Shown here: positions 1-64,000 of the stretch, piece by piece | Numbering within the stretch: position 1 is the stretch's first letter | Layout: each line of letters starts with the position of its first letter | Position numbers and translations under genes: made by a program | Notes under the pieces: generated by a model | Seen by the model: only the letters and a program-made list of their open reading frames with translations | Told to the model about the DNA's origin: nothing | Database searches by the model: none | Assembly: GCA_963714725.1 (NCBI GenBank) | Contig: CAVQPF010000015.1 | Span: 50,213 to 114,212 of the forward strand | DNA length: 64,000 bases | Direction of reading: 5' to 3' | From: Candidatus Bathyarchaeota archaeon | Lineage (GTDB): Archaea > Thermoproteota > Bathyarchaeia > Bathyarchaeales > Bathycorpusculaceae

Positions 1-1
1 A

Positions 2-793
2 ATAGTAAATCCTTTTACAATGGAGATACGTCTTCAAATAAATCCACTCTTTATTGCTGGTAGGTACAAAAAACTCGTGAGGACAATCCCTCAATCAAAA
101 TGGCACTGTTCTAAGTGTCGAGGTAAAGGTTGTGAAAACTGCAATGGAACAGGGAAATTATACGATGAGTCCGTTGAAGAATTAACTTCGGAATTGTTCT
201 TAAAAAAATCAGAAGGTGAAAAGACTAAATTTCATGCTTCAGGAAGAGAAGATATTGATGCTCGAATGTTGGGAAACGGACGCCCATTTGTTATTGAGGT
301 TTCAAAACCTAAAAAAAGGTTTATTGATTTAGAACTTTTGCGGAAAAAAATTAATAAAATTGCTGCTGGAAAAGTGGAAATTTCTAATTTAACATTTGCA
401 AATAAAGATTTAGTTAGAAGGTTAAAAAAAGGAGAATCTGCAAAAAAAGAATATCGATTATTAATTGAGTTCGAAAAAGAAATTTCTGAGGAAGATCTAT
501 CTTTATTAAAAGATAAATTGACTGAAACTATGATAAAACAACAAACACCGATAAGGGTTTTACATCGTCGAGCTGATTTAATCCGAGAAAGATACATATA
601 TAACGTTAAAGTAAAGACAGTGTCACCTAAGAGGGCTGAGCTGGAAATTCTTTGCCAGGGCGGACTCTATGTTAAAGAATTAGTTTCAGGAGATGAAGGA
701 CGAACAATGCCTAGTGTTTCAAGTTTATTGGAAAACCAAGCGGAGACTATAGAACTAGACGTTGTAAACGTTCTTTTAAATGAAAAAAAGTAA
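2..793 (+). CDS. pus10: tRNA pseudouridine synthase Pus10, C-terminal portion (5' end truncated by window edge)
   Basis: Reading frame is open to the window start. CxxC...CxxC zinc ribbon plus the 'GREDIDARMLGNGRPFVIEV' catalytic motif typical of Pus10. Lies in the conserved archaeal Pus10-L21e-RpoF-DUF655-KsgA cluster. Confidence 0.6.
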   Translation: MVNPFTMEIRLQINPLFIAGRYKKLVRTIPQSKWHCSKCRGKGCENCNGTGKLYDESVEELTSELFLKKSEGEKTKFHASGREDIDARMLGNGRPFVIEVSKPKKRFIDLELLRKKINKIAAGKVEISNLTFANKDLVRRLKKGESAKKEYRLLIEFEKEISEEDLSLLKDKLTETMIKQQTPIRVLHRRADLIRERYIYNVKVKTVSPKRAELEILCQGGLYVKELVSGDEGRTMPSVSSLLENQAETIELDVVNVLLNEKK

Positions 794-804
794 GTGAAAA
801 AAGA

Positions 805-1101
805 ATGGCTGGTTCAAAAGGATATTATACAGGAGCTCGCAAATTATTGAAAAAACCTGTTCGCGAGACGGGTAAGTTAAACATCAGCAAGTTACTCACT
901 AAACATGATATTGGCTCTAAAGTAATTATTAAAATGGATTCAAGTGTTCAAAAAAGTCTACCACACAAACGATTTCATGGGAGAATTGGAATTATCCTTG
1001 AAAAACGTGGACGAGGTTATGTAGTTAGTGTTACACAAGGTAACGCAGTAAAAAGTATCATTGTACGCTCTGAACATTTAGAACCATATACGGGTAATTA
1101 A
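805..1101 (+). CDS. rpl21e: 50S ribosomal protein L21e
   Basis: 98 aa, basic, recognisable L21e sequence ('HGRIGIILEKRGRGYVV'). Conserved position upstream of rpoF. Confidence 0.8.
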   Translation: MAGSKGYYTGARKLLKKPVRETGKLNISKLLTKHDIGSKVIIKMDSSVQKSLPHKRFHGRIGIILEKRGRGYVVSVTQGNAVKSIIVRSEHLEPYTGN

Positions 1102-1102
1102 A

Positions 1103-1441
1103 ATGATTAATAATGAGATTAAAGAAAGAAAACTTGCTTTACCAGAAGTAAAGAAAGTATTAGACTCTATCGGAGAAGAAAATTTAGATCAATTTCAAAG
1201 ACGCACCCTTGATTATATTAATAAATTCTCCAAAGTGAAAACCACAGACTCCCCAAAACTTTTAAAAAAACTCGTAAAGGATTTTCATCTAGATGAATCG
1301 GAAGCTGTTTCAGTTATTAATTGTATGCCTCGAAATGTTGACGAATTACGTGTTTTCCTTGCTGGCGGTAGAAAAATAATTGAAATTGTAAAATTAGAAA
1401 AAATAATAGCGCTTTTAAATGATTATAGAGAACCCGAATGA
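1103..1441 (+). CDS. rpoF: DNA-directed RNA polymerase subunit F (Rpo4, Rpb4-like)
   Basis: 112 aa. Start is 1 nt after the L21e stop. Conserved L21e-RpoF-DUF655 synteny; sequence has Rpb4/RpoF-like character. Confidence 0.55.
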   Translation: MINNEIKERKLALPEVKKVLDSIGEENLDQFQRRTLDYINKFSKVKTTDSPKLLKKLVKDFHLDESEAVSVINCMPRNVDELRVFLAGGRKIIEIVKLEKIIALLNDYREPE

Positions 1442-1505
1442 TCTTGGTTTAGCTAAACTATTTTTAAGCAGTAATAGTCAATAAAGATAGGGATTAGGGA
1501 CCATT

Positions 1506-2072
1506 ATGGAGAAACGTTATGAAGAATATGCTTACGTGCTAGATTTCTTAACTCATGGCAAACCAGGTTTTAGACCCACTGGAAGAGCAGGATATCGAGC
1601 TGGTGCTCTGATCCAATGTATTGGTGAGGAATTTTTTACTCTATTAGAAGCTTTGGTAAAGGAAACTTTAATGCTTGCTCCCAATGATCGAGTATATGTA
1701 GGTCGAGCCTCAAGAAACGAGGTCACATATATTATAGGTCGAGTAGGTTTTGAAGAATTAACTGCTGCAGCTAGAGCTGAACTTTCTGGAGTTATAGGCA
1801 CTATTGTTCAAAATCGTGAAAAATGGTTTGTTAATTTTTTTAACACTGCGCGAGCTATTACGCCCAGAATGCATGCCTTAGAATTAGTGCCTGGTATTGG
1901 GAAAAAATACATGTGGCAAGTTATAAATGAACGTGAGCGTCGTCCTTTTGCGAATTTTGATGATTTACACCAAAGAACTGAGTTGCCTAATCCTGTAAAA
2001 CTTGTAGTTAAACGAGTCTTGGAAGAACTTGAAGGGGAAAGTAAGTACAGATTATTTACTCGAGCTCATTAA
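1506..2072 (+). CDS. DUF655-family putative RNA-binding protein
   Basis: 188 aa. Conserved archaeal DUF655 immediately downstream of rpoF and upstream of ksgA. RBS-like 'gggattaggg' upstream. Confidence 0.55.
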   Translation: MEKRYEEYAYVLDFLTHGKPGFRPTGRAGYRAGALIQCIGEEFFTLLEALVKETLMLAPNDRVYVGRASRNEVTYIIGRVGFEELTAAARAELSGVIGTIVQNREKWFVNFFNTARAITPRMHALELVPGIGKKYMWQVINERERRPFANFDDLHQRTELPNPVKLVVKRVLEELEGESKYRLFTRAH

Positions 2073-2092
2073 ATACTCACAAGGCATTAGCT

Positions 2093-2911
2093 TTGAGTTT
2101 TTTTAAAACTGAACTTCTGCTTAAAGAACGTGGAATACTCCCAAATAAAAAAATGGGACAAAATTTCATGATCGATTCATCAATTTTTCATAAACTTAGT
2201 GAATATGCTTCGCTTCGTAAGACTGATGTAGTCTTAGATGTTGGAGCAGGATTTGGGTTTTTTACAAAGTATTTAGCTCAAATCTGTGGAAAAGTTGTGG
2301 CAGTTGAAAAAGATAAAAAAATTGTGGAAGTTTTAGAGGATCAATTAAAATCTATTAATAATGTTACAATAGTTAAAGGCGATATTCTAAAAGTAGATCT
2401 GCCAAAATTTAACAAAGTTGTTTCAATTCCTCCTTATTATTTATCATCACGTTTGATATCCTGGTTGTTTCAACAGAAAATAGCTTGTGCAGTATTAATT
2501 CTGCAAAAAGCTTTTGCAGAAAAACTTTTAGCTTTACCGGATACTGACTCTTACGGTTGGCTCACCGTTATTTCGCAATATTACGCTAAGATAGATCTTC
2601 TGGATGAAATAATAGCGGAAAAATTTTATCCTAAACCTGAAGTTGACTCTGTTATAGTGCGAATTCTTCCTTGGAGTTCTCATCCTTTCAAAGTTTGTGA
2701 TCCACAATTATTCAACATAATTCTAAAATACCTTTTTACTAATCGAAACAAGAAACTTACTAATGCTATTCACCCTTTTCTTAAAAAAAATTTGGACTTT
2801 TCAAAATCTAGAATTCAAAACTTTTTATCAGTTTTTCCATTTCGAGAAAAACGTGTGAGACAATTATCTGCACAAAACTTTGGAGAGTTGATAAATGAAC
2901 TCACAAAATAA
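2093..2911 (+). CDS. rsmA: 16S rRNA (adenine1518/1519-N6)-dimethyltransferase KsgA/Dim1
   Basis: 'GQNFMIDSSIF...VLDVGAGFGFFTKYLA' SAM-binding motif I and overall KsgA architecture. Confidence 0.85.
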   Translation: MSFFKTELLLKERGILPNKKMGQNFMIDSSIFHKLSEYASLRKTDVVLDVGAGFGFFTKYLAQICGKVVAVEKDKKIVEVLEDQLKSINNVTIVKGDILKVDLPKFNKVVSIPPYYLSSRLISWLFQQKIACAVLILQKAFAEKLLALPDTDSYGWLTVISQYYAKIDLLDEIIAEKFYPKPEVDSVIVRILPWSSHPFKVCDPQLFNIILKYLFTNRNKKLTNAIHPFLKKNLDFSKSRIQNFLSVFPFREKRVRQLSAQNFGELINELTK

Positions 2912-3509
2912 AAAAATTTATTTCCAAAATTTTGAGTTCGTTATCAATAAAAATGTATACGAACCGGCTGAAGATTCTTTTCTTTTTGCAGAAAACCTTG
3001 AGGTAAAAAAAGGTGAACGAGTTTTAGATATGGGTACTGGGAGTGGGATATTAGGAATATTATCTTCTATAAAAGCCAAAGAAGTTATTGGAATCGATAT
3101 TAATCCTTATGCTGTGCATTGTGCTAAAAAAAACGCGGAATTAAATAATGTAGCAACTTGTATCTCCTTTATCCAAGGCGACTTATTTGGGCCTTTAAAT
3201 AAAAAAGATCTTTTTGATTTAATTCTTTTTAATGCTCCCTATTTGCCTGAAACTGAAGAAAAAGCTCTTAGCTGGCTTGAAAAAGCTTGGGCTGGAGGTT
3301 CAAATGGTCGACTTGTGATTGATTCTTTTCTTTCAAAAGTTACATATTATCTTTCTTTCAGTGGACGAATTCTTCTTTTGCAATCTACCCTTTCAGATGT
3401 AAACAAAACACTTTTTTGTTTTGAAGAAAAAAATTTGAAAGCCGATATACTTGCAAAATTACCTGTTCCTTTTTTTGAAACTATAGTTCTCATAGAAGCT
3501 AAGTTTTGA
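2895..3509 (+). CDS. HemK/Mtq2-like N5-glutamine (release factor) methyltransferase
   Basis: 'VLDMGTGSGILGI' motif I and 'NAPYLP' (NPPY-type) motif. Overlaps the ksgA end by 17 nt (operon). Confidence 0.6.
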   Translation: MNSQNKKIYFQNFEFVINKNVYEPAEDSFLFAENLEVKKGERVLDMGTGSGILGILSSIKAKEVIGIDINPYAVHCAKKNAELNNVATCISFIQGDLFGPLNKKDLFDLILFNAPYLPETEEKALSWLEKAWAGGSNGRLVIDSFLSKVTYYLSFSGRILLLQSTLSDVNKTLFCFEEKNLKADILAKLPVPFFETIVLIEAKF

Positions 3510-3562
3510 TTGACTTCTCTGTTTTCTCTTTCACTGAAAAAAGAACTTTTTTATTTTTCGAT

Positions 3563-4861
3563 CTATTTTTGAAAAATGTTAATTTCTCTGCCAATTATAT
3601 GTCTTTTATTAGTATCTACTAATGAATTAATATTCAATATTTCCTCTTTTTCTGGGCTTATTTTTTCAAAATTTTCTTTTTGGAAAGGAAAAATTCTCTT
3701 AAATCCAATCTTTTTTGCTTTTTCTTCAATATTCATGGTGACTATTTGACCTGAGCGCGTTTTCAAATATGGCGCAACAAATACACATTTGCACTTTTTC
3801 CTTAATACATTGTATGTTTCATTTAAAAATGTGAAATATAGTTTATCTAGTTTCATTATAATTTTTTTAGCATAAGGTACAGTAGGCACTTGTCGTAATG
3901 CTGGACCCAAGTCTGGCTCAGTTGCTACACAATCTATTTCGTTATATCCTATTTTTTTGGAAAGATCTTTAATGTCTCCTTGTATTACTCTGTATTCTGG
4001 GTTTGCCAGTTCATACTCTTTGATTAACCAATCCAAATTTCTTTCAGCAGATTTAATACACCAAGGATTTATATCAACGCCAATAACTTTTGATTTGTTT
4101 AATAAACCCTCTTGCAGAATTGTTCCTACTCCACAGAATGGGTCAAGCAAAATTTTTTCTTGAGTACACGAAGACAAATTTATCAGTATCTTTGCTAATC
4201 TTGGTGGGATTCCAAAAATTTTTCGTTGAATTGGCTTTTCTATATCTCTTTTTTGAAATTCAAAAGGATTATGTACTGCTTTTGTGGTAGAAACCCATGT
4301 TTTGTTTTTATCTATGCTGATAATTATTTCTGCATTACTGCTGATTAGTTTCTTCTTTAGAACTTCCACATGACTGAGTTGTGGAAATTTCCTATCTTTA
4401 GAAAATCCCATAAATCTTGATTTCTTTCCTTGTTCGGATATTTTTCTTTTAATAATACTTCCAAAGAATCTCTGTGATGCTTTAGTTATTTTTCGGAATC
4501 TTTTTTCTGAACAATATACGCTAACCCCAAAAAATGGTTTTTTTTCAGAACTACATAACTCATCAATTATGTTGGTGTCTAAAAATAAGTTCTCAACTTC
4601 TTTTTTTGAAGATTTATCCTTTTGAAGAATAGCTTTATCTAGAATATCGGTTGAAATTTTTGCTTTAATTTCACCGATCTTTATTGTTCCACCCAAACTG
4701 TCTATTATATTAGGCTCAATTGTTTTTTCAGAATGAACAATAAAAAACTCTTTTGAGATTGATAAAATTTTAAATTCTCGTTGTCTACTTTCTAAAAAAG
4801 CTATTAGTTCCGCTAAAGATAATGTCCAATTTTTTCCAGGAATTACAACTGAATTATACAT
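3563..4861 (-). CDS. THUMP-domain RNA (tRNA guanine-N2) methyltransferase, Trm11/Trm14-like
   Basis: 432 aa with 'DPFCGVGTILQE' SAM motif I, typical of the UPF0020/Trm11 family. N-terminal region has THUMP-like character. Confidence 0.5.
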   Translation of the reverse strand: MYNSVVIPGKNWTLSLAELIAFLESRQREFKILSISKEFFIVHSEKTIEPNIIDSLGGTIKIGEIKAKISTDILDKAILQKDKSSKKEVENLFLDTNIIDELCSSEKKPFFGVSVYCSEKRFRKITKASQRFFGSIIKRKISEQGKKSRFMGFSKDRKFPQLSHVEVLKKKLISSNAEIIISIDKNKTWVSTTKAVHNPFEFQKRDIEKPIQRKIFGIPPRLAKILINLSSCTQEKILLDPFCGVGTILQEGLLNKSKVIGVDINPWCIKSAERNLDWLIKEYELANPEYRVIQGDIKDLSKKIGYNEIDCVATEPDLGPALRQVPTVPYAKKIIMKLDKLYFTFLNETYNVLRKKCKCVFVAPYLKTRSGQIVTMNIEEKAKKIGFKRIFPFQKENFEKISPEKEEILNINSLVDTNKRHIIGREINIFQK

Positions 4862-4985
4862 TATGCTATTAATAGCGTCCTTATTAGATAAATAACCCTT
4901 CTTGAAAATTTATTATACTGCTTACTTGTTTATTACACTAAATTATCAAAAAATGTTCTAATAATCGTTAAATAAAACTGCAAAT

Positions 4986-4998
4986 CGTTTAAATATTT
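4986..4998 (+). promoter_or_regulatory. Candidate TATA box upstream of rpl10e
   Basis: 'GTTTAAATATTTC' ~35-42 nt upstream of the L10e ATG. Confidence 0.3.
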
Positions 4999-5029
4999 CT
5001 AATAAGTTTATGCTAAAAAGGGATATTTC

Positions 5030-5569
5030 ATGCATGCGAGAAATTATCGACCTGTAGTGGGACAAGCTTATACTAGAAAAAAGTTTGCGAAAGGTTTTCC
5101 GCCTCCAAAAATAGTGAAATTCACTATGGGCGATACCAAAGCTGCTTTTGAATATGAAATTAGTCTTATCGGCTTAAAAAGAGTTCAAATTCGTCATTCT
5201 GCTCTTGAAGCTGCAAGAATTGCTGTGAATCGTATTCTTAATGATAGATTACTAGAAGAATACTTTTTAAAAATTCGACCCTATCCACACCAAATCCTAA
5301 GGGAAAACAAAATGATTTTTGGAGCTCACGCTGATAGGCTTCAACAAGGAATGCGTAGATCTTTTGGGACTCCAACAGGGTCAGCTGCACGAGTAGAACC
5401 AGGTCAAACCTTAATAACTGTAAAAGTTAATACCAATGGTCTAGACGCTGCTAAACAAGCTCTAAAAAGGGGTAGTTCAAAACTTCCAGTTACTTATAAA
5501 TTAGTAGTTAAAAAAAATAAACCTCCAAAAGCTCCAGATACAGTAGAGCCGGAGAAGGAAAAAATTTGA
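5030..5569 (+). CDS. rpl10e: 50S ribosomal protein L10e (uL16)
   Basis: Recognisable L10e sequence ('RPYPHQILRENKM...GAHADRLQQGMRRSFG'). Confidence 0.85.
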   Translation: MHARNYRPVVGQAYTRKKFAKGFPPPKIVKFTMGDTKAAFEYEISLIGLKRVQIRHSALEAARIAVNRILNDRLLEEYFLKIRPYPHQILRENKMIFGAHADRLQQGMRRSFGTPTGSAARVEPGQTLITVKVNTNGLDAAKQALKRGSSKLPVTYKLVVKKNKPPKAPDTVEPEKEKI

Positions 5570-7982
5570 GCAAATCCAACAATGAACTAATTTTGTGGTT
5601 TGACAAAGTACGAAACACTGATGTTCCTATTGTTGGAGGAAAAAACGCGAGTTTAGGAGAAATGATAAACGCTGGAATGCCTGTTCCACCAGGGTTTGCA
5701 ATTACTGCCTATGCCTATGAAAAATTTATAAAAAAAACCAAAATTAGTGTATCTATCTATAAAATAATTCAAGAAACTATAACAGATCTCGAAGATCCAA
5801 AACAATATGATTCTGCTTCCAAAGAAATCCGCAAACTAATTGAAAAAACAAAAGTCCCAAAAGACATTGTAATCTCAATTAAATCCGCTTACGAAAAACT
5901 CAATAAACAACTAAAAACCAAAAACTCTTTTGTAGCTGTTCGTTCAAGTGCAACAGCTGAAGATCTTCCTGATGCCTCTTTTGCTGGCCAGCAAGATACT
6001 TATTTGGATGTTAAAGGTTTCGATGATCTTCTTGACAAAGTTGTTCATTGTTGGTCGAGTTTGTTTACGCCTCGTGCTATTTTTTATCGTAATGAAAAAG
6101 GCTTTGATCATGATAAGGTTTTCATTAGCGTTGGAGTTCAAAAAATGGTTAATTCACGAGCTGCAGGAGTAATGTTCTCAATAAATCCTGTTACAGGTGT
6201 TAAAAACGAAATCGTTATTGAAGGCAACTATGGTTTGGGAGAAACCGTTGTTTCGGGCATAGTCAATCCTGATGACTTTATACTAGATAAAGAAACTTTG
6301 GAAATAAAAGAAAGACGTCTTGCCCGAAAGACAATTCAGTATTTACGTGATCCTTCAACTGGGAAAACTCTTCATCTAGATGTGCCTGAAAAAAAACAGA
6401 AGGAACCTTGTGTAAATGATGAAGAACTCAACAAGTTGGGCTCTTTAGCTAAAATTATTGAAGATCATTATAACAAACCAATGGATATTGAATGGGCAAT
6501 CGATAAAGACTTGCCTTTTCCAAATAATATGTTTATAGTTCAAGCTCGTCCAGAAACTATATGGGGTGCTAAAGGAATGGAAGAAACATCACAAGATGAA
6601 GAAAAGAAATCTCTGAAGAATTAAAAGTGGTTGTAAAAGGAATTGCAGCTGGAAAAAGAGGATACGGTACAGGGAAAGCAAAAGTTGTTATAATCCTGAT
6701 GAAGCATCTGAAATGATGAAAGGAGACGTTCTCGTAACAGATATGACTAATCCTGATTTTGTACCATTTATGAAAATGGCAAGTGCAATAGTGACTGACA
6801 AAGGTGGAATCACTTCTCATGCAGCAATCGTCAGCCGTGAACTTACTATTCCTTGTGTTGTAGGTACAGAAACAGCCACTAAAGAATTAAAAACTGGAAA
6901 AGAATACACCGTTGACTCAAGAAACGGAGTTATTTACGAAGGTATCATGAAGCAAGCTAAAAATTCAACGACTCCTCAATCAAATATAATCTTTGCAGAT
7001 CCAGCTCCTGTTACTGCTACAAAAATATACATGAATTTAGGTGTACCTGAAAAGATAGAAGCTTATAAAAATATTCCATTCGAAGGCATCGGCTTAATGC
7101 GTACTGAATTCATTTTAGCCAGCACAATAGGTGAACATCCTTTAGCTTTGTTGAAAACGGAAAAAGCCAAGAATTTGTAGATAAAATGGCAGAAGCAATA
7201 GCAACTGTTGCACGAGCGATTCAGCCAAGACCAGTTGTAGTACGATTAAGCGATTTCAAAACAAACGAATACCGAGAATTAAAAGGCGGTAATAAATACG
7301 AAATTGTTGAAGAAAATCCAATGCTTGGTTGGAGAGGTTGTAGTCGATACATAAGCAAGTGGTATAACGAAGCTTTCAGACTTGAATGCCAAGCAATTAA
7401 AAAATGTCGAACTGAATGGGGTCTCAAAAATGTCTAGGTTATGCTTCCAATGGTTCGTACTCTCTGGGAAGCAAAAGCTGTCCTTCAAATCATGAAAGAA
7501 GAAGGTTTAGAGCGTAACAAAGACTTCAAAGTTTGGTTTATGGCTGAAACACCATCAATCGGAATTATGGCAGACGAATTTTCAAAACTTGTTGATGGTT
7601 TTAGTATAGGTTCAAACGACATGACCCAAGGAGTTCTGATGATTGATCGCGACTCTGAGCGTTTAGGTCAAATGGGATACTTCGACGAACGAGACCCAGC
7701 AGTTAAACGCATTATTGCTCACCTTATTAAAGCTGCCCACGAAAACGGTTGCACAGTTACAATCTGCGGTGAGGGTCCATCAAATCTTCCTGACTTCGCA
7801 GAATTCCTGGTTCGAGTTGGAATTGACAGTATATCCGTTAATAACGACGCTGTAGTAACGACCAAAAACACGTTGCAAGCGTAGAACAGAAAATAATCCT
7901 TGAACGTCTTGCTGAACAATCAAAAATACTTCGTTGTTATACTGAAAAAAAATCAAAAATCAATAATGATTTTGAGTTATAA
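5566..7982 (+). pseudogene. ppsA: Phosphoenolpyruvate synthase (ppsA), disrupted by four -1 frameshifts and one in-frame TAG
   Basis: PEP-synthase N-terminal ATP-grasp domain ('VGGKNASLGEM'), phospho-His domain ('GGITSHAAIVSREL') and C-terminal PEP-utilising domain are spread over frames mod1, mod0, mod2, mod1, mod0. Frame switches are near 6612, 6690, 7155 and 7880. A TAG at 7435-7437 sits where Trp is conserved ('GLKNV*VMLP'). The true C-terminus '[17 protein letters not shown]...' ends with TAA at 7980-7982. TTG start overlaps the L10e stop. Confidence 0.7.
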
Positions 7983-8038
7983 CTACTTTAATTTCTCTTC
8001 TAATCTTTTTTATAGGGTTTCTTAGTTCTATTAAAACA

Positions 8039-9047
8039 GTGAATATTATGAAGGCCTTTGATTTTGAAGAAGCAAAAATACTTGCAGAAATAATTACCCG
8101 AGCTCCAAAACGTGTTTTGCTTCAACTACCTGAAGGCCTAAAATCGGAAGCTCCTAATATATCTAAAATTATTGAAAAAGCAGGTGTCCTTCCCATAATA
8201 TCAGGTGATCCTTGCTATGGGGCTTGTGATTTACCTGAAGCTGAAGTGGAACGGTTCGATATTGATCTTATACTTCACTTTGGACACTCAAAAATGATAA
8301 AAAACGAAAAAGTTTCAACAATCTATGTTGCGGTCAAATCAACTGCTAAAATAACTAAGACTATGGAAAATTCTCTTCGACTTTTAAAAGATTATACCAA
8401 AATTGGATTAGTTACCACAATTCAACATCTTCAGACTCTAAAATCGTTCAAGATCTTCTTACAAATGCTGGAAAAACAGTTTTTATCGGAAATTCAGATC
8501 AAATGCTATGCAGGGGCAAGTTACTGGTTGCAATTATAGCAACGTTAAATGTATCTCGGATAAAGTTGAAGTTTTTCTTTTTATTGGAGGGGGTAACTTT
8601 CATGCATTAGGTGTAGCTCTAAATACAACTAAACCAACTATTCAAGTAAATCCTTTTAATCAAAAAGTCAATTTGTTAAACCTTAAAGTGAATAAATTAC
8701 TTCAAAAACACTGGGATTTAATCCAAAAAGCAAAAAAAGCTAAAAACTTTGGAATATTCGTCAGTTTAAAACCTGGACAAGAAAATTTTAAAAATGCACT
8801 AAAAATTAAAAAAATAATCGAAAAAATAGGCAACTGTGCAGTAATCATTCTTGTTAGAGAAATATTGCCAGAAGTTTTAATGCAATTTCCAACTATTGAT
8901 GCTTACGTTAACACAGCCTGTCCTAGAATTTCTTTTGACGATCCATTGAAATTCTTACGGCCTGTTTTATCAATTAATGAATTTAAGGTGCTTTCTGGTG
9001 AATGCTCATGGGAAGAAATTATCAAGATCGGATTATTCGAAAAATAG
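8039..9047 (+). pseudogene. dph2: Diphthamide synthesis enzyme Dph2, disrupted by two -1 frameshifts
   Basis: Aligns with the archaeal Dph2 pattern ('LPEGL', 'GLVTTIQHLQTLK', 'GKTVFIGNSDQ', 'GQVTGCNYS', 'FIGGGNFHALG', 'VNTACPRI'). The reading frame moves mod2, mod1, mod0, with frame switches at ~8466 and ~8495-8510. Confidence 0.65.
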
Positions 9048-9055
9048 ATTTAGAG

Positions 9056-9709
9056 ATGTTCCTAAGTGATATTGTTCCTCATCCTTTTCCTCAAGCTCAT
9101 CTTGAACAGTATACTACAACAGAACCTATTGCTGCGACATTATTGTTTCTAGCTTCCTACTCAAATAGTGATATTATTGGAAAAACTGTAATAGATCTAG
9201 GTTGTGGTACAGGCCGATTAGCTATTGGCGCCTCTTTTTTAGGCGCTAAATATGTTGTTGGTATTGACATTGATAAAGTTGCGATAAAAACTGCTAAGGA
9301 AACTGCTAAACGGTTAAAAATTAACAAAAATATTAATTGGATAATTGGGGATATTTCTGTTATTATTGGTCATTTTAATACTGTTCTGCAGAATCCTCCA
9401 TTTGGGATTCAAAAGCGAAATGCTGATCGAGAATTCTTAAAAAAAGCTTTAGAAATAGGCAATATAGTATATTCTATTCATAGTCATCCTTCAGTGGATA
9501 AAAGGTTAATACAACGTTTTGGGAAATCTTCAAGTAATTTAATTAGAGTTCGTCCCTCTCGTTTTCTTCAAAAATATATAATAAAACACGATGGTCACAT
9601 AATAGCTGTTTATTCCATGTTGATGACAATTCCGAAAATGTTTAATTTTCATAAAAAAAATAAACACTCATTTCTCATTGATTTATATTGGATTGAAAAA
9701 ACGCAATAA
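9056..9709 (+). CDS. COG2263-family RNA methyltransferase (METTL5-like)
   Basis: 'LEQYTTTEPIA', 'DLGCGTGRLAIGA' and 'NPPFG' motifs. Probable start is an internal ATG of the ORF-track ORF 9002..9709. Confidence 0.55.
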   Translation: MFLSDIVPHPFPQAHLEQYTTTEPIAATLLFLASYSNSDIIGKTVIDLGCGTGRLAIGASFLGAKYVVGIDIDKVAIKTAKETAKRLKINKNINWIIGDISVIIGHFNTVLQNPPFGIQKRNADREFLKKALEIGNIVYSIHSHPSVDKRLIQRFGKSSSNLIRVRPSRFLQKYIIKHDGHIIAVYSMLMTIPKMFNFHKKNKHSFLIDLYWIEKTQ

Positions 9710-9838
9710 ATTGAATTAATTTTCTTCTAATGAATGATAAGAGGTTAATCAAAAGGTTTATTGATAAGCTAATAAACTTAGGATATGCCCGTTGACTAAA
9801 TCTTTGTAGAAAGCATATATTTGAGAAAGGGAACCTGC

Positions 9839-10420
9839 ATGAGTTTAAAATCGCAAGAACATAAAAGTGGCAAATTAGTTTTGCCTGGAGAACGTTTAGG
9901 TGTTATAGAGGAGTTTATTCCTGATTCAGGCACTTATGTTGAAGATGGTATAATATATTCAAAAGTTATTGGACGTGCTTTAGTGGATTTAGTCAGCAAG
10001 AAAGTTTCTGTTTATCCATTGGTCAGAAAGGAAATTACTCCATCAATCTCCTCTACTGTGATAGGCCAGGTGGGTAACGCACAATCTGATAACGTTCTCG
10101 TTAAAATTTATAAGATTGGATCACATTCCGTTTCAGGAAATTTTAATGGTGTTTTTCATATTTCAGATGTACAAGAAAGATATGTCGATTCAATGACTGA
10201 TGTGTGTAAGCCAGGTGATATTTTACGTGCAAAAGTAATCAGTGATAAAAATAAAACTTATCATTTATCAACAAAAGATAGTGGTTTAGGTGTTTTGTAT
10301 GCTTTTTGTTCACGTTGTTCACATTTGTTAGAATCTGATCGATATGACATGAAATGTCCTAATTGTGGAAATATAGAAAGACGAAAATCAGCTTTAGATT
10401 ATGGGAAAGCCGCTGTATAA
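9839..10420 (+). CDS. csl4: Exosome complex RNA-binding subunit Csl4
   Basis: N-terminal domain + S1 domain + C-terminal C4 zinc ribbon ('CSRCSHLL...CPNCGN'). Conserved Csl4-RpoL pairing. Confidence 0.65.
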   Translation: MSLKSQEHKSGKLVLPGERLGVIEEFIPDSGTYVEDGIIYSKVIGRALVDLVSKKVSVYPLVRKEITPSISSTVIGQVGNAQSDNVLVKIYKIGSHSVSGNFNGVFHISDVQERYVDSMTDVCKPGDILRAKVISDKNKTYHLSTKDSGLGVLYAFCSRCSHLLESDRYDMKCPNCGNIERRKSALDYGKAAV

Positions 10421-10438
10421 TTTTGTTTAAAGGATTGA

Positions 10439-10726
10439 TTGAAAGTGAAGATTAAAATTTTATCAAAAACAAAGAGTGAAATAAAAATAGAAATTGAAGG
10501 TGCTGGTCATAGCATCTGTAATCTCCTACAAAAAAAACTTTTAGAGGATCCAAATGTTGATTTAGCAGGATATGATGTACCCCATCCTTTGGCATCAAAT
10601 GCTATACTCTATGTTAGAATGAATGGAACCTCTAAACCCGAATCCGCAATTATTAAAGCTACACAAAATGCTTTGAAACAAAATAAAGAATTCATAGATA
10701 GTCTGGAAAAATCCCTAAAATCATAA
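10439..10726 (+). CDS. rpoL: DNA-directed RNA polymerase subunit L (Rpo11, Rpb11-like)
   Basis: 95 aa. 'EGAGHSICNLLQKKLLEDPNVDLAGYDVPHPL' matches the RpoL/Rpb11 dimerisation motif. TTG/GTG start. Confidence 0.6.
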   Translation: MKVKIKILSKTKSEIKIEIEGAGHSICNLLQKKLLEDPNVDLAGYDVPHPLASNAILYVRMNGTSKPESAIIKATQNALKQNKEFIDSLEKSLKS

Positions 10727-11012
10727 AAAAATTAATTTTTTTTATTCTCTTTTCCTTTTTTTTATTGACTAATAATGTCGTTATTGAAAAGTAAAAAAAT
10801 TAGAGATAATGCTTCTCTTTTGACTTTAACTCTTTTAGTCACCTTTTATGCTATTGCAAATATTCTTTTCATTTTCAAAGGGTCTTCTCTATTTTTCTTA
10901 TAAAAAAATATGATATATAATAAATCGAAAAAATATTTAAGAATATTTTTATCTACGAGCATTATGCTTAAGTGTGTAAACTTAATTAAATCATTGATTA
11001 GGCATAAAAGGT

Positions 11013-11777
11013 ATGAATTCAATGTTTAAACTTAAAGTATCTGAAGCTAAACTCTTAAGAGATATGGCTACTGCCATCTCGATTCTTGTAGATGAAGCTA
11101 CATTCAAAATCGAACCAGACGGATTAAAATTACGAGCTATGGACCCCTCTAGAGTTGCGATGATCGATTTTGAATGGCCTAAAACAATTTTTGAAGAATA
11201 TGAATGTGTTTCCCCATCAAAAGTTTGTATCAATATAAGTGAACTATTAAAATTGCTTAGAAGGGCCGGGAAAAGCGAAAATGTGGAATTATCTTTAGAC
11301 GAAAAAACTGGTCGTTTACAAATTGTAGTAACGGGAAAATACAGTCGTAGTTTTACTATGCCTACATTAGACGCTGTTGAAGAAGAAGTACCTACTCCTA
11401 AGATTGATTTTAATATAAAGGCAAAAATCACAACTCAAGGATTAAGTCAAGCTATTGAAGATGCACAGCTAGTGAGTGATCATGTTAGAATAGAAGCTGA
11501 CACCGAAAAATTATTGTTAATTGCTTCTGGTGATCTAATGGGAGCAACAATAACTCTTAAAAAAGGAAGTGAGCTCCTTTTAGATTTAGAAGCAAAAGAG
11601 ACTTCTAAATCTACTTTTAGTCTCAGCTATCTATCTGAAATTATCAAGGCTGCTTCTGCAACATCTGATATTGCAACTCTTGAATTCTCAACGGATATGC
11701 CAATTAGAATCGATTTTCAACAGATTAAAGATGGAAAATTAACATTTTTCCTCGCACCAAGAATTGAAACTGATTGA
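11013..11777 (+). CDS. pcn: DNA polymerase sliding clamp PCNA
   Basis: 254 aa with typical archaeal PCNA N-terminus ('FKLKVSEAKLLRDMATAISILVDEATFKIEPDGLKLRAMDPSRVAMIDFEW'). Confidence 0.8.
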   Translation: MNSMFKLKVSEAKLLRDMATAISILVDEATFKIEPDGLKLRAMDPSRVAMIDFEWPKTIFEEYECVSPSKVCINISELLKLLRRAGKSENVELSLDEKTGRLQIVVTGKYSRSFTMPTLDAVEEEVPTPKIDFNIKAKITTQGLSQAIEDAQLVSDHVRIEADTEKLLLIASGDLMGATITLKKGSELLLDLEAKETSKSTFSLSYLSEIIKAASATSDIATLEFSTDMPIRIDFQQIKDGKLTFFLAPRIETD

Positions 11778-11978
11778 TTAAAGCAAAATAGAACTTTTCT
11801 TCCCTCTTTTAATAAGCAAAAACGCCGAGATATTTTCCTTCTAACAAAGACAATACATTTTAACTTGCCTTTTCTAGAAAAGATATTATGATATGCCTCA
11901 AAATTAATAAAAAACCTTTTTTTTTAACTTTTTTTTGATACGGAAACTTCAAATGGCCTACTTCAGACAATAAATTTA

Positions 11979-13652
11979 ATGAATGTTCTAAAAAATTCAA
12001 AACTTGTTGTCTTTTTAATATTTTTACTTTTTTTAAGTGTTTTTATGGCACTTGCGAGTATATTTCCATCTACTTCTTCTGAATTTGATACAACTGTTGT
12101 GAGAAATAAGTCTTTTAATATAACATCATTAGAGACTATTAGGTATGGTCTAGGCTCTTTTAGGGGAGACGAGACTGTTTATATTTCAGTTATTAAATTT
12201 CCTCGGGTATCTCTTAATTTTTCAATATTAACTTATGATGGTTTGGAGTATTCTGACTATTCAGATAATGCTATTGAATATTCCTTTAATACGACAGCAA
12301 ATTATTATGAAGCATTATTTTTTTCTCGATCTAACGAACTGATTGAGATTCACTTTGAGGTTTCAGTTAAAAAAAATAATATTTCTTTTCCTTTAATATC
12401 TATTAATAATATTGCGAAAGGTTTGTTTTTATTAACCATATTTTCTCTTTTTTTTATTATATTGTCTTCTTTATATTATGCTTCTTCAAATAATGCAATA
12501 CAAGAAAAAATGGATCCATCACTATCTCATAGAAATAAACGGATTTTATTTTTTTTACTTTTTTTATCACTAATTTTTTGGTTTTCACTAATTACGATAA
12601 ATACTAACTCTCATGGATCGTTCGAAAATTGGTATACTGATCATGCGAGACATCCATATTCTTCTATTCTTTTTACAAAATTTGGTTTATCAATTTTTAA
12701 TACTCCTTTGGGAGACCTAGCAAGCGTAGATGATTCATATTACAAATTTGTAACCTGGCCTCAGATGCCTCATCTTTATCCTGCCGGTAGTTTCTTATTG
12801 TTTCTTCCTTTTGCTTTATTATTACAAAACGCGGTGAATCAAATTTTAGTTTATAAGCTGGAAATCTCTGTTTTCCTTATTTTCTCCCATAGTAGTCTTT
12901 ATTTTTTCTTAAAAAAATTCTGGAATAAAAATTCTTCACTATTACTAAGATTGATCGGAATCTATTCTATCTATATTCCATTAATTGTTTACTCAGCAAA
13001 CGGGATGTTTGATGCTGTTCCCTTATTTTTTTCTTTAATCGCTATTGATATGTTCATAATTAAGCGATATGACAATTTTCTCTTTTTTATTTCTATTTCT
13101 TCAATTTTTAAATATCAACCTTTACTTTTTTTATTTCCACTTATTATCATTGCCTTAATCCACCTCTGCAAAAAAAAATCGTTAAAACCAATCCTAAAGA
13201 ACAGAAAAATAACTGTGGCTATTTTTCTTATTGCAACTTCTATCTCTACTGCTTTTTTAAGTCTGCCTTTTTTAATGGACTCAAATAACATATTAATTAT
13301 GAATGGGCTAAATGTTTTTAGTCTTCACTCGCAAATACCTTGGCTTTTTCAAGCTTTAGCTGTATTATTAACTTTAACCATAACTGTGTTTTTCTCTATT
13401 TATATGCTTGACAAGAATCCCATAATTTCACTTTTTTCACTATTTATTCTACTCCCGGCTTTTTTTCTGCAATACTTCCAAATTTGGTATTTGCCATTTG
13501 TATTTTTATATTCTTTAATTCCTCAAAAAAAGAGAGAAGTAGACCTAACTTTAATTTGGCTTCTCTTAATAATGGGAATGTTATCTTTCGGAGCATTATC
13601 TTTTAATCCGCTAAATGTTATTAATGGATGGAATCAAGTTCTAGGTTTATAA
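11979..13652 (+). CDS. Polytopic integral membrane protein (possible GT-C-type glycosyltransferase)
   Basis: 557 aa, more than 10 predicted hydrophobic helices with a large N-terminal extracytoplasmic region. No diagnostic motif recognised. Confidence 0.3.
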   Translation: MNVLKNSKLVVFLIFLLFLSVFMALASIFPSTSSEFDTTVVRNKSFNITSLETIRYGLGSFRGDETVYISVIKFPRVSLNFSILTYDGLEYSDYSDNAIEYSFNTTANYYEALFFSRSNELIEIHFEVSVKKNNISFPLISINNIAKGLFLLTIFSLFFIILSSLYYASSNNAIQEKMDPSLSHRNKRILFFLLFLSLIFWFSLITINTNSHGSFENWYTDHARHPYSSILFTKFGLSIFNTPLGDLASVDDSYYKFVTWPQMPHLYPAGSFLLFLPFALLLQNAVNQILVYKLEISVFLIFSHSSLYFFLKKFWNKNSSLLLRLIGIYSIYIPLIVYSANGMFDAVPLFFSLIAIDMFIIKRYDNFLFFISISSIFKYQPLLFLFPLIIIALIHLCKKKSLKPILKNRKITVAIFLIATSISTAFLSLPFLMDSNNILIMNGLNVFSLHSQIPWLFQALAVLLTLTITVFFSIYMLDKNPIISLFSLFILLPAFFLQYFQIWYLPFVFLYSLIPQKKREVDLTLIWLLLIMGMLSFGALSFNPLNVINGWNQVLGL

Positions 13653-13754
13653 TTAGATGATTTATGAGCCTGAATTTTTAATATAAATTGAGAAGTTAAC
13701 GGTTAAATTTTAGATATTAACATCATTAACTAGATAAATTAGTTGGTATAGAAG

Positions 13755-14987
13755 ATGGTAAGTGTTTCTTCCAGAGATTTCATCTGTAAAACTTTCCATG
13801 ATTTCTATGATAGCGACTCTTTTTTCTCTCCATCTATATATAGATTTAATGAGAGAGAAATAGGTTTTTTTCTATTGGAAAAAAAAATAATGGTTAGACA
13901 TAAAAAATTTCAAACAATTGAAGACTTGACTTCTTTTATTAAGCAAAACGTACCTTCAGATGTATACAGATCTTGTGCGTATTATGAATACCCAGATGCT
14001 GAGATGGCTGAAAAAGGATGGCTTGGTTCTGATTTAGTTTTTGATATAGATGCTGACCATATATCAAATTCTTGTGATAAAATACATGACAAATGGCTTT
14101 GTCTTATATGTGGTTTTGAAGGAAAAGGTATTACGCCAAAAGAATGCCCATTTTGTGGAAGTAAAAAATTCAATAATAAAACTTGGCCTTGTGAATCTTG
14201 TTTAGACTCTGCCAAAGAGGAAACAAAAAAATTAATTTCTTTTCTAGAATTAGATTTTGGTTTTTCTCATACTGATATGCGTATTTTTTTTTCAGGACAC
14301 CGTGGATACCACGTCCATGTAGAACATGATGCTGTGAAATCTTTGGATTCACTTGCTCGCAAGGAAATCGCCGACTTTATTACTGGACTTGGCGTTACCC
14401 TTCTGAATAATAAAAAAACAAATAGTTATTCTGATTCAAATATTAGTTCTCTTGGTTGGCAGAAAAGACTAAACATAGGCTTGCAAAAATTCCTTCTTTC
14501 TGCAAAAAAAGAAGATTTGAAAAAAGCTGGAATAAAAACAAATCATGATGCAATACTTAACAACAAAGAAAAAATTCTAAATCGCTGTATTATGGAAGGG
14601 AGATGGGATAGCATCAAAGGTTTAGGCACTAAAACTTGGGAAAAACTCTTTCAATATATAAAAAGTATCGAATCTTCACAAATTGATACAGTTGTAACTA
14701 CCGATATACATCGCTTGATTAGAATGAATAATACTCTACACGGGAAAACAGGTTTTAAAAAAATCGAGTTTCCCATTAGCCATATTGACTCTTTTGATCC
14801 ATTTAAAGAAGCAGTAGCTTTTAATGGTGGTAATGTTAAAGTTTGTGTCTCAGATGTTCCCTTGTTTAGAATAGGTGAGAACATGTTTGGTCCCTATAAA
14901 GATCAAAAAATTGAACTTTCAACTGCTGCCGCGGTTCTTCTTATTTGCAAGGAAAGAGCAGAATTGGTGAAAAATGGTAATGTATAA
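13755..14987 (+). CDS. priS: DNA primase small (catalytic) subunit PriS
   Basis: 'LVFDIDADHI' catalytic acidic motif, Zn-binding 'CLICGFEG...CPFCGS', and 'HTDMRIFFSGHRGYHVHV'. Confidence 0.75.
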   Translation: MVSVSSRDFICKTFHDFYDSDSFFSPSIYRFNEREIGFFLLEKKIMVRHKKFQTIEDLTSFIKQNVPSDVYRSCAYYEYPDAEMAEKGWLGSDLVFDIDADHISNSCDKIHDKWLCLICGFEGKGITPKECPFCGSKKFNNKTWPCESCLDSAKEETKKLISFLELDFGFSHTDMRIFFSGHRGYHVHVEHDAVKSLDSLARKEIADFITGLGVTLLNNKKTNSYSDSNISSLGWQKRLNIGLQKFLLSAKKEDLKKAGIKTNHDAILNNKEKILNRCIMEGRWDSIKGLGTKTWEKLFQYIKSIESSQIDTVVTTDIHRLIRMNNTLHGKTGFKKIEFPISHIDSFDPFKEAVAFNGGNVKVCVSDVPLFRIGENMFGPYKDQKIELSTAAAVLLICKERAELVKNGNV

Positions 14988-15531
14988 CGAACTCTATAAT
15001 GCTTGGCAATATGAAATTGATAAAAAAGAAATAGGACATTTGCCAATAGATTTTTACTCTAGATTATCTGAGTATATCACATTTCTTAGAGATGAAAACA
15101 CTCAAGATACCAAAAAAACAGTGAATTCTGTTCTTCTTGCACATGAATTAGCACATGTTACTTGTATGATTCAAGAGTTAATGTTTACTCGATATAACAA
15201 ACTCATCGAGAATATTAATGAGAACAAAAAATTGCCTTTAGCTGTTTTATCTATTGAGGAAAAGAAGATATATTCAATATTTTTATCTTTCACTAAAGAA
15301 TATCACCTTTTTAAAAAGAATCTTTCTTCTGGTGCTATTCTAAAAACAAATAATAAAAAACCACAGAAAAGAATACTTCTAAGAGTTCTCAAAGATATTC
15401 CTGCTTTTATTGGGTTGGATATGACTTCTTATGGTCCTTTTCTACAGGAGGATCTTGCCTCCTTACCATTAGAAAACGCTGAACTACTAGAAAAACAAGG
15501 ATTAGGAAAATTAGTTAGACTGCTTATTTAA
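14974..15531 (+). CDS. Putative GINS subunit Gins15 (Gins51)
   Basis: 185 aa, overlaps the priS stop. A PriS-Gins15 operon is a conserved archaeal arrangement. Sequence-level assignment is weak. Confidence 0.4.
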   Translation: MVMYNELYNAWQYEIDKKEIGHLPIDFYSRLSEYITFLRDENTQDTKKTVNSVLLAHELAHVTCMIQELMFTRYNKLIENINENKKLPLAVLSIEEKKIYSIFLSFTKEYHLFKKNLSSGAILKTNNKKPQKRILLRVLKDIPAFIGLDMTSYGPFLQEDLASLPLENAELLEKQGLGKLVRLLI

Positions 15532-16527
15532 TTATGAATTTAAACTAGTAGTATTTCCTTTCAGTTTTTTTCTGAATTTCTGAATAGCAAGAATTATGAG
15601 TGGGTAACTAATAATCCATGAAATGGAGTAGAGTGGACCATAATAGAGATGAAAAACTTGGACATCCCCAAGATTCATTCCTATTAAAAATATTGTCACA
15701 ATTCGTAAAATATTGATAAAATAGGTTATCATAGCGCCAATTAAAAAATAAATTATTTTTTCTTTACTATTAATCTGAGTTCTTTTAAGAAAAAGTACAA
15801 CAATTATACTATAAATAAGTAAACTTTCAATTCCTGCGCAAGGCCATGCTATATCAAATGTTGCACTTCTTAATACTATCTCCGGATTTGAGACTGTTAA
15901 ACGTGACATGCTTCCCATCGAAGCTAAAGTTGTATTATAACCCATAAAACCCAAAATATTTGCAGCTAGAATTGCAGTCGTAGGTACCATCAATTGAAAT
16001 GGTGTAAATTCTCCATAGGGAAAAATATTGTCAATAGTATATATTGTACCTACTATTCCTAGGAAAAAAAGTGGTGCTGAAAATTCTTTTAATCCCTTTT
16101 TTCCAAATGAAGAATATATTATTAAACTAAAAAGCACTGTGAATACAAGATATTCTACTGAGAGTGACATTGAATTCCACCATTGAAGACCAATTTGTTG
16201 AGATATATTTGCAATTAATCCATTTAATCCAAGATAATTTGAGATTATTATGTAACCCATTGGAAGTGTCAATGTTGTGATGTAACTCAAAGATTTAATT
16301 GAAAAAAAAGATATTTCTTTAGTTTGAATAATATTCCAATTAAGAATTAATTCTATAGTTATTAGCCAAATAAAGAATATTTGAAATGTTCTCCCTTTCC
16401 ACATTAACTCAAAAGAAGATGGATTTATTAGAAACAGCCAGAGAAGCGCAATAGCAAAACTAATCAAAGGTACTATTTTTATTAGATTTTTTTTTAAATA
16501 TATTATTTCTTGTATTCTTTTTTGCAT
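15532..16527 (-). CDS. Archaeosortase/exosortase-family transmembrane protease
   Basis: Polytopic membrane protein with conserved 'IAWPCAGIESLLIY' (active-site Cys) and 'INILRIVTIFLIG' (Arg) motifs characteristic of exosortase/archaeosortase. Confidence 0.6.
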   Translation of the reverse strand: MQKRIQEIIYLKKNLIKIVPLISFAIALLWLFLINPSSFELMWKGRTFQIFFIWLITIELILNWNIIQTKEISFFSIKSLSYITTLTLPMGYIIISNYLGLNGLIANISQQIGLQWWNSMSLSVEYLVFTVLFSLIIYSSFGKKGLKEFSAPLFFLGIVGTIYTIDNIFPYGEFTPFQLMVPTTAILAANILGFMGYNTTLASMGSMSRLTVSNPEIVLRSATFDIAWPCAGIESLLIYSIIVVLFLKRTQINSKEKIIYFLIGAMITYFINILRIVTIFLIGMNLGDVQVFHLYYGPLYSISWIISYPLIILAIQKFRKKLKGNTTSLNS

Positions 16528-16695
16528 TAAGATTTACCAAAATCAAACTAATTTAGATCTACTGGTAGCTGTTCATTTTTAAATATGTGCTATTTTTCTA
16601 TTTTCTTTTTATACGTAACATTTGAGAACATTTTAAGCAAGAGTAGCAATTTTTAATAGCATAAGTTGATCACTTAGCATATTAAAGGTTATTTT

Positions 16696-17943
16696 ATGGT
16701 AGGCCATAAAGTTTTAATTAACGCCTTAGATCAATTAAAATTAGCATCTGAAAAATTGAGTTTAGATAAAGGTATTTACGAAATACTGAAAGCACCCAAA
16801 AGAGCTATTTTAGTATCCGTTACAATTAAAAATGATAATAACACTATTGGCGTTTTTAAAGGAATTCGAGTGCAACATTGGGATGTAATAGGCCCCTTTA
16901 AGGGGGGTATTAGATTTCATCCGAATGTGTCCTTGGATGAAGTGACCGCGTTATCTATGTGGATGACTTGGAAATGTGCAATTGCCAATCTTCCCTATGG
17001 TGGTGCTAAGGGTGGAATATGTTGTAATCCAAAAAAAATGACAAAAACTGAATTAGAAAGATTAACTAGACGATATACAAGTCTAATAGTTGAATATCTA
17101 GGGCCCCACAGAGATATTCCTGCACCTGATTTGTATACTAACGAACAAACTATGGCTTGGATTATGGATACCTATAGTCAACTAAAAGGATATAGCGTTC
17201 CAGAAAGTGTAACTGGAAAACCAATAGAAATAGGTGGATCAGAAGGAAGAAAATGTGCCACTGCAAATAGTGTATCTTTTTGTATTAGAGAAGCAGCTAA
17301 AATTTTGAATTTTAAACTTAAGAATTCTACAATTGCCATTCAGGGCTTTGGAAATGTTGGATATAATGCTGCTACAGTTATGAATGAAGCTGGTTGTAAA
17401 ATTGTGGCTATAAGTGATTCTTCAGGAGGAATCTTTTGTCCAAACGGTATAAACCCTGAAAAATTACGTTTACATAAACTACAAACAGGTTCAGTACTAA
17501 ATTTTGCAAATTGTACTAATATAACTAATGAGGATTTGTTAGCTTCAGCTTGTGATATTCTTATTCCTGCAGCTATGGAAAACCAGATTACTGAACAAAA
17601 TGCTGATTCAATTAAAGCCAAGATAGTTTCTGAAGGTGCAAACGGTCCTACAACTCCTAAAGCTGATAAAATTCTTTTTGATAAAGGAGTTTATCTAATT
17701 CCTGATATTTTAGCTAATTCAGGAGGTGTAACTGTCAGTTATTTTGAATGGGTTCAAAACTTAACTAGAACACATTGGAGCCTTGATGAAGTAAATAGTA
17801 AATTAGAAACAAAAGTGGTTGAGGCCTTTCATGAAGTAGAAAAGCTTTCAAAAAAAGAGAAAAGTGATATGAGAACTTCTGCACTAATGTTAGGTGTTGG
17901 ACGCGTTGCTAGTGCAATTAATACACGAGGTCTTTGGCCTTAA
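16696..17943 (+). CDS. gdhA: Glutamate dehydrogenase (Glu/Leu/Phe/Val dehydrogenase family)
   Basis: 'GPFKGGIRFHPNVSLDEVTALSMWMTWKCAIANLPYGGAKGGI' signature, Rossmann 'GFGNVG'. Confidence 0.85.
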   Translation: MVGHKVLINALDQLKLASEKLSLDKGIYEILKAPKRAILVSVTIKNDNNTIGVFKGIRVQHWDVIGPFKGGIRFHPNVSLDEVTALSMWMTWKCAIANLPYGGAKGGICCNPKKMTKTELERLTRRYTSLIVEYLGPHRDIPAPDLYTNEQTMAWIMDTYSQLKGYSVPESVTGKPIEIGGSEGRKCATANSVSFCIREAAKILNFKLKNSTIAIQGFGNVGYNAATVMNEAGCKIVAISDSSGGIFCPNGINPEKLRLHKLQTGSVLNFANCTNITNEDLLASACDILIPAAMENQITEQNADSIKAKIVSEGANGPTTPKADKILFDKGVYLIPDILANSGGVTVSYFEWVQNLTRTHWSLDEVNSKLETKVVEAFHEVEKLSKKEKSDMRTSALMLGVGRVASAINTRGLWP

Positions 17944-18085
17944 ATATGAGAGTTAGAACAATATTTCATTGAACTTAAAACTCTTAAAATATCTTGAGTT
18001 TATTATCTAAATCTTTAAACTACGCTTCTTATATCCTGTTTATACTATTTGGATTATGTTGAGAGGGTGAAAAGGAGACTACAAT

Positions 18086-18637
18086 ATGACAAAAAAAATC
18101 AAAAAATTAGATTTTTGCTACGAAAATATTTTAGTTAAAGTCATTGCCATTTCTGATTATCAAAAAATTAAGCTTGCTGGGCTTTCTGTTGGTCCCTTTA
18201 AAGAAGGAAATGAATATGAAGTTCATTATTGGGTTGCAAAAGAGCTAGTTAACTCGAATATTGTTCGGTTTAGTGACGAAGATCTAGACTCAACTAAACT
18301 ATATAAAATACAATGGAAAGAACGAGTTCAAATAGCAGGACAAATTTCTAAGCTACCAGAAGAATTTTATCCAAAACTTCGTAGGTATCTTGCGAAATCA
18401 AAAGATGAATTAGCTCTTCATCCGGAAAAAGTTAGAGAATATGAAAAATCACAGCATCTAGCCTTGGATATAGTGAATTCCAGACTGAAAAAAATAATTA
18501 GTTTGTCTTCAGGGCCAAATCAAACTGATTTTATTCTTAAAAAATTTACTAACGAAGAACGTTTTTTCTACCAAGAGCTTGGTCGGATAATTAATAATTG
18601 GAAGGAACAAATTCTGAATCTTGAGGATGTAAACTAA
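18086..18637 (+). CDS. Putative GINS subunit Gins23
   Basis: 183 aa ORF immediately upstream of mcm (4-nt gap). A gins23-mcm operon is known in archaea. Sequence-level support is weak. Confidence 0.35.
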   Translation: MTKKIKKLDFCYENILVKVIAISDYQKIKLAGLSVGPFKEGNEYEVHYWVAKELVNSNIVRFSDEDLDSTKLYKIQWKERVQIAGQISKLPEEFYPKLRRYLAKSKDELALHPEKVREYEKSQHLALDIVNSRLKKIISLSSGPNQTDFILKKFTNEERFFYQELGRIINNWKEQILNLEDVN

Positions 18638-18641
18638 TAAA

Positions 18642-20678
18642 ATGGTTCATAAGATAGAGACTATTGACCCCCAAGAAAGATTTCTTGAATTTTTCAAGAA
18701 AGAGAAATACCGAAATAAAATATCACAGATGGCGATAGCTGGACAAGAATCAATAACTGTTTTTTTTGAGGATTTATTTGCTTTTGATCAAGTTCTTGCT
18801 GAAAGATTGATGGATAAACCTGATGATTTTCTGCAATACGCGAGTAATGCTGCTTATACCCAACTTGAGATTGAAGATTTAGAGTATTCTAAGAAATTAG
18901 AAAAGATTACAATTCGAATAATTCAACTATTGGGAAGAGAACAACTAAGAAAACTTGGTTCAAGACAACTTGGCAAACTAGTTTTAGTCGAAGGTATAGT
19001 TGTTCGTGCGACACCTGTTCGTCCTATGGTCATGAAGGCTTCTTTTAAATGTAAACGATGTGGCACAATAACAAACGTTGAACAATCAGGTCCCTTTCTG
19101 AGAGCGCCTTTTGAGTGTGGAGATCAATCTTGTGGTCAAAAAGGTCCTTTCGAATTTGTTCAAGATGAATCAACCTTTATAGATTCACAAGATCTTCGAC
19201 TTCAAGAAAGACCCGAAGATTTGCCACCAGGTCAACTCCCTAGGTCACTAAATGTAAAATTGGTTGGAAGTGAAATAGTTGATCTGGCTAGACCTGGAGA
19301 TCACGTTTCTCTTGTAGGTATAGTCCGAGCATTTGCTCCAACTAGACCAGGAATAGGCAAACTACGTACTTTTACTTTACATTTAGACGCTATCTCAATA
19401 GAAATTCTGGGTAAAGAACCTGAAGCGACTCCTGCTTCATTAGAGGAGGAAGAAAAAATTCTTGAAATAGCTAAAGATCCGCAAGTGCACTTAAAGATAA
19501 TTAAATCTATCGCTCCGTCAATATATGGTTATGAGCGAATAAAAGAAGCTATTATGTATCTTCTTTTTGGAGGAGTTTCAAAATCTCTTCCGGATATTAC
19601 AATAAGAGGCGAAATGAATGCTCTTTTAATAGGTGATCCTGGTACCGCCAAATCGCAACTTTTGCAGTACATCGCTCAAATTGCACCTCGTGGTTTGTAT
19701 ACTTCAGGTCGAGGAACAACTGCTGCTGGTTTAACAGCTGCGGTAGTTCGAGAAAAAGGGGGTAGCATGAGTCTTGAGGCAGGTGCTTTGGTACTTGCTG
19801 ATAAAGGCATATGTTGTATTGATGAAATGGACAAAATGAGGCCAGAGGATCGTGTTGCAATTCATGAAGCTATGGAACAACATACTGTTTCTGTTGCAAA
19901 AGGTGGAATTGTTGCTACTTTGAATGCGCGAACAGCAATTCTTGCAGCAGCTAATCCCTCTTTAGGTAGATATGAGCCTCATAGAACTGTAGCTGAGAAC
20001 ATTTCTCTTCCCGTGACTATTCTTTCTAGATTTGATTTAATCTTTGTTTTAAGAGATGTTCCAGATAAAGAAGCTGACAGAAAACTATCAAAACACATTT
20101 TGGAAATTCATCGAAGAGGATCACAACCTATTGCAGCACAAATAGATACTGATTTGCTTCGAAAATATGTTAGCTATGCAAAAACAATAAAACCAGAACT
20201 TAGTACTGGAGCTTTGAAAGCTCTAAGTGATTTTTATATGGCAATGAGATCTGCTAGTGAAGGTGAAGGCTCACCCATAGCAATAACTGCTCGTCAGCTT
20301 GAATCACTCATTCGTATTTCTGAAGCAAGAGCAAGGGTAGCTCTAAGAAAAGTGGTCACAGCAGAGGATGCGGAAGCAGCGATAGCTATTATGCAAAGAT
20401 CATTAAGTGAAGTGGGAATTGATGTTTCTTCATATAAAGTTGATATAGATATAATAATGACTGGAAAACCTAAAAGTGTCAGAGACAAACTGCATGTTAT
20501 TCTTTCAACTTTAATGGGTATGGAAAAAGAAACAGGCATAGTTGAAAAATCAACACTTATTGCTGAATTAGAAGAAAAACATAATATTCCAAGAACAGAC
20601 ATTGAAAGAATGCTCTCACAATTATTACGTGAAGGAACAATTTATGAGCCTAGAGAAGGGCACTTAAAGAAAACATAA
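18642..20678 (+). CDS. mcm: Replicative helicase MCM
   Basis: 678 aa. C4 zinc finger ('CKRCGT...CGDQSCG'), Walker A 'GDPGTAKS', Walker B 'IDEMDKM', arginine finger 'SRFDLIF'. Confidence 0.9.
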   Translation: MVHKIETIDPQERFLEFFKKEKYRNKISQMAIAGQESITVFFEDLFAFDQVLAERLMDKPDDFLQYASNAAYTQLEIEDLEYSKKLEKITIRIIQLLGREQLRKLGSRQLGKLVLVEGIVVRATPVRPMVMKASFKCKRCGTITNVEQSGPFLRAPFECGDQSCGQKGPFEFVQDESTFIDSQDLRLQERPEDLPPGQLPRSLNVKLVGSEIVDLARPGDHVSLVGIVRAFAPTRPGIGKLRTFTLHLDAISIEILGKEPEATPASLEEEEKILEIAKDPQVHLKIIKSIAPSIYGYERIKEAIMYLLFGGVSKSLPDITIRGEMNALLIGDPGTAKSQLLQYIAQIAPRGLYTSGRGTTAAGLTAAVVREKGGSMSLEAGALVLADKGICCIDEMDKMRPEDRVAIHEAMEQHTVSVAKGGIVATLNARTAILAAANPSLGRYEPHRTVAENISLPVTILSRFDLIFVLRDVPDKEADRKLSKHILEIHRRGSQPIAAQIDTDLLRKYVSYAKTIKPELSTGALKALSDFYMAMRSASEGEGSPIAITARQLESLIRISEARARVALRKVVTAEDAEAAIAIMQRSLSEVGIDVSSYKVDIDIIMTGKPKSVRDKLHVILSTLMGMEKETGIVEKSTLIAELEEKHNIPRTDIERMLSQLLREGTIYEPREGHLKKT

Positions 20679-20692
20679 CTTTTTTTAACAAA
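20676..20692 (+). terminator. T-rich tract after mcm (candidate archaeal terminator)
   Basis: 'ACTTTTTTTAAC' directly after the mcm stop, with a convergent gene on the other strand. Confidence 0.25.
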
Positions 20693-20730
20693 CAACAAAT
20701 CAGTTAATATTTTTCTCGATTTACAGCCTA

Positions 20731-21504
20731 CTATGAAATGTAAGTGACTTTTTTATCTTCCTCTTTTCGCGTTTCTTCAGCCTGCAAAACTCTCTTTTCT
20801 TCAATTTTTTGTAAACGCATCACCATAGTTTCTGCCTTAATAATTTCTTCGTTTAAACCTTCAAGATCTATTTCAAAATTAAAAGCTACTCTTAATACTT
20901 CTAATACACTTTTAGCCGCTAAAGGATCTGGCATATACCCTCTTGTTTCTCCCAATAGACAAAGAGCATCAATTTTTTTAAAATCTGCTAATCCGAGTAT
21001 TAATCCAGCAGTACCCACAATTGGGCTTCCGGAATTTCCCAAAGAAGCACCTGAATTTAGAGCGTGATTAAGCAGTTTTTGGCTATTAGCTGCAACATAA
21101 ACCCGGGGTTCTTCGTTTATTTCCTTTCTGTAACCACCTATTGTGGCTATTGTTTTTACTTTATTTTTTTGGGAAAAATTAAGCATGCAATCAGCTATTT
21201 CATATTGACCTTCGATAGTTTGTGATTGACTATCACCAGTAAACAAAATTAAATCATTTTGTTTATTTTTATTCCTCCAATAATAAAAAATTCCTCGTAA
21301 AAGACGAACATTTCCTTTTTTGTTTACAAGAACATAATAAGGAAAATGAGGAGAATACAAATATGCAAATTTTTTAGCTTGCAGTTTCTTAATTAAATAT
21401 CTAATAGCAATTTTCCCAACGAGTCCCAATCCGGGAAGTCCTTCTATCAGGATGGGATCTTTTAATTCAACTTTTTTAAGTTCTTTAATGTACGTTTCTT
21501 TCAA
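20731..21504 (-). CDS. PAC2-family proteasome assembly chaperone
   Basis: 'ILIEGLPGLGLVGKIA' N-terminal motif typical of the PAC2 family. TTG start overlapping the nop10 stop. Confidence 0.55.
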   Translation of the reverse strand: MKETYIKELKKVELKDPILIEGLPGLGLVGKIAIRYLIKKLQAKKFAYLYSPHFPYYVLVNKKGNVRLLRGIFYYWRNKNKQNDLILFTGDSQSQTIEGQYEIADCMLNFSQKNKVKTIATIGGYRKEINEEPRVYVAANSQKLLNHALNSGASLGNSGSPIVGTAGLILGLADFKKIDALCLLGETRGYMPDPLAAKSVLEVLRVAFNFEIDLEGLNEEIIKAETMVMRLQKIEEKRVLQAEETRKEEDKKVTYIS

Positions 21505-21659
21505 GTTGTTATCTGCTCTTTTTTTATGTCAATCCTATATTTAAGATACTTATCGTCAGGAGAGAATTTTGGAGGATGTGGTATTCTTACTGATTGATTG
21601 CACATAGGGCAATTCTTTAGATTCAATGTGTATTTTCCACATTTAACACATTTCCTCAT
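21501..21659 (-). CDS. nop10: H/ACA ribonucleoprotein subunit Nop10 (not in ORF track, 52 aa)
   Basis: Translates to 'MRKCVKCGKYTLNLKNCPMCNQSVRIPHPPKFSPDDKYLKYR...', a zinc ribbon plus the conserved 'PPKFSPDDKY' Nop10 signature. Conserved aIF2alpha-Nop10-PAC2 order. Confidence 0.65.
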   Translation of the reverse strand: MRKCVKCGKYTLNLKNCPMCNQSVRIPHPPKFSPDDKYLKYRIDIKKEQITT

Positions 21660-21670
21660 GTGCCAAACCA

Positions 21671-22459
21671 TTATTTGTCCCTTCTGAAAGATCCTTGACC
21701 GCCAGAATCAGTAATGTTTGCTACAACTTGTTCGGAGATTTTCTGGAAAACTTCTTCTCCTCGTTTGTAATTTTCCGCTAATACTTCAATATTATATTTA
21801 GGCGCTGCTTTTACATAAAAACGAATCTTTGTGTCTTTTGTTTTTTCTTTTTTATAGGCATTTAAAAAAGAATCTTGAATTACTTTAACTCCATTAGGTT
21901 TCATACATTGAATTTCGATTGTACCTTTAACCTTAACCATTTTTACTAAAATTCTTTCTTCTGCAACTTCAAAGAAAATCTTTGACAGCTCTTCAGGAGC
22001 TCCTAATTCTGTTAAAAATTCAGGGCCTTCTTTTAGGACTTTTTCAAAACCATCATATAATCCATATTCTTCTTCCAGAAAAACTCCTGCTTTGTCATAC
22101 ACTTCTTCTTTTGTTAAACCTGACTTTTCAGCGACATTTCGAAGTAATGTTTCTGCCTTCCTGTCTTTTTTCCAAACTTTAATTTTTTCAATTCGTTCTC
22201 TTCGAGTCACTCGTCTTAAGGATACATCGATTTGGCCTTTTTCTGGTTTAACACGAACAACTTTGAGAACAATTTTTTGTCCTTCGCGAACAAAATCTCT
22301 AATATTTCTAATCCACGAGGATGAAATTTCAGAAATATGAAGTAGTCCTTTTTTCTTATATTCGTCAAGGTCGGCATAAGCGCCATAAGTTGTAATAGAT
22401 TCGATGGAGGCTATCACTAAATCTCCGCGTTCTGGCCACTCAGACTTCCTTTCGGACAA
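21671..22459 (-). CDS. eif2a: Translation initiation factor 2 alpha subunit (aIF2-alpha)
   Basis: N-terminal S1 domain ('GDLVIASIESITTYGAYADLDEY...GLLHISEIS') and aIF2alpha C-terminal domains. Confidence 0.8.
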   Translation of the reverse strand: MSERKSEWPERGDLVIASIESITTYGAYADLDEYKKKGLLHISEISSSWIRNIRDFVREGQKIVLKVVRVKPEKGQIDVSLRRVTRRERIEKIKVWKKDRKAETLLRNVAEKSGLTKEEVYDKAGVFLEEEYGLYDGFEKVLKEGPEFLTELGAPEELSKIFFEVAEERILVKMVKVKGTIEIQCMKPNGVKVIQDSFLNAYKKEKTKDTKIRFYVKAAPKYNIEVLAENYKRGEEVFQKISEQVVANITDSGGQGSFRRDK

Positions 22460-22473
22460 TTTAACAACTCATC

Positions 22474-22671
22474 CTATTCTAGAACTGCTATTATTTCGCC
22501 TTTAATTTTAGCTCTTCCACCTGCAGGTTCGGCAAGTAATTCATCGCAAACGTTACAATTGATATTGTTTGTGGCATTACTGAATATTATCTGTTCATTA
22601 TTGCATTTCAAACATCTTACTCGCCAGAATTTACTACGAGGTTTAGGAATAAGTTTATCCCATTCTGTCAT
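22474..22671 (-). CDS. rps27e: 30S ribosomal protein S27e
   Basis: 65 aa, C4 zinc finger ('CLKCNNEQ...CNVC'), 'F.RV.C..C' S27e pattern. Confidence 0.75.
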   Translation of the reverse strand: MTEWDKLIPKPRSKFWRVRCLKCNNEQIIFSNATNNINCNVCDELLAEPAGGRAKIKGEIIAVLE

Positions 22672-22684
22672 TTTTTTCTTCTCA

Positions 22685-22972
22685 CTATCCTATGTTTACC
22701 TTTGTTAGACGTATACCGTCTTTCATAATCATGAAACTACAAACTTTGCATTTAAGTCTTAAAGTTTGTTTTTTTGTTGTTTTAGCAAACTCTCTTTGAA
22801 GTGGATACTTTTGTCCACCATAACCCTTTTTAGCTCGTGCGTGTCGACGTTCTCCTTCTGCTAAAGCTCTTCGCTTTCCTGCCTTGTATAAACTGACTGT
22901 GTGGGCTTGATGGTTTTTACATTTTGGACAATAAGTGTTAATTTCTTTAGGAACATTCATGTGATATTGCAC
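22685..22972 (-). CDS. rpl44e: 50S ribosomal protein L44e (eL42)
   Basis: 'YCPKCKNHQAHTV...KCKVC' zinc ribbon and basic composition typical of L44e. Adjacent to S27e as in many archaea. Confidence 0.75.
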   Translation of the reverse strand: MQYHMNVPKEINTYCPKCKNHQAHTVSLYKAGKRRALAEGERRHARAKKGYGGQKYPLQREFAKTTKKQTLRLKCKVCSFMIMKDGIRLTKVNIG

Positions 22973-23225
22973 CAGGCTTGCAATAGAGAAAACATACGCC
23001 TTCTTATACTTTTTCCGTTTATTAATTGGAAACTAATACTGACTATATTCGATAGATCCCAACGATTAAACCTAACCACGTTTTATTTATTCCTAATCAA
23101 TTATTGTTCAACTTCTATCAAATATATGTTAACCAGTTTTTATTAGGACTTTTTTTAATGAAAAACATTTAATTATTTTATTTCTTTTTAAAAATTTTTT
23201 ATTAGACTTGCAATTAATTTTTATA

Positions 23226-23300
23226 TGCTCCGGCCGGGATTCGAACCCGGGTCTTCGGCTCGAAAGGCCGGAATACTTGACCGGACTATACTACCGGAGC
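23226..23300 (-). tRNA. tRNA-Glu (anticodon UUC)
   Basis: Minus-strand 'GCTCCGG...CCGGAGCA' 7-bp acceptor stem, T-arm 'CCGGGTTCGAATCCCGG', anticodon loop 'CUUUCGA'. No encoded CCA. Confidence 0.75.
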
Positions 23301-23377
23301 ACTAAGGCATAGTATCAAGAAAATGTTTATTCATTCGAATAAACCTTGCTCTCTTTGCTCGTTATTTATTATATCTT

Positions 23378-24622
23378 TTAATAAGATATTTTTGTTGCCT
23401 GTGGAACTTTGCCTAAAATTCTGATAGTTGCTTTCTCTACTTTTTCTCGATTTTCTTCATTAGTATATACTCTTAAAATGTTAATGAATCCTTTTAAACT
23501 CTCTATAATTTTGGAAGCTTCAGAAAGTTTGTAAGCTTTCTTTTTATTTATGGAATTCTTCCTGAATATTGGAACTTCCATTGATTCCATTAGAACTGCG
23601 TTATGGTAAGGGACAGATGGAACAGTAGGTACATCAATTATAACAGTCTCAGAATAGACTTTTGCTTCTTGTGCAATTTCATTTTGCATTTGTTTTCTGT
23701 AAGTTTCTAAACCAAAAATATTTGATACCATTGTATCTTTTTCATAAAACGTTCTTTCATATGCACATTTCAACATTTTCCTTTTTTCTAAGTCATCTAT
23801 TATACTCTTGGAAGAGTCACATTTTTTCAAAGCAGTCCAAACAGTATAATCATCTAATGCTAAATACTCTTCAGGCGTTTTAAAAACCGTTAATCCCAAC
23901 TCATCATCTGCTTTTTCCATCGCTGTAGCAAGCATTATTTGTGCTGCTCTACCTACCCTGTGAAAATAAATACTCTTAAATGACTCGATTCTTGCTATCA
24001 TAAAAGCTTCAATAGCTGATATTGCTCCTATCTCAACAGCTAGATTCTCACCTAAGACGTTTAAAGCGTGAATTAATCGGAATACGTCAATAAATCCATA
24101 TTCAGCTCCTGTATGAAACGTATCTCGAACGATAAAATCTTGTTTATCCACATCTACTGCACTGCTTATTATTTGATCAATAAACGCTTTTCCAGGTTGA
24201 TGTAATTTTCCGACAGCAAGAGCTGCGATTTCTTGGGGATTAAAACCTATTTCAGAAAGTCTTTTGGCAATTTCACTCTTTTCAATTAACCAGGAAGTCA
24301 TATCTTCGTGTGTTTTATTTAGTTTTTTTATTAGTAACTGCTCAAAAACATGTGAAAAAGGACCATGCCCCACATCATGTAATAATGCGGCTATTCTTAT
24401 AGCGTCAACTTCTCTATCGTTAATAAGCATTGAAATATTGGGATTCTTAACAACTTTTCCTGCTAGATACATTACTCCTATGCAATGTTCAAAACGAGTG
24501 TGATTCGCACCAGGATAAACATAATCTGATCCTGCTAACTGTCGTAATCTTCTCAACCTTTGTAACGGATACGAATCTATAATCTTTTTTTCAGGTTCTG
24601 TAATATAGACATATCCATGCAC
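23378..24622 (-). CDS. HD-domain phosphohydrolase (dNTP triphosphohydrolase-like, COG1078)
   Basis: 'HTRFEHCIGVMYLAG' and 'LLHDVGHGPFSH' HD motifs. Confidence 0.65.
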   Translation of the reverse strand: MHGYVYITEPEKKIIDSYPLQRLRRLRQLAGSDYVYPGANHTRFEHCIGVMYLAGKVVKNPNISMLINDREVDAIRIAALLHDVGHGPFSHVFEQLLIKKLNKTHEDMTSWLIEKSEIAKRLSEIGFNPQEIAALAVGKLHQPGKAFIDQIISSAVDVDKQDFIVRDTFHTGAEYGFIDVFRLIHALNVLGENLAVEIGAISAIEAFMIARIESFKSIYFHRVGRAAQIMLATAMEKADDELGLTVFKTPEEYLALDDYTVWTALKKCDSSKSIIDDLEKRKMLKCAYERTFYEKDTMVSNIFGLETYRKQMQNEIAQEAKVYSETVIIDVPTVPSVPYHNAVLMESMEVPIFRKNSINKKKAYKLSEASKIIESLKGFINILRVYTNEENREKVEKATIRILGKVPQATKISY

Positions 24623-24743
24623 AGGATCTTTTATTTCACCCCAATACGCTTTAGGCAGTTTCTGTATCCTCCAACTGACTTACCAAGTTATATTTAAGGG
24701 TCCTACTATAATGTGTACCGCTATTGCTGGCTGGCTTTAAAAA

Positions 24744-25328
24744 ATGGTAGAAAAAAAAGGGATATTTATTTGCATTGAAGGTTTAGACGGTTCTGGAAAA
24801 ACTACTCAAGCTAAAATTCTTGCTAAAAAAATCAGTAATGCTATTTATACCTCAGAACCAAGTAAAGGTCTGATCGGAAACTACATTCGCAAGAGTTACC
24901 TATACAGCAAAAAACGTTTTTCGCCTTTGGTTGAAGCTTTGCTCTTTGCAGCTGATAGACTTGAACATCTTGAAAGTGAGATTATTCCTGCGTTAAATAG
25001 AGGAAAAACAGTAATCTGCGATAGGTATGTTTTTTCTTCTTTGGCTTATCAAGGCGCTAGTGGAATCAGTTTAGATTGGATTGAGACAATAAATAAAGCA
25101 ATAATTTATCCAGACTTAGCATTATTTATAGATATTAACCCTGAAAAATCTATGCGTAGACTGAACTCAAAAAAATCTCTTATGGAAAACTTAAAAACGC
25201 AACTAAAAGTTAGAGACATTTATATGAAATTTGTTGAAGATAAAAAACTCACATTAGTAAACGGTGATAATTCGAAAACTAAAGTTACAGAGGAATTGTT
25301 TTCAATATTAAAAAATTATTTTAATTAA
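24744..25328 (+). CDS. tmk: Thymidylate kinase
   Basis: P-loop 'IEGLDGSGKTTQ', DRY-like 'DRYVFSSLAYQ' and lid region. Confidence 0.75.
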   Translation: MVEKKGIFICIEGLDGSGKTTQAKILAKKISNAIYTSEPSKGLIGNYIRKSYLYSKKRFSPLVEALLFAADRLEHLESEIIPALNRGKTVICDRYVFSSLAYQGASGISLDWIETINKAIIYPDLALFIDINPEKSMRRLNSKKSLMENLKTQLKVRDIYMKFVEDKKLTLVNGDNSKTKVTEELFSILKNYFN

Positions 25329-25843
25329 CTATCCACTTTTTTTAATATAGTTTTACCTTTTTTTTTGATAACGTTTTTATTGATTTCATTAATAATAACA
25401 GCAACTAAGTCTTCAGGGGAAATATATCTTGGTCCTCGTTCGTGAAAAACTCTGAATTCTATTAATTTCTTTTCAAAGATAATTCGCATTAAATAATAAT
25501 CAAAATTTAGTGGAGTCTTTTTTTCTTTATTGGTTCGATAATATCTTATCGCTACAAACAAATCCAACACCTTGAAGGTTTCATTTCTCAGAGCTTTAAG
25601 AAATCTTTTTTTTTCATCATCATCGATATAATTATAGATTTTTGCATCAGCTAAACCTGTCTCAAAAATTATTTTGCAATTCGGTATGGTTGGATATGTT
25701 ATTTCTTCAAAACTGAGGGTTTTAGAATTAAATTTCACTAGTGATAATATAAGTTCTTTTTGTACTTGCTTAACAGGAAAAGTAGTTTCACATATTTCAA
25801 TTCTATGAATTTTTTCAGGAAATTTATCGCTTAATCCTATCAT
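25325..25843 (-). CDS. Hypothetical protein
   Basis: 172 aa ORF with coding-like composition. No recognised motif. Confidence 0.25.
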   Translation of the reverse strand: MIGLSDKFPEKIHRIEICETTFPVKQVQKELILSLVKFNSKTLSFEEITYPTIPNCKIIFETGLADAKIYNYIDDDEKKRFLKALRNETFKVLDLFVAIRYYRTNKEKKTPLNFDYYLMRIIFEKKLIEFRVFHERGPRYISPEDLVAVIINEINKNVIKKKGKTILKKVDS

Positions 25844-25860
25844 CCTTTAAAAAGTCCGCG

Positions 25861-26244
25861 CTACTTCATTTTCATTTTATTAATTTTTTCTAAAGTAGTT
25901 AAAATCTCTGATAGTGTACTAGTTAACTTTTGAAGGTCATCTGTATTTTCAGTATTCTCTATTCTCTTCTGTATTTTATTAACTTTGGATAGAAGTGTTT
26001 CCTCAATTTTATCATAAGTTGTGTTGTTTGTTTTTTTATCTTCAGATCCTCTTTTTTTTACTATTACTTTCTTTTCGTCTTTTACACACCAAAGTGTCTG
26101 ATCTTTAAGCCTAAATAGAGGTGAACCACAAGCGGGGCATGATAAATTGGTTAACGTAGAACCTCGACGCAGAAAATCAGCCATACGTTTTATTATGTAA
26201 TCTTTGTTGTTATTACTCACTATAGAACCCCAAAGTAAATACAC
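25861..26244 (-). CDS. UPF0148-family zinc-ribbon protein (SSSCA1/p27-like)
   Basis: 'MADFLRRGSTLTNLSCPACGSPLFRLKDQTLWC' matches the conserved archaeal UPF0148 N-terminal zinc ribbon. Coiled-coil tail. Confidence 0.45.
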   Translation of the reverse strand: MYLLWGSIVSNNNKDYIIKRMADFLRRGSTLTNLSCPACGSPLFRLKDQTLWCVKDEKKVIVKKRGSEDKKTNNTTYDKIEETLLSKVNKIQKRIENTENTDDLQKLTSTLSEILTTLEKINKMKMK

Positions 26245-26294
26245 GTCAATGCTTATATAACTTGATTAATTCGAGAATGAGTAGATGATAATTT

Positions 26295-26573
26295 ATGGTT
26301 AGAAAGAAAAAAGCTGCTGAATATGAAGTCAAGATGCAACAAGCACTAATGGTACTAAGTGGGATCTCAGAAGATAGTACTACTCCCAGAAATATTAGAC
26401 GTGCTGCAAAAGAAGCTATTGAAGTGCTTCAAAACACTGGTTTTACTCCTGCTGTGCGAGCTTCAAATGCTGTGTCTAGATTGGATGAGATTTTACAGGA
26501 CCCCAATATGCCGCCTTATACTAGAGTGAAACTTTGGAACGTTATGAGTTTAGTTGAAGCGATAAGAGACTAA
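26295..26573 (+). CDS. UPF0147-family small protein
   Basis: 92 aa. Pattern 'IRRAAKEAIEVL...RASNAVSRLDEI' is typical of the archaeal UPF0147 family. Divergent from UPF0148. Confidence 0.4.
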   Translation: MVRKKKAAEYEVKMQQALMVLSGISEDSTTPRNIRRAAKEAIEVLQNTGFTPAVRASNAVSRLDEILQDPNMPPYTRVKLWNVMSLVEAIRD

Positions 26574-26840
26574 TTGAATTTTATTACCACTGCTTAATTC
26601 ATTTATTTATGACTTTATTTTTTTCTTTAATATAAATAAAAATAAAAATATTTTAGTTGATTTTTATATTGCTAAAAATTGGTTATACTAAAATTTGTTT
26701 TTTCTTCAGATTCGCTTTAATCGCTGCTAATATTTTAGTCTAAATTTTATTAACACAATCTATTTTTCTTTTGTATTTGAAAACATCACAGATATATTCA
26801 AGTTATTATATCTAATCCTGGGTTCCTAGGAGGCTCACCT

Positions 26841-28223
26841 ATGAAATACGATGTAATTATTGTTGGTGCTGGTCCAGCAGGAATATTTTCTGCATTAGAA
26901 TTGACTGAAAAGAATAAACTAAATGTCCTTATTCTAGACAGAGGTTTAGATATCGATCTTCGTAAATGTCCATCAAGCAGGGGATTTGAGTGTGTACATT
27001 GCGAACCTTGTTCTGTCCTTTCAGGTTGGGGCGGTGCAGGAGCTTATAGTGATGGAAAATTAACTTTATCTACTGAAATAGGTGGTTGGTTGAATCAATA
27101 TGTTTCTCAAAAAGAATTAAAAAAACTCATAAAATATGTTGATGGAATATACATACAATATGGTGCAAGTGAACAAGTTTATGGTGGAGACACTGAAAAA
27201 GTTGATGAGATTGATCGAAAAGCTTCTCTAGCTGGACTAAAACTTATTCGACAAGAAGTTCGTCATATGGGAACTGATAAATGTCTAGAGACTCTGAGAC
27301 GAATGAGACAAGAACTTAACGATAAAGTAACTTTTCACCCAAAAACCGATGTTAAAGGTCTTATTGTTGAAGATAAAAAAATTGTTGGGGTTAAAACTAC
27401 TAGTGGGGAAAAATTTTATGCCAAATATGTGATAATTGCTCCCGGTAGAAGTGGAGCAGAATGGCTTCAGACGGAAGCTCAATTTCTTGGATTAAAAACA
27501 GTAAATAATCCTGTAGATGTTGGTGTAAGAGTTGAAGTTTTAGCTTCAGTTATGGAAAAACTAACTAAAACTCTTTATGAACCTAAACTAGTTTATTTCT
27601 CAAAACTTTTTGATGATCAAGTTAGAACTTTCTGTGTTTCTCCTTACGGGGAGGTAACAACAGAATCTTATGATGGTGTATTAACAGTGAATGGGCAGAG
27701 CTATGCTGAAAGAAAAACTGAAAATACTAATTTTGCCCTTTTAGTTAGTACCTCTTTTACTGAACCTTTTAAAGAACCTATTGCTTATGGAAAATATGTG
27801 GCCCGTCTTTCAAATCTCCTTAGTGGCGGTGTAATGGTTCAAAGATTAGGTGATTTAGTTTCTGGAAGACGTTCGACTCCTGAGCGAATTGCTAGAAGTG
27901 TAGTTACTCCTACATTAAAAAATGCGACTCCGGGTGATCTTAGTTTTGTTCTTCCATATCGGTATTTATCAGACATCAGAGAAATGCTTCAGGCATTAGA
28001 CGTAATTGTACCTGGGGTACATTCAAGGGATACTCTTCTTTATGGTATCGAAGTCAAATTCTACTCTTCTCATCTTCAATTAAACGATCAACTTGAGTCA
28101 AAAATTCAAAATATGTTCACAATTGGTGATGGCGCTGGAGTTACCAGAGGTTTAATTCAAGCTTCTGCTTCAGGCGTTATAGTTGCAAGAGAAATCATGA
28201 AAAGAGAAAAAATTAAGGTTTAA
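26841..28223 (+). CDS. FAD-dependent dehydrogenase (COG2509-like)
   Basis: 'YDVIIVGAGPAGIFSA' dinucleotide-binding motif and Cys cluster 'CPSSRGFECVHCEPC'. 460 aa. Confidence 0.5.
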   Translation: MKYDVIIVGAGPAGIFSALELTEKNKLNVLILDRGLDIDLRKCPSSRGFECVHCEPCSVLSGWGGAGAYSDGKLTLSTEIGGWLNQYVSQKELKKLIKYVDGIYIQYGASEQVYGGDTEKVDEIDRKASLAGLKLIRQEVRHMGTDKCLETLRRMRQELNDKVTFHPKTDVKGLIVEDKKIVGVKTTSGEKFYAKYVIIAPGRSGAEWLQTEAQFLGLKTVNNPVDVGVRVEVLASVMEKLTKTLYEPKLVYFSKLFDDQVRTFCVSPYGEVTTESYDGVLTVNGQSYAERKTENTNFALLVSTSFTEPFKEPIAYGKYVARLSNLLSGGVMVQRLGDLVSGRRSTPERIARSVVTPTLKNATPGDLSFVLPYRYLSDIREMLQALDVIVPGVHSRDTLLYGIEVKFYSSHLQLNDQLESKIQNMFTIGDGAGVTRGLIQASASGVIVAREIMKREKIKV

Positions 28224-28549
28224 AGAATCTGGGTATCATAATGACCTCTTACTCCAGAAAACAATTTCAAAATTTGTCCCGAGTTGTATATTTCCAATCT
28301 CTAATTTAGCTTATAAATACGAAAATAAACATAAAAAATTTAATTTTATCATATACGCTATCGCCTGTAAAATCTTAAAGCGGATATATTAGCACCCCTT
28401 TAATCCTCTAAATTTCAACATTTTCTGTTAGTAATCTGTTTACATCTTTTTTACTTTATTCTAATATCTAAATAATACAATTTCTTTTAGTTTTTAATCA
28501 GAAGATTTTTTATACAGTTGCATGTTCGTTGTTACAGAGGTTTAAAATT

Positions 28550-30148
28550 ATGAGCCAAAAAATTGTTGGACATGGAACATGGTATGATCTGATGGCTCAA
28601 AAGATAATAAAACGAGAAAAGAGGCTCAATCGAAGTTTATCTAATATCAAAACTGAAATGGGTCTAGGAGCTTCTGGTTTTCCACATATTGGTAGCCTAG
28701 GAGACGCCGCTCGCTCTTATGCTGTAACCTTGGCTTTAAGAGAAATGGGTTACAAATCTGAATTAGTGGCTTTTTGCGATGATAAGGATGGTTTACGAAA
28801 AGTACCCTTCGGGCTACCTGATTCATTAGAAAAATACTTGGGTTATTCTGTTTCGAGTATTCCAGATGTTTTTGGGTGTCATGAGAGTTATGGTAAGCAC
28901 ATGAGTTCTCTTTTATTGGACTCTCTGGACAAATGTTGTATTGAATACAACTATTTGTCTGCAAAGCAAGCATATGATTCTGGGTTATTAACTGAGGAGA
29001 TCAGAACTATACTTCTTAATGCCAAAAGAGTTGGGCAGATTGTTAAGGAGGAAGTAGGTCAAGACCGATATACTGAAGTTTTACCTTATTTTCCTGTTTG
29101 TGAAAATTGTGGTCAGATTTATACCACAAAAGCTACCGAGTTTTCCGCTGAAGACAACGTAGTAGTCTATTCTTGTGATGGTTTAGAAATCGGAGGAAAA
29201 CATATTCAAGGTTGTGGTCATAAAGGTGAAGTAGATATAACAACTGGCGCTGGAAAACTGAGTTGGAAAGGAGAATTTGCTGCTCGATGGAAAGCTTTGG
29301 ATATTCGTTTTGAGGCTTTTGGTAAAGATATAGCAGACTCTGTTCGAATAAACGATAGGATATCACGAGAAATTTTGTGTTTTGAGCCTCCTTCTCATGC
29401 TCAATATGAAATGTTTTTAGATAAAGGTGGTAAGAAAATTTCAAAGTCAGCTGGGAATGTTTTTACTCCACAATTATGGTTTCGTTATGGTTCTCCACAA
29501 TCGCTTCTTTTGTTGATGTTGAAACGGTTTGTTGGGACCCGTAGTATAGCTGTCTCTGATATTCCAACTTATATGAATGAACTTGATTCTCTTGAAGATA
29601 TTTATTTTGGCAAGAAGAAAATACCTGATGTAAAAGAGCTTGAGAAACTTCGAGGATTGTACGAGTATTGTTGGGTTATGATCCCTCCTGAATATGTGAG
29701 TGTTCATATTCCCTATAATTTACTTGCATTTTTAGTTAAAATGGCTCCTGAAAATGGTTTTGAAGATTTTATTCTCAACAAACTACGAAATTATGGATAT
29801 CTTGAGAAAACACAATTATTTGATTCTGATCTCTATAAACGAATTGAATATGCTAAACATTGGTCTAAAGATTTTAAAGAAATAAAAGAAACTACTATTT
29901 TTCTTAAAGAAAATGAGAAAAAAGCTATAGTTGATTTGATTGTACTTTTAAAATCTGAAGATAATGCTGATAAGATTCAAAATGCGATTTTTAATGTTGC
30001 TAAAAACAATAATTTAAAACCTGGCGCCTTCTTTAGGGTTCTTTATTCTGTTTTAATGGGTGCTAATCAGGGACCTCGTTTAGGACCTTATGTGTTGGCG
30101 ATGGGGAAGCAAAATGTTATAGGGGCTTTGAAAAGAGCCTCTGATTAA
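28550..30148 (+). CDS. lysK: Lysyl-tRNA synthetase, class I
   Basis: 'HIGS' (HIGH-type) and 'KISKS' (KMSKS-type) class-I motifs, Zn-binding 'CENCGQ...YSCDG'. 'GTWYDLMAQKII' resembles the LysK N-terminus. Start taken at an internal ATG with upstream GAGG. Confidence 0.7.
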   Translation: MSQKIVGHGTWYDLMAQKIIKREKRLNRSLSNIKTEMGLGASGFPHIGSLGDAARSYAVTLALREMGYKSELVAFCDDKDGLRKVPFGLPDSLEKYLGYSVSSIPDVFGCHESYGKHMSSLLLDSLDKCCIEYNYLSAKQAYDSGLLTEEIRTILLNAKRVGQIVKEEVGQDRYTEVLPYFPVCENCGQIYTTKATEFSAEDNVVVYSCDGLEIGGKHIQGCGHKGEVDITTGAGKLSWKGEFAARWKALDIRFEAFGKDIADSVRINDRISREILCFEPPSHAQYEMFLDKGGKKISKSAGNVFTPQLWFRYGSPQSLLLLMLKRFVGTRSIAVSDIPTYMNELDSLEDIYFGKKKIPDVKELEKLRGLYEYCWVMIPPEYVSVHIPYNLLAFLVKMAPENGFEDFILNKLRNYGYLEKTQLFDSDLYKRIEYAKHWSKDFKEIKETTIFLKENEKKAIVDLIVLLKSEDNADKIQNAIFNVAKNNNLKPGAFFRVLYSVLMGANQGPRLGPYVLAMGKQNVIGALKRASD

Positions 30149-30240
30149 CGATAATTTAGATTAATTCAACTATTCTTTTTTATAACACTTAAAATGCCTA
30201 TTTGCTATTTTCTAATTTTTCTTTTAAGTACACTTTAATT

Positions 30241-30813
30241 TCATTTTTTACGAGGAGCTCCACAATTAGGGCAAAAAGACTCGGTATTTTTCATAAGACT
30301 TTCACAATATTCGCATGAAACCATCACTGTTTTCTCTTCTCCTGTAGTTTTTCCTATTGTAGGTTTTACCACTTGAAGTTCTAGAGTTTTGCTTGTTACA
30401 TCGGGGCGATTATCGACTGCCACTACGCCTTTGACTCTCCAAGTGACATTGGTATCCAAACCGTCGTATGATTCTCTGCCTGCAATAGGGATAGTGAAAA
30501 CTATTGGAAACTCTTTTTTTAATCCAGGAACTATGTGGATCTGACCACTCGCCTTTGGATCAAAAGAATGTAAAGTAGCCTGATCCCAATAGACTTGTCT
30601 CTCGTTGCGTCCTAAACGTTTATTGAACACCCATCTTTCTTTTCTGCATCTTTCTATGCATCTAAGTTCTGCTCTAATTTCGGTTGAATCAAATTCTTCT
30701 TGAGAAGTTACAGTTATTGTACCGTTAATTGTATCTCCTAATTCGGCATGAGTAGCTGGAATTTTTAGTGAAATAATCGATTTTGGTGTTTTGAAACGTT
30801 TAAAAAAACCCAA
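30241..30813 (-). CDS. Spo0M/arrestin-N-like protein with C-terminal zinc ribbon
   Basis: 190 aa beta-rich protein with a Spo0M-like N-terminal region ('ISLKIPATHAELGDTINGTITV') ending in 'CEYCES...CPNCGAPRKK'. Family assignment is by pattern only. Confidence 0.35.
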   Translation of the reverse strand: MGFFKRFKTPKSIISLKIPATHAELGDTINGTITVTSQEEFDSTEIRAELRCIERCRKERWVFNKRLGRNERQVYWDQATLHSFDPKASGQIHIVPGLKKEFPIVFTIPIAGRESYDGLDTNVTWRVKGVVAVDNRPDVTSKTLELQVVKPTIGKTTGEEKTVMVSCEYCESLMKNTESFCPNCGAPRKK

Positions 30814-30922
30814 AGACTAATTTCTCTCCTTAATTTCAAGTATTTTGATTTAATATATTGGATCTGGGTTATAATTCTTATATATACTTTTCAACCTAAG
30901 AATAATTATGGGTGATTCATAA

Positions 30923-31369
30923 ATGGATGAGCAAGAAACTATTAATAATATTAAGAGCAAACAGGGAATTCTAGATCGGATTCAGAACTTCTTTACTTTA
31001 GGGTATGGTACCAAAGAGGATTTGAGAGAATTAGATAAAAAATTGAGAGATTTTATGTATGAAGATTTTCGTGACTTACGACATGTTTGGGAAGACATTT
31101 ATTTAGAGGCTATAAATGCAAATATCTCAGTGTCTAGTTCAAAATTCAAAAAAATAATTCAAGTCTTAGATAGGTTGATGGAAAAAGTTAGACATGCTGA
31201 TTACGGGTATGCTGGACTAATGGATAGAAAAGGTCACATACGCGAAGAAGAACTTGCCAGAGTATTCAATTTTGACCAAGTTTTGAGTAAAGATGTTGAA
31301 GAAATCAAGCAGGTAATAACTAAGACTAGTGATGATGTTGAAGATGAAAACTGGGTAGCACATCTCTGA
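30923..31369 (+). CDS. Hypothetical acidic helical protein
   Basis: 148 aa, divergently transcribed from 30241..30813. No recognised motif. Confidence 0.25.
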   Translation: MDEQETINNIKSKQGILDRIQNFFTLGYGTKEDLRELDKKLRDFMYEDFRDLRHVWEDIYLEAINANISVSSSKFKKIIQVLDRLMEKVRHADYGYAGLMDRKGHIREEELARVFNFDQVLSKDVEEIKQVITKTSDDVEDENWVAHL

Positions 31370-31469
31370 TGAAGTAAAGAAAATAAAAAAATTATTATTA
31401 ACCTTTGAAGATAAACTTCAAGAACGAAAAGAAAAATTTAGGCCTTTGGACAATTAGGAAGATATTAAA

Positions 31470-32531
31470 ATGCCAATTATTGAAAAAGTTTCTTGGGATT
31501 TCGGAAATGATCAGGATATTGCTTATAGATTTCCTAACTTATCTTTAAAATATGGTAGTCAAGTTATCGTAAGAGAAAATCAATGGGCTGTTTTTTTCAG
31601 AGATGGAAAAGCTTATGATGTTTTTGGTCCTGGTAGACATACCATCACAAGCAAAAATATTCCCTTTCTTACTGCAGCATTACGAGCTTTAAAGGTAATT
31701 GGGGATATCTTTGAATGTGAGGTAGTTTTTGTTAGTAATAGTCAATATAGAGGTAATTTTGGGGGTCAAGCGTATTCTGCAGCAAGCGGGACCTTGGAAT
31801 ACCAAGCGGAAATCGGTTTTTATGGATATTTACTCTATAAAGTTGAAGACCCAAAATTATTTGTGGTTGAATTTTTTGGAAATAAAGGAGCTAGTACTTC
31901 TACTGACGTTGAAAGATATATTAGGGGTTTTATTAATGAGCGTGTAATCGATGAATTTGCTCATTTTGATACTTTTAACTTAGTTAAAAATGTTGATGAA
32001 ACTACAGATAAAGTCAGTTTGACAATTAGTGATGAAGCTGCTCGGATTGGAATTAAAGTAATTGATTGTATTTTTGAAGGAGTTAAAATACCTGAAGAAG
32101 CTAGAAGGTTTGCCTCTAGAATGGGCCAACAAGCTATGGCAATGCAATATATGAAAGAAACAACAGCTGAACTACCTGAGGGTGGAGGAGGAGGCGCAGC
32201 TGCAGCTGGAATTGGAGCAGGCGTTGGAATCGCTATGGGGACAACTATTGCAAAAGGAATGCAAACGCCAATTCCTGAAGAAACAATCCCTTGTCAACAA
32301 TGTGGAAAACAAAATCCAATTGGAACAAAATTCTGTGGCAATTGTGGAAGTAAAATGGGTTCTTTAAATATGGTGAAATGTCCAAAATGTGCAACGGAAA
32401 TGTCTCCTCAAATGAAATTCTGTGGCAATTGTGGCGCTAAAATGAGTCAAACTGAAGTTACCTGCTCAAACTGTAACACAAAAAATAAAGCTGATAGCAA
32501 ATTCTGCGGTAATTGCGGGAATAAACTCTAA
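31470..32531 (+). CDS. SPFH/Band-7_1 (YdjI-like) domain protein with four tandem C-terminal zinc ribbons
   Basis: N-terminal 'VSWDFGNDQDIAYRFPNLSLKYGSQVIVRENQWAVFFRDGKAYDVFGPGRHTI' is typical of Band_7_1 (virion-core-protein-like SPFH). Gly/Ala-rich linker. Four 'C..C...KFCGNCG' zinc-ribbon repeats. Confidence 0.5.
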   Translation: MPIIEKVSWDFGNDQDIAYRFPNLSLKYGSQVIVRENQWAVFFRDGKAYDVFGPGRHTITSKNIPFLTAALRALKVIGDIFECEVVFVSNSQYRGNFGGQAYSAASGTLEYQAEIGFYGYLLYKVEDPKLFVVEFFGNKGASTSTDVERYIRGFINERVIDEFAHFDTFNLVKNVDETTDKVSLTISDEAARIGIKVIDCIFEGVKIPEEARRFASRMGQQAMAMQYMKETTAELPEGGGGGAAAAGIGAGVGIAMGTTIAKGMQTPIPEETIPCQQCGKQNPIGTKFCGNCGSKMGSLNMVKCPKCATEMSPQMKFCGNCGAKMSQTEVTCSNCNTKNKADSKFCGNCGNKL

Positions 32532-32632
32532 CTTCTCACTTTTTTAGCAAATTACCTTTTTTTTAAAAACCTTTAGTTTCACAATATCTGAAAACTTCTG
32601 TAAGTCTAAGTTAATTATTTGTTAGAATTGAT

Positions 32633-32960
32633 CAAAAAACAAAAGCAAGACCCCTATTTTTTTGAGGATTCCCCTTAAAAAGGCCTATCTGCCCTTTTTT
32701 TATTGAATATATATTTCCATTTTCTTTTAGTTGACCAGCTTGTCCCTTTTTTATCGAATATATATTGCCGTTTTCTCGAGTAATACCCAACATACCATTT
32801 TTTACAGAATATATATTTCCACTATCATGAATAATGCCTATTACTTCTTTATTTAATGATAAAACATAACCATTTTTCTTTATAACTCCAAGAAGGAGAC
32901 CATTTCTAGTAATTACGCCTTTTTATCTACTTCAATAATTCCCAAAGTCAAGTTGTACCC
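32633..32960 (-). pseudogene. Decayed repeat-protein gene (tandem ~19-aa 'NGNIYSIKKGQ' repeats), frameshifted and startless
   Basis: The minus strand translates as '...ITRNGLLLGVIKKNGYVLSLNKEVIGIIHDS' then, after a frameshift, 'GNIYSVKNGMLGITRENGNIYSIKKGQAGQLKENGNIYSIKKGQIGLFKGNP'. No intact ORF longer than 60 aa. Confidence 0.35.
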
Positions 32961-33032
32961 ATCTAATAAATTAAAAACACAAAATAGTTTTAACGTTATG
33001 CTAAATTTTGCTGTTAAATTTTTCAATTAAAC

Positions 33033-33215
33033 TCATGCATTTTGGTTCTCTACACATAGACTACTATTTTTAAGTTTGAGCAGAGTGTTTACTATTTTGC
33101 CTTTCACTTGGGGTGAGGGTGCTAATCTAGTAGTTTGGGCCCGTAGTCTAGTACGGACCGTTTGTTTTCTGGAGACATCTCCCGCGTATCCCCCTCTTTT
33201 TAGAATATGAACCAA
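33033..33215 (-). CDS. Integrase N-terminal fragment (int(N)) of SSV-type partitioned integrase
   Basis: 60-aa ORF (TTG start). Residues 'RTRLRAQTTRLAPSPQVKGKIVNTLLKLKNS' are identical to the N-terminus of the integrase at 33803..34729. Spans the left direct repeat. Confidence 0.5.
   Translation of the reverse strand: MVHILKRGGYAGDVSRKQTVRTRLRAQTTRLAPSPQVKGKIVNTLLKLKNSSLCVENQNA
33063..33157. repeat. Left 95-bp direct repeat (attL)
   Basis: 33063-33157 is identical to 34595-34689 ('ACTATTTTTAAGTTTGAG...GGGCCCGTAGTCTAGTACGGA'). Contains the tRNA-Arg 5' 21 nt plus 74 bp of upstream sequence. Confidence 0.75.
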
Positions 33216-33498
33216 AAACTAAACTGTGATCTCTTTTTTTGTTTTCTCAGTTTAAACAGAATTTTGAGCTTGGTTTGTTTTGGATCTATCTCCTCTACAA
33301 TTAGTATAAGTATCCCACCTTAAAAGATGTCTCTGTAAAGTTAGGAGTATGAAAAAATTGGATTTTTTTTGTTTGGAGTAATTATTCTATTAAGCTTTTT
33401 TCTGCACTCAGAAAACGATGGCCCGATATGAGTTTATGTGATTAGAATGGATCAGTAAATATTTAATCGAGTTTCGACATTACTTATATACGGAGGTT

Positions 33499-33699
33499 TT
33501 GTTTTTGGAATATTGTTTAGATTGTGACGTGCCAATATCCACAACGCAACCAGCTAAAGTTTGGTTCTGTAATAATTGTAATAAAATTCTTCGGAGTGAT
33601 CAATTATTTAGATTACTAAATGAATTGAATATTAGTCAACAGAACATTGAAAATATTAAAACCGAACTTTGGAATAGGCAAGTGGCTATAGCTTTGTGA
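33499..33699 (+). CDS. Small zinc-ribbon protein carried by the integrated element
   Basis: 66 aa, TTG start preceded by GGAGG. 'CLDCD...CNNCNK' C4 arrangement. Confidence 0.3.
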   Translation: MFLEYCLDCDVPISTTQPAKVWFCNNCNKILRSDQLFRLLNELNISQQNIENIKTELWNRQVAIAL

Positions 33700-33802
33700 T
33701 TATGCTTATTTTTAAAACCCGAAAAATCTCATAATACAAAATAATATGTGAAAAAATGGGTTTTAAAATATCTGTTTGCGTTTTTTGAAAAGTTTGACTT
33801 CA

Positions 33803-34729
33803 TCAAACTCTGAAATACTCAAAACCCTGTTCTACAAGCTTTTTTGCTTCATCAACTGTTTTTGCTGTTGAACTATGATATTCTTCTGCTCCAAAATCTA
33901 TGTACTGCAAATAAAACAATGCTGTTTCAAGTTTTTTCCAGCATAGTTTTTGTTTTTTAAACGAAACATCTTTAGTTTGATTATACGTTTTGCAAGCTTG
34001 ATAATGTCTCAGATTGTAGAGTCTAATCGTGAGTAAACTTCGATCATTAAGTTTTTTGCTTTGTCTTTTTTTGTATTTTACCCATGATTTTGTCATCCAC
34101 TTCGACTCGGGGAAAGGACAATTCTTTTCACCGATTTTCGATAGATAAACTTGAAGCATTGCAGAAGTTTTATTTTTCAACTTAATTGTTCTGCTTGAGT
34201 GTCCTTTTCTGCCTCTTATCGAGATTGTCTCTCTATCAAAGTCGATATCTCGTAATGTAACTCTACTAAGCTCTATTGGCATAGCACCAGTTTCTTTGAG
34301 AAGCGTGAAGATTACCTTGTATTTCCATCCACATGAAAGAATTATCTTGTTCAAAATCTCTTCAGAAGGAATACGTGGTTTATTTTGTTCCCATCTGTAT
34401 TTTGGTCGTTCCCAAACCATGTTGTTGATTAAAGTATAGTAGTTGTAAGCTTTGACGAGATTTCCTTTAAAACCATTGTTTACATTCTTGTTTGCGCTGA
34501 ACTCTTTAACACTATCAGGTTCAGACAAATCAGAATTAACAGCAAGATGTCTGAGATAAAATCCTAAAATCTTAAAAGTCTGTTCTTGTAGACCACTATT
34601 TTTAAGTTTGAGCAGAGTGTTTACTATTTTGCCTTTCACTTGGGGTGAGGGTGCTAATCTAGTAGTTTGGGCCCGTAGTCTAGTACGGATTATGACACTG
34701 GCCTGCGGAGCCGGAGATCCTGGGTTCAA
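33803..34729 (-). CDS. int: Tyrosine recombinase/integrase, SSV-type (catalytic int(C) part, extended N-terminally through attR and antisense tRNA-Arg)
   Basis: Catalytic-box-like 'RGRKGHSSRTIKL' (Arg), 'LYNLRHYQA' (H-x-x-R) and C-terminal Tyr region. The first ~14 codons are antisense to tRNA-Arg outside the repeat. An alternative GTG start ('VKGKIVN...') lies within the repeat. Confidence 0.65.
   Translation of the reverse strand: MNPGSPAPQASVIIRTRLRAQTTRLAPSPQVKGKIVNTLLKLKNSGLQEQTFKILGFYLRHLAVNSDLSEPDSVKEFSANKNVNNGFKGNLVKAYNYYTLINNMVWERPKYRWEQNKPRIPSEEILNKIILSCGWKYKVIFTLLKETGAMPIELSRVTLRDIDFDRETISIRGRKGHSSRTIKLKNKTSAMLQVYLSKIGEKNCPFPESKWMTKSWVKYKKRQSKKLNDRSLLTIRLYNLRHYQACKTYNQTKDVSFKKQKLCWKKLETALFYLQYIDFGAEEYHSSTAKTVDEAKKLVEQGFEYFRV
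34595..34689. repeat. Right 95-bp direct repeat (attR), overlapping the 5' end of tRNA-Arg
   Basis: Identical to 33063-33157. 34669-34689 is the tRNA-Arg 5' acceptor/D region. Confidence 0.75.
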
Positions 34730-34744
34730 ATCCCAGCGGGCCCA
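34669..34744 (+). tRNA. tRNA-Arg (anticodon GCG)
   Basis: 76 nt. Acceptor 'GGGCCCG/CGGGCCC', anticodon stem-loop 'CTGGC-CTGCGGA-GCCGG', T-arm 'CTGGGTTCAAATCCCAG', discriminator A, no encoded CCA. D-loop is slightly long ('AGTACGGATTA'). Confidence 0.7.
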
Positions 34745-34790
34745 CTAACATTTTTAAATAAATTCTTAACCTTTTATTTACAAGTAGAAT

Positions 34791-35717
34791 TTATTGAATT
34801 AGTTTTTCCCAATTATTAACTAACTCAATGACTTCTTGAACAGGTTGGCCACCATAACTTCTTAATCGTTTTCGAAGCTCAAAATTATTTACTACTTTCT
34901 TCTGAAAATCTAATAGCTTGCTAGCTCCAGCAGCAAAATAAAGAATACCATCAATACCAGTTCGAGCACATCGAACACTAGTGGTTAGCAATTCAGCGGG
35001 TGGGGGGACATCTTTTGGGCTATCTCCTGGGCATGAAACATAGAGGCTGATATAAACTGGTTTTTTTAAGATTTTTTTGAATCCTCTTGCTAACATCTCC
35101 CAATACCAGGGAGTTGCATAGCTTTTACTTAGCATTACAACATTAAATGCGTCAGCATATTTTGCAAAATCTTCGAAGTCAACTCCATAGCGTTCATAAG
35201 CGGTAATTGGATCCGGTTGAATACACATGACTAACTCTTTTTTTACATGTTCTCTGATTTGTGCAATGTAATCAGTAACCTCTTTTCGTCGCCACTCCAG
35301 CCATGAAAGCCCACTTTTTTTCCATTTTTTGTCACATCTTAAACACGTACAATGACCATGATCCGCAAAATATTGGCTATTTAGCCATATACCTGGTGAT
35401 TGCCGATCAACTTCTTCAATATATTTTATTTGTTCTTCTCTATGTTCCGGTTGTGTTGCACACACTACATCCCAGTAAATATTATATTTGTAATTCCCAA
35501 ACTTGGCGGGACCAAGGAGTGATTGTGAAATCCAATTTTTATTATTTCGTGCAGCCACATTATCAGCAAAAACTGCAATGTTGCTATACATGTCTTGTCT
35601 GGGTGTAATTCTTTTACCTGTTTCTTGTTTAACACGTAAAACGTGAAAATCAAAACCTTGAGCTTTTTCTGGCTCATATACATATGCACCAAATCTCAAA
35701 TTATTCACCTGTCTCAA
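34791..35717 (-). CDS. Hypothetical protein (Cys/His-containing, possibly TIM-barrel hydrolase-like)
   Basis: 308 aa ORF directly downstream of tRNA-Arg. Contains 'HGHCTCLRCDKKW'. No confident family. Confidence 0.25.
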   Translation of the reverse strand: MRQVNNLRFGAYVYEPEKAQGFDFHVLRVKQETGKRITPRQDMYSNIAVFADNVAARNNKNWISQSLLGPAKFGNYKYNIYWDVVCATQPEHREEQIKYIEEVDRQSPGIWLNSQYFADHGHCTCLRCDKKWKKSGLSWLEWRRKEVTDYIAQIREHVKKELVMCIQPDPITAYERYGVDFEDFAKYADAFNVVMLSKSYATPWYWEMLARGFKKILKKPVYISLYVSCPGDSPKDVPPPAELLTTSVRCARTGIDGILYFAAGASKLLDFQKKVVNNFELRKRLRSYGGQPVQEVIELVNNWEKLIQ

Positions 35718-35948
35718 GCAAAGAAATTAAATAACGATTATAATGTTTCGGATAATTACTTATTTTAATATCTTTAACTTACTCTGCAGTTTAATTTGAA
35801 GCCAAATATCTAAAAATTATTTAATTTATTTATCATCAAAAAAATTAGCTTTTAGATTACCCCTAAATTTGCAACTTTATAATCAAAATATCCAATTTTC
35901 TTACGTGACATTATAGAAGTTCTGGTTGGCAAAAAATTTGGATTACTT

Positions 35949-36626
35949 CTATTCTCTACTTGAAAGAATAATTATGTAATCTGCAGTGTCAGCACACATG
36001 TCAGCAGCATGTTCAATAAATTCAATTAAATCATCAAAAATAATTAAAGCACCAGGATTCATGGTTTTACCATACCTCACAAACGACCTTTTAGTTCTCA
36101 AGTACTCTTTATCTAACTCGTGTTCAATAATTCCTACTTTTTCTGATCTGCTTATCGCTATTTTTGGGTTATCTGAAATCATCTCAATACTTGTTTGAAG
36201 TTTTTGAGCTATTTCAACCAGTTTTGAGGTCATAAACACCATTTTTTCACATAACTCTTTTGGTATCTCAGCTTCTGATAACATTTCCAGACACCTCGCA
36301 GCATCTTTTGTATGGTCTGCTAGAGTGTCTAACCTCTTCACAAGATGAAGTAAATCCTCTCGATAATCTGAAATGAGTGCAGCGCCTTTCGACAACTCTC
36401 GAAAGACTTTTGTTCGTAGTTCGTCTACTTCTTCCTCGGCTTTGTAAAGATTCTTTAAGTGTTTTTTTGTTTCTTTTATATTTCCTTCTACAAGACTCTT
36501 TGCTGCTTTATTCAGTAATATCACGGTATCAAACGCTTTAATTATTTGATTATGAGCAATCTCTAATCCTTTTGTTCTTCTTCTTTTCTCAAACCATCCA
36601 TATTTTCCTTTTTCCAAAAAATTCAA
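35949..36626 (-). CDS. PhoU-like/DUF47 (TIGR00153) phosphate-transport-regulator-related protein
   Basis: 225 aa all-helical protein with DUF47-like layout ('LVEGNIKETKKHLKNLYKAEEEVDELR', 'DDLIEFIEHAADMCADTADYI'). Confidence 0.5.
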   Translation of the reverse strand: MNFLEKGKYGWFEKRRRTKGLEIAHNQIIKAFDTVILLNKAAKSLVEGNIKETKKHLKNLYKAEEEVDELRTKVFRELSKGAALISDYREDLLHLVKRLDTLADHTKDAARCLEMLSEAEIPKELCEKMVFMTSKLVEIAQKLQTSIEMISDNPKIAISRSEKVGIIEHELDKEYLRTKRSFVRYGKTMNPGALIIFDDLIEFIEHAADMCADTADYIIILSSRE

Positions 36627-36825
36627 CCCCTCAATTCAAACTTGGAGCAATAACTCTGATTGTTATCTTATATGGTAAGTCTTTTAAATTAAAATGATGC
36701 TCTCAAAGTGAGGCAATCTAATGTTAGATATCATGAGCTATATTCACTCTGATTAATTGGAAATAAAATCAATCACCAATTCTCTAAAATTTTTTTTACT
36801 AATCTTTTTATAAATAATTAGCAAA

Positions 36826-37281
36826 TTATATTTCTTTTTCCGAAATCCAATATTCCTTTTGGATGCCATCCAATTTGGTTATTAACTCTTTTTTAAAAAC
36901 GGGAGCTTCATTTTTGTATCTCTCTACAGCATCGAATAAAACTGGAAACACATCACTTCTATGTGAGCCGGCAACAGAAACATAAACTAAATCTTCACCT
37001 ACTTCAAACTCGCCTAATAAATGATGAATTTGAACATTAACTATCCCTTTTTTCACGGCTAGTTCCCTACAAATATTCAATAAAATTTCATTTGCTTTTT
37101 CTTCATAAGCCTCAAGTTTGAGTTTTTGAACTTTTTCTCCATTAATTGTTACGCCACGAACGATCCCTATAAATTGAGCTATAGCTCCGGCTTTTGAATA
37201 ATTATCGCTCATAGTCGTATTTTTAATTAAATCAACAACCGAAAAATCTCCTTTTTTATGAACTCCAGCTTGATAACTCAA
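36826..37281 (-). CDS. moaE: Molybdopterin synthase catalytic subunit MoaE
   Basis: 'GAIAQFIGIVRG', 'VSVAGSHRSDVFPVLFDAVERYKNEAPVFKKE' MoaE signature. Confidence 0.7.
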   Translation of the reverse strand: MSYQAGVHKKGDFSVVDLIKNTTMSDNYSKAGAIAQFIGIVRGVTINGEKVQKLKLEAYEEKANEILLNICRELAVKKGIVNVQIHHLLGEFEVGEDLVYVSVAGSHRSDVFPVLFDAVERYKNEAPVFKKELITKLDGIQKEYWISEKEI

Positions 37282-37402
37282 GTAAATTCCTCTTATCTAA
37301 AAATATATAATCATTGTAATATTTTCATCTCTAAAGAAGTTTCGTTTTATAAGAATATGGCTTAAGAAAAATAGACAATAGCCTTCTCACGCAGAAAAGA
37401 GT

Positions 37403-38041
37403 TTATTGTTCTATAATAACTTCTTCGCGAACTTCAATTGGTTGCTCGGGTTGGGCTAATAGTTTAGATTTATTAATGCCTACATGTCTAAGAGGCGCAA
37501 CTTTTTTTGCTTCGTTATAAACGTCTGAAGCTATTTTTCCTAAAACAACTTCTTGGACAAAAGAATCCAAGTTTAAAGCCGCAGCTTTTTCTTTTACAGT
37601 TTTATCCATTATTCCTCGAATAATTTTTTCTTGAGATGTCTTTATTCTTGAAAGCGTTAATGCTGAAACTGAAATTCTAAGTTTGTATCCATCCTTAGTT
37701 GCTAAATTAAATAGACCACTCACTTTTGTTGTTCTTCTTCTAACAAGACTTCTCATGTAATCTCGTGAATATTCGTGTCCTTTAAAAATTGTGTGAGCTG
37801 TTTTTCCTTCAAGGTTGCTTATTTGGAAGAACATCTTAAGATTTTGATGAGAAAAATCACTTGTAATGTCATATAATGTTGCTTCTACAATTCTCCCAAT
37901 TAGCTGTTCTGGATCAGCTGCAGGTATGTTACCTAATTCAACGTTTCCAAAAAACGAAGGCGCTAACGTCATGTACCAAGATTTCCCTCGCCATTTATCT
38001 CGAACGTGTCTACTTCTACCCTTTTTTCCTTTTGAAGACAA
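37403..38041 (-). CDS. rps3ae: 30S ribosomal protein S3Ae (eS1)
   Basis: 'KGKKGRSRHVRDKWRGKSWYMTLAPSFFG...IGRIVEATLYDIT' typical of S3Ae. Confidence 0.75.
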   Translation of the reverse strand: MSSKGKKGRSRHVRDKWRGKSWYMTLAPSFFGNVELGNIPAADPEQLIGRIVEATLYDITSDFSHQNLKMFFQISNLEGKTAHTIFKGHEYSRDYMRSLVRRRTTKVSGLFNLATKDGYKLRISVSALTLSRIKTSQEKIIRGIMDKTVKEKAAALNLDSFVQEVVLGKIASDVYNEAKKVAPLRHVGINKSKLLAQPEQPIEVREEVIIEQ

Positions 38042-38097
38042 TTTTATCCTCCAAACGTGCCAACATCATTCTCAGAGCTGTATTAAAAGGTTTACCG

Positions 38098-39381
38098 TTA
38101 AAGACTTATCTTCTCTATATTACCCATATATTTTCTTAAAACTTCGGGTACTAAAACTGATCCATCCTGTTGCTGAAAATTCTCTAATAGTGCTACGATC
38201 ATTCTTCCTGTCGCTGTTGCAGTGGAATTTAAAGTATGCACAAATCCTTTTGTGGGTGCTCCTTCTTTTTCTCTATATCTAATATCTAATCTTCTAGCTT
38301 GATAATCAGTACAGTTGCTGCATGAAACAACTTCTCTGTAAGCTTTTTGTGCTGGCATCCAAACTTCTATGTCATACTTCTTTGCTGCTACCGTACCAAT
38401 ATCTCCTGTGCAAACATTAACTATGCGATAAGGAAGCCCAATTTTTTTCACTATGGTCTCTGCATTATTTATTAGTTCTTCGTGAAGTCTCCAAGACATT
38501 TCAGGTGTACAAAAAATAAATTGTTCTATTTTATTGAATTGATGAGTTCTGAAAATCCCGCGTGTATCTTTTCCATGAGAACCTGCCTCTTTTCTAAAGC
38601 ATGTGCTTATGCCTGCAAATTTTATTGGTAATTCATCCTCTTTTAATACTTCTTTCATAAACATTGCTGCAATTGGATGCTCAGAAGTCGCGATTAAATA
38701 CAAGTTTTCTCTCTCAATTTTATATAACACTTCTTCAAAATCGTCAAGTGATGTTACTCCTTCATAAGCCTCTTTTCTCATTAAGAGAGGTGTTTCTATA
38801 GGTAAATACCCCTTTTTGGCTATAATTTCTAGAGCAAAATTTGTTAGTGCTAAATCTAAAAGTGCTCCTTTTCCTTTTAGATAAAAAAATCTGGCTCCAG
38901 CAACTTTTCCAGCTCTTTCAATATCAATTATTTTTAGATCTGTTCCTAACTCAATATGGTTCCTAACAGGAAAATTAAACTCTGGTATTTCTCCCCATTT
39001 TCTTACTTGTATATTTCCTTTATCATCTTTTCCAATAGGTACAGATTCGTCTAATAAGTTTGGAATTCTCAAAAGATATTTATTTATTTTATCTTTTGAA
39101 TCCATTTCTTCACTATTAATTTTTTTTATTTGATTATCGATTTCTTTGGCTTTCTCAATTTGTTCTGCAGCTTCTTTTTTCATCTTTTTTAAAGAAGCTA
39201 TTTCTTTTGTAACCATTTTTCTCTGATGTCGAAGTTTATTCAATTCTGTTAGTTGAGTTCGCCATTTTTTATCCAATATAATTAACTTATCCAACATTTT
39301 GATATGTTCTATGTTTCCCCTTCTTGAGAGATTATTCTTTACCATCTCTGGATTTTCTCGGATAAGTTTGATGTCTAGCAT
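38098..39381 (-). CDS. serS: Seryl-tRNA synthetase (standard bacterial/eukaryal type)
   Basis: N-terminal coiled coil. Class-II motifs: motif 2 'FRKEAGSHGKDTRGIFRTHQFNKIEQ', motif 3 'GRMIVALLENFQ'. Confidence 0.85.
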   Translation of the reverse strand: MLDIKLIRENPEMVKNNLSRRGNIEHIKMLDKLIILDKKWRTQLTELNKLRHQRKMVTKEIASLKKMKKEAAEQIEKAKEIDNQIKKINSEEMDSKDKINKYLLRIPNLLDESVPIGKDDKGNIQVRKWGEIPEFNFPVRNHIELGTDLKIIDIERAGKVAGARFFYLKGKGALLDLALTNFALEIIAKKGYLPIETPLLMRKEAYEGVTSLDDFEEVLYKIERENLYLIATSEHPIAAMFMKEVLKEDELPIKFAGISTCFRKEAGSHGKDTRGIFRTHQFNKIEQFIFCTPEMSWRLHEELINNAETIVKKIGLPYRIVNVCTGDIGTVAAKKYDIEVWMPAQKAYREVVSCSNCTDYQARRLDIRYREKEGAPTKGFVHTLNSTATATGRMIVALLENFQQQDGSVLVPEVLRKYMGNIEKISL

Positions 39382-39527
39382 TTATATCACACTATATCTG
39401 TCTTTAATCTGAGTATAATTTTAGCTACTACTCCTATTAATAAAGAAATATTGTTTAATCTTATTCCTAAAAATGAAAAAATAAAAAAAAATTTAGTTGT
39501 TTAAATTTACTATCTCTTACATTGTAC

Positions 39528-39842
39528 TCATGCAGTTTTTGTCATCGTTATTTCCATCGTTGAAACCATTCTAGACCTATTTTCTCCATCTCTTGGTGGC
39601 ATTTCAGCAGTACCAATGGCTATCTTGGTAACCTTTAAGTCTTTAATAAATCTATTATGGGTAATTTCGGCTACATCAACAGCTGTGGTTATCGCTTGGC
39701 CTCGAGCTTTTAGAGTTATTTTTTTTAGATTTCCTTGAGATAGACTGGTAATTATAGCTAAAACATAGCTCATAGGGGGTTTATTTCCAACGAATATAAC
39801 GTCTGTATTTTCAGTCATTTTCTTCACTCCTTTATGTATCAA
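39528..39842 (-). CDS. albA: DNA/RNA-binding protein Alba
   Basis: 'VIFVGNKPPMSYVLAIITSLSQG...KARGQAITTAVDVAEI' Alba fold signature. True start may be the internal Met ('MTENTD...'). Confidence 0.7.
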   Translation of the reverse strand: MIHKGVKKMTENTDVIFVGNKPPMSYVLAIITSLSQGNLKKITLKARGQAITTAVDVAEITHNRFIKDLKVTKIAIGTAEMPPRDGENRSRMVSTMEITMTKTA

Positions 39843-40049
39843 TTTTTGTAACTCTATCTACTATATATTTGTGTCTCTGATAGTACGTTACTGCCTCCTA
39901 TTACTATGTTCATACTTATAAATTCGTTGAGATTTTTGTTTCACCCTACTAGTAGAATAGTTGAAAATATTTTCATATTCATTTTGCCTTCTCTTCAAAA
40001 TAACATAAATTGAAATGGTTTTTTATTTGATCACTATTGATTTATTATT

Positions 40050-40697
40050 TTGGCACAGACCATCTTAAATAATAAATTATCACATACCCACTACAGAATA
40101 AAATTGCTTTCCAAACTGAAAGAAAAAGTTCAGACTCTGCTATCAGCTGAAGCAAGAATAGCATACAAATTAGGGTTAACTCCAAATATTGTTAGTGTGT
40201 TAGGTATTCTGTTTTCTCTATTTTCAGCGATTGTTTTTTCGTTTTCACTCAATCAACGATGGTTCCTTATAATCGCCACAGTTTTACTTATGATTTCAGG
40301 GTTTTGTGATGTATTAGATGGGATTCTGGCTAGAACCTACCAGCAAGAAACTATTTTTGGCAGTTTTTTTGATTCACTATTGGATAGATACTCCGATTCT
40401 GTTATTTATATTGGAATAATCTTAGGTGGTTTATGTGAACCTCTTTGGGGGTTTTTCGCTCTAACTGGTTCTTTATTAGTCAGTTATAGTCGAGCTAAAG
40501 CTGAGACAATCGGAATAAAAATGATTTCAATAGGCATCATGGAAAGAGCCGAACGATTAATTCTTTTAATGACTTCAAGTATTATCGCGTTCTTTTGGCT
40601 ACCCGCTCTAAATATTGGAATAATAGCTTTGGCCATTTTAGCCAATCTCACTGTTTTAGAAAGAGGATTACATACTTATAAAATGTTAAAAAAATAG
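40050..40697 (+). CDS. CDP-alcohol phosphatidyltransferase family protein (archaeal lipid head-group synthase)
   Basis: 'CDVLDGILAR...FFDSLLDRYSD' D-G-x2-A-R...D-x3-D motif. Multiple TM helices. TAG stop. Confidence 0.65.
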   Translation: MAQTILNNKLSHTHYRIKLLSKLKEKVQTLLSAEARIAYKLGLTPNIVSVLGILFSLFSAIVFSFSLNQRWFLIIATVLLMISGFCDVLDGILARTYQQETIFGSFFDSLLDRYSDSVIYIGIILGGLCEPLWGFFALTGSLLVSYSRAKAETIGIKMISIGIMERAERLILLMTSSIIAFFWLPALNIGIIALAILANLTVLERGLHTYKMLKK

Positions 40698-40703
40698 TTA
40701 AAA

Positions 40704-40994
40704 TTAACGTCTTCTTCTTATTCGTGAATGTCTTTCATTTTCAGACCTAACTTTTACAATTCCCCTATGAACAGCACATGATATACAATACCATTTAGTG
40801 TCGCTCCAAGAAGCTAAATATGTTCCTTGTGCTCGTAATTCTTTAGCCAATTGATGTTCTACTAAAGAAACTCTTCTAGTAGATCTTTTTGCTTTATCAC
40901 GTGGTACCACTTGTCCACAACTTCCACATTGTACTGTAGTTCCGCTTCCTTTACTTCCTTTTGATCTTCCTCGACTTTTTCGCTTAAATGGCAC
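40704..40994 (-). CDS. rps26e: 30S ribosomal protein S26e
   Basis: 'VQCGSCGQVVPRDKA' and 'YCISCAVHRGIVKVRS' match the S26e zinc-binding pattern. Confidence 0.7.
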   Translation of the reverse strand: MPFKRKSRGRSKGSKGSGTTVQCGSCGQVVPRDKAKRSTRRVSLVEHQLAKELRAQGTYLASWSDTKWYCISCAVHRGIVKVRSENERHSRIRRRR

Positions 40995-41041
40995 TTTTTT
41001 GTCCTCTTTTAGATCTAACTTGAATTAGTAATTTTACTGCC

Positions 41042-41959
41042 TTATATATTTGATCGTATCTTCAAGAGATAAGCAATGTTGGCTTTTCTATCAATTTTGG
41101 GAGTTATTTTTCCTAAGGCAGAAGTCATTAAACTTGTGATTCCCGGACCATGACCTGCGCTGACACAATTTGTGTGAACTACTATTCCAATGGATATAGC
41201 TCCTTGCCGGTATATTCTCCCAAAAGAGTGATCTGCATCCTTTATCGCTACTAAATCTCCAAGTTTTAAATTATCCAACTTATATTCTTCAATCATTTTT
41301 TTGTCAAACATTTGAATATCATAATCTCCAGAATGAACATGATTTGCTCCTAATCCTGAACCCATTATTGCCGCTGGAATAATATGCGTAACAGGCACCT
41401 GAACTTTTCCATTAATCTCTTGAGGATTCATAACTTCTAAAAACTTTGGGTCCATATTCATTATTCTAATTTCGGGGTGATCAACTAGTTTTAATCCGAC
41501 TCCGAAAGCTTTTATCAGGATTTTATCACCTGGGATTAACTTGTCTAATGTATCTGCTTGAAAGTCAACTAGAATATGTTCTATCCCTCCATGTTTTCCT
41601 GTAACAATTCCAACGGCCCCTTTTGCATCACCGTTAACGATTGTGGCTTTGTTGCCGATACATGAAAACACGTTAAATGCAGTATTTGCCGCATTTCCAT
41701 ATCGTAAATCATTCTCTTTATTTTCTACACTAACGCCTGGCTCAACGTGATCAGCTTCCCAACCACATGCTAGATCTCCAACTCTCAGATTGTATGTTAT
41801 TCCTCCAACTCCAGGAAAAATTAGTGGTATACCATTGGCTGAAATCCTATAGACCCCTTTACTCACTATGGGACTAGAGACTTCTCCTATAACTGATATT
41901 TTTATGAGTTTGTTAGCATTTGTTTTTATCACTTTTATTCCTCTTTTATTTAGATGCAA
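41042..41959 (-). CDS. Conserved hypothetical protein (Gly-rich beta-type repeats)
   Basis: 305 aa with 'GHGPGITSL' and 'HSGDYDIQMFD'. No confident family assignment. Confidence 0.3.
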   Translation of the reverse strand: MHLNKRGIKVIKTNANKLIKISVIGEVSSPIVSKGVYRISANGIPLIFPGVGGITYNLRVGDLACGWEADHVEPGVSVENKENDLRYGNAANTAFNVFSCIGNKATIVNGDAKGAVGIVTGKHGGIEHILVDFQADTLDKLIPGDKILIKAFGVGLKLVDHPEIRIMNMDPKFLEVMNPQEINGKVQVPVTHIIPAAIMGSGLGANHVHSGDYDIQMFDKKMIEEYKLDNLKLGDLVAIKDADHSFGRIYRQGAISIGIVVHTNCVSAGHGPGITSLMTSALGKITPKIDRKANIAYLLKIRSNI

Positions 41960-42105
41960 TTATACTTCAAAGATTAATAAAATATCTATAGAACTTCTAA
42001 ACTTATATTATCCGTTTATTATGCTTAGGAACTCTTAAATGTCTGATTATTGCTTTTGACTTGTGAAAGCCAGAATCTGAATAAATTGGATGAGACGTAT
42101 TTGTC

Positions 42106-42687
42106 ATGTCAGAAATTGGATTAACTTCAAAAATGCTTGTAAGAGACGTGATGTCAAGTCCAGTAGTGACCTTAAACGAATTTGTAAAATCCAACAAAGT
42201 TGCAAAAATAATGGCTGATAAAGCTCTTGGTTGTGTCATTGTTACAAACAAACTCGGGAAACCTGTTGGCATCATTACTGAACGTGATCTTGTTCAAAGA
42301 GTTTTGGCTAAAAATCTAGTTCCGGATACCATAGAAGCAAAGTCAATAATGACTTCGCCTTTGGTGACCATTTCTCCTGAAGCTACAGTAACTGACGCAG
42401 CAAAGCAAATGAACAACCTAAATATTAGGAGACTAGGTGTGCTCTACAAAGGATCTTTGAATGGTATAGTTACTAGTAAAGATGTTTTAGGAGTCATGCC
42501 TGAATTAATTGAAATAATTCAAGAGAAAACGCTTATTGGCTGTTCTACAGAAATAGATCAAAATGAGGAACTTTCTTCTCCACCTATGTCTGGATACTGT
42601 GATAATTGCGATGGCTACTCTGAAAACTTGGAATTAATTAATGGCGAAAACGTTTGTGAAGACTGTCGTATTGACTTAGAAGCTTAA
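42106..42687 (+). CDS. CBS-domain pair protein with C-terminal zinc ribbon
   Basis: Two CBS repeats ('VRDVMSSPVVTL...', 'AKSIMTSPLVTI...') and 'CDNCDG...CEDC'. Confidence 0.55.
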   Translation: MSEIGLTSKMLVRDVMSSPVVTLNEFVKSNKVAKIMADKALGCVIVTNKLGKPVGIITERDLVQRVLAKNLVPDTIEAKSIMTSPLVTISPEATVTDAAKQMNNLNIRRLGVLYKGSLNGIVTSKDVLGVMPELIEIIQEKTLIGCSTEIDQNEELSSPPMSGYCDNCDGYSENLELINGENVCEDCRIDLEA

Positions 42688-42764
42688 TATCCAAAATTTT
42701 TTTAATTAATTCGATTAACTTTTCGAATTGAATACTTTTTTATTTCTAACTATAGCTATTTTAA

Positions 42765-44126
42765 TTGAAGCGAAATACTTTGATTGTCGATTCTGTTCTA
42801 ACTAATGCTAGAGCGTATATAGATCAAGAACTTGTTCAATGTAGCATTGCTATAGAAAATGGTAAAATCTTCAAGATTTCCAAAGAAACTCACATGCCTA
42901 AATCAGACAAAAAAATTAACTTGAACAATTTTCTTGTTTTGCCTGGCTTAATTGATCCTCATGTACACCTTCGTAGCGAAGGAAAATCCTACAAAGAAGA
43001 TTTCTACTCTGGAACTGCTGCCGCAGCCGCAGGAGGTTTTACAACAGTTCTAGATATGCCTAACAATCTACCTGTAACTTGTAGCAGTCAAACATTGAAA
43101 AATCGAATAAAAATTGCAGAAAATCGTATTTTGGTCAATGTTGGTTTTTACTCAGAATTTCCAAGAGATATTCTCGAACTACCAGAAATTGTCAATGAAG
43201 GTGCTATAGCTTTTAAGCTATTCATGGCTCATCAAATTGGAGGTCTAGATGTAGATTTAGATCTCTCTCTTCAAAAAGCTCTTGCTAAAGTTAATGAATT
43301 AGATATTCCTTTTGCTGTTCATGCTGAAGATAAGACTTTATTATTCTTAAATGAAAAAAAACTGAAAAATTCCAATAAAAACGATTTTAAGGCTTTTTTA
43401 AAAGCCCACTCTGAAGAAGTTGAATATTTCGCTATTGAACGCTTACTCAGGTTAAATGAGGAAATAGGTGCTCATTTACATTTTTGTCACATATCAACAA
43501 TGAAAGGCTTAACCTTAATAAAAAACGCAAAAGAAATCAATACGAAGATAACCTGTGAGATAACTCCTAATCATCTTTTTTTGTCAAATAATGCCTTTGA
43601 TCGTTATGGTTCATTATTGGTTATGATGCCTCCTCCTCGAAGTGAGAATACTGTAGCTGCTCTCTGGAACGCAATAAGGAATGGTTGGGTTGATGTCTTT
43701 GGATCTGATCATGCTCCTCACTCTGTAACCGAAAAAATGAATACAAATATTTGGGATGTTAAAGTAGGGTTACCTGGTCTAGAGACATCTTTACCTTTGT
43801 TGTTAACAATGGTAAATAAACGTCTTCTAACTATTGGGGATATAGTTTTACTCTTTTCAGAAAATCCTGCAAGAATTTTCAAGCTACCTAGCCTTGGGTC
43901 TATAGAAAAAGGAAAAAATGCTGATCTTACAGTTATTGATTTTAAAAAGAAATTCAAAATTGATGCTTCAACATTTAATTCAAAAGCCAAATATTCACCT
44001 TATGATGGCTGGGAAGTTCAGGGATCTCCTGTGAAAACTTTTGTTAATGGAACTTTAGTTATGGAAGACCAAATGATTATAGCACACAAAGGTAGCGGGT
44101 CTATTATAAAGAGAGCTGTCAAATAA
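42765..44126 (+). CDS. pyrC: Dihydroorotase (cyclic amidohydrolase)
   Basis: 'LPGLIDPHVHLR', 'GGFTTVLDMPNN', 'FAVHAED' and 'GSDHAPH' metal-binding motifs. Confidence 0.7.
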   Translation: MKRNTLIVDSVLTNARAYIDQELVQCSIAIENGKIFKISKETHMPKSDKKINLNNFLVLPGLIDPHVHLRSEGKSYKEDFYSGTAAAAAGGFTTVLDMPNNLPVTCSSQTLKNRIKIAENRILVNVGFYSEFPRDILELPEIVNEGAIAFKLFMAHQIGGLDVDLDLSLQKALAKVNELDIPFAVHAEDKTLLFLNEKKLKNSNKNDFKAFLKAHSEEVEYFAIERLLRLNEEIGAHLHFCHISTMKGLTLIKNAKEINTKITCEITPNHLFLSNNAFDRYGSLLVMMPPPRSENTVAALWNAIRNGWVDVFGSDHAPHSVTEKMNTNIWDVKVGLPGLETSLPLLLTMVNKRLLTIGDIVLLFSENPARIFKLPSLGSIEKGKNADLTVIDFKKKFKIDASTFNSKAKYSPYDGWEVQGSPVKTFVNGTLVMEDQMIIAHKGSGSIIKRAVK

Positions 44127-44273
44127 ATTAGATAAAAATAATAATATTTGAGCCTAACTAGAGGCTCGGTATGTTAGGATCTTTTGATCTTGTTAATAAT
44201 TCTATAGAAATAGAACTCTCACTGGAAACATTAGGCTTGATCTTTAACTAAAGTTATAACTTTTCCGTTAAAT

Positions 44274-44525
44274 CTAGTTATAAAGCCATTTTAATGGAAT
44301 ATCTTGATACGTGCAATCAGGCAAAGTTCTTCTTATTGTTATTGGCAGAATTTTTGCGTTAAGCTCTTTTATTGCAATATCTATTGGGTTTGTATCCTTT
44401 TCGGTTACTTCTATCAATATTGGTGCTCCCATTGAAATTTGAAGTGATCTAGCTCCTACTATTCTAGCTTTCTCAAATCTAGTTATTTTTGGGGGTCCGA
44501 TGATAATCTCTTCTTTTTTTGACAT
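44274..44525 (-). CDS. rpoK: DNA-directed RNA polymerase subunit K (Rpo6, Rpb6-like)
   Basis: 'TRFEKARIVGARSLQISMGAPILI' RpoK signature. Sits 2 nt upstream of the thermosome gene. Confidence 0.7.
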   Translation of the reverse strand: MSKKEEIIIGPPKITRFEKARIVGARSLQISMGAPILIEVTEKDTNPIDIAIKELNAKILPITIRRTLPDCTYQDIPLKWLYN

Positions 44526-44527
44526 GG

Positions 44528-46189
44528 TTAATATTCTCCAGCGCCTGGGTATCCTCCCGGAGCTCCTCCTGGTGGCATTGGTGGTGCTTTCATTTTGCTA
44601 GCCGCAAGAATGTCATCTATCTTCAAAATTAATGAAGCAGCTTCAGTTGCTGATTTTATTATTTGTTTTTTAACTGCCAATGGTTCGAAAACGCCTATCT
44701 TAGACATATCCTGAACCTTTCCTGACATGACTTCAATTCCAGCCCATTTTTCCCCTTTCTCATGTCTTGATCTTAGTTCTGATAAAATATCTATAGGATC
44801 TAATCCAGCGTTTTCTGTTAATGTTATTGTTATTGCTTCTAAAGCTTCAGCAAAAATTCTTACTGCTATTTGTTCCCTTCCAGGCAAAGTTTCTGCGTAT
44901 TTTTTTAATACATTTGCCATTTCTAGTTCAGGAGCGCTACCGCCTGCTAAAATTTTAGGTTCTTCTAGTATATCTTTTATTACGCATAAAGCGTCATGCA
45001 ATGAACGTTCTGCTTCGGCTGTCAACCTTTGCGTGCTTCCTCGAATCAAAATTGTAACTGCTTTTGGATTTTTACAACCCTCGATAAACGTCATTTTATC
45101 TTCTCCTATTTTTCTTTCCTCAACCAAAGCTGCATAACCGAGATCCTTTGATGTAATAGCAGATAGGTTTGTTACAATAGTGCCTCCAGTGGCTTTTGCT
45201 AGTTTTTCCATGTCTGACTTTTTAGCTCGACGAATTGCAATTATTCCTTTTTTAGAAAGGAAATGTTGCGCCATATCATCAATTCCTTTTTGACATATTA
45301 CAACTTTAGCCCCTGACTCGACAATTTTATCTGTCATTTCTCTAATGATGCTTTCTTCTTGATTAAGAAACGCATCAATTTGTTCAGGGGTTTCAATATT
45401 GATTTTTGCGTCTATCTCTGTTTTTTTGACCTCTAATGCTGAGTCAAGAAGCGCAATTTTGGCTTTTTCCACTCTTTTAGCCATTCCTGAATGCACAATT
45501 TCTTTATCAAGTATTATTCCATTTACTAATGAGGTGTCTTTCAAGGATTCACCAGTTTTTTTTTCAACTTTGACATCTTCTACATCTGCTTTGAATTTTA
45601 GTCCATCTTTAACTGCAACTGCTAGCATTGCTTTAACTGCCATTTCGGCCAAAAACTCTTTTTGTTCAGAAACAGTTTTGCTGGCCATTGACGTTATTGC
45701 AGCCTTTATTAGATAGTCTGTGTTTTTCAAATTTACAGGTATAGCCATTTTTTCAAGAGTCTCTAGTGCATTTGAGGCTGCTTTTTTATAGCCATCTATA
45801 ATTATTGTAGGGTGAATATTTTTATCAATGAGTTCTTCAGCTTTATTTAGCAACTCACCAGCGATTATAACTGCAGAGGTAGTTCCATCACCGGCTTCTT
45901 TATCTTGTGTTTTTGCGACTTCCACAAGCATCTTTGCTGCTGGATGTTCAATTTCCATTTCATCTAAAATAGTGCGTCCATCACTTGTTATGGTTACATC
46001 TCCAAAGCTACTTACCAACATTTTATCCATGCCTTTTGGTCCTAAGGCAGATCTTACACTCTCAGCTACTATTTTCACTGCAGTTATGTTGGCGTGTTGT
46101 GCCTCTCTTCCGCGAGATCGGTTAGAACCTTCTTTTAATACAATAACTGGAACTCCGCCAGCTTGTCCAGGTGCAGACAAATTATACAT
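44528..46189 (-). CDS. ths: Thermosome subunit (group II chaperonin, CCT/TCP-1 family)
   Basis: '[11 protein letters not shown]', '[15 protein letters not shown]', '[16 protein letters not shown]'. C-terminal '[11 protein letters not shown]' tail. Start taken at the second Met of the ORF. Confidence 0.9.
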
Positions 46190-46323
46190 AATCTCCTTAA
46201 TGCGCACAAAAACAAAACATGTTACCCATATAAATTTTTCTAAAGCATAATGTTAGACTTTGCTTTAGTGTTTTGGTTCCTTTTTTTATAAATTAATTAT
46301 TTTTTAGTGGTTCTTTAACTTTT

Positions 46324-46827
46324 TTAATAGATAGAAACTTTATCTACACCTGAAATTTTTAGTAATTCAGGAATTAGTTTACCTGGAATTTTTTTTTCTA
46401 CTATTATTGTAAGTTTTGGTTCAGGTGAAAGTTCAGGGTCATCTACAATTGCTTGTCTAATACTTAGTGAGTTTTGAGTTAGAATCATTGCAGCTTTAGC
46501 CAATATTCCAGTTTTTTTCGCATCTGTAGGAGTAATTTCAACAACTCCCAAATCTAAATGTTTGGCAATTCTTTTTAATGAATGACCTGCTGGTCTTAAT
46601 TCTTCAAAAATTAATCTTAGTTTTCGGTTTGCTTGGATTATTTTTAGGGTTTCATTTACAGTTCGTCTGTCTACTTTGGCACTTCGTGCAATTCTGACTG
46701 GTGGAATTTCGATTTGGTTAAGATATATTTTATTATTTTTTGCACATAATCCATTTTCCACTAAAACGCGAGCTACACGGAGGCGTTCAGGATATTGCTC
46801 TAAATATTTTTTAATATTATTCCACAT
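46324..46827 (-). CDS. COG2150-like predicted regulator (HTH plus ACT/RAM-like domain)
   Basis: 167 aa. N-terminal HTH-like segment and C-terminal ACT-like 'LTIIVEKKIPGKLIPELLKISG'. Confidence 0.4.
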   Translation of the reverse strand: MWNNIKKYLEQYPERLRVARVLVENGLCAKNNKIYLNQIEIPPVRIARSAKVDRRTVNETLKIIQANRKLRLIFEELRPAGHSLKRIAKHLDLGVVEITPTDAKKTGILAKAAMILTQNSLSIRQAIVDDPELSPEPKLTIIVEKKIPGKLIPELLKISGVDKVSIY

Positions 46828-47018
46828 AAAATTTTCCTAATGCACTCTTTTGTTCATCTTGGTATAAATATGCTCCTTAAATTCTTAAAAATAAAACCAG
46901 TTACTCTCTCTTTTTTATTTTTTTTATTTAATTTAACTGATATCATGTACAAAAACATACACAAGACTTAATATTCTATTTTTGTAGGAATTACCTTTTG
47001 TATTTAGGAGAAAATTGT

Positions 47019-48416
47019 ATGCCTCGCAGAAAAATACTTCTTGATGAAGATCAGATACCAAAACAGTGGTATAATATAACCCCTGATTTGCCTAAACCCA
47101 TTCCCCCTTTCATTGATCCAGCAACAAGGGAACCAGGAGTGGGAATAGTTCCTAGGATATTTCCGATGGAAATTATCGGTCAAGAATTGAGCAAAGAACG
47201 ATGGATAGATATTCCTGAAGCTGTTAGAGAGGTCTATAAGTTATGGAGACCCACTCCCTTATTTAGAGCTATAAATTTAGAAAAAGCTTTGAAAACACCT
47301 GCTAAAATCTATTATAAATATGAAGGAGTTAGCCCTTCTGGAAGTCATAAACCTAATACGGCTGTTCCTCAAGCTTATTATAACATGAAAGCTGGTACCA
47401 AACGTTTAACCACAGAGACTGGAGCAGGTCAATGGGGATCTGCTTTAGCTTTTAGTGCAAACGTTTTTGGATTAGACGCTACAATTTATATGGTCCGAGC
47501 GAGCTATGACCAAAAACCCTACAGAAGAATAATGATGGAGCTTTTTGGTGCTGAATGCTATCCTAGTCCCAGTGAACAAACCGAAGCTGGTAGAAATATT
47601 CTGAAAGAAGATCCTGATAACAAAGGCAGTTTAGGTATAGCAATAAGTGAAGCAGTTGAAGACGCGCTTGTAAATGAAAAAGAAGCCAAATATGCTATCG
47701 GTAGTGTTTTCAATCATGTTTTAATTCATCAGACTGTCGAAGGCTTGGAAGCAAAGAAACAGCTTGAAATTGCTGGAGATTATCCAGATGTAATTTTTGG
47801 GTGCATTGGTGGTGGTAGTAGTTTCTCTGGATTTTTCTGGCCTTTCTTTTATGATAAAGTCGCAGGAAAAGCACCAAAAGAAACAAGATTTGTTGCGACA
47901 GAGGCAACTGCTTGTCCTAAAGTAACTAAAGGCGAATATGTTTATGATCATGGTGATACTGCTGGTATAACTCCACTGGTTCCAATGCACACTCTAGGTC
48001 ATGACTTTATACCTGCTCCAATTCATGCAGGTGGTCTACGTTATCACGGAATTGCCCCATCATTAAGTGTTTTGCGCAGTGAAAATCAGATAGAAGCAAA
48101 AGCTTATAATCAAATTGAAGTATTTGATGCTGCTAAACTTTTTCTTCAAACTGAAGGAATAATTCCTGCCCCGGAACCTTCTCATGCAATAAAAGCTGTA
48201 GTTGACGAAGCACTAAAATGTAAAGAAACTGGTGAAGAAAAAGTCCTGGCCTTTGTGCTTTGTGGTCATGGTCACTTTGACATGCAAGCATACGATTCTT
48301 ATCTATCTGGAAATCTTCTTCCTTATGAATATCCGGCAGAAAAAGTAGCAGCAGCTATGTTAAAACTGAAACTCCGTTATCCTTGGCTAGACGAAGTTAA
48401 TAAAAAATTTATCTAA
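47019..48416 (+). CDS. trpB2: TrpB2-type tryptophan synthase beta-like PLP enzyme
   Basis: '[18 protein letters not shown]', 'SGSHKPNTA', '[15 protein letters not shown]', '[13 protein letters not shown]' TrpB2 signatures. AGGAG RBS 8 nt upstream of the ATG. Confidence 0.7.
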
Positions 48417-48579
48417 ATATATTAGACTGAATGACAAAAAAATGATGTTGAAAATCCATCATCTTTTTTATTGTTTATCTGTTATTTTTTTTGTATTAAA
48501 GAACTTATTTTAGACTTTTTTAGTTTATTTTATGGAAAAAGAAAAATAATTAACAATTGAATCAAGATTTGATGCGAAA

Positions 48580-49689
48580 TTGAAAACTTTGGGTTTCATT
48601 ATTAATCCAGTAGCCGGAATGGGTGGTGCGGTTGGTCTCAAAGGTACTGATGGAACAGACATTCTAAATAAAGCTATACGTTTAGGAGCAAAACCTATTG
48701 CTCAGAAAAGGGCTGAACATTTTCTCCTAGAATTGAATAATCTTATGCCGAATGTAAAACTTTTTGTTGGTGGTGGAATTATGGGTGAAAACGCAATTAA
48801 AAAATTTGGTTTTGATTATAAAATTTTTGGGGAAAGAAAAAAATCAACAACCTCAGAAGATACTATAAACCTTGCTTCTATTTTAGCTAAGTCAGATTTG
48901 GATCTTTTAGTTTTTTGTGGGGGTGATGGAACAGCCCGAGACATAGAAAAAGCAGTTAATCTCTCTATTCCTGTTTTAGGTGTTCCAACAGGAGTAAAAA
49001 TGCATAGTGGTGTTTTTGCAGTAAATCCGATAGCTGCGGCTAAAATTGCGGTAAAATTCCTTAATGATAAGTTACCTGTAAAAGAAACAGAAATTATGGA
49101 TGTGGATGAAAAAGCGTTTAGAAATGGTCACCTTTCTGCGCATCTTTATGGTTATGTGTTATCTCCCTACGAACCCCTTCTGTTACAGGGAAACAAGTTG
49201 GGCAGTCCAACAACAGAAAGTGAATTGCGTAATCAGGCTGCCATATCGGTTTATGTTATCGAAAAGATGGTAGACAATACACTCTATATTATTGGACCCG
49301 GAACCACAACCAGAACAATAACTGATCTATTAGATGCAAATAAGACTCTTCTAGGCGTAGATCTTTTCTATAATAAAAAAATTTTTGCCCAAGATGTGAA
49401 TGAGAAAAAAATATTAGATGCAATAAATACAAAAAAAGCGAAAATAATAGTTACGCCGATTGGTGGTCAAGGTTTTGTTTTTGGTAGAGGCAATCAACAG
49501 ATAAGTTCTGCTGTAATAAAAGCTGTAGGTTTGAAAAATATTATTGTAGTTTCTTCCAAAAGCAAATTATCTAATTTACAACATCTGCGAGTTGATACTG
49601 GCGATCAAAAATTAGATGATTTATTTAGAGCAAATAAACTTAAAGTAATAATTGATTATGGAATTGAGCATATAGTGAAAGTTGAATGA
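48580..49689 (+). CDS. COG3199-like ATP-NAD/diacylglycerol-kinase-fold protein
   Basis: 'GFIINPVAGMGGAVGLKGTDG' N-terminal motif and 'FCGGDGTARD'. Specific function not assigned. Confidence 0.4.
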   Translation: MKTLGFIINPVAGMGGAVGLKGTDGTDILNKAIRLGAKPIAQKRAEHFLLELNNLMPNVKLFVGGGIMGENAIKKFGFDYKIFGERKKSTTSEDTINLASILAKSDLDLLVFCGGDGTARDIEKAVNLSIPVLGVPTGVKMHSGVFAVNPIAAAKIAVKFLNDKLPVKETEIMDVDEKAFRNGHLSAHLYGYVLSPYEPLLLQGNKLGSPTTESELRNQAAISVYVIEKMVDNTLYIIGPGTTTRTITDLLDANKTLLGVDLFYNKKIFAQDVNEKKILDAINTKKAKIIVTPIGGQGFVFGRGNQQISSAVIKAVGLKNIIVVSSKSKLSNLQHLRVDTGDQKLDDLFRANKLKVIIDYGIEHIVKVE

Positions 49690-49780
49690 TATACTGCTGC
49701 TATTCATCAAATAGGTAATAAATAATAGACAATCAGAACTATCCAATTAATGAAAAATAACAAATAAGGAAGACGAAAAT

Positions 49781-50885
49781 TTGATTTCAATTAATATGCC
49801 AATAATTGGAGACGCCGAAGTTAAAGCAGTTGTTGAAGTTTTAAGGCATGGCCCATTAACTAGTGCACTTGGTGAAGGTCCTAAAGTTTCTGCTTTCGAA
49901 AAAGAATTTGCAAAGTTTGCTAATGTTTCTTATTCTATAGCAGTTAATACTGGTACTTCTGCTTTGCATTTAGCTATCGTTTCAGCTGGTGTAAAACCTG
50001 GAGATGAAGTGATACTACCGAGTTTTACGTTTGTTGCCACCGCCGAAGCAATAGTAATGGCGGGTGGAAAACCTGTTTTTGTTGACATTGACCCTATATC
50101 TTTCAATATTAACCCTGATAAAATTGAAGAAAAAATCACTATTAACACTAAAGTCATAATGCCTGTAGATCTTTTTGGTCTACCTGCAGATTTGAATCCT
50201 ATTCGAAAAATCGCTATGGACCATGATATAGCCATAGTTGAGGATGCTGCCCAGGCTCATGGTGCAAAATATTCGGGAAAACCAGTTGGTTTGTTAGCAA
50301 ACTCGACTTGTTGGAGTTTCTATGCTAGCAAGAACATGACAACTGGAGAAGGTGGAATTATTACTACTAATAATGCTGAAATGGCCAAATTTTTACGAAT
50401 GTTAAGATCACATGGAGAAAAAACAAAATACTCTTCTTTGACTCTGGGCTATAACTATCGTATGTCAGAAATGCAAGCCGCTTTGGGGTTGGTTCAATTA
50501 GATAAACTACCCTATTTTGTAGCTAAACGTACTGCTAACGCAAAAAAACTGAACGCAAATTCTGTCAAAAGAAAAACGGCTAAAACTACCTTTCAATTCG
50601 GAAGTTATGACTAGTGGTTGGAATCTATATACTGTTAAATTAAAAGATTCAACTGAAAAAGAAAGAGATGAACTAGTTAATACACTTAGGACAAAAGGTA
50701 TTGGTGCTGCAGTGTATTATGTCAATCCTGTGCATCTTATGCCATTTTATAGAGAAAATTTTGGATTGTATAAACTTCCTGAAACTGAGGAAGCTGCAAA
50801 AAAAGTATTTTCTTTACCCGTTCATCCTGGTCTTCAAGATTCTCAAATTGAGTACATAGCTCAAACTTTACTTAATTCATTATGA
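49781..50885 (+). pseudogene. DegT/DnrJ/EryC1/StrS-family PLP-dependent sugar aminotransferase, +1 frameshift
   Basis: N-terminal 277-aa ORF ('GPKVSAFEKEFA...SALHLAIV', 'DAAQAHGA', 'SFYASKNMTTGEGG') plus a 92-aa C-terminal ORF in another frame ('HLMPFYRENFG...SLPVHPGL'). Frame change at an A5 run, 50571-50579. Confidence 0.6.
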
Positions 50886-51006
50886 TTGTTAAAAAATTGT
50901 AGTTTGATCAACTAAATAAAATGCAAAAGTTAAATACTCACTTAAGATTTTATTTGAGCCTGTCAGAAAATATCCAATCTTATATTCTTTGAAGGAATAG
51001 AAACCA

Positions 51007-51390
51007 ATGGTTGAGAATACTGATATTTCAAGAATTAAAATTCGATTTTCGATTTCCAATCTAGGAGAAGCTGAAGGAGAATTTTCGAGATTTTTAGCGC
51101 CTAGATCTATTGATGCACTACTTCGCAAACTGCCATTTGAAGGGCGACTCACTTTGTGGAAAGAGGAAGTATATTTCGAAATACCTGTTAAACTAGGGCT
51201 GGAAAAACCTAAATCAAGGATAAAGGAAGGTACTATAGCTTTTTGGCCAATCGGTAGTGCTTTCTGTATTTTTTTTGGAAAGTCCCAACCTTTTAGTCCA
51301 GTTACTGTTTTGGGAAAAATAACTAAAAATCTAGAGCTATTTAAACAGGCAAAAAATGGCAACGTTATGAAAGTTGAGCTCTCTGTTTAA
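51007..51390 (+). CDS. Cyclophilin-like-fold protein (COG2164/DUF3830-like)
   Basis: 127 aa. 'GEAEGEFSRFLAPRSIDALLRKLPFEGRLTLWKEEVYFEIP' resembles the COG2164 family. Confidence 0.4.
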   Translation: MVENTDISRIKIRFSISNLGEAEGEFSRFLAPRSIDALLRKLPFEGRLTLWKEEVYFEIPVKLGLEKPKSRIKEGTIAFWPIGSAFCIFFGKSQPFSPVTVLGKITKNLELFKQAKNGNVMKVELSV

Positions 51391-51866
51391 TACGCTAAAG
51401 CTGAGTCTTCCCACATCTGAAGCAAACGTTTGCATTCATCTTTGATGCTTTTGTTTTTACTCTCTTTTTTCAATTTCTCTAAAAATTCTATTCTTTTATT
51501 TACTGAGCGTTTCTCTGCTTGCCCACCGTAATACTCTTTGCCTTCAAGATATTCTTTCATGTGGTTAACTTTTTGAACAAAAAGACTTGCTGCATCAACA
51601 GGATTTTCAACAGCAAACTTGTTTGCCCAAATAACCGCTTCTGTCTCACGAAGTTGAGTTAAACCATCAATTTCAGTTATTTCTCTGATATAAGTTCTCA
51701 ATAACTCGTAATATCCCACACTCTTTAACAAATCAAGAGATTCGTTAACTTTTTCTTTAAATTTTTGTGTTCCTTCAACTTTTAGGATATGTTTGTAGCC
51801 TTGATCGAGGAGGTTTTTTGCTGTTTGTACCTCTTTTGTAGTATAAACTTTTTCAGGAAATTTCAT
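51387..51866 (-). CDS. Hypothetical protein
   Basis: 159 aa ORF with coding-like composition. No motif recognised. Confidence 0.2.
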   Translation of the reverse strand: MKFPEKVYTTKEVQTAKNLLDQGYKHILKVEGTQKFKEKVNESLDLLKSVGYYELLRTYIREITEIDGLTQLRETEAVIWANKFAVENPVDAASLFVQKVNHMKEYLEGKEYYGGQAEKRSVNKRIEFLEKLKKESKNKSIKDECKRLLQMWEDSALAY

Positions 51867-51920
51867 TTTTATTACTCAATATAATTGAAAAGGAAAAAAA
51901 ACTTGTAATGAAATAAGTGA

Positions 51921-52256
51921 CTAGACTTCTAAAGGTTTGTATATTTTGATTGTATGATTGCCTGATACTAGTTGTACTGCTCCATTTTGCTCAAGTTGTT
52001 CCAAGAAATCCTTTGCTGCACTTATTCTTATGTTAAATTTTGTTGAAACTGCAAAAGGTGTTAAAACCTTCATTTTCTTTATTTCACTAACTATTTTCTT
52101 GTTTTTTATACTTGGAGGAAGGATGCCTACCATCTTTTTCTCTTTTGTAAATGTCTTTTTATCTTTCTTCTTCTTATCTGATCCTTTGTCCTCTTCGCTT
52201 CTTCTGGATTGTGCTCGCTCTATTTGTTTTAAACTGAGTTTTTTTTGTCCGCCCAT
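51921..52256 (-). CDS. rps25e: 30S ribosomal protein S25e
   Basis: Lys-rich N-terminus. C-terminal 'LTPFAVSTKFNIRISAAKDFLEQLEQNGAVQLVS' matches the S25e winged helix. Confidence 0.65.
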   Translation of the reverse strand: MGGQKKLSLKQIERAQSRRSEEDKGSDKKKKDKKTFTKEKKMVGILPPSIKNKKIVSEIKKMKVLTPFAVSTKFNIRISAAKDFLEQLEQNGAVQLVSGNHTIKIYKPLEV

Positions 52257-52289
52257 TGTTTTGTCTCTCTTTTGCTATATTTTTATCAA

Positions 52290-53780
52290 TTAAAAAGGCT
52301 CAGTTATTTCAACTTTGTGCCTGTTTTTCCACTCTTTGAGCGGAATTCCCATTTTACTTTCAATATTAGGTCGATGAATTGAATTCATTGTACAAAATGG
52401 AATTATTCTCCCATCTGGTATAGCATAGTGTATTACACATCTCTGAACACGTTCCAAATCAAAATTATAAGGATCCATAAAATGCATAGATGATAAAAGA
52501 ATAGTATTTCTTTGCAGATCACCTAATGCTTTATAATCTCCTTCTTTTAAAACTCGCAGTAAATATTTCCGCAGAAAACCAAATTTTACATGTCTAGCTG
52601 CTGTTAGAAGGTGCAGTTTAGCTTTGTTCTTGCTACCTTTTTCAGATAGTTCATAAATGTTCTTCATGCTTTTGATGAATTTATCTATGTTAGCATATCG
52701 GGTTATAGGCGTAATTTTTTCACCATCTATAAAAAGGTATGTAGCTAATCCACAATGAGGATGAGCAGTAAACTCGACATACCTTTTATTTTTTAAAGAT
52801 CCAATGGCTTTAGAAACAGGAACAACTGTTGGAACAGGATAAAAATCTGAAACTTTAATTTCTCCATTTGTCTGTTCTTCTACAAGTTTAGTAAAATCTG
52901 GAATTGTAATGCGCATTTTATCTCTCTCTTCTTGTGGAAGTCGCCCACAGAGTGAAACTGGTTGAACATTTATGCATCTTATCACGTCAAAGTTTTTGGC
53001 TGCAAATCTTATTATATCGCCTAATTGCTTATCATTTACCCCTTTTACCAGAGTAACAACCAACACTAAACTTTTAAGACCTGCTTCTCGACAATTTTCG
53101 ATAGCTTGCATCTTTTTTTCAAGAAGATCAATTCCTCGGATGAATTCGTATACGTCTGAAGTTAATCCATCAAATTGCAAATATACTGTGCTAACTCCAG
53201 ACTCTTTCAATTTTTTGCAATAATCTACACTCTGAGCAAGTCGAATTCCATTAGTATTAATTTCCACATGACGAAAACCAATTTCTTTAGCTTTTTCAAT
53301 TAATTCAAATAAATCTTTTCGAATTGTAGGTTCTCCGCCTGAGAACTGCAATGCAGTAGCTGGAACGGGATCATTTTTTCGCAGGTTCTCTAGCATACCC
53401 ACGATTTCCTTTTTAGTAGGTTCATAAACATAACCTGCTGAAGCTGCGTTAGCAAAACACACAGGACATGTTAGATTACACCTATTTGTTATGTCGATAA
53501 TAGCGAGTGCTGTGTGTGATTTGTGCTCAGTACAAATCCCACAATCATTAGGGCACCCTTTTTCCTTTTTTGTATGAGGATTATTTAGGCCTTCACCGTC
53601 ATATCGAAGTTTCTCTGCTTTCATATACTGATCATAATCTGACCAGTACAACTCTTGAAAAGAACCATGCTCAAGACACTTCTTTTTAATAAATACTTTG
53701 TTATCTTTCTCAAAAATCGTAGCGTCCAATGTTTTTAAGCATTCAGGACAGATACTTTGAGTGCTCTTAATTGTCTTCAT
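52290..53780 (-). CDS. Radical SAM protein with N-terminal zinc ribbon (COG1964-type; possibly tetraether-lipid-synthase-like)
   Basis: 'CPEC...C.EHG' ribbon, radical-SAM 'CNLTCPVCFANA' (CxxxCxxC), 'FSGGEPT'. 496 aa. Confidence 0.55.
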   Translation of the reverse strand: MKTIKSTQSICPECLKTLDATIFEKDNKVFIKKKCLEHGSFQELYWSDYDQYMKAEKLRYDGEGLNNPHTKKEKGCPNDCGICTEHKSHTALAIIDITNRCNLTCPVCFANAASAGYVYEPTKKEIVGMLENLRKNDPVPATALQFSGGEPTIRKDLFELIEKAKEIGFRHVEINTNGIRLAQSVDYCKKLKESGVSTVYLQFDGLTSDVYEFIRGIDLLEKKMQAIENCREAGLKSLVLVVTLVKGVNDKQLGDIIRFAAKNFDVIRCINVQPVSLCGRLPQEERDKMRITIPDFTKLVEEQTNGEIKVSDFYPVPTVVPVSKAIGSLKNKRYVEFTAHPHCGLATYLFIDGEKITPITRYANIDKFIKSMKNIYELSEKGSKNKAKLHLLTAARHVKFGFLRKYLLRVLKEGDYKALGDLQRNTILLSSMHFMDPYNFDLERVQRCVIHYAIPDGRIIPFCTMNSIHRPNIESKMGIPLKEWKNRHKVEITEPF

Positions 53781-53878
53781 TAACTGAAACCTTTTATAAC
53801 TATTATAGAAGTTTTAAGAATCACCAGCAAATAATAATATTTCCAAACAACTACTACGGTGATTAAGGGGGAGCTTTA

Positions 53879-54628
53879 TTGTCTGTCAGTGAAAAAACCC
53901 GCACAATTATGAAAGAAATGGGATTGAATGCTTACGAAATTGAGGCTATAATTGTACTTCTGGAAAATGGCCAAATGACTGCAATGGAAATAAGTCAAAA
54001 AACAGCCATTCCTTATTCGAAAATTTATGAAGTTCTAAACTTGCTCAAAGAGAAAGGATGGCTAAAAAGTTCTGAAAGTCGTCCATTTAAGTATTTTCCA
54101 GTTCCTCCTCTTGAAGCGATAACTGCTGTAAAACTCAGACTTGAAGATAAGTATCAAAATTGGAAAACAGCTATTTCTGATGAATTACAGCCTTTATACG
54201 AGAATAGACAATTAGTTGAACACCCAGAGATGTTGATATTACGTGGTCAAGAAGCTATTATGGATAAACTTGAAGAAATTCTTAAAAAAGCTACAAAAGA
54301 GCTGATGTTTGCTGCTCCAAAATTTGCAAGAAATATTATTTCACAAATAGATCCAATAACGCTTAACTTGCATAAATCGGTCAAAATCAAACTTATGTTT
54401 GCTGGAAAAACAGAAGATTGGCTTTTTATAAAAAAGATTTTCGGATTGGATACTTTTCGAACCCGAAATCATATGTTCGGTGGTGGAGTAATTGCTGATG
54501 AAAAAGAAGCTATGCTCTTTTTAGGAGAAGATAAACCTAGTTTGGTTGTTTGGAGTGATCATATAGGATTAGTTGGTTTTGCTCGTGAATATTTCCAGTT
54601 TCTTTGGGATTCGTCAAAACAAATTTGA
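53879..54628 (+). CDS. TrmB-family transcriptional regulator
   Basis: N-terminal wHTH 'LGLNAYEIEAIIVLLENGQMTAMEISQKTAIPYSKIYEVLNLLKEKGWL' plus C-terminal TrmB effector domain. Confidence 0.6.
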   Translation: MSVSEKTRTIMKEMGLNAYEIEAIIVLLENGQMTAMEISQKTAIPYSKIYEVLNLLKEKGWLKSSESRPFKYFPVPPLEAITAVKLRLEDKYQNWKTAISDELQPLYENRQLVEHPEMLILRGQEAIMDKLEEILKKATKELMFAAPKFARNIISQIDPITLNLHKSVKIKLMFAGKTEDWLFIKKIFGLDTFRTRNHMFGGGVIADEKEAMLFLGEDKPSLVVWSDHIGLVGFAREYFQFLWDSSKQI

Positions 54629-54677
54629 TGATGATAATTTCAAGTTAATAAAAAGAAAAGGGAAGTTTTTGAAAAAA

Positions 54678-54899
54678 TTATTTTTCCATAACTTTTTTTG
54701 AGGCAATCTCGATATCTTCAGCTTTTATTGTTTTTCGTCCTGCATGCATAGCGAAATCTAAAGCTTCTTTTGCAATTTTTATTCCGATACCTTCCAACGC
54801 TTTAGCGAGTTCTTTTGCTGCTGCCTCACTTACTCTATCTGCTCCAGCTTTTTTACAAAGTCTATGCATCGGAGCTACAGCTAATTCTGAATTGGTCAT
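54678..54899 (-). CDS. Archaeal histone (HMf-like), 73 aa
   Basis: '[32 protein letters not shown]...[15 protein letters not shown]' histone fold. ATG preceded by GGAG (9-nt spacer) and a TATA-like box ~40 nt upstream. Confidence 0.75.
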
Positions 54900-54929
54900 A
54901 AAGACTTCTCCGTAGCTTCTTTTTCTTTT

Positions 54930-54950
54930 TAAAGCTATATTTAGCCTTTG
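54930..54950 (-). promoter_or_regulatory. Candidate TATA box/promoter for the histone gene
   Basis: Minus-strand 'GCTAAATATAGCTTT' ~37-44 nt upstream of the histone ATG. Lies inside the TTG-extended ORF. Confidence 0.35.
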
Positions 54951-55095
54951 CGGTTCCTCGGTTACCTTTAAATCGTTTAAATCTGACAATGAATGAATTT
55001 TTTGCTTTTTACTTGAAAAAAGAGGTCATCTGATATTTTTTTTTATTATTGCAATAAGCATAATTTTCTTAAAACGCGAAAAAACCCTTTCAATG

Positions 55096-55395
55096 TTAAA
55101 ATCCGATAATACTGGGAAAGAAGAAATATATTATAAGGATAACTATTACAACAATTGTAACCCCGACAACAATTATTGCAGCTTTTGATTTTGATTTTTT
55201 AATCTTTCTAGGCTGATTTGCATCTGATCTTTTTTTCCTCCATTTTCCAGATTTTGTTCTCTCTCTTTCTTTTGACCATTTTCCTTTTTTAACTCTAGGT
55301 GCTGGCAAAAATTCAACCTCACTTTCGTATCCTTTCATTTTACATTTCACACATATAAATTTGCCAATCGTAATTATGTTTTTAAAACTTAACAA
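55096..55395 (-). CDS. Small basic protein with C-terminal transmembrane helix
   Basis: 99 aa. 'CVKCK', Lys/Arg-rich middle, hydrophobic tail 'AAIIVVGVTIVVIVILIIYFFF'. Confidence 0.2.
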   Translation of the reverse strand: MLSFKNIITIGKFICVKCKMKGYESEVEFLPAPRVKKGKWSKERERTKSGKWRKKRSDANQPRKIKKSKSKAAIIVVGVTIVVIVILIIYFFFPSIIGF

Positions 55396-55514
55396 AAAAA
55401 TAATTACTTAAATAAAGCATAAACTTAAATTACGTCTCTTATTCTATACGAAGTTGCCTCTGTACTTTCAAGCTATGGAGGAAAAAGCCAATAAAATTGG
55501 AGGAATCCCGGCAT

Positions 55515-55745
55515 TTGGGAAAAGTAAAGACAGAACAAATTAAAAACTTAGGCAAAGAATTAATGAAGCGTTTTCCAGAAAAATTTTCCAGAAATTTTGA
55601 TGAGAATAAGCAGATGGTAGATAAGTTAACAGAAGGGACAACAACAAAGGTTAGAAATAAAGTAGCTGGATACATCACTAGAACTATTTCTTTAGCTTTC
55701 TCTGCATCTTCGGAAAACGAATCAGAAGATGAATTAATAGTTTAG
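55515..55745 (+). CDS. rps17e: 30S ribosomal protein S17e
   Basis: 'GKVKTEQIKNLGKELMKRFPEKFSRNFDENKQ...VRNKVAGYITR' matches S17e. TTG start with GGAGG 12 nt upstream. TAG stop. Confidence 0.7.
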   Translation: MGKVKTEQIKNLGKELMKRFPEKFSRNFDENKQMVDKLTEGTTTKVRNKVAGYITRTISLAFSASSENESEDELIV

Positions 55746-55769
55746 GTTGTTCTCAAGAAGAGAATTCCT

Positions 55770-56147
55770 ATGATGGATGAATACAGGAAAGGTTGGGCAT
55801 TAAGATACCTCCGTGAAGCTAAAGCAGAGCTTAAAGCGGCTAGAACTGTGCCTTACATGTCCTCTAGTCTAGTATTAGAATCTATTAGGAAAGCTAGAAA
55901 CGCAATTTATTATAGTTTAGGTGAACCCGCATTCATAGAAATTCTTTTACGCGAAGAAGCGGAAAACTGTAATCCTTCCGACGACTCAATTCTACGATTT
56001 TTAGTTGAACTTGAGTCTGTTGTACAACAACTATCACAAATGGAGGAAGTTAATGCTGAAGCAATGATGAATCAAGCTGACACGTTAGTTCAGGTAGCTT
56101 CCGATATTGTGGAAACTTTTACTGAAGAAAAATCAGATGAGTTTTAA
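55770..56147 (+). CDS. Hypothetical helical protein
   Basis: 125 aa ORF. No motif recognised. Confidence 0.2.
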   Translation: MMDEYRKGWALRYLREAKAELKAARTVPYMSSSLVLESIRKARNAIYYSLGEPAFIEILLREEAENCNPSDDSILRFLVELESVVQQLSQMEEVNAEAMMNQADTLVQVASDIVETFTEEKSDEF

Positions 56148-56233
56148 CAAATAATTTTTCTCATATTTGAAACTTGGGAAGAATTTTAAAATAAATTCTT
56201 ATTACTGTCATAGATAGGTGGCGTGGGAAATAA

Positions 56234-56518
56234 GTGGTAATTAAAGTCAAATTTGTAGGAGCACTACGTAATATAGCTGGAGTAAACGAAAAGACATTCG
56301 ACTGTAATAACGGTCTTTCTTTACTATTTCTTATAAATCTTATAATAAAGGAACTTCCAACTCTTAATCAACATTTAGTTATTCAGCAAAATGAAGAATT
56401 CAGATTAAATTCTTTGATCCTCATAAACGAAACAGAGATAAGCGTATTAAATGGGCTAGAAACCAAAATAAATAATGATGATGAAATAGTTTTTGTTCCA
56501 TTCATTCATGGAGGTTAA
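56234..56518 (+). CDS. moaD: MoaD/ThiS-family ubiquitin-like small protein (SAMP-like), C-terminal Gly-Gly
   Basis: 94 aa beta-grasp-like. Ends '...FVPFIHGG*'. MoaE is present elsewhere in the window. Confidence 0.55.
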   Translation: MVIKVKFVGALRNIAGVNEKTFDCNNGLSLLFLINLIIKELPTLNQHLVIQQNEEFRLNSLILINETEISVLNGLETKINNDDEIVFVPFIHGG

Positions 56519-57308
56519 TAAATTAATCACATTAACCACAGATTTTGGTCTTTTGGATCCTTATGTTTCAGAAATGAAAGCTGTAATATTGAGTATTTCT
56601 CCAGAGGCAAGAATAGTAGACATAACTCATAATATCTCCAAATTTAACATACGCATGGGCGCTTTCATTCTTTCCTCCGCTTTGAACTATTTTCCCAAAG
56701 GCACCATTCATGTTGCTGTTGTTGATCCGGGTGTTGGATCCCAAAGAAGGCCCTTATTGATAGAGACAAAAAAGGGATTTCTTATCGGTCCAGACAATGG
56801 TCTTTTGATATTAGCGGCCCAGAAACAGGGTATAAAAAATGTTTATGAATTGACAAATACGAATTTAATGCTGAATAAAGTTTCTAATACATTTCATGGA
56901 AGAGATATTTTTGCTCCGGCAGCGGCATATCTATTGAAGGGAGTTACTCCTATGACTTTTGGACCAAAAACAAATGAATTAACAAAACCTATTTTTGCAA
57001 AAGTTATTAAAACCAAAAACACCCTAATTGGACAAATAATTTACATTGACGATTTTGGTAACATAATCACTAATATACCTCTAGATAAATCATTTCAAGA
57101 CTTAATTGGTCAAAAGTTGAATATCAAATTATCAACTTCTAATTTAATTATAAAATTTTGTAAAACTTATTCTGAAGTAAAAATTGGGGAATTATTAATA
57201 ACTATTGGAAGCCATGGGTTTCTAGAAATTTCGGCTAATCAAAATAATGCTGGAAAAATACTCAATATTAAGCCAGGTACTGAAATAGTTGTAAATATTT
57301 CTAGATAA
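56508..57308 (+). CDS. SAM hydroxide adenosyltransferase (DUF62)
   Basis: 'ITLTTDFGLLDPYVSEMKAVI', 'VAVVDPGVGSQRRPL', 'GPDNGLL' DUF62 signatures. Confidence 0.65.
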   Translation: MEVNKLITLTTDFGLLDPYVSEMKAVILSISPEARIVDITHNISKFNIRMGAFILSSALNYFPKGTIHVAVVDPGVGSQRRPLLIETKKGFLIGPDNGLLILAAQKQGIKNVYELTNTNLMLNKVSNTFHGRDIFAPAAAYLLKGVTPMTFGPKTNELTKPIFAKVIKTKNTLIGQIIYIDDFGNIITNIPLDKSFQDLIGQKLNIKLSTSNLIIKFCKTYSEVKIGELLITIGSHGFLEISANQNNAGKILNIKPGTEIVVNISR

Positions 57309-57504
57309 ACTATGTTTTGGATCTCTATCCCTAAAAGATATTTTAATACTACACTTCACTTTTTTTAAAAAAAACTTTGTTCCTAGAGTTATTTGAAGGT
57401 TACCTTTTTTATGTAAATTAACTAAAAAATAGATTGAAATGATATTCTAACATCATAAACTCTTTAAGCATACTTCATATACGTAATGGAAGGTTTGAAA
57501 GGTC

Positions 57505-58176
57505 TTGCTATTAGAAGGCATCTTTGACTGGATGGAAAAATTTTCAGTTCAATATGGTTATCTAGGTGTTTTTTTTATAAGTTTAATTGGGTCAATGTCA
57601 GTTTTTGTTCCCATACCGTATACCATTATTATTTTTACTATGGGAGGTATTTCTAGTTTTGAACCAATATGGATTGCAGTTGCCGCGGGGATAGGCTCTT
57701 CGATAGGCGAGTTTTCGGGTTATCTAATAGGAGTTGGTGGCAGAAAAGTAATTAGTGATAAATATCGAAAGAAAATGGATTTTTTAATGAAATTATTCAA
57801 AAAGTTTGGACCTATCGCTATTTTTGTTTTTGCTCTAACTCCTCTTCCCGACGATTTACTTTTTATTCCACTAGGTGTGATGCGTTACAGTTTGCTTCGT
57901 GCTTTTATTCCAGCATTACTTGGAAAATTCTTTTCAAATTTAATAATTGCTTATAGTGGCCGTTGGTCTTTGGAAATTATTAGTTCTCTATTTGGTTTAG
58001 AGGGCGAAGGCAGTTCTCTAATTGTTGGAACTTTGATTGGTCTAATTCTCATGATAATAGTGATAATAATTATGTTTAAGGTAGATTGGGAAAAATATTT
58101 CTCTAAATACGTAAATCCTCTACCTCCTCAATCTGAAACTTCAAAAGAAGATATAGCTGATATTGACAATTTGTAA
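57505..58176 (+). CDS. DedA/VTT-family membrane protein
   Basis: Polytopic membrane protein with a 'GxxxxGExxGY' pattern ('GIGSSIGEFSGYLIG') and re-entrant-helix layout typical of DedA. Confidence 0.45.
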   Translation: MLLEGIFDWMEKFSVQYGYLGVFFISLIGSMSVFVPIPYTIIIFTMGGISSFEPIWIAVAAGIGSSIGEFSGYLIGVGGRKVISDKYRKKMDFLMKLFKKFGPIAIFVFALTPLPDDLLFIPLGVMRYSLLRAFIPALLGKFFSNLIIAYSGRWSLEIISSLFGLEGEGSSLIVGTLIGLILMIIVIIIMFKVDWEKYFSKYVNPLPPQSETSKEDIADIDNL

Positions 58177-58531
58177 TAATCTAATTTTAACCAACAAGAA
58201 AATACAACTAAATTTAACAAGTTAATATTTATTTTAGGATAAGTCCAAAAATTGAGGACAATAGCAGACGCTGACTATTCCTCTTAATTTATTATTTATC
58301 TTCTTCTCTTGTATTGTTTTTAACCTCTCTACTATTTCAAAACTTAAACAAGAGGAAATATTCCTGAAATGAGAGAATATTAGTCGTTTCTGGAAGCTTC
58401 CTAGAACTTTTCCCTCTTTTTTATTTTAATTTTTTTGATCATTCCTGAAAGTTCTTAAAGAAGAAAAGAGATAACTCCCTGAAAGAAGAGACTTCACAAT
58501 GATTTTGAGAACAGTAAAGGACGTGATTTAA

Positions 58532-59815
58532 ATCCGAGTAATTGCCGACCTCCATATTCATAGTCGATTTAGTCGTGCAACAAGTCCAAAAATGGATCTG
58601 AAAGAAATTGCGCGGTTTGCAAAAATAAAGGGTCTCAATTTAGTCGGTTCAGGTGATTTTACTCATCCAAAATGGTTTGATCAAATAAAAAATGTTCTAA
58701 TACCCGATCCTGAAACCGGTCTCTTTAGAATATCCGAATATATTGAAGATTCTGTACGTTTTATGTTAACAACTGAAGTTTGCACAATTTTTTCTTTTGA
58801 AAATTCTGTAAAAAAAATCCATCATGTTATCTTTGCTCCAAATCTGGAAGTTGTAACACAAATAAATGAAGTTCTGAAAAACTTTGGAAATCTGGATTCA
58901 GATGGTCGACCAATATTAAAAATGAGTGCTCCTGAGTTGGTTGAAAAAATAATGGCTATTTCAAATAAGAATATGATTTTTCCCGCTCATATTTGGACTC
59001 CCTGGTTTAGTGTTTTTGGAGATTTTAGCGGTTTTAATAAAATCAAAGACTGCTATCAAGATATGACCAAACATATCTATGCGGTAGAAACTGGTCTTTC
59101 ATCCGATCCACCAATGAACTGGCGTTTGAGCGGTCTTGACAAATTTACTTTACTTTCAAATAGCGATTGCCATAGCTTTTGGCCTTGGCGAATAGGAAGA
59201 GAAGCAAACGTCTTTGATCTTCATACACTTATGTATGGAGAAGTGATTGATGCGATTAAGAATAAAGAATCTCAGAGGTTAAAATTCACGATAGAAACGG
59301 ATCCGGGATATGGAAAATATCATTGGACTGGTCACCGAAAATGTAACATTTCTTTACCACCAGAACAAGCAGAGCGATTCAATTCGATTTGTCCAGTGTG
59401 TCGAAAAAAACTCACTAAAGGTGTTGAGCAAAGAGTTAATGAGCTTGCTGACCGACCAATCAATTATAAGCCTTCTAATGCTCCAGGATTTTTACGATTG
59501 CTTCCTCTCTCTGATATAATCTCTTCAGTTATCAATGCTGGATCTCCATCAACTCAAGCTGTCTGGAAAATTTATAATAGTTTAGTTAATAGTTTTGATA
59601 ATGAATATTCTGTAATGATTGATATTCCTGAGGTTGATTTGCTAAAAATCGTTGATTCTAAAATAGTTTCTGCGATTATTAAAGTTCGAACGGGTAATTT
59701 TAGAGTTATTCCAGGATTTGATGGAGTATACGGAGAGCTAGATTTAGACTCTAATAATATGGAAAAAAAATTGCGTTTTGGAAGTGTAAAACAAACTAAT
59801 ATTGATGATTTTTAG
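58532..59815 (+). CDS. EndoQ-like PHP-domain protein (TIGR00375-type); start codon uncertain
   Basis: PHP His-x-His motif 'ADLHIHSRFSRA' is encoded at 58544-58579, upstream of the first ATG (58592). It is 2 codons downstream of an in-frame TAA (58529-58531). C-terminal 'CPVC' Zn motif. TAG stop. Confidence 0.45.
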   Translation: MRVIADLHIHSRFSRATSPKMDLKEIARFAKIKGLNLVGSGDFTHPKWFDQIKNVLIPDPETGLFRISEYIEDSVRFMLTTEVCTIFSFENSVKKIHHVIFAPNLEVVTQINEVLKNFGNLDSDGRPILKMSAPELVEKIMAISNKNMIFPAHIWTPWFSVFGDFSGFNKIKDCYQDMTKHIYAVETGLSSDPPMNWRLSGLDKFTLLSNSDCHSFWPWRIGREANVFDLHTLMYGEVIDAIKNKESQRLKFTIETDPGYGKYHWTGHRKCNISLPPEQAERFNSICPVCRKKLTKGVEQRVNELADRPINYKPSNAPGFLRLLPLSDIISSVINAGSPSTQAVWKIYNSLVNSFDNEYSVMIDIPEVDLLKIVDSKIVSAIIKVRTGNFRVIPGFDGVYGELDLDSNNMEKKLRFGSVKQTNIDDF

Positions 59816-59969
59816 TAAAAAAAGCATTTTTAAGTTACATTTTTTTAGAATCATTTTTTTTATTTTTCTAAATAGATTATATATTCATTATTTTTAAGAA
59901 ATTATGCAAAACGATTTTATTCTTTTGATATACTCATATATTTAATGTTGATTATAAGGTAGATTACAT

Positions 59970-61355
59970 TTGAAAGATCTTCTTACTAAAATTAATAGTT
60001 TGGCAGTAGATAATTTTTCAGCGGAATATTCAGAGGTTCGCGCTCAGAAATTGAAAAAAACTTTACTTGCTGTAAAAGAAGGAAGAGTTGAAGCAGCTAA
60101 ACAAGGTATCGAAAGTGGTGTTGCTATGCGTGTTCTAGTTAATGGTGCTTGGGGATTCTCTTCAGTTGGATCTTTAGATCTCCAAAAATTAAAAACTGCT
60201 ATTTCTAATGCCTGTAGAATGGCTAAAGTTCTAAGTACACGAATGAAAAAACCCATAAAACTCGCTGAAACTAAAGTAATAAACGATAAAATAATTGTAG
60301 ATGCTGAAAAAAACCCGGCAACAATATCAATGGAAGAAAAGATAAAAACAACTTTAGCAATAAATCAATCCAGTCTAAGTTATGATAAGCGAGTAAAAAG
60401 TTGCACAATCGATTATTTGGATCTTTTTGGAACCAATTATTATTCTACTAGTGAGGGAACCTTTATCGAACAAGACAAACTTTATGTTTGGTCCAGAATA
60501 ACTTCTTCAGCTTTTAGCAATGGTGGTTTTACGTTTAGTAGAGAAGAAATTGGATCTACTGCAGGCTACGAAATTTTTGATAAACAACCTCCAACAGTTA
60601 TAGGTGAAAAAGTTGCTAAACGTGCGATAACTCAATTAGACGCAAAACCTGTTAAAGGAGGAAAATCGACTGTGGTCTTAGGACCTAACGTTGTTGGCGT
60701 TTTTGTTCATGAAGCTTTTGGTCATCTTGCTGAAGCTGATTTAGCTTTATCTGGTGGTGTATTATTCAATAGAATTGGGGAAAAAATTGGTTCAAATATA
60801 GTTACTCTTTATGATGATGGTACTGTGAGGGATGCTTTTGGATCATTCAAGTATGATGATGAAGGTGTCCCAAGTCAAAAGACCCTTCTTGTTAAAGATG
60901 GAATAGTAGAAGGTTTGATGCATAATCGCGAAACTGCTCAAAAATTTAATATGACTCCCACTGGAAATTCGAGAGGAGAAAGTTTTCGTGTTGAGCCTAT
61001 AATAAGAATGAGAAATACCTACATGGCTCCCAAAGATCACTCTTTTGGCGAACTACTTGAAGGTATATCTTCAGGTTATTATATGAAAAGTTTCAGAGGT
61101 GGCCAAGCAAACTTGGATGGCACTTTTCAGGTTGGAGTGCAAGAAGCCTATGAAATAGTCGATGGTGAATTAGGGACTCCTATTAGAAACGTATCAATTA
61201 GTGGAAACACTCTTGAAACACTTTTAAAAATAGATGCAGTAGGAAATGATTTTGAATTATGGCCAGGAAGATGTGGAAAAGGGCAAACAGCATTTGTTTG
61301 TGATGGTGGACCCCATATTAGAATTAAAGAGGTGATAGTTGGTGGCAGTGCTTGA
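59970..61355 (+). CDS. tldD: TldD-family metalloprotease
   Basis: '[12 protein letters not shown]' HExxxH motif, 'GNSRGESF'. TTG start. Confidence 0.75.
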
Positions 61356-62706
61356 AAAGGAAATTATGCTCGATTTAGCAGACTATGCTGTGAATTCAGC
61401 TCTTCAAAAGGGGGCATCTGAAGTTGAAGCATATCTCTATGAAGGACATTCTACAAACATTGGTATCGAAAGAGGGCAGGTCACTAAAAGCAACAAAATA
61501 GTTGATCAAGGTTTAGGAATAAGGGTTGTTGTAAAAAAAGCATTGGGATTTGCTTATACAAATGATATCGAAAATAAGACTATAATAAATGACGTGATTG
61601 TAAGTGCGTTAAATGCTGCAAAGGCTAGCAAACCTGATAAACATTGGAGTGGCTTTCCAGGAAAAAAACTGTATGGTCTAGTAGAAAAATTATATGATAG
61701 AAAAATCGTTAAACTACATTCAACAGATTTAATTCCACTTGCTTATGAGATGCTAGATGCTGCTATGACCTTTGGAAAGAATGTTTTGCCTATTGAGGGA
61801 GGTCTAAGTTCTGCTTTCTTCTTAAATGCAATTGCTAACTCAAATGGTGTTAGAGCTTTTGATAAAGGGACTTATATTGATTGTAGTTTAGCAGCTTCAG
61901 TGAAAAAAAAGAACACCGTTACTCCCGTGTGTTTCGAATTTAACGCTGAAAGAACCTATAACATAAATCCTGTGTGGGTTGGAAAAGAAGCAGCACGTTT
62001 AGCTTCTTCGGCATTAAATACTAAGAGAATTGAAACAAGAACAACTAATCTTATACTTACGCAATTTGCACTTCAGAGTTTATTTTCTAACACTTTAATT
62101 AACTCTGTAAAGGCTGATAATGTTCAAAGAAACCAATCACCTTTTAAAGATAAAATAGGTGAAAAAATTGGTTCAGACCTGCTTACTATACAAGATGATG
62201 GATTATTGGTTGGAGGGTTGGGATCTTCACCATTTGATGGTGAAGGAGTTCCTCAACAGAAAACTAATATTGTTAAGAAGGGAGTTCTGAAGAACTTTCT
62301 TTACGATAATTACACTGCGAAAAAAGAAGGAAAAGAAAGCACTGGAAATGCGTCAAGAGCTGGATATTTGTCAACACCTAATATTGGAACTACAAATTTT
62401 CGGATAATGCCAGGAAATCAGACACCTGAACAATTAATTGAAGAAGTTGATGATGGTCTCTTAATTTATTATCTACAAGGAGCTCATAGTAGTAATCCTG
62501 TGAACGGAGAATTTTCTGTTGTAGCTACTCCAGCATGGAAAATTACGAAAGGAGAGATAACCCATTCTACTAGAGGTGTAATGTTGTCAGGTAATATTTT
62601 TGAAGTTCTAAAAAATGTGAGTCTAATTGCTAATAATGAAAGAAAATTAGGTTCAATTATCGCACCTTGGGTTTTAGTAAAAAATGTTCGTATTATTGGA
62701 GAATAG
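61339..62706 (+). CDS. pmbA: PmbA/TldE-family protein (TldD partner)
   Basis: Paralogous TldD/PmbA fold without HExxxH. Overlaps the tldD stop (operon). TAG stop. Confidence 0.65.
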
Positions 62707-62734
62707 CAGTTTTGTCTATTAATAAAATATTGAT

Positions 62735-63943
62735 TTACGCCCAAAAACTTTTTGAATATTCACCTAAAACTGATTTATAGATTTTTTCTGTTTTTAAGGC
62801 TATTTTCTTCCAATTATATTTTTCTTTTATTTTTTTATAAGCATTTTTTCTTAGATAAGCGCTAAATTTCTCATCTAATAATATTTTTGTAACTCCCCAT
62901 GCCAAAGATTCAGGATCGTTTGGATATATTTTGACTCCAGTTAAATTATGATCAACAATTTCAGATAAACCACCAGTGTCTGAAACTACTACTGGACTTC
63001 CAGCTGCCATCGCTTCAAGTGCCACTATTCCAAATGGTTCAAATAGTGAAGGTACTACTGAAACATCAGCATATTTTTGTAATTTTAACAGAATATCCCC
63101 TTCCAAAAAACCGGCGAAAAGTACTTTATGTTCTAAATTCATACTTTTAACTATATCTGAAAGTTGCTCTTTCATATAGCCACTGCCAACAATTATGAAT
63201 TTTGCATCGACTTTCTCTAAAATCTTAGGAACAGCGTTTACTAGAACATGAATTCCTTTTTCGTATACTAGTCTCCCTACATAAAGGACTATTTTTTCCT
63301 CTGGCAAAGCAAACCTTGTTCGAAATTCTTTTTCTTCACTTTTATTAATGTCTTCATACCCCTGAGTTTTTACACCATTTGGGATCATAACTAGTTTATC
63401 TTCTGGCAATCCATAAACCCATCTAGCATGTGAGATCATGTAATCGCTGCAACAAATTACCTTCCATGCTTCATAAGTCAACCAAGCTTCTGTTTCATGA
63501 ATCATTTTTTCAGTCTGGGTGTGAACTCCATCTCTCCTTCCCATCTCAGTTGAGTGTACAGTAACTAAAAGGGGCTTCCTAAACACATGTTTTAAACCTA
63601 TACCTGCAGTTGCCACAAGCCAATCATGAGCATGAAAAATATCAATTTTCTTTTCGATTTTAGCTGCAATACCTGCCGCCTCTTTTTGCATATTCATATT
63701 CATTAAGTATATCCAAGAGGCAAAATCTGGAGATGGATTTTTGTATGAATCTATTCGATATACTTCTACACCATCAATAACTTCATAGGCAAGAGCACCT
63801 GGGAAATCGCATGTTACAACGTGAACTTTAACACCAATTTCAGCAAGATTTTTAGATAAAAAGAACACATGAGGTGATATTCCCCCAATTACTCTTGGTG
63901 GATATTCCCAAGATAACATCATAACGTTAAGCTCTTTTTTCAT
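62735..63943 (-). CDS. Glycosyltransferase family 4 (GT-B, group 1)
   Basis: N-terminal 'MMLSWEYPPRVIGGISPHV' and C-terminal 'SLFEPFGIVALEAMAAGSPVVVSDTGG' GT4 motifs. Confidence 0.65.
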   Translation of the reverse strand: MKKELNVMMLSWEYPPRVIGGISPHVFFLSKNLAEIGVKVHVVTCDFPGALAYEVIDGVEVYRIDSYKNPSPDFASWIYLMNMNMQKEAAGIAAKIEKKIDIFHAHDWLVATAGIGLKHVFRKPLLVTVHSTEMGRRDGVHTQTEKMIHETEAWLTYEAWKVICCSDYMISHARWVYGLPEDKLVMIPNGVKTQGYEDINKSEEKEFRTRFALPEEKIVLYVGRLVYEKGIHVLVNAVPKILEKVDAKFIIVGSGYMKEQLSDIVKSMNLEHKVLFAGFLEGDILLKLQKYADVSVVPSLFEPFGIVALEAMAAGSPVVVSDTGGLSEIVDHNLTGVKIYPNDPESLAWGVTKILLDEKFSAYLRKNAYKKIKEKYNWKKIALKTEKIYKSVLGEYSKSFWA

Positions 63944-64000
63944 TTTTTTCCCGATCCCTCTGAAATACCCTTGAATATGTTTCTAATGGTCAAAAAATTT

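Follow-up and report, generated by a model that had tools for sequence, protein, structure and literature searches.

In natural mosaic genes, such as the pneumococcal pbp genes, the mixed blocks are tens to hundreds of bases long, come from donors that are usually less than 20% diverged, and leave the reading frame intact. Mosaic sequences are also known from assembly: where divergent alleles are collapsed, the consensus becomes a mosaic with apparent frameshifts, and nearby variants misalign reads and give rise to indels, a precedent being the collapsed assembly of Trypanosoma brucei (PMC8445201). Strain collapse has also been described for the assembler Flye (PMC8302730). In such assemblies the frameshifts and truncated open reading frames (ORFs) lie where variants shift the alignments, and they vanish once the haplotypes are separated. 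Metagenome-assembled genomes (MAGs) built from Nanopore reads only, such as those of Microflora Danica (PMC12313526), are a further comparison, and Nanopore assemblies have also been the subject of an R10.4 evaluation (PMC9262707). Ordinary indel errors in such genomes are scattered, favour homopolymers and come without foreign alleles.

The ppsA gene in the window (the whole 64-kb stretch of Bathyarchaeia DNA analysed here) resembles each of these systems in part. Like the pneumococcal pbp mosaics, it is a core gene in which one stretch is foreign and the flanks are native; unlike them, its foreign sites are unlinked, its donor is ~30% diverged and its frame is broken four times. As in collapsed-allele assemblies, the consensus fits neither parent and the damage is local in otherwise good sequence, whereas collapsed alleles lie a few percent apart, and here the parents are ~30% apart, the damage covers 1.3 kb of one gene and the second parent comes from another Bathyarchaeia clade. 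Genes split by single bases, as in Nanopore-only MAGs, occur in three related contigs (L001, L083 and L084) and in the DegT aminotransferase and dph2 genes of the window itself, in contrast to the ppsA lesions, which are clustered, lie mostly outside homopolymers and sit in a blended segment. We consider it probable (about 0.65) that these lesions are an artefact, the indels and the stop having arisen when two sequences were merged into one long-read consensus. The features concerned are listed in Table 1.

Table 1 Positions of ppsA, its parts and lesions, and the adjoining dph2 gene in the window
Feature	Position	Strand	Description
ppsA, whole gene	5566-7982	+	five pieces in changing frames; TAA stop
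ppsA 5' part	5566..6614	+	TTG start, ATP-grasp/PPDK_N; native, one frame
ppsA deletion no. 1, 1 nt	6614..6615	+	frame 0 -> 2; 5' edge of mosaic segment
Mosaic segment of ppsA	6615..7910	+	linker, phospho-His domain, most of PEP-binding domain
ppsA deletion no. 2, 1 nt	6688..6689	+	frame 2 -> 1
ppsA deletion, 3 nt	6721..6722	+	in frame, one codon lost
ppsA deletion no. 3, 1 nt	7144..7145	+	frame 1 -> 0
ppsA in-frame TAG	7435..7437	+	one base off native TGG (Trp)
ppsA deletion no. 4, 1 nt	7862..7869	+	frame 0 -> 2; near 3' edge of mosaic segment
ppsA 3' tail and stop	7911..7982	+	native sequence again; TAA
dph2 (diphthamide synthesis)	8039..9047	+	split by 1-nt deletions at 8446 and 8517; not mosaic

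Joined by hand across the breaks, ppsA encodes an 806-aa full-length PEP synthase that exceeds the cut-offs of the PEP synthase equivalogs NF005057 (1051 bits, cut-off 598) and TIGR01418 (1014 bits, cut-off 740), both scores being valid only for the gene hand-joined over its four shifts. The joined protein also matches the Pfam domains PPDK_N (E = 2.5e-119), PEP-utilizers (6.2e-26) and PEP-utilizers_C (6.1e-75), which, with the NF005057 match, bears out the statement of an earlier note on this DNA that all PEP-synthase domains are present. The five separate pieces cover successive profile ranges of these domains with their order kept, and the TSHAAIV and CGEGPS motifs (phospho-His and Cys) are unbroken. 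An intact Bathyarchaeia protein of 807 aa shares 93% identity with the joined protein, and the gene order uL16-ppsA-dph2 is conserved. Compared with PpsA (pyruvate, water dikinase; NF005057, TIGR01418), the window gene shares all three domains, the motifs and their order, yet as written it encodes no full-length product: instead of one uninterrupted frame for an ~800-aa enzyme it follows the path 0 -> 2 -> 1 -> 0 -> 2, which corresponds to four single-base deletions and confirms the four -1 shifts of the earlier note, and it is interrupted by one TAG.

The collinear pieces are all that speaks in favour of programmed recoding, that is, frameshifting at four sites together with read-through or reassignment of the TAG, and we give this explanation hardly any chance of being right. 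The closest relatives are in one open frame at all five places, a finding on which programmed frameshifting was rejected, and their bases at the four sites differ from those of the window, with no shared shift signal evident. In addition, TAG terminates 8 of the 55 long ORFs in the window and is an ordinary stop, which led us to dismiss TAG reassignment and pyrrolysine as well.

Lesion sites were placed by alignment to L001 and L002, two syntenic contigs with intact ppsA genes of 807 aa that carry none of the window's lesions; the DNA around the window ppsA is 96.7% identical to L001 over 18 kb. A fixed pseudogene, with the same lesions in related strains, was accordingly not seen. The aligned deletions lie at about 6615, 6689, 7145 and 7863-7869, which upholds the first two of the positions proposed earlier (~6612 and ~6690) and moves the others (~7155 and ~7880) by 10-17 nt; the motifs that had been singled out at the latter two are not lesions, 'gaaaacgg' being identical in L001 and L001 having the same length at 'gcgtag'. 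In the order of Table 1, the window reads TCTCT-GAAG against TCTATTGAAG in L001 and L002; TTGT-TATAAT against TTGTATATAG in L001, outside any homopolymer; CCTTTA-GCTT against CCTTTAAGCTT in L001 and L002; and, among clustered differences, ACGAC-CAAAAAC against TCCACACAAAAAC in L001. Runs of even two bases are involved only at 7145 (AA -> A) and possibly at 6615 (TT -> T). Since at most two of the four deletions fall in two-base runs, they are not typical homopolymer errors, and homopolymer base loss, which had been raised as a possible cause, fits one or two of the sites at most. At the site of the 3-nt deletion, all 14 of the 14 other displayed loci have three extra bases (CCT, GCA(A), AAA or AAG). 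The TAG had been described as replacing a conserved Trp codon; close relatives do have TGG there, but the column varies among 81 loci, with TGG in 27 and a Tyr codon in 54 (TAC 37, TAT 17), and a stop is found in no other locus. The distant-clade codon TAC has the same middle A as the TAG.

Every ppsA lesion falls inside a segment (about 6615-7910) that is itself abnormal. Of the 1340 sites between 6561 and 7900, 157 differ between the window and L001, compared with 17 of 995 for the 5' part of ppsA; this contradicts for the damaged part the high residual conservation that had been ascribed to the gene. The damaged 3' 1.3 kb is ~7 times more diverged from the nearest relative than the flanks, which are 97-98% identical to L001, and window-specific substitutions per 500 nt number 30, 35 and 63 within the segment, against about 5 in the flanks. 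The 5' part, with 98.3% nucleotide identity to L001, covers positions 2-326 of the 328 in the PPDK_N profile and has 8 synonymous and 1 non-synonymous window-specific changes. The 3' tail shows the own-clade state at 17 of 19 informative sites, its residues being 91% identical to the protein P0001 and ~48% identical to the distant group.

The window-specific changes in the segment largely copy another lineage, 95 of 127 having the same base as distant loci, among them L013 and L058. These matching loci have a GC content of 41-45%, compared with 32% in the window's own clade, and the two parental versions are ~30% apart across the segment. Synonymous changes outnumber non-synonymous ones (78 versus 48), and the three codon positions have 35, 16 and 75 changes, respectively. 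Because of this synonymous and third-position excess and the copying of distant bases, the extra substitutions are neither random errors nor neutral decay; the latter is ruled out as their source by the codon-position bias, and the even codon positions and dN/dS near 1 of relaxed selection are not what the segment displays. Neither parent accounts for 37-42 of the changes, compared with about 23 expected from the flank rate. Counts of private bases as low as that of the window also occur in real lineages, in a set of 80 sequences with saturated third positions, and such counts do not separate a real lineage from a blend. A single L013-like donor does almost as well as a mixture in explaining the foreign bases, leaving 37 sites unaccounted for where ordinary strain divergence would give about 23. 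We considered and rejected the idea that the foreign part is too consensus-like for a single donor: ~0.77 of its changes match the distant-clade majority, which equals the real-sequence maximum of 0.77, and one L013-like parent is therefore enough. In the species-representative genomes scanned for a donor of the segment, the best amino-acid identity was 89%, and the best identity at the nucleotide level was 86.8%; neither these comparisons nor the protein search described below yielded a near-identical allele.

The own and foreign bases in the segment are not arranged in tracts. Among 339 informative sites we counted 143 switches between own and foreign states, compared with 138-143 (SD 10) in simulations of independent sites; conversion tracts are thus absent, and the longest foreign run comprises 7 informative sites. 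By our own estimate, foreign tracts of at least 10 informative sites would roughly halve the number of switches. Alleles private to L001 (present in ≤5% of other loci) are kept in the window at 5 of 9 sites, interspersed among foreign sites, and under a looser definition at 24 of 40, with 34% expected from homoplasy (binomial P = 0.0009). As these alleles persist in it, the segment does not represent one foreign lineage. At 6946 an own base directly adjoins a foreign base at 6947, and the segment as a whole is a blend of two parents without linkage between neighbouring variant sites. Single codons, too, may be blended. Seven residues are seen in no other locus, and four of them (6845, 7366, 7435 and 7759) fit a codon blend, being one base off the own codon with the altered base equal to that of the foreign codons. 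TAG (at 7435) could blend TGG with TAC; ACA could combine TCA with AGC, at a Ser that all 81 loci share; AAC could combine AAA with GAC; and ACT could combine GCT with AAC or AGC. Each of these hybrid-looking codons is one base from the native one, and a plain point mutation would fit too.

A blend of this kind could in principle be real, with distant Bathyarchaeia DNA having replaced or patch-converted the 3' 1.3 kb and left a hybrid ppsA dead, and dph2 dead with it. For Sulfolobus there are reports of discontinuous short-patch conversion. The blend and the lesions are physically present in the sequence, the segment edges (about 6615 and 7910) are fairly sharp, the DNA immediately beyond these edges has many 15-mers in common with distant loci and could have served as recombination anchors, and one L013-like donor nearly suffices. 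A single local event also predicts what is seen at uL16 and the thermosome gene in the window: the former has the most shared 15-mers of all and only ordinary changes, the latter is clean, and neither is mosaic. We nevertheless regard such a genuine mosaic pseudogene as unlikely. The independent-site switch count demands patches of a few nucleotides, introduced dozens of times, between parents whose divergence of about 30% is far beyond the known tolerance of homologous recombination. The segment lacks the excess of unexplained substitutions expected after six disabling lesions, its indels are all deletions, and dph2 next door would have to have been inactivated independently. The lesions are missing from both relatives, and no similar allele was found in a search of 5.8 billion proteins with the mosaic C-terminal 230 aa, whose best match reached 93%; in the two ppsA searches taken together, no identity >93% occurs among the matches listed. 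Exact-sequence look-up for independent copies of the lesions returned no record for the ppsA fragments, and none for uL16 and a 557-aa ORF from the window. That ~30%-diverged ppsA DNA was taken up in dozens of tiny patches, as short-patch conversion in an extreme form, leaving a fresh pseudogene for a key enzyme of gluconeogenesis beside an equally fresh pseudo-dph2, appears to us quite improbable.

Single-base indels are not confined to ppsA. The dph2 gene is intact, with 333 aa, in L001 and L002; in the window its two ORFs span positions 1-113 and 130-299 of the Diphthamide_syn profile, one of the two deletions (8517) shortening GGGGG to GGGG, and both lying within the one 200-nt stretch of the gene that shares many 15-mers with distant loci. 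The DegT aminotransferase gene has a 1-nt insertion at about 50552. In all, seven coding single-base indels were found in the 64-kb window, of which ~40 kb was aligned to relatives and the remainder judged from the ORF map only, and six of the seven lie within 1.9 kb. The dph2 deletions, the DegT insertion, the 3-nt ppsA deletion and the abnormal divergence of the segment had gone unmentioned in the earlier note. Outside the window, two genes of the L001 contig, for a PALP protein and a methyltransferase, contain indel clusters of their own, and ppsA is in 2-4 pieces in two contigs of the same ENA series, L083 and L084. The L002 contig is a Microflora Danica MAG, from a project that used Nanopore-only metaFlye assembly with one round of Medaka (PMC12313526). 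We infer that the window, too, stems from a long-read assembly.

The indels at 8517 and 50552, together with the unbroken catalytic motifs, would also suit a native, conserved ppsA that suffered random homopolymer errors or point mutations of very recent date, without a second sequence playing any part. This account seems to us very improbable: it leaves unexplained ~130 extra substitutions in the same 1.3 kb, ~75% of which copy the distant clade, it is at odds with the clustering of six of the seven coding indels and with deletion sites that are mostly not homopolymers, and it is contradicted by the mosaic itself. Of the two causes that the earlier note had offered, recent inactivation or assembly errors, the evidence favours the second, and the question is no longer one of decay or homopolymer error; it is whether the segment is a merged consensus or a real mosaic.

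If the merged-consensus reading is correct, 6615-7910 would be no single organism's sequence, and would instead represent the consensus of two very different versions of ppsA. One parent would be the genome's own L001-like allele, and the other would resemble the versions of a distant Bathyarchaeia clade with higher GC content (L013, L010 and L058 types). With each column decided separately, own and foreign bases would follow one another randomly; at places of poor alignment between the versions, the consensus would drop single bases and once a whole codon, and TGG and TAC blended at one codon would yield TAG. The mixing would then be the work of assembly or polishing software, and the cell would have had no part in it. 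The foreign version may have come from reads of co-occurring relatives mapped onto ppsA, or from a co-existing strain with a foreign allele whose reads were anchored by identical flanks. Cross-mapping driven by nucleotide conservation alone was rejected, as local identity correlates only weakly with the mosaic pattern (rho 0.42, P = 0.09) and uL16 and the thermosome gene are unaffected; with both of these conserved genes free of blending, cross-mapping in its simple form fails to account for a lone 1.3-kb hit. A co-existing strain with a foreign allele might explain it better. Against a merged consensus stand the ~30% divergence of the parents, which is much for a read mapper to tolerate, the only modestly higher density of shared 15-mers in the affected half of ppsA, and the location of both dph2 deletions outside the mosaic.

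At face value, the window would describe a Bathyarchaeia population that has just lost PEP synthase and the adjoining diphthamide synthesis, altering the prediction of its carbon metabolism. The loss is most likely an artefact, and should therefore be given no weight when metabolism is reconstructed or pseudogenes are counted from this genome. For MAGs in general, frameshifts clustered where divergence rises abruptly and locally, and where unlinked bases copy another lineage, are a warning sign; the pattern points to a merged consensus over gene decay and is detectable by sequence comparison without the reads. If the mosaic were real, it would reflect unusual recombination between very distant archaeal lineages; if ppsA is a merged consensus, PEP synthase is most likely functional in the organism.

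In a three-frame translation of the ppsA region (5566–7990), the PEP synthase reading passes through frames 0, 2, 1, 0 and 2, with a TAG in frame at 7435–7437, and its individual ORFs match successive stretches of three profiles (PPDK_N, PEP-utilizers, PEP-utilizers_C). Joined by hand across the shifts, the 806-aa product contains all three Pfam domains and scores 1051 bits against NF005057, the NCBIfam PEP synthase equivalog (cut-off 598 bits); the motifs TSHAAIV (phospho-His) and CGEGPS are present. The earlier note's description of a PEP synthase gene broken by four frame changes and a stop codon is thus borne out. Bathyarchaeia PEP synthases matching the joined protein run into the thousands, led by P0001, an intact protein of 807 aa at 93% identity.

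Two syntenic contigs of close relatives, L001 (ENA ERZ25039603, contig_29555; 96.7% identity to the window over 18 kb) and L002 (MFD03804.bin.2.28; 88.9% identity), share the gene order uL16–ppsA–dph2, with both ppsA (807 aa) and dph2 (333 aa) intact, which argues against a pseudogene fixed in related strains. Of four base-level deletion sites proposed earlier, two (~7155 and ~7880) lie 10–17 nt away from the aligned lesions, and the strings named there are equally long in L001. For practical purposes programmed recoding is excluded: both relatives read in frame at each lesion site, and TAG serves as a normal terminator in the window (8 of 55 ORFs). Of the seven coding single-base indels found in the 64-kb window, six fall inside 1.9 kb. 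Homopolymers are absent at most ppsA and dph2 deletion sites; dph2 deletion 8517 changes GGGGG to GGGG, and 8446 is not homopolymeric.

Lesions and hybrid-looking codons in the window and in the L001 contig
Feature	Position	Strand	Details
ppsA, 1-nt deletions	~6615, ~6689, ~7145, 7863–7869	+	Relative to L001 and L002
ppsA, loss of a whole codon (3 nt)	~6722	+	Relative to L001 and L002; inside the same 1.9-kb stretch as the six 1-nt indels
dph2, next to ppsA	8039–9047; deletions 8446, 8517		Broken relative to L001/L002 by two 1-nt deletions, spaced 71 nt
Codon ACT	6845		GCT with AAC or AGC
Codon AAC	7366		AAA with GAC
Codon TAG	7435		Own TGG with foreign TAC
Codon ACA	7759		TCA with AGC, both serine codons; Ser in each of 81 loci
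DegT/DnrJ/EryC1-family aminotransferase	49781–50882		Falls into two ORFs of 277 aa and 110 aa (profile positions 3–253 and 262–359)
PALP-family gene, L001 contig	L085 7789–9021 (window 46998–48416)		Broken by L001-only single-base insertions into 133-, 106- and 90-aa pieces

With L002 as the outgroup to tell window changes from L001 changes, substitutions specific to the window occur at ~5 per 500 nt over the 18 kb and rise to 30, 35 and 63 per 500 nt in 6501–8000, where L001-specific changes stay at 7–10. Between 6561 and 7900, 157 of 1340 sites distinguish the window from L001, compared with 17 of 995 in the 5' portion of ppsA, so the supposed high residual conservation, a premise of the earlier note, fails for the damaged part. 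The extra changes comprise 78 synonymous and 48 non-synonymous substitutions (35/16/75 by codon position). In a comparison with ppsA at 80 loci in species-representative genomes of Bathyarchaeia, 125 of 127 window-specific bases recur in at least one other locus, and 95 agree with a distant clade (L058, L013, L056, L010, L019 and others). This copying, together with the synonymous excess and the codon-position pattern, shows that the extra changes are not noise or neutral decay. A native gene carrying homopolymer errors or fresh point mutations, the simpler picture first proposed, leaves these ~130 extra changes copying another lineage unexplained, and we consider it very improbable. The distant clade is GC-richer (41–45% versus 32% in the window's own clade), which accounts for the GC bump at 6–8 kb. 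The order uL16–ppsA–dph2 is common to the window's clade (L001, L002, L004; ~32–33% GC) and the distant clade (L010, L013, L058 and others; 41–45% GC), a marked difference in composition inside one class.

No close match to the affected segment (6615–7910) was found, the best nucleotide identity among the loci being 86.8% and the best protein identity in a search of 5.8 billion proteins being 93%. Five of nine alleles private to the L001 lineage (shared by ≤5% of other loci) are kept, and under a looser definition 24 of 40, against 34% predicted by homoplasy (P = 0.0009). A single foreign lineage was rejected as the source, since the segment has no close locus or protein and L001-private alleles are still carried. 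It is sister-like to L001 yet lacks states common to the whole L001–L002–L004–L070 clade, which no single sequence could combine; the segment is therefore a blend of two sequences, roughly two thirds own (L001-like) and one third foreign (distant-clade). Own alleles sit among foreign ones (6946 own, 6947 foreign; 7722 foreign, 7725 own, 7730 foreign). Across 339 informative sites, 143 switches of state are counted; simulations of independent sites, with local proportions kept, gave 138–143 switches (sd 10), while foreign tracts of at least ten informative sites would, by our estimate, give roughly half as many. The mixing effectively runs base by base, without tracts. The window has seven residues that no other locus shows, and at four of these the codon is one base off the own codon, the changed base being that of the foreign codons there. 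These hybrid-looking codons favour a blend; yet one substitution in the native codon would suffice for each, making them supportive, not decisive.

Calling a consensus column by column over a pile-up of mixed reads would yield a site-by-site blend whose indels are deletions only. Such a blend, with parents ~30% apart and only deletions, fits this origin, unlike known outcomes of cellular recombination. In a published precedent, divergent alleles collapsed into a mosaic consensus with apparent frameshifts, which arose as nearby variants misaligned reads and so caused indels (PMC8445201). We therefore regard the ppsA lesions as probable artefacts (probability about 0.65). Where the earlier note offered assembly error or very recent inactivation, assembly error is favoured, with a merged consensus, not slips in homopolymers, as the mechanism. 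A genuine mosaic pseudogene appears unlikely: it would need dozens of few-base patches from a donor ~30% diverged and a separate, independent hit on dph2, and random substitutions are not in excess despite six disabling lesions. Both dph2 deletions lie outside the blended segment, in a region itself not mosaic, and within the gene's most cross-clade-conserved 200 nt, the sole dph2 stretch rich in distant-locus 15-mers.

Simple cross-mapping of foreign reads onto conserved genes would also hit uL16, which shares the most 15-mers with distant loci, and the thermosome gene, yet both are clean; local conservation correlates only weakly with blending. As a variant of the merged consensus, a co-existing strain of the same species might carry a foreign ppsA 3' allele, its reads being anchored by identical flanks, which fits the sharp edges and a single L013-like parent better. 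Short-read de Bruijn-graph assemblers need every k-mer in a read and so would not produce switches every few bases; if the lesions are artefacts, we infer that the window comes from a pile-up-based consensus. L002 belongs to Microflora Danica, a Nanopore project based on metaFlye and a single Medaka round (PMC12313526), and L001 probably does too, judged by its ENA accession series.

Sister contigs carry damage of their own. The PALP-family gene, intact in the window (472 aa) and L002 (465 aa), is broken in the L001 contig, where L001-specific substitutions climb locally to 33 per 500 nt; this resembles the ppsA case, in a different gene and a different assembly. A 432-aa methyltransferase in L001 (8176–9296) is split into 147 and 204 aa. 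Two contigs of the same ENA series, L083 and L084 (ERZ25039480, ERZ25039519), contain many split genes, with ppsA in four pieces in L083 and in two, plus a split PCNA, in L084. The surrounding data (Nanopore relatives, indel clusters in the L001 contig, split genes in others of its series) are thus of the right kind for a merged consensus.

Elsewhere in the window, the split of the DegT-family gene, intact in both relatives (362–363 aa), is caused by a 1-nt insertion at ~50552 (GAACG versus GACG in L001). Around it (47500–51500; NAD kinase, DegT and neighbours), window- and L001-specific substitutions are up two- to three-fold over the rest of 34.5–56 kb, suggesting that this stretch is by nature more variable or recombines. 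Two neighbouring 308-aa ORFs on the minus strand (33803–35717) may be tandem paralogues; a predicted tRNA-Arg(GCG) on the plus strand (34669–34745) overlaps the start of the first.

As biology, the broken ppsA is probably not a real feature; the value of the finding lies in the caution it urges and in a sequence-only test for such artefacts.

Follow-up and report, generated by a model that had tools for sequence, protein, structure and literature searches.

A probable remnant of a cryptic mini-element integrated at the 5′ end of tRNA-Arg in a likely member of Bathyarchaeia

Two long direct repeats, one of which runs into a tRNA-Arg(GCG) gene, enclose a recombinase gene, and the locus raises the question of whether integration split this gene in two or left it whole. 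The initial annotation favoured a split, with an SSV-type partitioned integrase. In the window (the whole stretch of 64 kb that was analysed) we found both of its perfect 95-nt repeats exactly as described, at 33063-33157 and 34595-34689; a repeat search extended them to 101 nt with a single mismatch, 33062 versus 34594 (Table 1). No third copy exists within the 64-kb window, and a perfect 95-nt repeat in 64 kb excludes a chance origin. The repeat covers the first 21 nt of the tRNA gene and, as had been reported, 74 nt upstream of it, or 80 nt with the extension. Between the two copies lie 1.43 kb that hold a tyrosine recombinase gene (int) and a 64-aa Zn-ribbon gene, giving a unit of 1.53 kb and two genes. 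The open reading frames of the annotation were also confirmed: 308 aa at 33803..34729 (minus strand), 66 aa at 33499..33699 (plus strand) and 60 aa at 33033..33215 (minus strand). The tRNA gene is intact and 100% identical over 75 nt to that of two relatives without int (L087 and L094), and an Rfam scan of the locus returned the tRNA alone, with no further RNA family.

Table 1 Features of the integrated element and its target, in window coordinates.
Feature	Coordinates	Strand	Evidence or remark
attL, left 101-nt repeat copy	33057..33157	.	Repeat search
attL part: stub of the first 17 int codons	33057-33107	-	GTG at 33107-33105
attL part: spacer, 29 nt	33108-33136		
attL part: copy of the 5′ 21 nt of tRNA-Arg	33137-33157		
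X-end (element end distal to int)	33158..33323	-	33158-33205 kept in a related element
Cargo cassette with CxxC...CxxC Zn-ribbon gene, 64/66 aa	33324..33769	+	ORF 33499..33699
Out-of-frame remnant of the int 3′ end	33764..33813	-	SEFDEVKLFKKRKQIF plus stop matches the family C terminus TEFDDVKLFRKRK plus stop; alignment, P0002
Tyrosine recombinase gene, most likely form	33803..34639	-	GTG 34639-34637, premature stop 33805-33803, 278 aa
attR, right repeat copy: first 17 int codons, 29-nt spacer and tRNA nt 1-21	34589..34689	.	
tRNA-Arg(GCG), integration target	34669..34745	+	ARAGORN; Rfam tRNA, 63.5 bits

To ask where int begins, we compared its reading frame across homologues. The 308-aa ORF matches PF00589 (E = 3.4e-8; 33.9 bits against a cut-off of 27.1 bits). 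Its longest call reaches 34729, and the first 30 codons of that call are antisense tRNA and spacer, not protein. In the family alignment, conservation at the protein level opens at KGKIxNTLLKLKN, and the conserved protein begins at VKGKIVNTLLKLKN, with the GTG at 34639, within the repeat. ATG or GTG occupies the equivalent position at L001, L012, L025, L037, L040, L053, L055 and L059; an in-frame stop lies within att at L053, and at L061 the ORF opens only past att. In an AF2 model (pLDDT 91), helix 1 opens at residue 2 of the homologue P0002, which begins VKGK. Family comparison and model together point to GTG 34639 as the probable start codon. This codon lies downstream of the crossover region, so int would not be split, and from it to the stop the gene is contiguous at attR. 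A tblastn search with int also matched the left repeat (33107..33057, 94% over 17 aa). The split appearance of the locus would stem from ORFs called across antisense tRNA and a 5′ stub that was duplicated.

The other end of the gene is damaged. Three-frame translation placed a frameshift near 33811-33815 that leads to a premature stop and shortens the 3′ end; it is the only lesion of int at the locus and is unrelated to integration. The encoded protein has 278 aa, against 289 aa for P0002, which is intact and the closest integrase (85% identical). Past the frameshift, EFDEVKLFKKRK is recovered in another frame, and in the AF2 model the lost region corresponds to the last two beta-strands of the C-terminal mini-domain. 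At positions that at least 92% of the other sequences conserve, the window integrase departs three times and P0002 never. Judged by its sequence, an integrase that lacks the invariant C-terminal tail has probably lost its activity, and the element is probably defunct; the frameshift could, for its part, be an assembly or sequencing error in the metagenome-assembled genome (MAG).

By PF00589 and by fold, the integrase belongs to the tyrosine recombinase superfamily. Archaeal XerA gave the best PDB matches by sequence and by fold: the profile matched 4a8e at E = 6.5e-26, and Foldseek of the AF2 model assigned a probability of 1.00 to XerA. The PDB profile search (E ≤ 10) returned XerA, IntI4, XerD and XerH, and the best 50 Foldseek matches comprised XerA, IntI4, Tn1549 Int, XerH, lambda Int, Cre and similar enzymes. 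When int was used in tblastn searches, 50,697 phage records yielded no match and plasmids yielded only bacterial integrases at ~24%. The one full-length relative in IMG/VR was distant (32%), its contig of 33.8 kb also carrying ParB-like and methyltransferase genes, and there was no evidence that the close integrase subclade is viral. An identical-protein look-up with the window integrase and both flanking proteins found no record. The 308-aa proteins encoded next to int in the window and at L078 proved unrelated, their equal length being coincidental.

The integrase defines a family. We collected 70 protein homologues and 131 genomic relatives, and kept 77 loci, nearly all titled Bathyarchaeia or Bathyarchaeota. 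This distribution of integrase relatives, as opposed to host marker genes, is what makes Bathyarchaeia the probable host of the window element. The family, with ~130 relatives in Bathyarchaeia MAGs, consists of 'integrase plus cargo' elements of 1.8-10 kb, with members at tRNA-Pro, tRNA-Gly and tRNA-Arg. In 23 loci the int-proximal repeat copy lies about -60 to -20 nt from the conserved 'KGK' codon, and the second copy 1.8-10.2 kb downstream (median 5.75 kb); att is usually 24-47 nt long and directly upstream of int. In the sister element L001, whose int is 72% identical, the target is again tRNA-Arg(GCG) and the boundary is that seen in the window; its att has 24 nt (tRNA nt 1-21 and three more), and its 3,965 bp hold int, a RidA-like gene and a gene for a 772-aa secreted protein. 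Tandem arrays are frequent in the family: tandem integrases occur at L003/L078, L011, L034, L039 and L051, and L049 has three copies of att. These arrays repeat whole units of int and cargo at the tRNA, not cassettes behind a single integrase, and IntI4 is only a generic fold neighbour of the family integrase; the label 'integron-like' in the initial annotation found no support. Chromosomal XerA acts in dimer resolution as a single conserved copy at dif, without att-flanked cargo. It was ruled out as the identity of these enzymes, of which several MAGs carry multiple copies (for example JBGQMW01 and CAVTAO01), adjacent to tRNA genes and flanked by repeats. The family is widespread in Bathyarchaeia and apparently undescribed; in the literature searched we found no description of non-viral mobile elements of these archaea. 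The window locus itself, small and probably dead, matters little, and the wider interest is in how abundant such tiny elements of integrase and cargo are in a sediment lineage of global importance.

The cargo of the window element has its own distribution. Seven homologues of the Zn-ribbon protein share 83-94% identity with it, and homologues begin at the second TTG, 33505. The cassette DNA also occurs at L159, L160 and L161 (86-90% identity), where int is absent and the flanks are unrelated. There was no significant Pfam or PHROG match to the ORF, only Zn-ribbon matches below threshold. Recurring as it does in unrelated contexts, the gene appears from sequence comparison to be captured cargo.

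We next considered the length of the repeat. The 80 nt that precede tRNA-Arg are homologous to int 5′ ends of elements at other tRNAs, and in the relatives without int that share the synteny (L087, L094 and L090) the native leader of the tRNA bears no relation to them and includes a canonical TATA near -35; the 80 nt are therefore derived from the element. Beyond a 24-nt att, the remaining 77 nt of the repeat are the 5′ UTR and first 17 codons of int. The 5′ 21 nt of tRNA-Arg and all sequence upstream are now supplied by the element, and the crossover probably fell within tRNA nt ~1-21 (34669-34689). At L085 we found tRNA-Arg, att and only the first ~35-37 codons of int, a stub of the same kind; at att, that locus shares only ~10 nt (CGTACTAGA) with the window. 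On the strength of the 77 element-derived nucleotides and the stub at L085, we favour, with some confidence, the view that the locus is a very small cryptic integrated element with a damaged integrase, and that its left repeat is the stub of a second, deleted copy. One could instead take all 101 nt as true identity between attP and attB, in which case an element carrying the host's tRNA leader and promoter entered a virgin site once and there was never a stub. An element entering a tRNA in its 5′ part has to bring a promoter, as pTN3-like elements do (PMC8371274); the repeat opens a few nucleotides before a TATA-like TATTTTTAAG, and a few relatives also have long repeats (75 nt at L012, 95 nt at L053). 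This account is unlikely: the leftmost 51 nt encode the conserved first integrase helix, which recurs in elements at tRNA-Pro, tRNA-Gly and tRNA-Arg, the native leaders are unrelated as described above, and L001 uses merely 24 nt at the same site.

If the left repeat is the stub of a deleted copy, we infer the following order of events. A family member encodes a XerA-like tyrosine recombinase of the classical, non-suicidal kind, its box II being YxxR, with attP directly upstream of int and a short, variable cargo region behind it. In this subclade the integrase would use the tRNA D-arm region (nt ~1-21) as its recombination site, so that the start of int comes to lie head-to-head with the tRNA 5′ end, and the native 5′ end and upstream (promoter) region of the tRNA give way to the element's copy. 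At the window locus, attL would have become fused to the 5′ UTR and first 17 codons of a second, near-identical int, and the long repeat would be what remained of tandem or serial integration events at this tRNA once the older copy had been deleted; integration by homologous or site-specific recombination into a pre-existing stub would be an equivalent route. The surviving copy keeps one captured Zn-ribbon gene and is probably immobile, short of help in trans from a related integrase. Identity over 95 of 95 nt requires that the deleted copy was nearly identical or was homogenised, and this counts against the stub. The element is indeed unusually small, as had been noted, and of the two options offered, an int-only minimal element or a remnant, the remnant is the better.

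Related genomes were compared for an empty site. Sites at tRNA-Arg with conserved synteny and no int were found only in the distant relatives L087, L090 and L094, whose flank protein is 75-77% identical. In the closest genomes, L083 and L084 (92% nucleotide identity in the flank), a different integrase lies at the same tRNA; from L083 to L086 the site is occupied by other elements, and no empty one was found in a truly close relative. An exact search of viral and metagenome contigs with a 32-mer from the att/tRNA leader detected neither a circular junction nor an identical, uninterrupted site. The sequence probably comes from a metagenome assembly, and a free 1.53-kb circle could have been joined to a chromosomal 'stub plus tRNA' with which it has 101 nt in common, the loop being traversed once. 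An exact repeat of 101 nt is near typical k-mer sizes, and chromosomes with a stub only do exist (L085). We nevertheless consider such an artefact improbable, as the layout is just what true integration should give and recurs at many independent family loci, and a collapsed repeat would not be expected to preserve the mismatch at its edge.

The SSV1 integrase, like that of the window an archaeal tyrosine recombinase, also uses a tRNA-Arg gene. In the SSV-type reading, a suicidal integrase with attP inside its ORF was split into int(N), 33033..33215, and int(C), 33803..34729. The repeat does overlap 17 conserved int codons, an ORF does run from the X-end across attL, and at P0010, a homologue in a tandem array, an in-frame ATG preceded at 9 nt by GGAGGT allows reading across att. 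The 60-aa and 308-aa ORFs share RTRLRAQTTRLAPSPQVKGKIVNTLLKLKNS, as the initial annotation stated, but this peptide is mostly antisense tRNA and spacer, and the left ORF reads through the duplicated 5′ stub and is not int(N): its 20 unique residues, supposedly specific to int(N) (MVHILKRGGYAGDVSRKQTV), are not conserved in P0010, the one reconstituted homologue, and are unrelated to its extension. Several homologues have stops in or after att, and the entire conserved protein is contiguous at attR. Suicidal integrases of the SSV, pTN3 and pT26-2 type have PF16795 (Phage_integr_3) and the motif R...KxxR...Y (PMC8371274). Among 52 family members we found PF00589 in all and PF16795 in none (E ≤ 0.1), and box II is YxxR, not KxxR. 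SSV1 and SSV2 differ from the window element on both counts and in the position of att, which for them is in the tRNA 3′ half and deep within the ORF. The tblastn search of phage records showed no similarity to fusellovirus integrases, and SSV1 Int appeared neither among PDB sequence matches (E up to 10) nor among the best 50 fold matches. The SSV-type reading is thus largely refuted and very unlikely to be right, and the locus serves as a cautionary example for 'suicidal' integrases annotated from ORF geometry alone. The annotation is borne out in its broader claim that an element encoding a tyrosine recombinase integrated site-specifically at the tRNA-Arg 5′ end.

Plain segmental duplication, or another rearrangement unrelated to site-specific recombination, is hardly credible: the repeat exceeds the usual att of the family and the integrase looks damaged, but one repeat boundary coincides with the L001 att boundary inside the tRNA D-arm, the adjoining X-end is conserved in L085, and the att-int-cargo-att layout recurs in ~23 loci.

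Understood as an integrated element with the stub of a deleted copy, the locus can be compared with known systems. Cryptic integrated elements (CIEs) of Thaumarchaeota are integrase-defined, att-flanked and often tRNA-targeted, lack viral or plasmid hallmark genes, and can re-use one site in tandem where they have tyrosine recombinases (Krupovic et al. 2019, PMC6563490). The window element likewise has direct att repeats, one of them in the target gene, and no hallmark genes, and is probably a CIE. It differs in its host lineage, probably Bathyarchaeia, and in being smaller (1.53 kb and two genes against 2.6 kb and four genes for NitUzo-E2, the smallest thaumarchaeal CIE), in using a tRNA 5′ end where all but one of the thaumarchaeal elements use the 3′ end, and in its long att (thaumarchaeal median 17 bp; PMC6563490). 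Its integrase is of another family, with Met at Arg-I. Classical (type II) archaeal integrases of the pNOB8 type (She et al.; reviewed in PMC8371274) are similar by description, in that int stays intact on integration, box II is YxxR and PF00589 is matched; the R...YxxR...Y consensus is incomplete in the window integrase, where Arg-I is Met, and its nearest solved relatives are XerA. The pTN3-like integrases of Thermococcales (Cossu et al. 2017, reviewed in PMC8371274) recognise the tRNA 5′ half, which leaves the recombinant tRNA reliant on upstream sequence from the element, as here. These enzymes are suicidal, with PF16795 and attP inside the ORF, whereas the window int is classical, unsplit and diverges from the tRNA. 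A 2021 review called 5′ targeting 'unique' to pTN3-like integrases among archaea (PMC8371274), so the present family would be a second case, and one in which a classical, non-suicidal clade targets tRNA 5′ ends. The initial annotation was right that such targeting is rare; the phenomenon was already known, however (PMC6563490, PMC8371274).

Finally, we inspected the active site. Box II reads YNLRH in the window integrase and YDLRH in the family, the Tyr nucleophile (LFYLQ) is present, and of the catalytic pentad the Lys (invariant K of 'KGH'), Arg-II and Trp/His-III are also in place, with His-II replaced by Tyr. Arg-I, aligned to R135 of XerA and the equivalent Arg of XerD and IntI4, is Met. 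The subclade of the window integrase has Met (or Glu) at this position, and more distant family members keep the Arg (60 of 92 copies). IntDOT and IntDes are also tyrosine recombinases that lack the canonical Arg-I, the initial Arg of the RKHRH pentad, in its normal position, and IntDes has Tyr for the first His, as in the window (Smyshlyaev et al. 2021, PMC8138268). They differ in being bacterial enzymes with arm-binding domains, and in IntDOT a downstream Arg substitutes. We tentatively suggest, as a possibility we hold with considerable doubt, that the Met/Glu subclade is active with a remodelled active site and drives non-replicative mini-elements of 1.5-10 kb, each with int and one to three cargo genes, in Bathyarchaeia. 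Such elements might shuttle host genes and stack in arrays at tRNA 5′ ends, for which they would bring a substitute 5′ end and promoter; loss of Arg-I might coincide with the change from 3′ to 5′ targeting, and the 1.53-kb unit might be near the minimal mobile form and not just debris. A clade that lacks the canonical Arg-I and yet has fresh-looking flanking repeats offers a testable natural variant of tyrosine-recombinase chemistry.

The remaining observations concern the side of the element away from int. The left flank (32532-33056) had no match by BLAST or tblastx against 82 loci and is thus not recognisable as a decayed int; the same searches with the body of the X-end gave only matches of 23 and 32 nt (E = 0.004), taken as chance. 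The X-end matches the distal end of L085 with 86% identity over 59 nt, and a palindrome, GGAGAcaTCTCC, lies at 33171-33182 and again at L085 9541-9552. With a TATA-like TTCTAAAAAG on its minus strand, the X-end is a possible Int-binding or promoter region. That integration cuts int off from a promoter at the X-end was set aside, since the TATA-like motif and palindrome are kept only in the window and L085, with no equivalent in L001; we retain promoter partition as a minor suggestion. In the block of ~50 nt common to the X-end and L085, two of the three substitutions are synonymous in the read-through frame, which hints weakly at coding.

The locus at tRNA-Arg(GCG) is a degenerate cryptic integrated element. 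A repeat search of the window (GC content 33%) returned a single outstanding direct repeat of 101 nt with one mismatch, and the 95-nt perfect repeat of the initial annotation (33063-33157 and 34595-34689) was recovered. ARAGORN and Rfam agreed on an intact tRNA-Arg and, given where this gene maps, the repeat comprises tRNA nucleotides 1-21 and 74-80 nt upstream. The three ORFs reported for the locus, encoding an integrase (int, 308 aa), a zinc-ribbon protein (66 aa) and a 60-aa product at the left repeat, are all present. No further copies of the element were found within the 64-kb window. The earlier reading of an integrated element at a tRNA 5' end holds, and the element is probably a remnant; the reading as an SSV-type split integrase does not hold. 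The left flank carries a frameshifted ORF of approximately 17-aa repeats (GNIYSIKKGQxG...), visible as three 51-nt DNA repeats, with no homologue among 82 loci searched; it may stem from the host or from old cargo.

Coordinates of features at the tRNA-Arg locus (window numbering unless a locus is named)
Feature	Position (strand)	Detail	Basis
Left-flank repeat ORF	32630-32940 (-)		
60-aa left ORF	33033-33215 (-)		
Direct repeat, left copy (attL)	33057-33157	101 nt	repeat search
Palindrome GGAGAcaTCTCC and TATA-like TTCTAAAAAG	33171-33182, 33195-33205	L085: 9520-9552	
Zinc-ribbon cassette	33324-33769	446 bp	
Cassette counterparts	L159 4108-4429; L160 1-521; L161 1619-2122		DNA identity 86-90%
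Zinc-ribbon ORF	33499-33699 (+)	66 aa	
Frameshift region, int 3' end	33764-33815 (-)		'KLFRKRK' tail displaced to another frame
int, longest ORF	33803-34729 (-)	308 aa	
Met at Arg-I	~34192-34190	codons for 'LLKETGAMP' 34189-34215	alignment
Direct repeat, right copy (attR)	34589-34689	101 nt	repeat search
TATA-like TATTTTTAAG	34592-34601		
GTG, equivalent int start	34639-34637		
tRNA-Arg(GCG)	34669-34745		ARAGORN, Rfam

That the 308-aa ORF encodes a tyrosine recombinase was borne out by PF00589 (E = 3.4e-8, exceeding the gathering score); it also matches PHROG integrase families, and its top PDB match is Pyrococcus XerA (4a8e). A homology search yielded 70 homologues in the protein collection, and 131 relatives were found in species-representative genomes, of which 77 loci, nearly all titled Bathyarchaeia or Bathyarchaeota, were retained. 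Judged from this element protein, the window probably comes from a Bathyarchaeia host. The stretch 'NPGSPAPQASVLIQTRLRA', which looks like a conserved N-terminus in the alignment, is a tRNA translated in antisense: in most homologues int and a tRNA gene are placed head-to-head, and gene callers run the int ORF through this tRNA. Real protein-like conservation begins at 'KGKIxNTLLKLKNxGL'. One 69%-identical integrase with an archaeal-type tRNA-Arg (L002, MFNH01000048.1) is filed under a bacterial Candidatus Levybacteria MAG, probably a binning error. The sole full-length relative in IMG/VR (L162, a 33.8-kb UViG, 9602-10891; 429-aa ORF, 32% identity) neighbours ParB-like, DNA methyltransferase and polymerase-like genes, and distant family members are thus found on larger elements.

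To locate att sites, we took the 300 nt spanning the int start in each locus and looked for repeats of them. Direct repeats of 24-95 nt emerged in 23 loci, with the copy nearer to int approximately -60 to -20 nt from the 'KGK' codon and its partner 1.8-10.2 kb downstream (median 5.75 kb; the upper bound is fixed by the 10-kb flanks). Integrases occur in tandem at a spacing of 2.4-5.2 kb in L003/L078, L011, L034, L039 and L051; three copies of att were seen in L049. Cargo is varied (RidA-like proteins, secreted or membrane proteins, small ORFs), and no replication or virion genes were found in the elements inspected. The nearest well-resolved relative, L001, is a 3,965-bp element at tRNA-Arg(GCG) with a 72%-identical int; its 24-nt att consists of tRNA nucleotides 1-21 and 3 nt more, and its boundary on the tRNA side matches that of the window repeat. 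This shared boundary and the family att layout establish the window locus as a bona fide site-specific insertion of the int family, and its 1,532-bp unit is the smallest seen in it. In the tRNA-Arg region of L078 (5689-5834; also L003) the 5' part of the tRNA recurs several times in incomplete form, and the 73-nt ARAGORN gene lacks the GGGCCCG 5' end, which is found 57 nt further on; a stack of att scars may explain this, or else an intron or disruption of an unusual kind.

Suicidal integrases of the SSV/pTN3/pT26-2 type have a PF16795 domain, a KxxR box II and attP within the ORF, whereas classical pNOB8-type integrases have YxxR and int is left intact (PMC8371274). The initial annotation placed the window integrase in the SSV type; PF00589 was found in all 52 aligned members and PF16795 in none of the 52, and box II reads YNLRH or YDLRH, that is, classical rather than suicidal. 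A PDB profile search returned XerA (E = 6.5e-26), IntI4, XerD and XerH, with SSV1 Int absent even at E <= 10. For an AF2 model of P0002, a homologue 85% identical to the window integrase (pLDDT 91.3), the best Foldseek match was XerA, followed by IntI4, Tn1549 Int and XerH; SSV1 Int was not among the 50 hits listed. A tblastn search of int against 50,697 phage records gave no match. The evidence points to a classical integrase.

Several observations led us to reject the proposed int(N)/int(C) partition, with start codons inferred. At least eight loci have ATG or GTG at the start of helix 1, and the first helix of the P0002 model begins at residue 2 of 'VKGK...'. In L053 there is an in-frame stop inside att, and in L061 the ORF is open only beyond att. 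The conserved protein is unbroken at attR from the equivalent GTG of the window. The left 60-aa ORF strings together 20 residues that are not conserved, a stretch of antisense tRNA plus spacer, a duplicate of the first 17 int codons and read-through into the flank. P0010, the one homologue that is 'reconstituted', belongs to a tandem array, and its low-complexity extension bears no relation to that of the window.

Met replaces Arg-I in the window subclade, at a position aligned with R135 of XerA and the matching Arg of Thermoplasma XerA, IntI4 and XerD; all characterised tyrosine recombinases aligned here carry the catalytic Arg there. Of the 92 copies in the loci retrieved, 60 (distant members) have Arg, 20 have Met and 10 have Glu, the Glu group having Arg at the His-II position. 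For copies with a detected tRNA, loss of Arg-I coincides with a head-to-head arrangement at the tRNA 5' end, and R-type copies are found after a tRNA 3' end. Arg-I is likewise missing or shifted in IntDOT and IntDes (PMC8138268). The M- and E-type elements of the window, L010 and L012 are bounded by good direct repeats, which suggests activity, and the Arg-I-less subclade merits experiment.

The surviving window integrase has probably decayed. The family C-terminus is nearly invariant ('...GFEYVTxxDGVKLFRKRK' and stop); in the window the frame breaks past 'GFEYF' and stops two codons on. The -1 frame reads 'SEFDEVKLFKKRKQIF' and a stop, so that a 1- or 2-nt indel near 33811-33815 took off the tail; the original stop codon also seems mutated. 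The P0002 model shows this tail as the two final strands of a mini-domain (beta-alpha-beta-beta) at the C-terminus. Three substitutions (I to S, D to N, G to C) fall at positions conserved in at least 92% of other sequences, compared with none in P0002. With its tail lost and these positions changed, the window integrase is probably non-functional, the alternative being that the frameshift is a sequencing or assembly error rather than pseudogenisation.

The family repeat usually ends 10-30 nt short of the int start codon; that of the window runs on through a 29-nt spacer and 17 int codons. Judged by sequence comparison, the extra 80 nt are the element's and not the host's, so attL is an int 5' stub fused to a tRNA 5' fragment. 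Elements at tRNA-Pro, tRNA-Gly and tRNA-Arg have int 5' ends homologous to these 80 nt. A metagenome search with the right-flank protein retrieved syntenic loci in the order p225-p308-tRNA-Arg ... SPFH-p148. The int-free loci L087, L094 and L090 have a tRNA 92-100% identical over 75 nt, an upstream region unrelated to that of the window and a canonical TATA near -35. A comparable stub is seen in L085 (flank protein 83% identical), where tRNA-Arg and att are followed by only the first ~35-37 int codons and, beyond them, by cargo that is unrelated; the distal end of L085 matches the int-distal end of the window element (33147-33205) at 86% identity, with att sharing only ~10 nt. Given how frequent tandem arrays are, the simplest history has two steps, their order inferred: two near-identical copies would integrate serially at the tRNA, or one would recombine into a pre-existing stub, and the distal copy would then be deleted from codon 18 outward. 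Alternatively, an assembly loop through the common 101 nt could have produced an apparent integrated copy.

Beside att at the int-distal end, GGAGAcaTCTCC and TTCTAAAAAG are both conserved between the window and L085, and may serve to bind Int or act as a promoter directed across att. The L085 cargo (5756-9576), on the strand opposite the int stub, includes an 81-aa ORF with a CPLC motif, unannotated ORFs of 286 and 169 aa, and a 316-aa ORF that by eye resembles a PLP-dependent dehydratase. Integration at the tRNA-Arg(GCG) site is recurrent, making it a hot spot: the genomes closest to that of the window (L083 1321-1863, L084 9048-9889, L086 3261-3900) have the same 5' end occupied by a different family integrase (34% identical), its 3' end toward the tRNA, with a pseudo-copy of the tRNA 5' end (CCGTAGTCCA) at -25 to -10.

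Functionally, the window locus is a cryptic integrated element as the term is applied to Thaumarchaeota, in which the smallest reported element is 2.6 kb and 5' tRNA targeting is rare (PMC6563490). A literature search found no description of such elements in Bathyarchaeia. Two points extend what is known, both about the family rather than the damaged window copy: tRNA 5' ends are targeted by a classical integrase family, and an element can be as small as 1.5 kb.

Because entry is within tRNA nucleotides 1-21, with the element upstream of the rest, the element supplies the tRNA 5' end and promoter; element-supplied upstream sequence is known in principle for pTN3-like elements (PMC8371274). The int-tRNA spacer of L001 and L002 holds TTTATATT at about -40, consistent with a candidate replacement promoter that the element brings along. 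The spacers of the window and L085 are GC-rich, and the nearest TATA-like sequences lie further upstream, within int 5' codons, as putative tRNA promoters only.

The zinc-ribbon ORF, the element's cargo, is a real gene with seven homologues (83-94% identity). Its cassette has counterparts in three contigs (L159-L161) with no int and with different, unrelated neighbours (a PQQ-repeat protein; TFB and tRNA-Gln), and the homology stops within a few nucleotides of the expected family int stop codon. The cassette is best read as captured cargo, perhaps captured repeatedly, or as a small dispersed module; nothing points to an excisionase. One counterpart lies 275 nt from tRNA-Gln.
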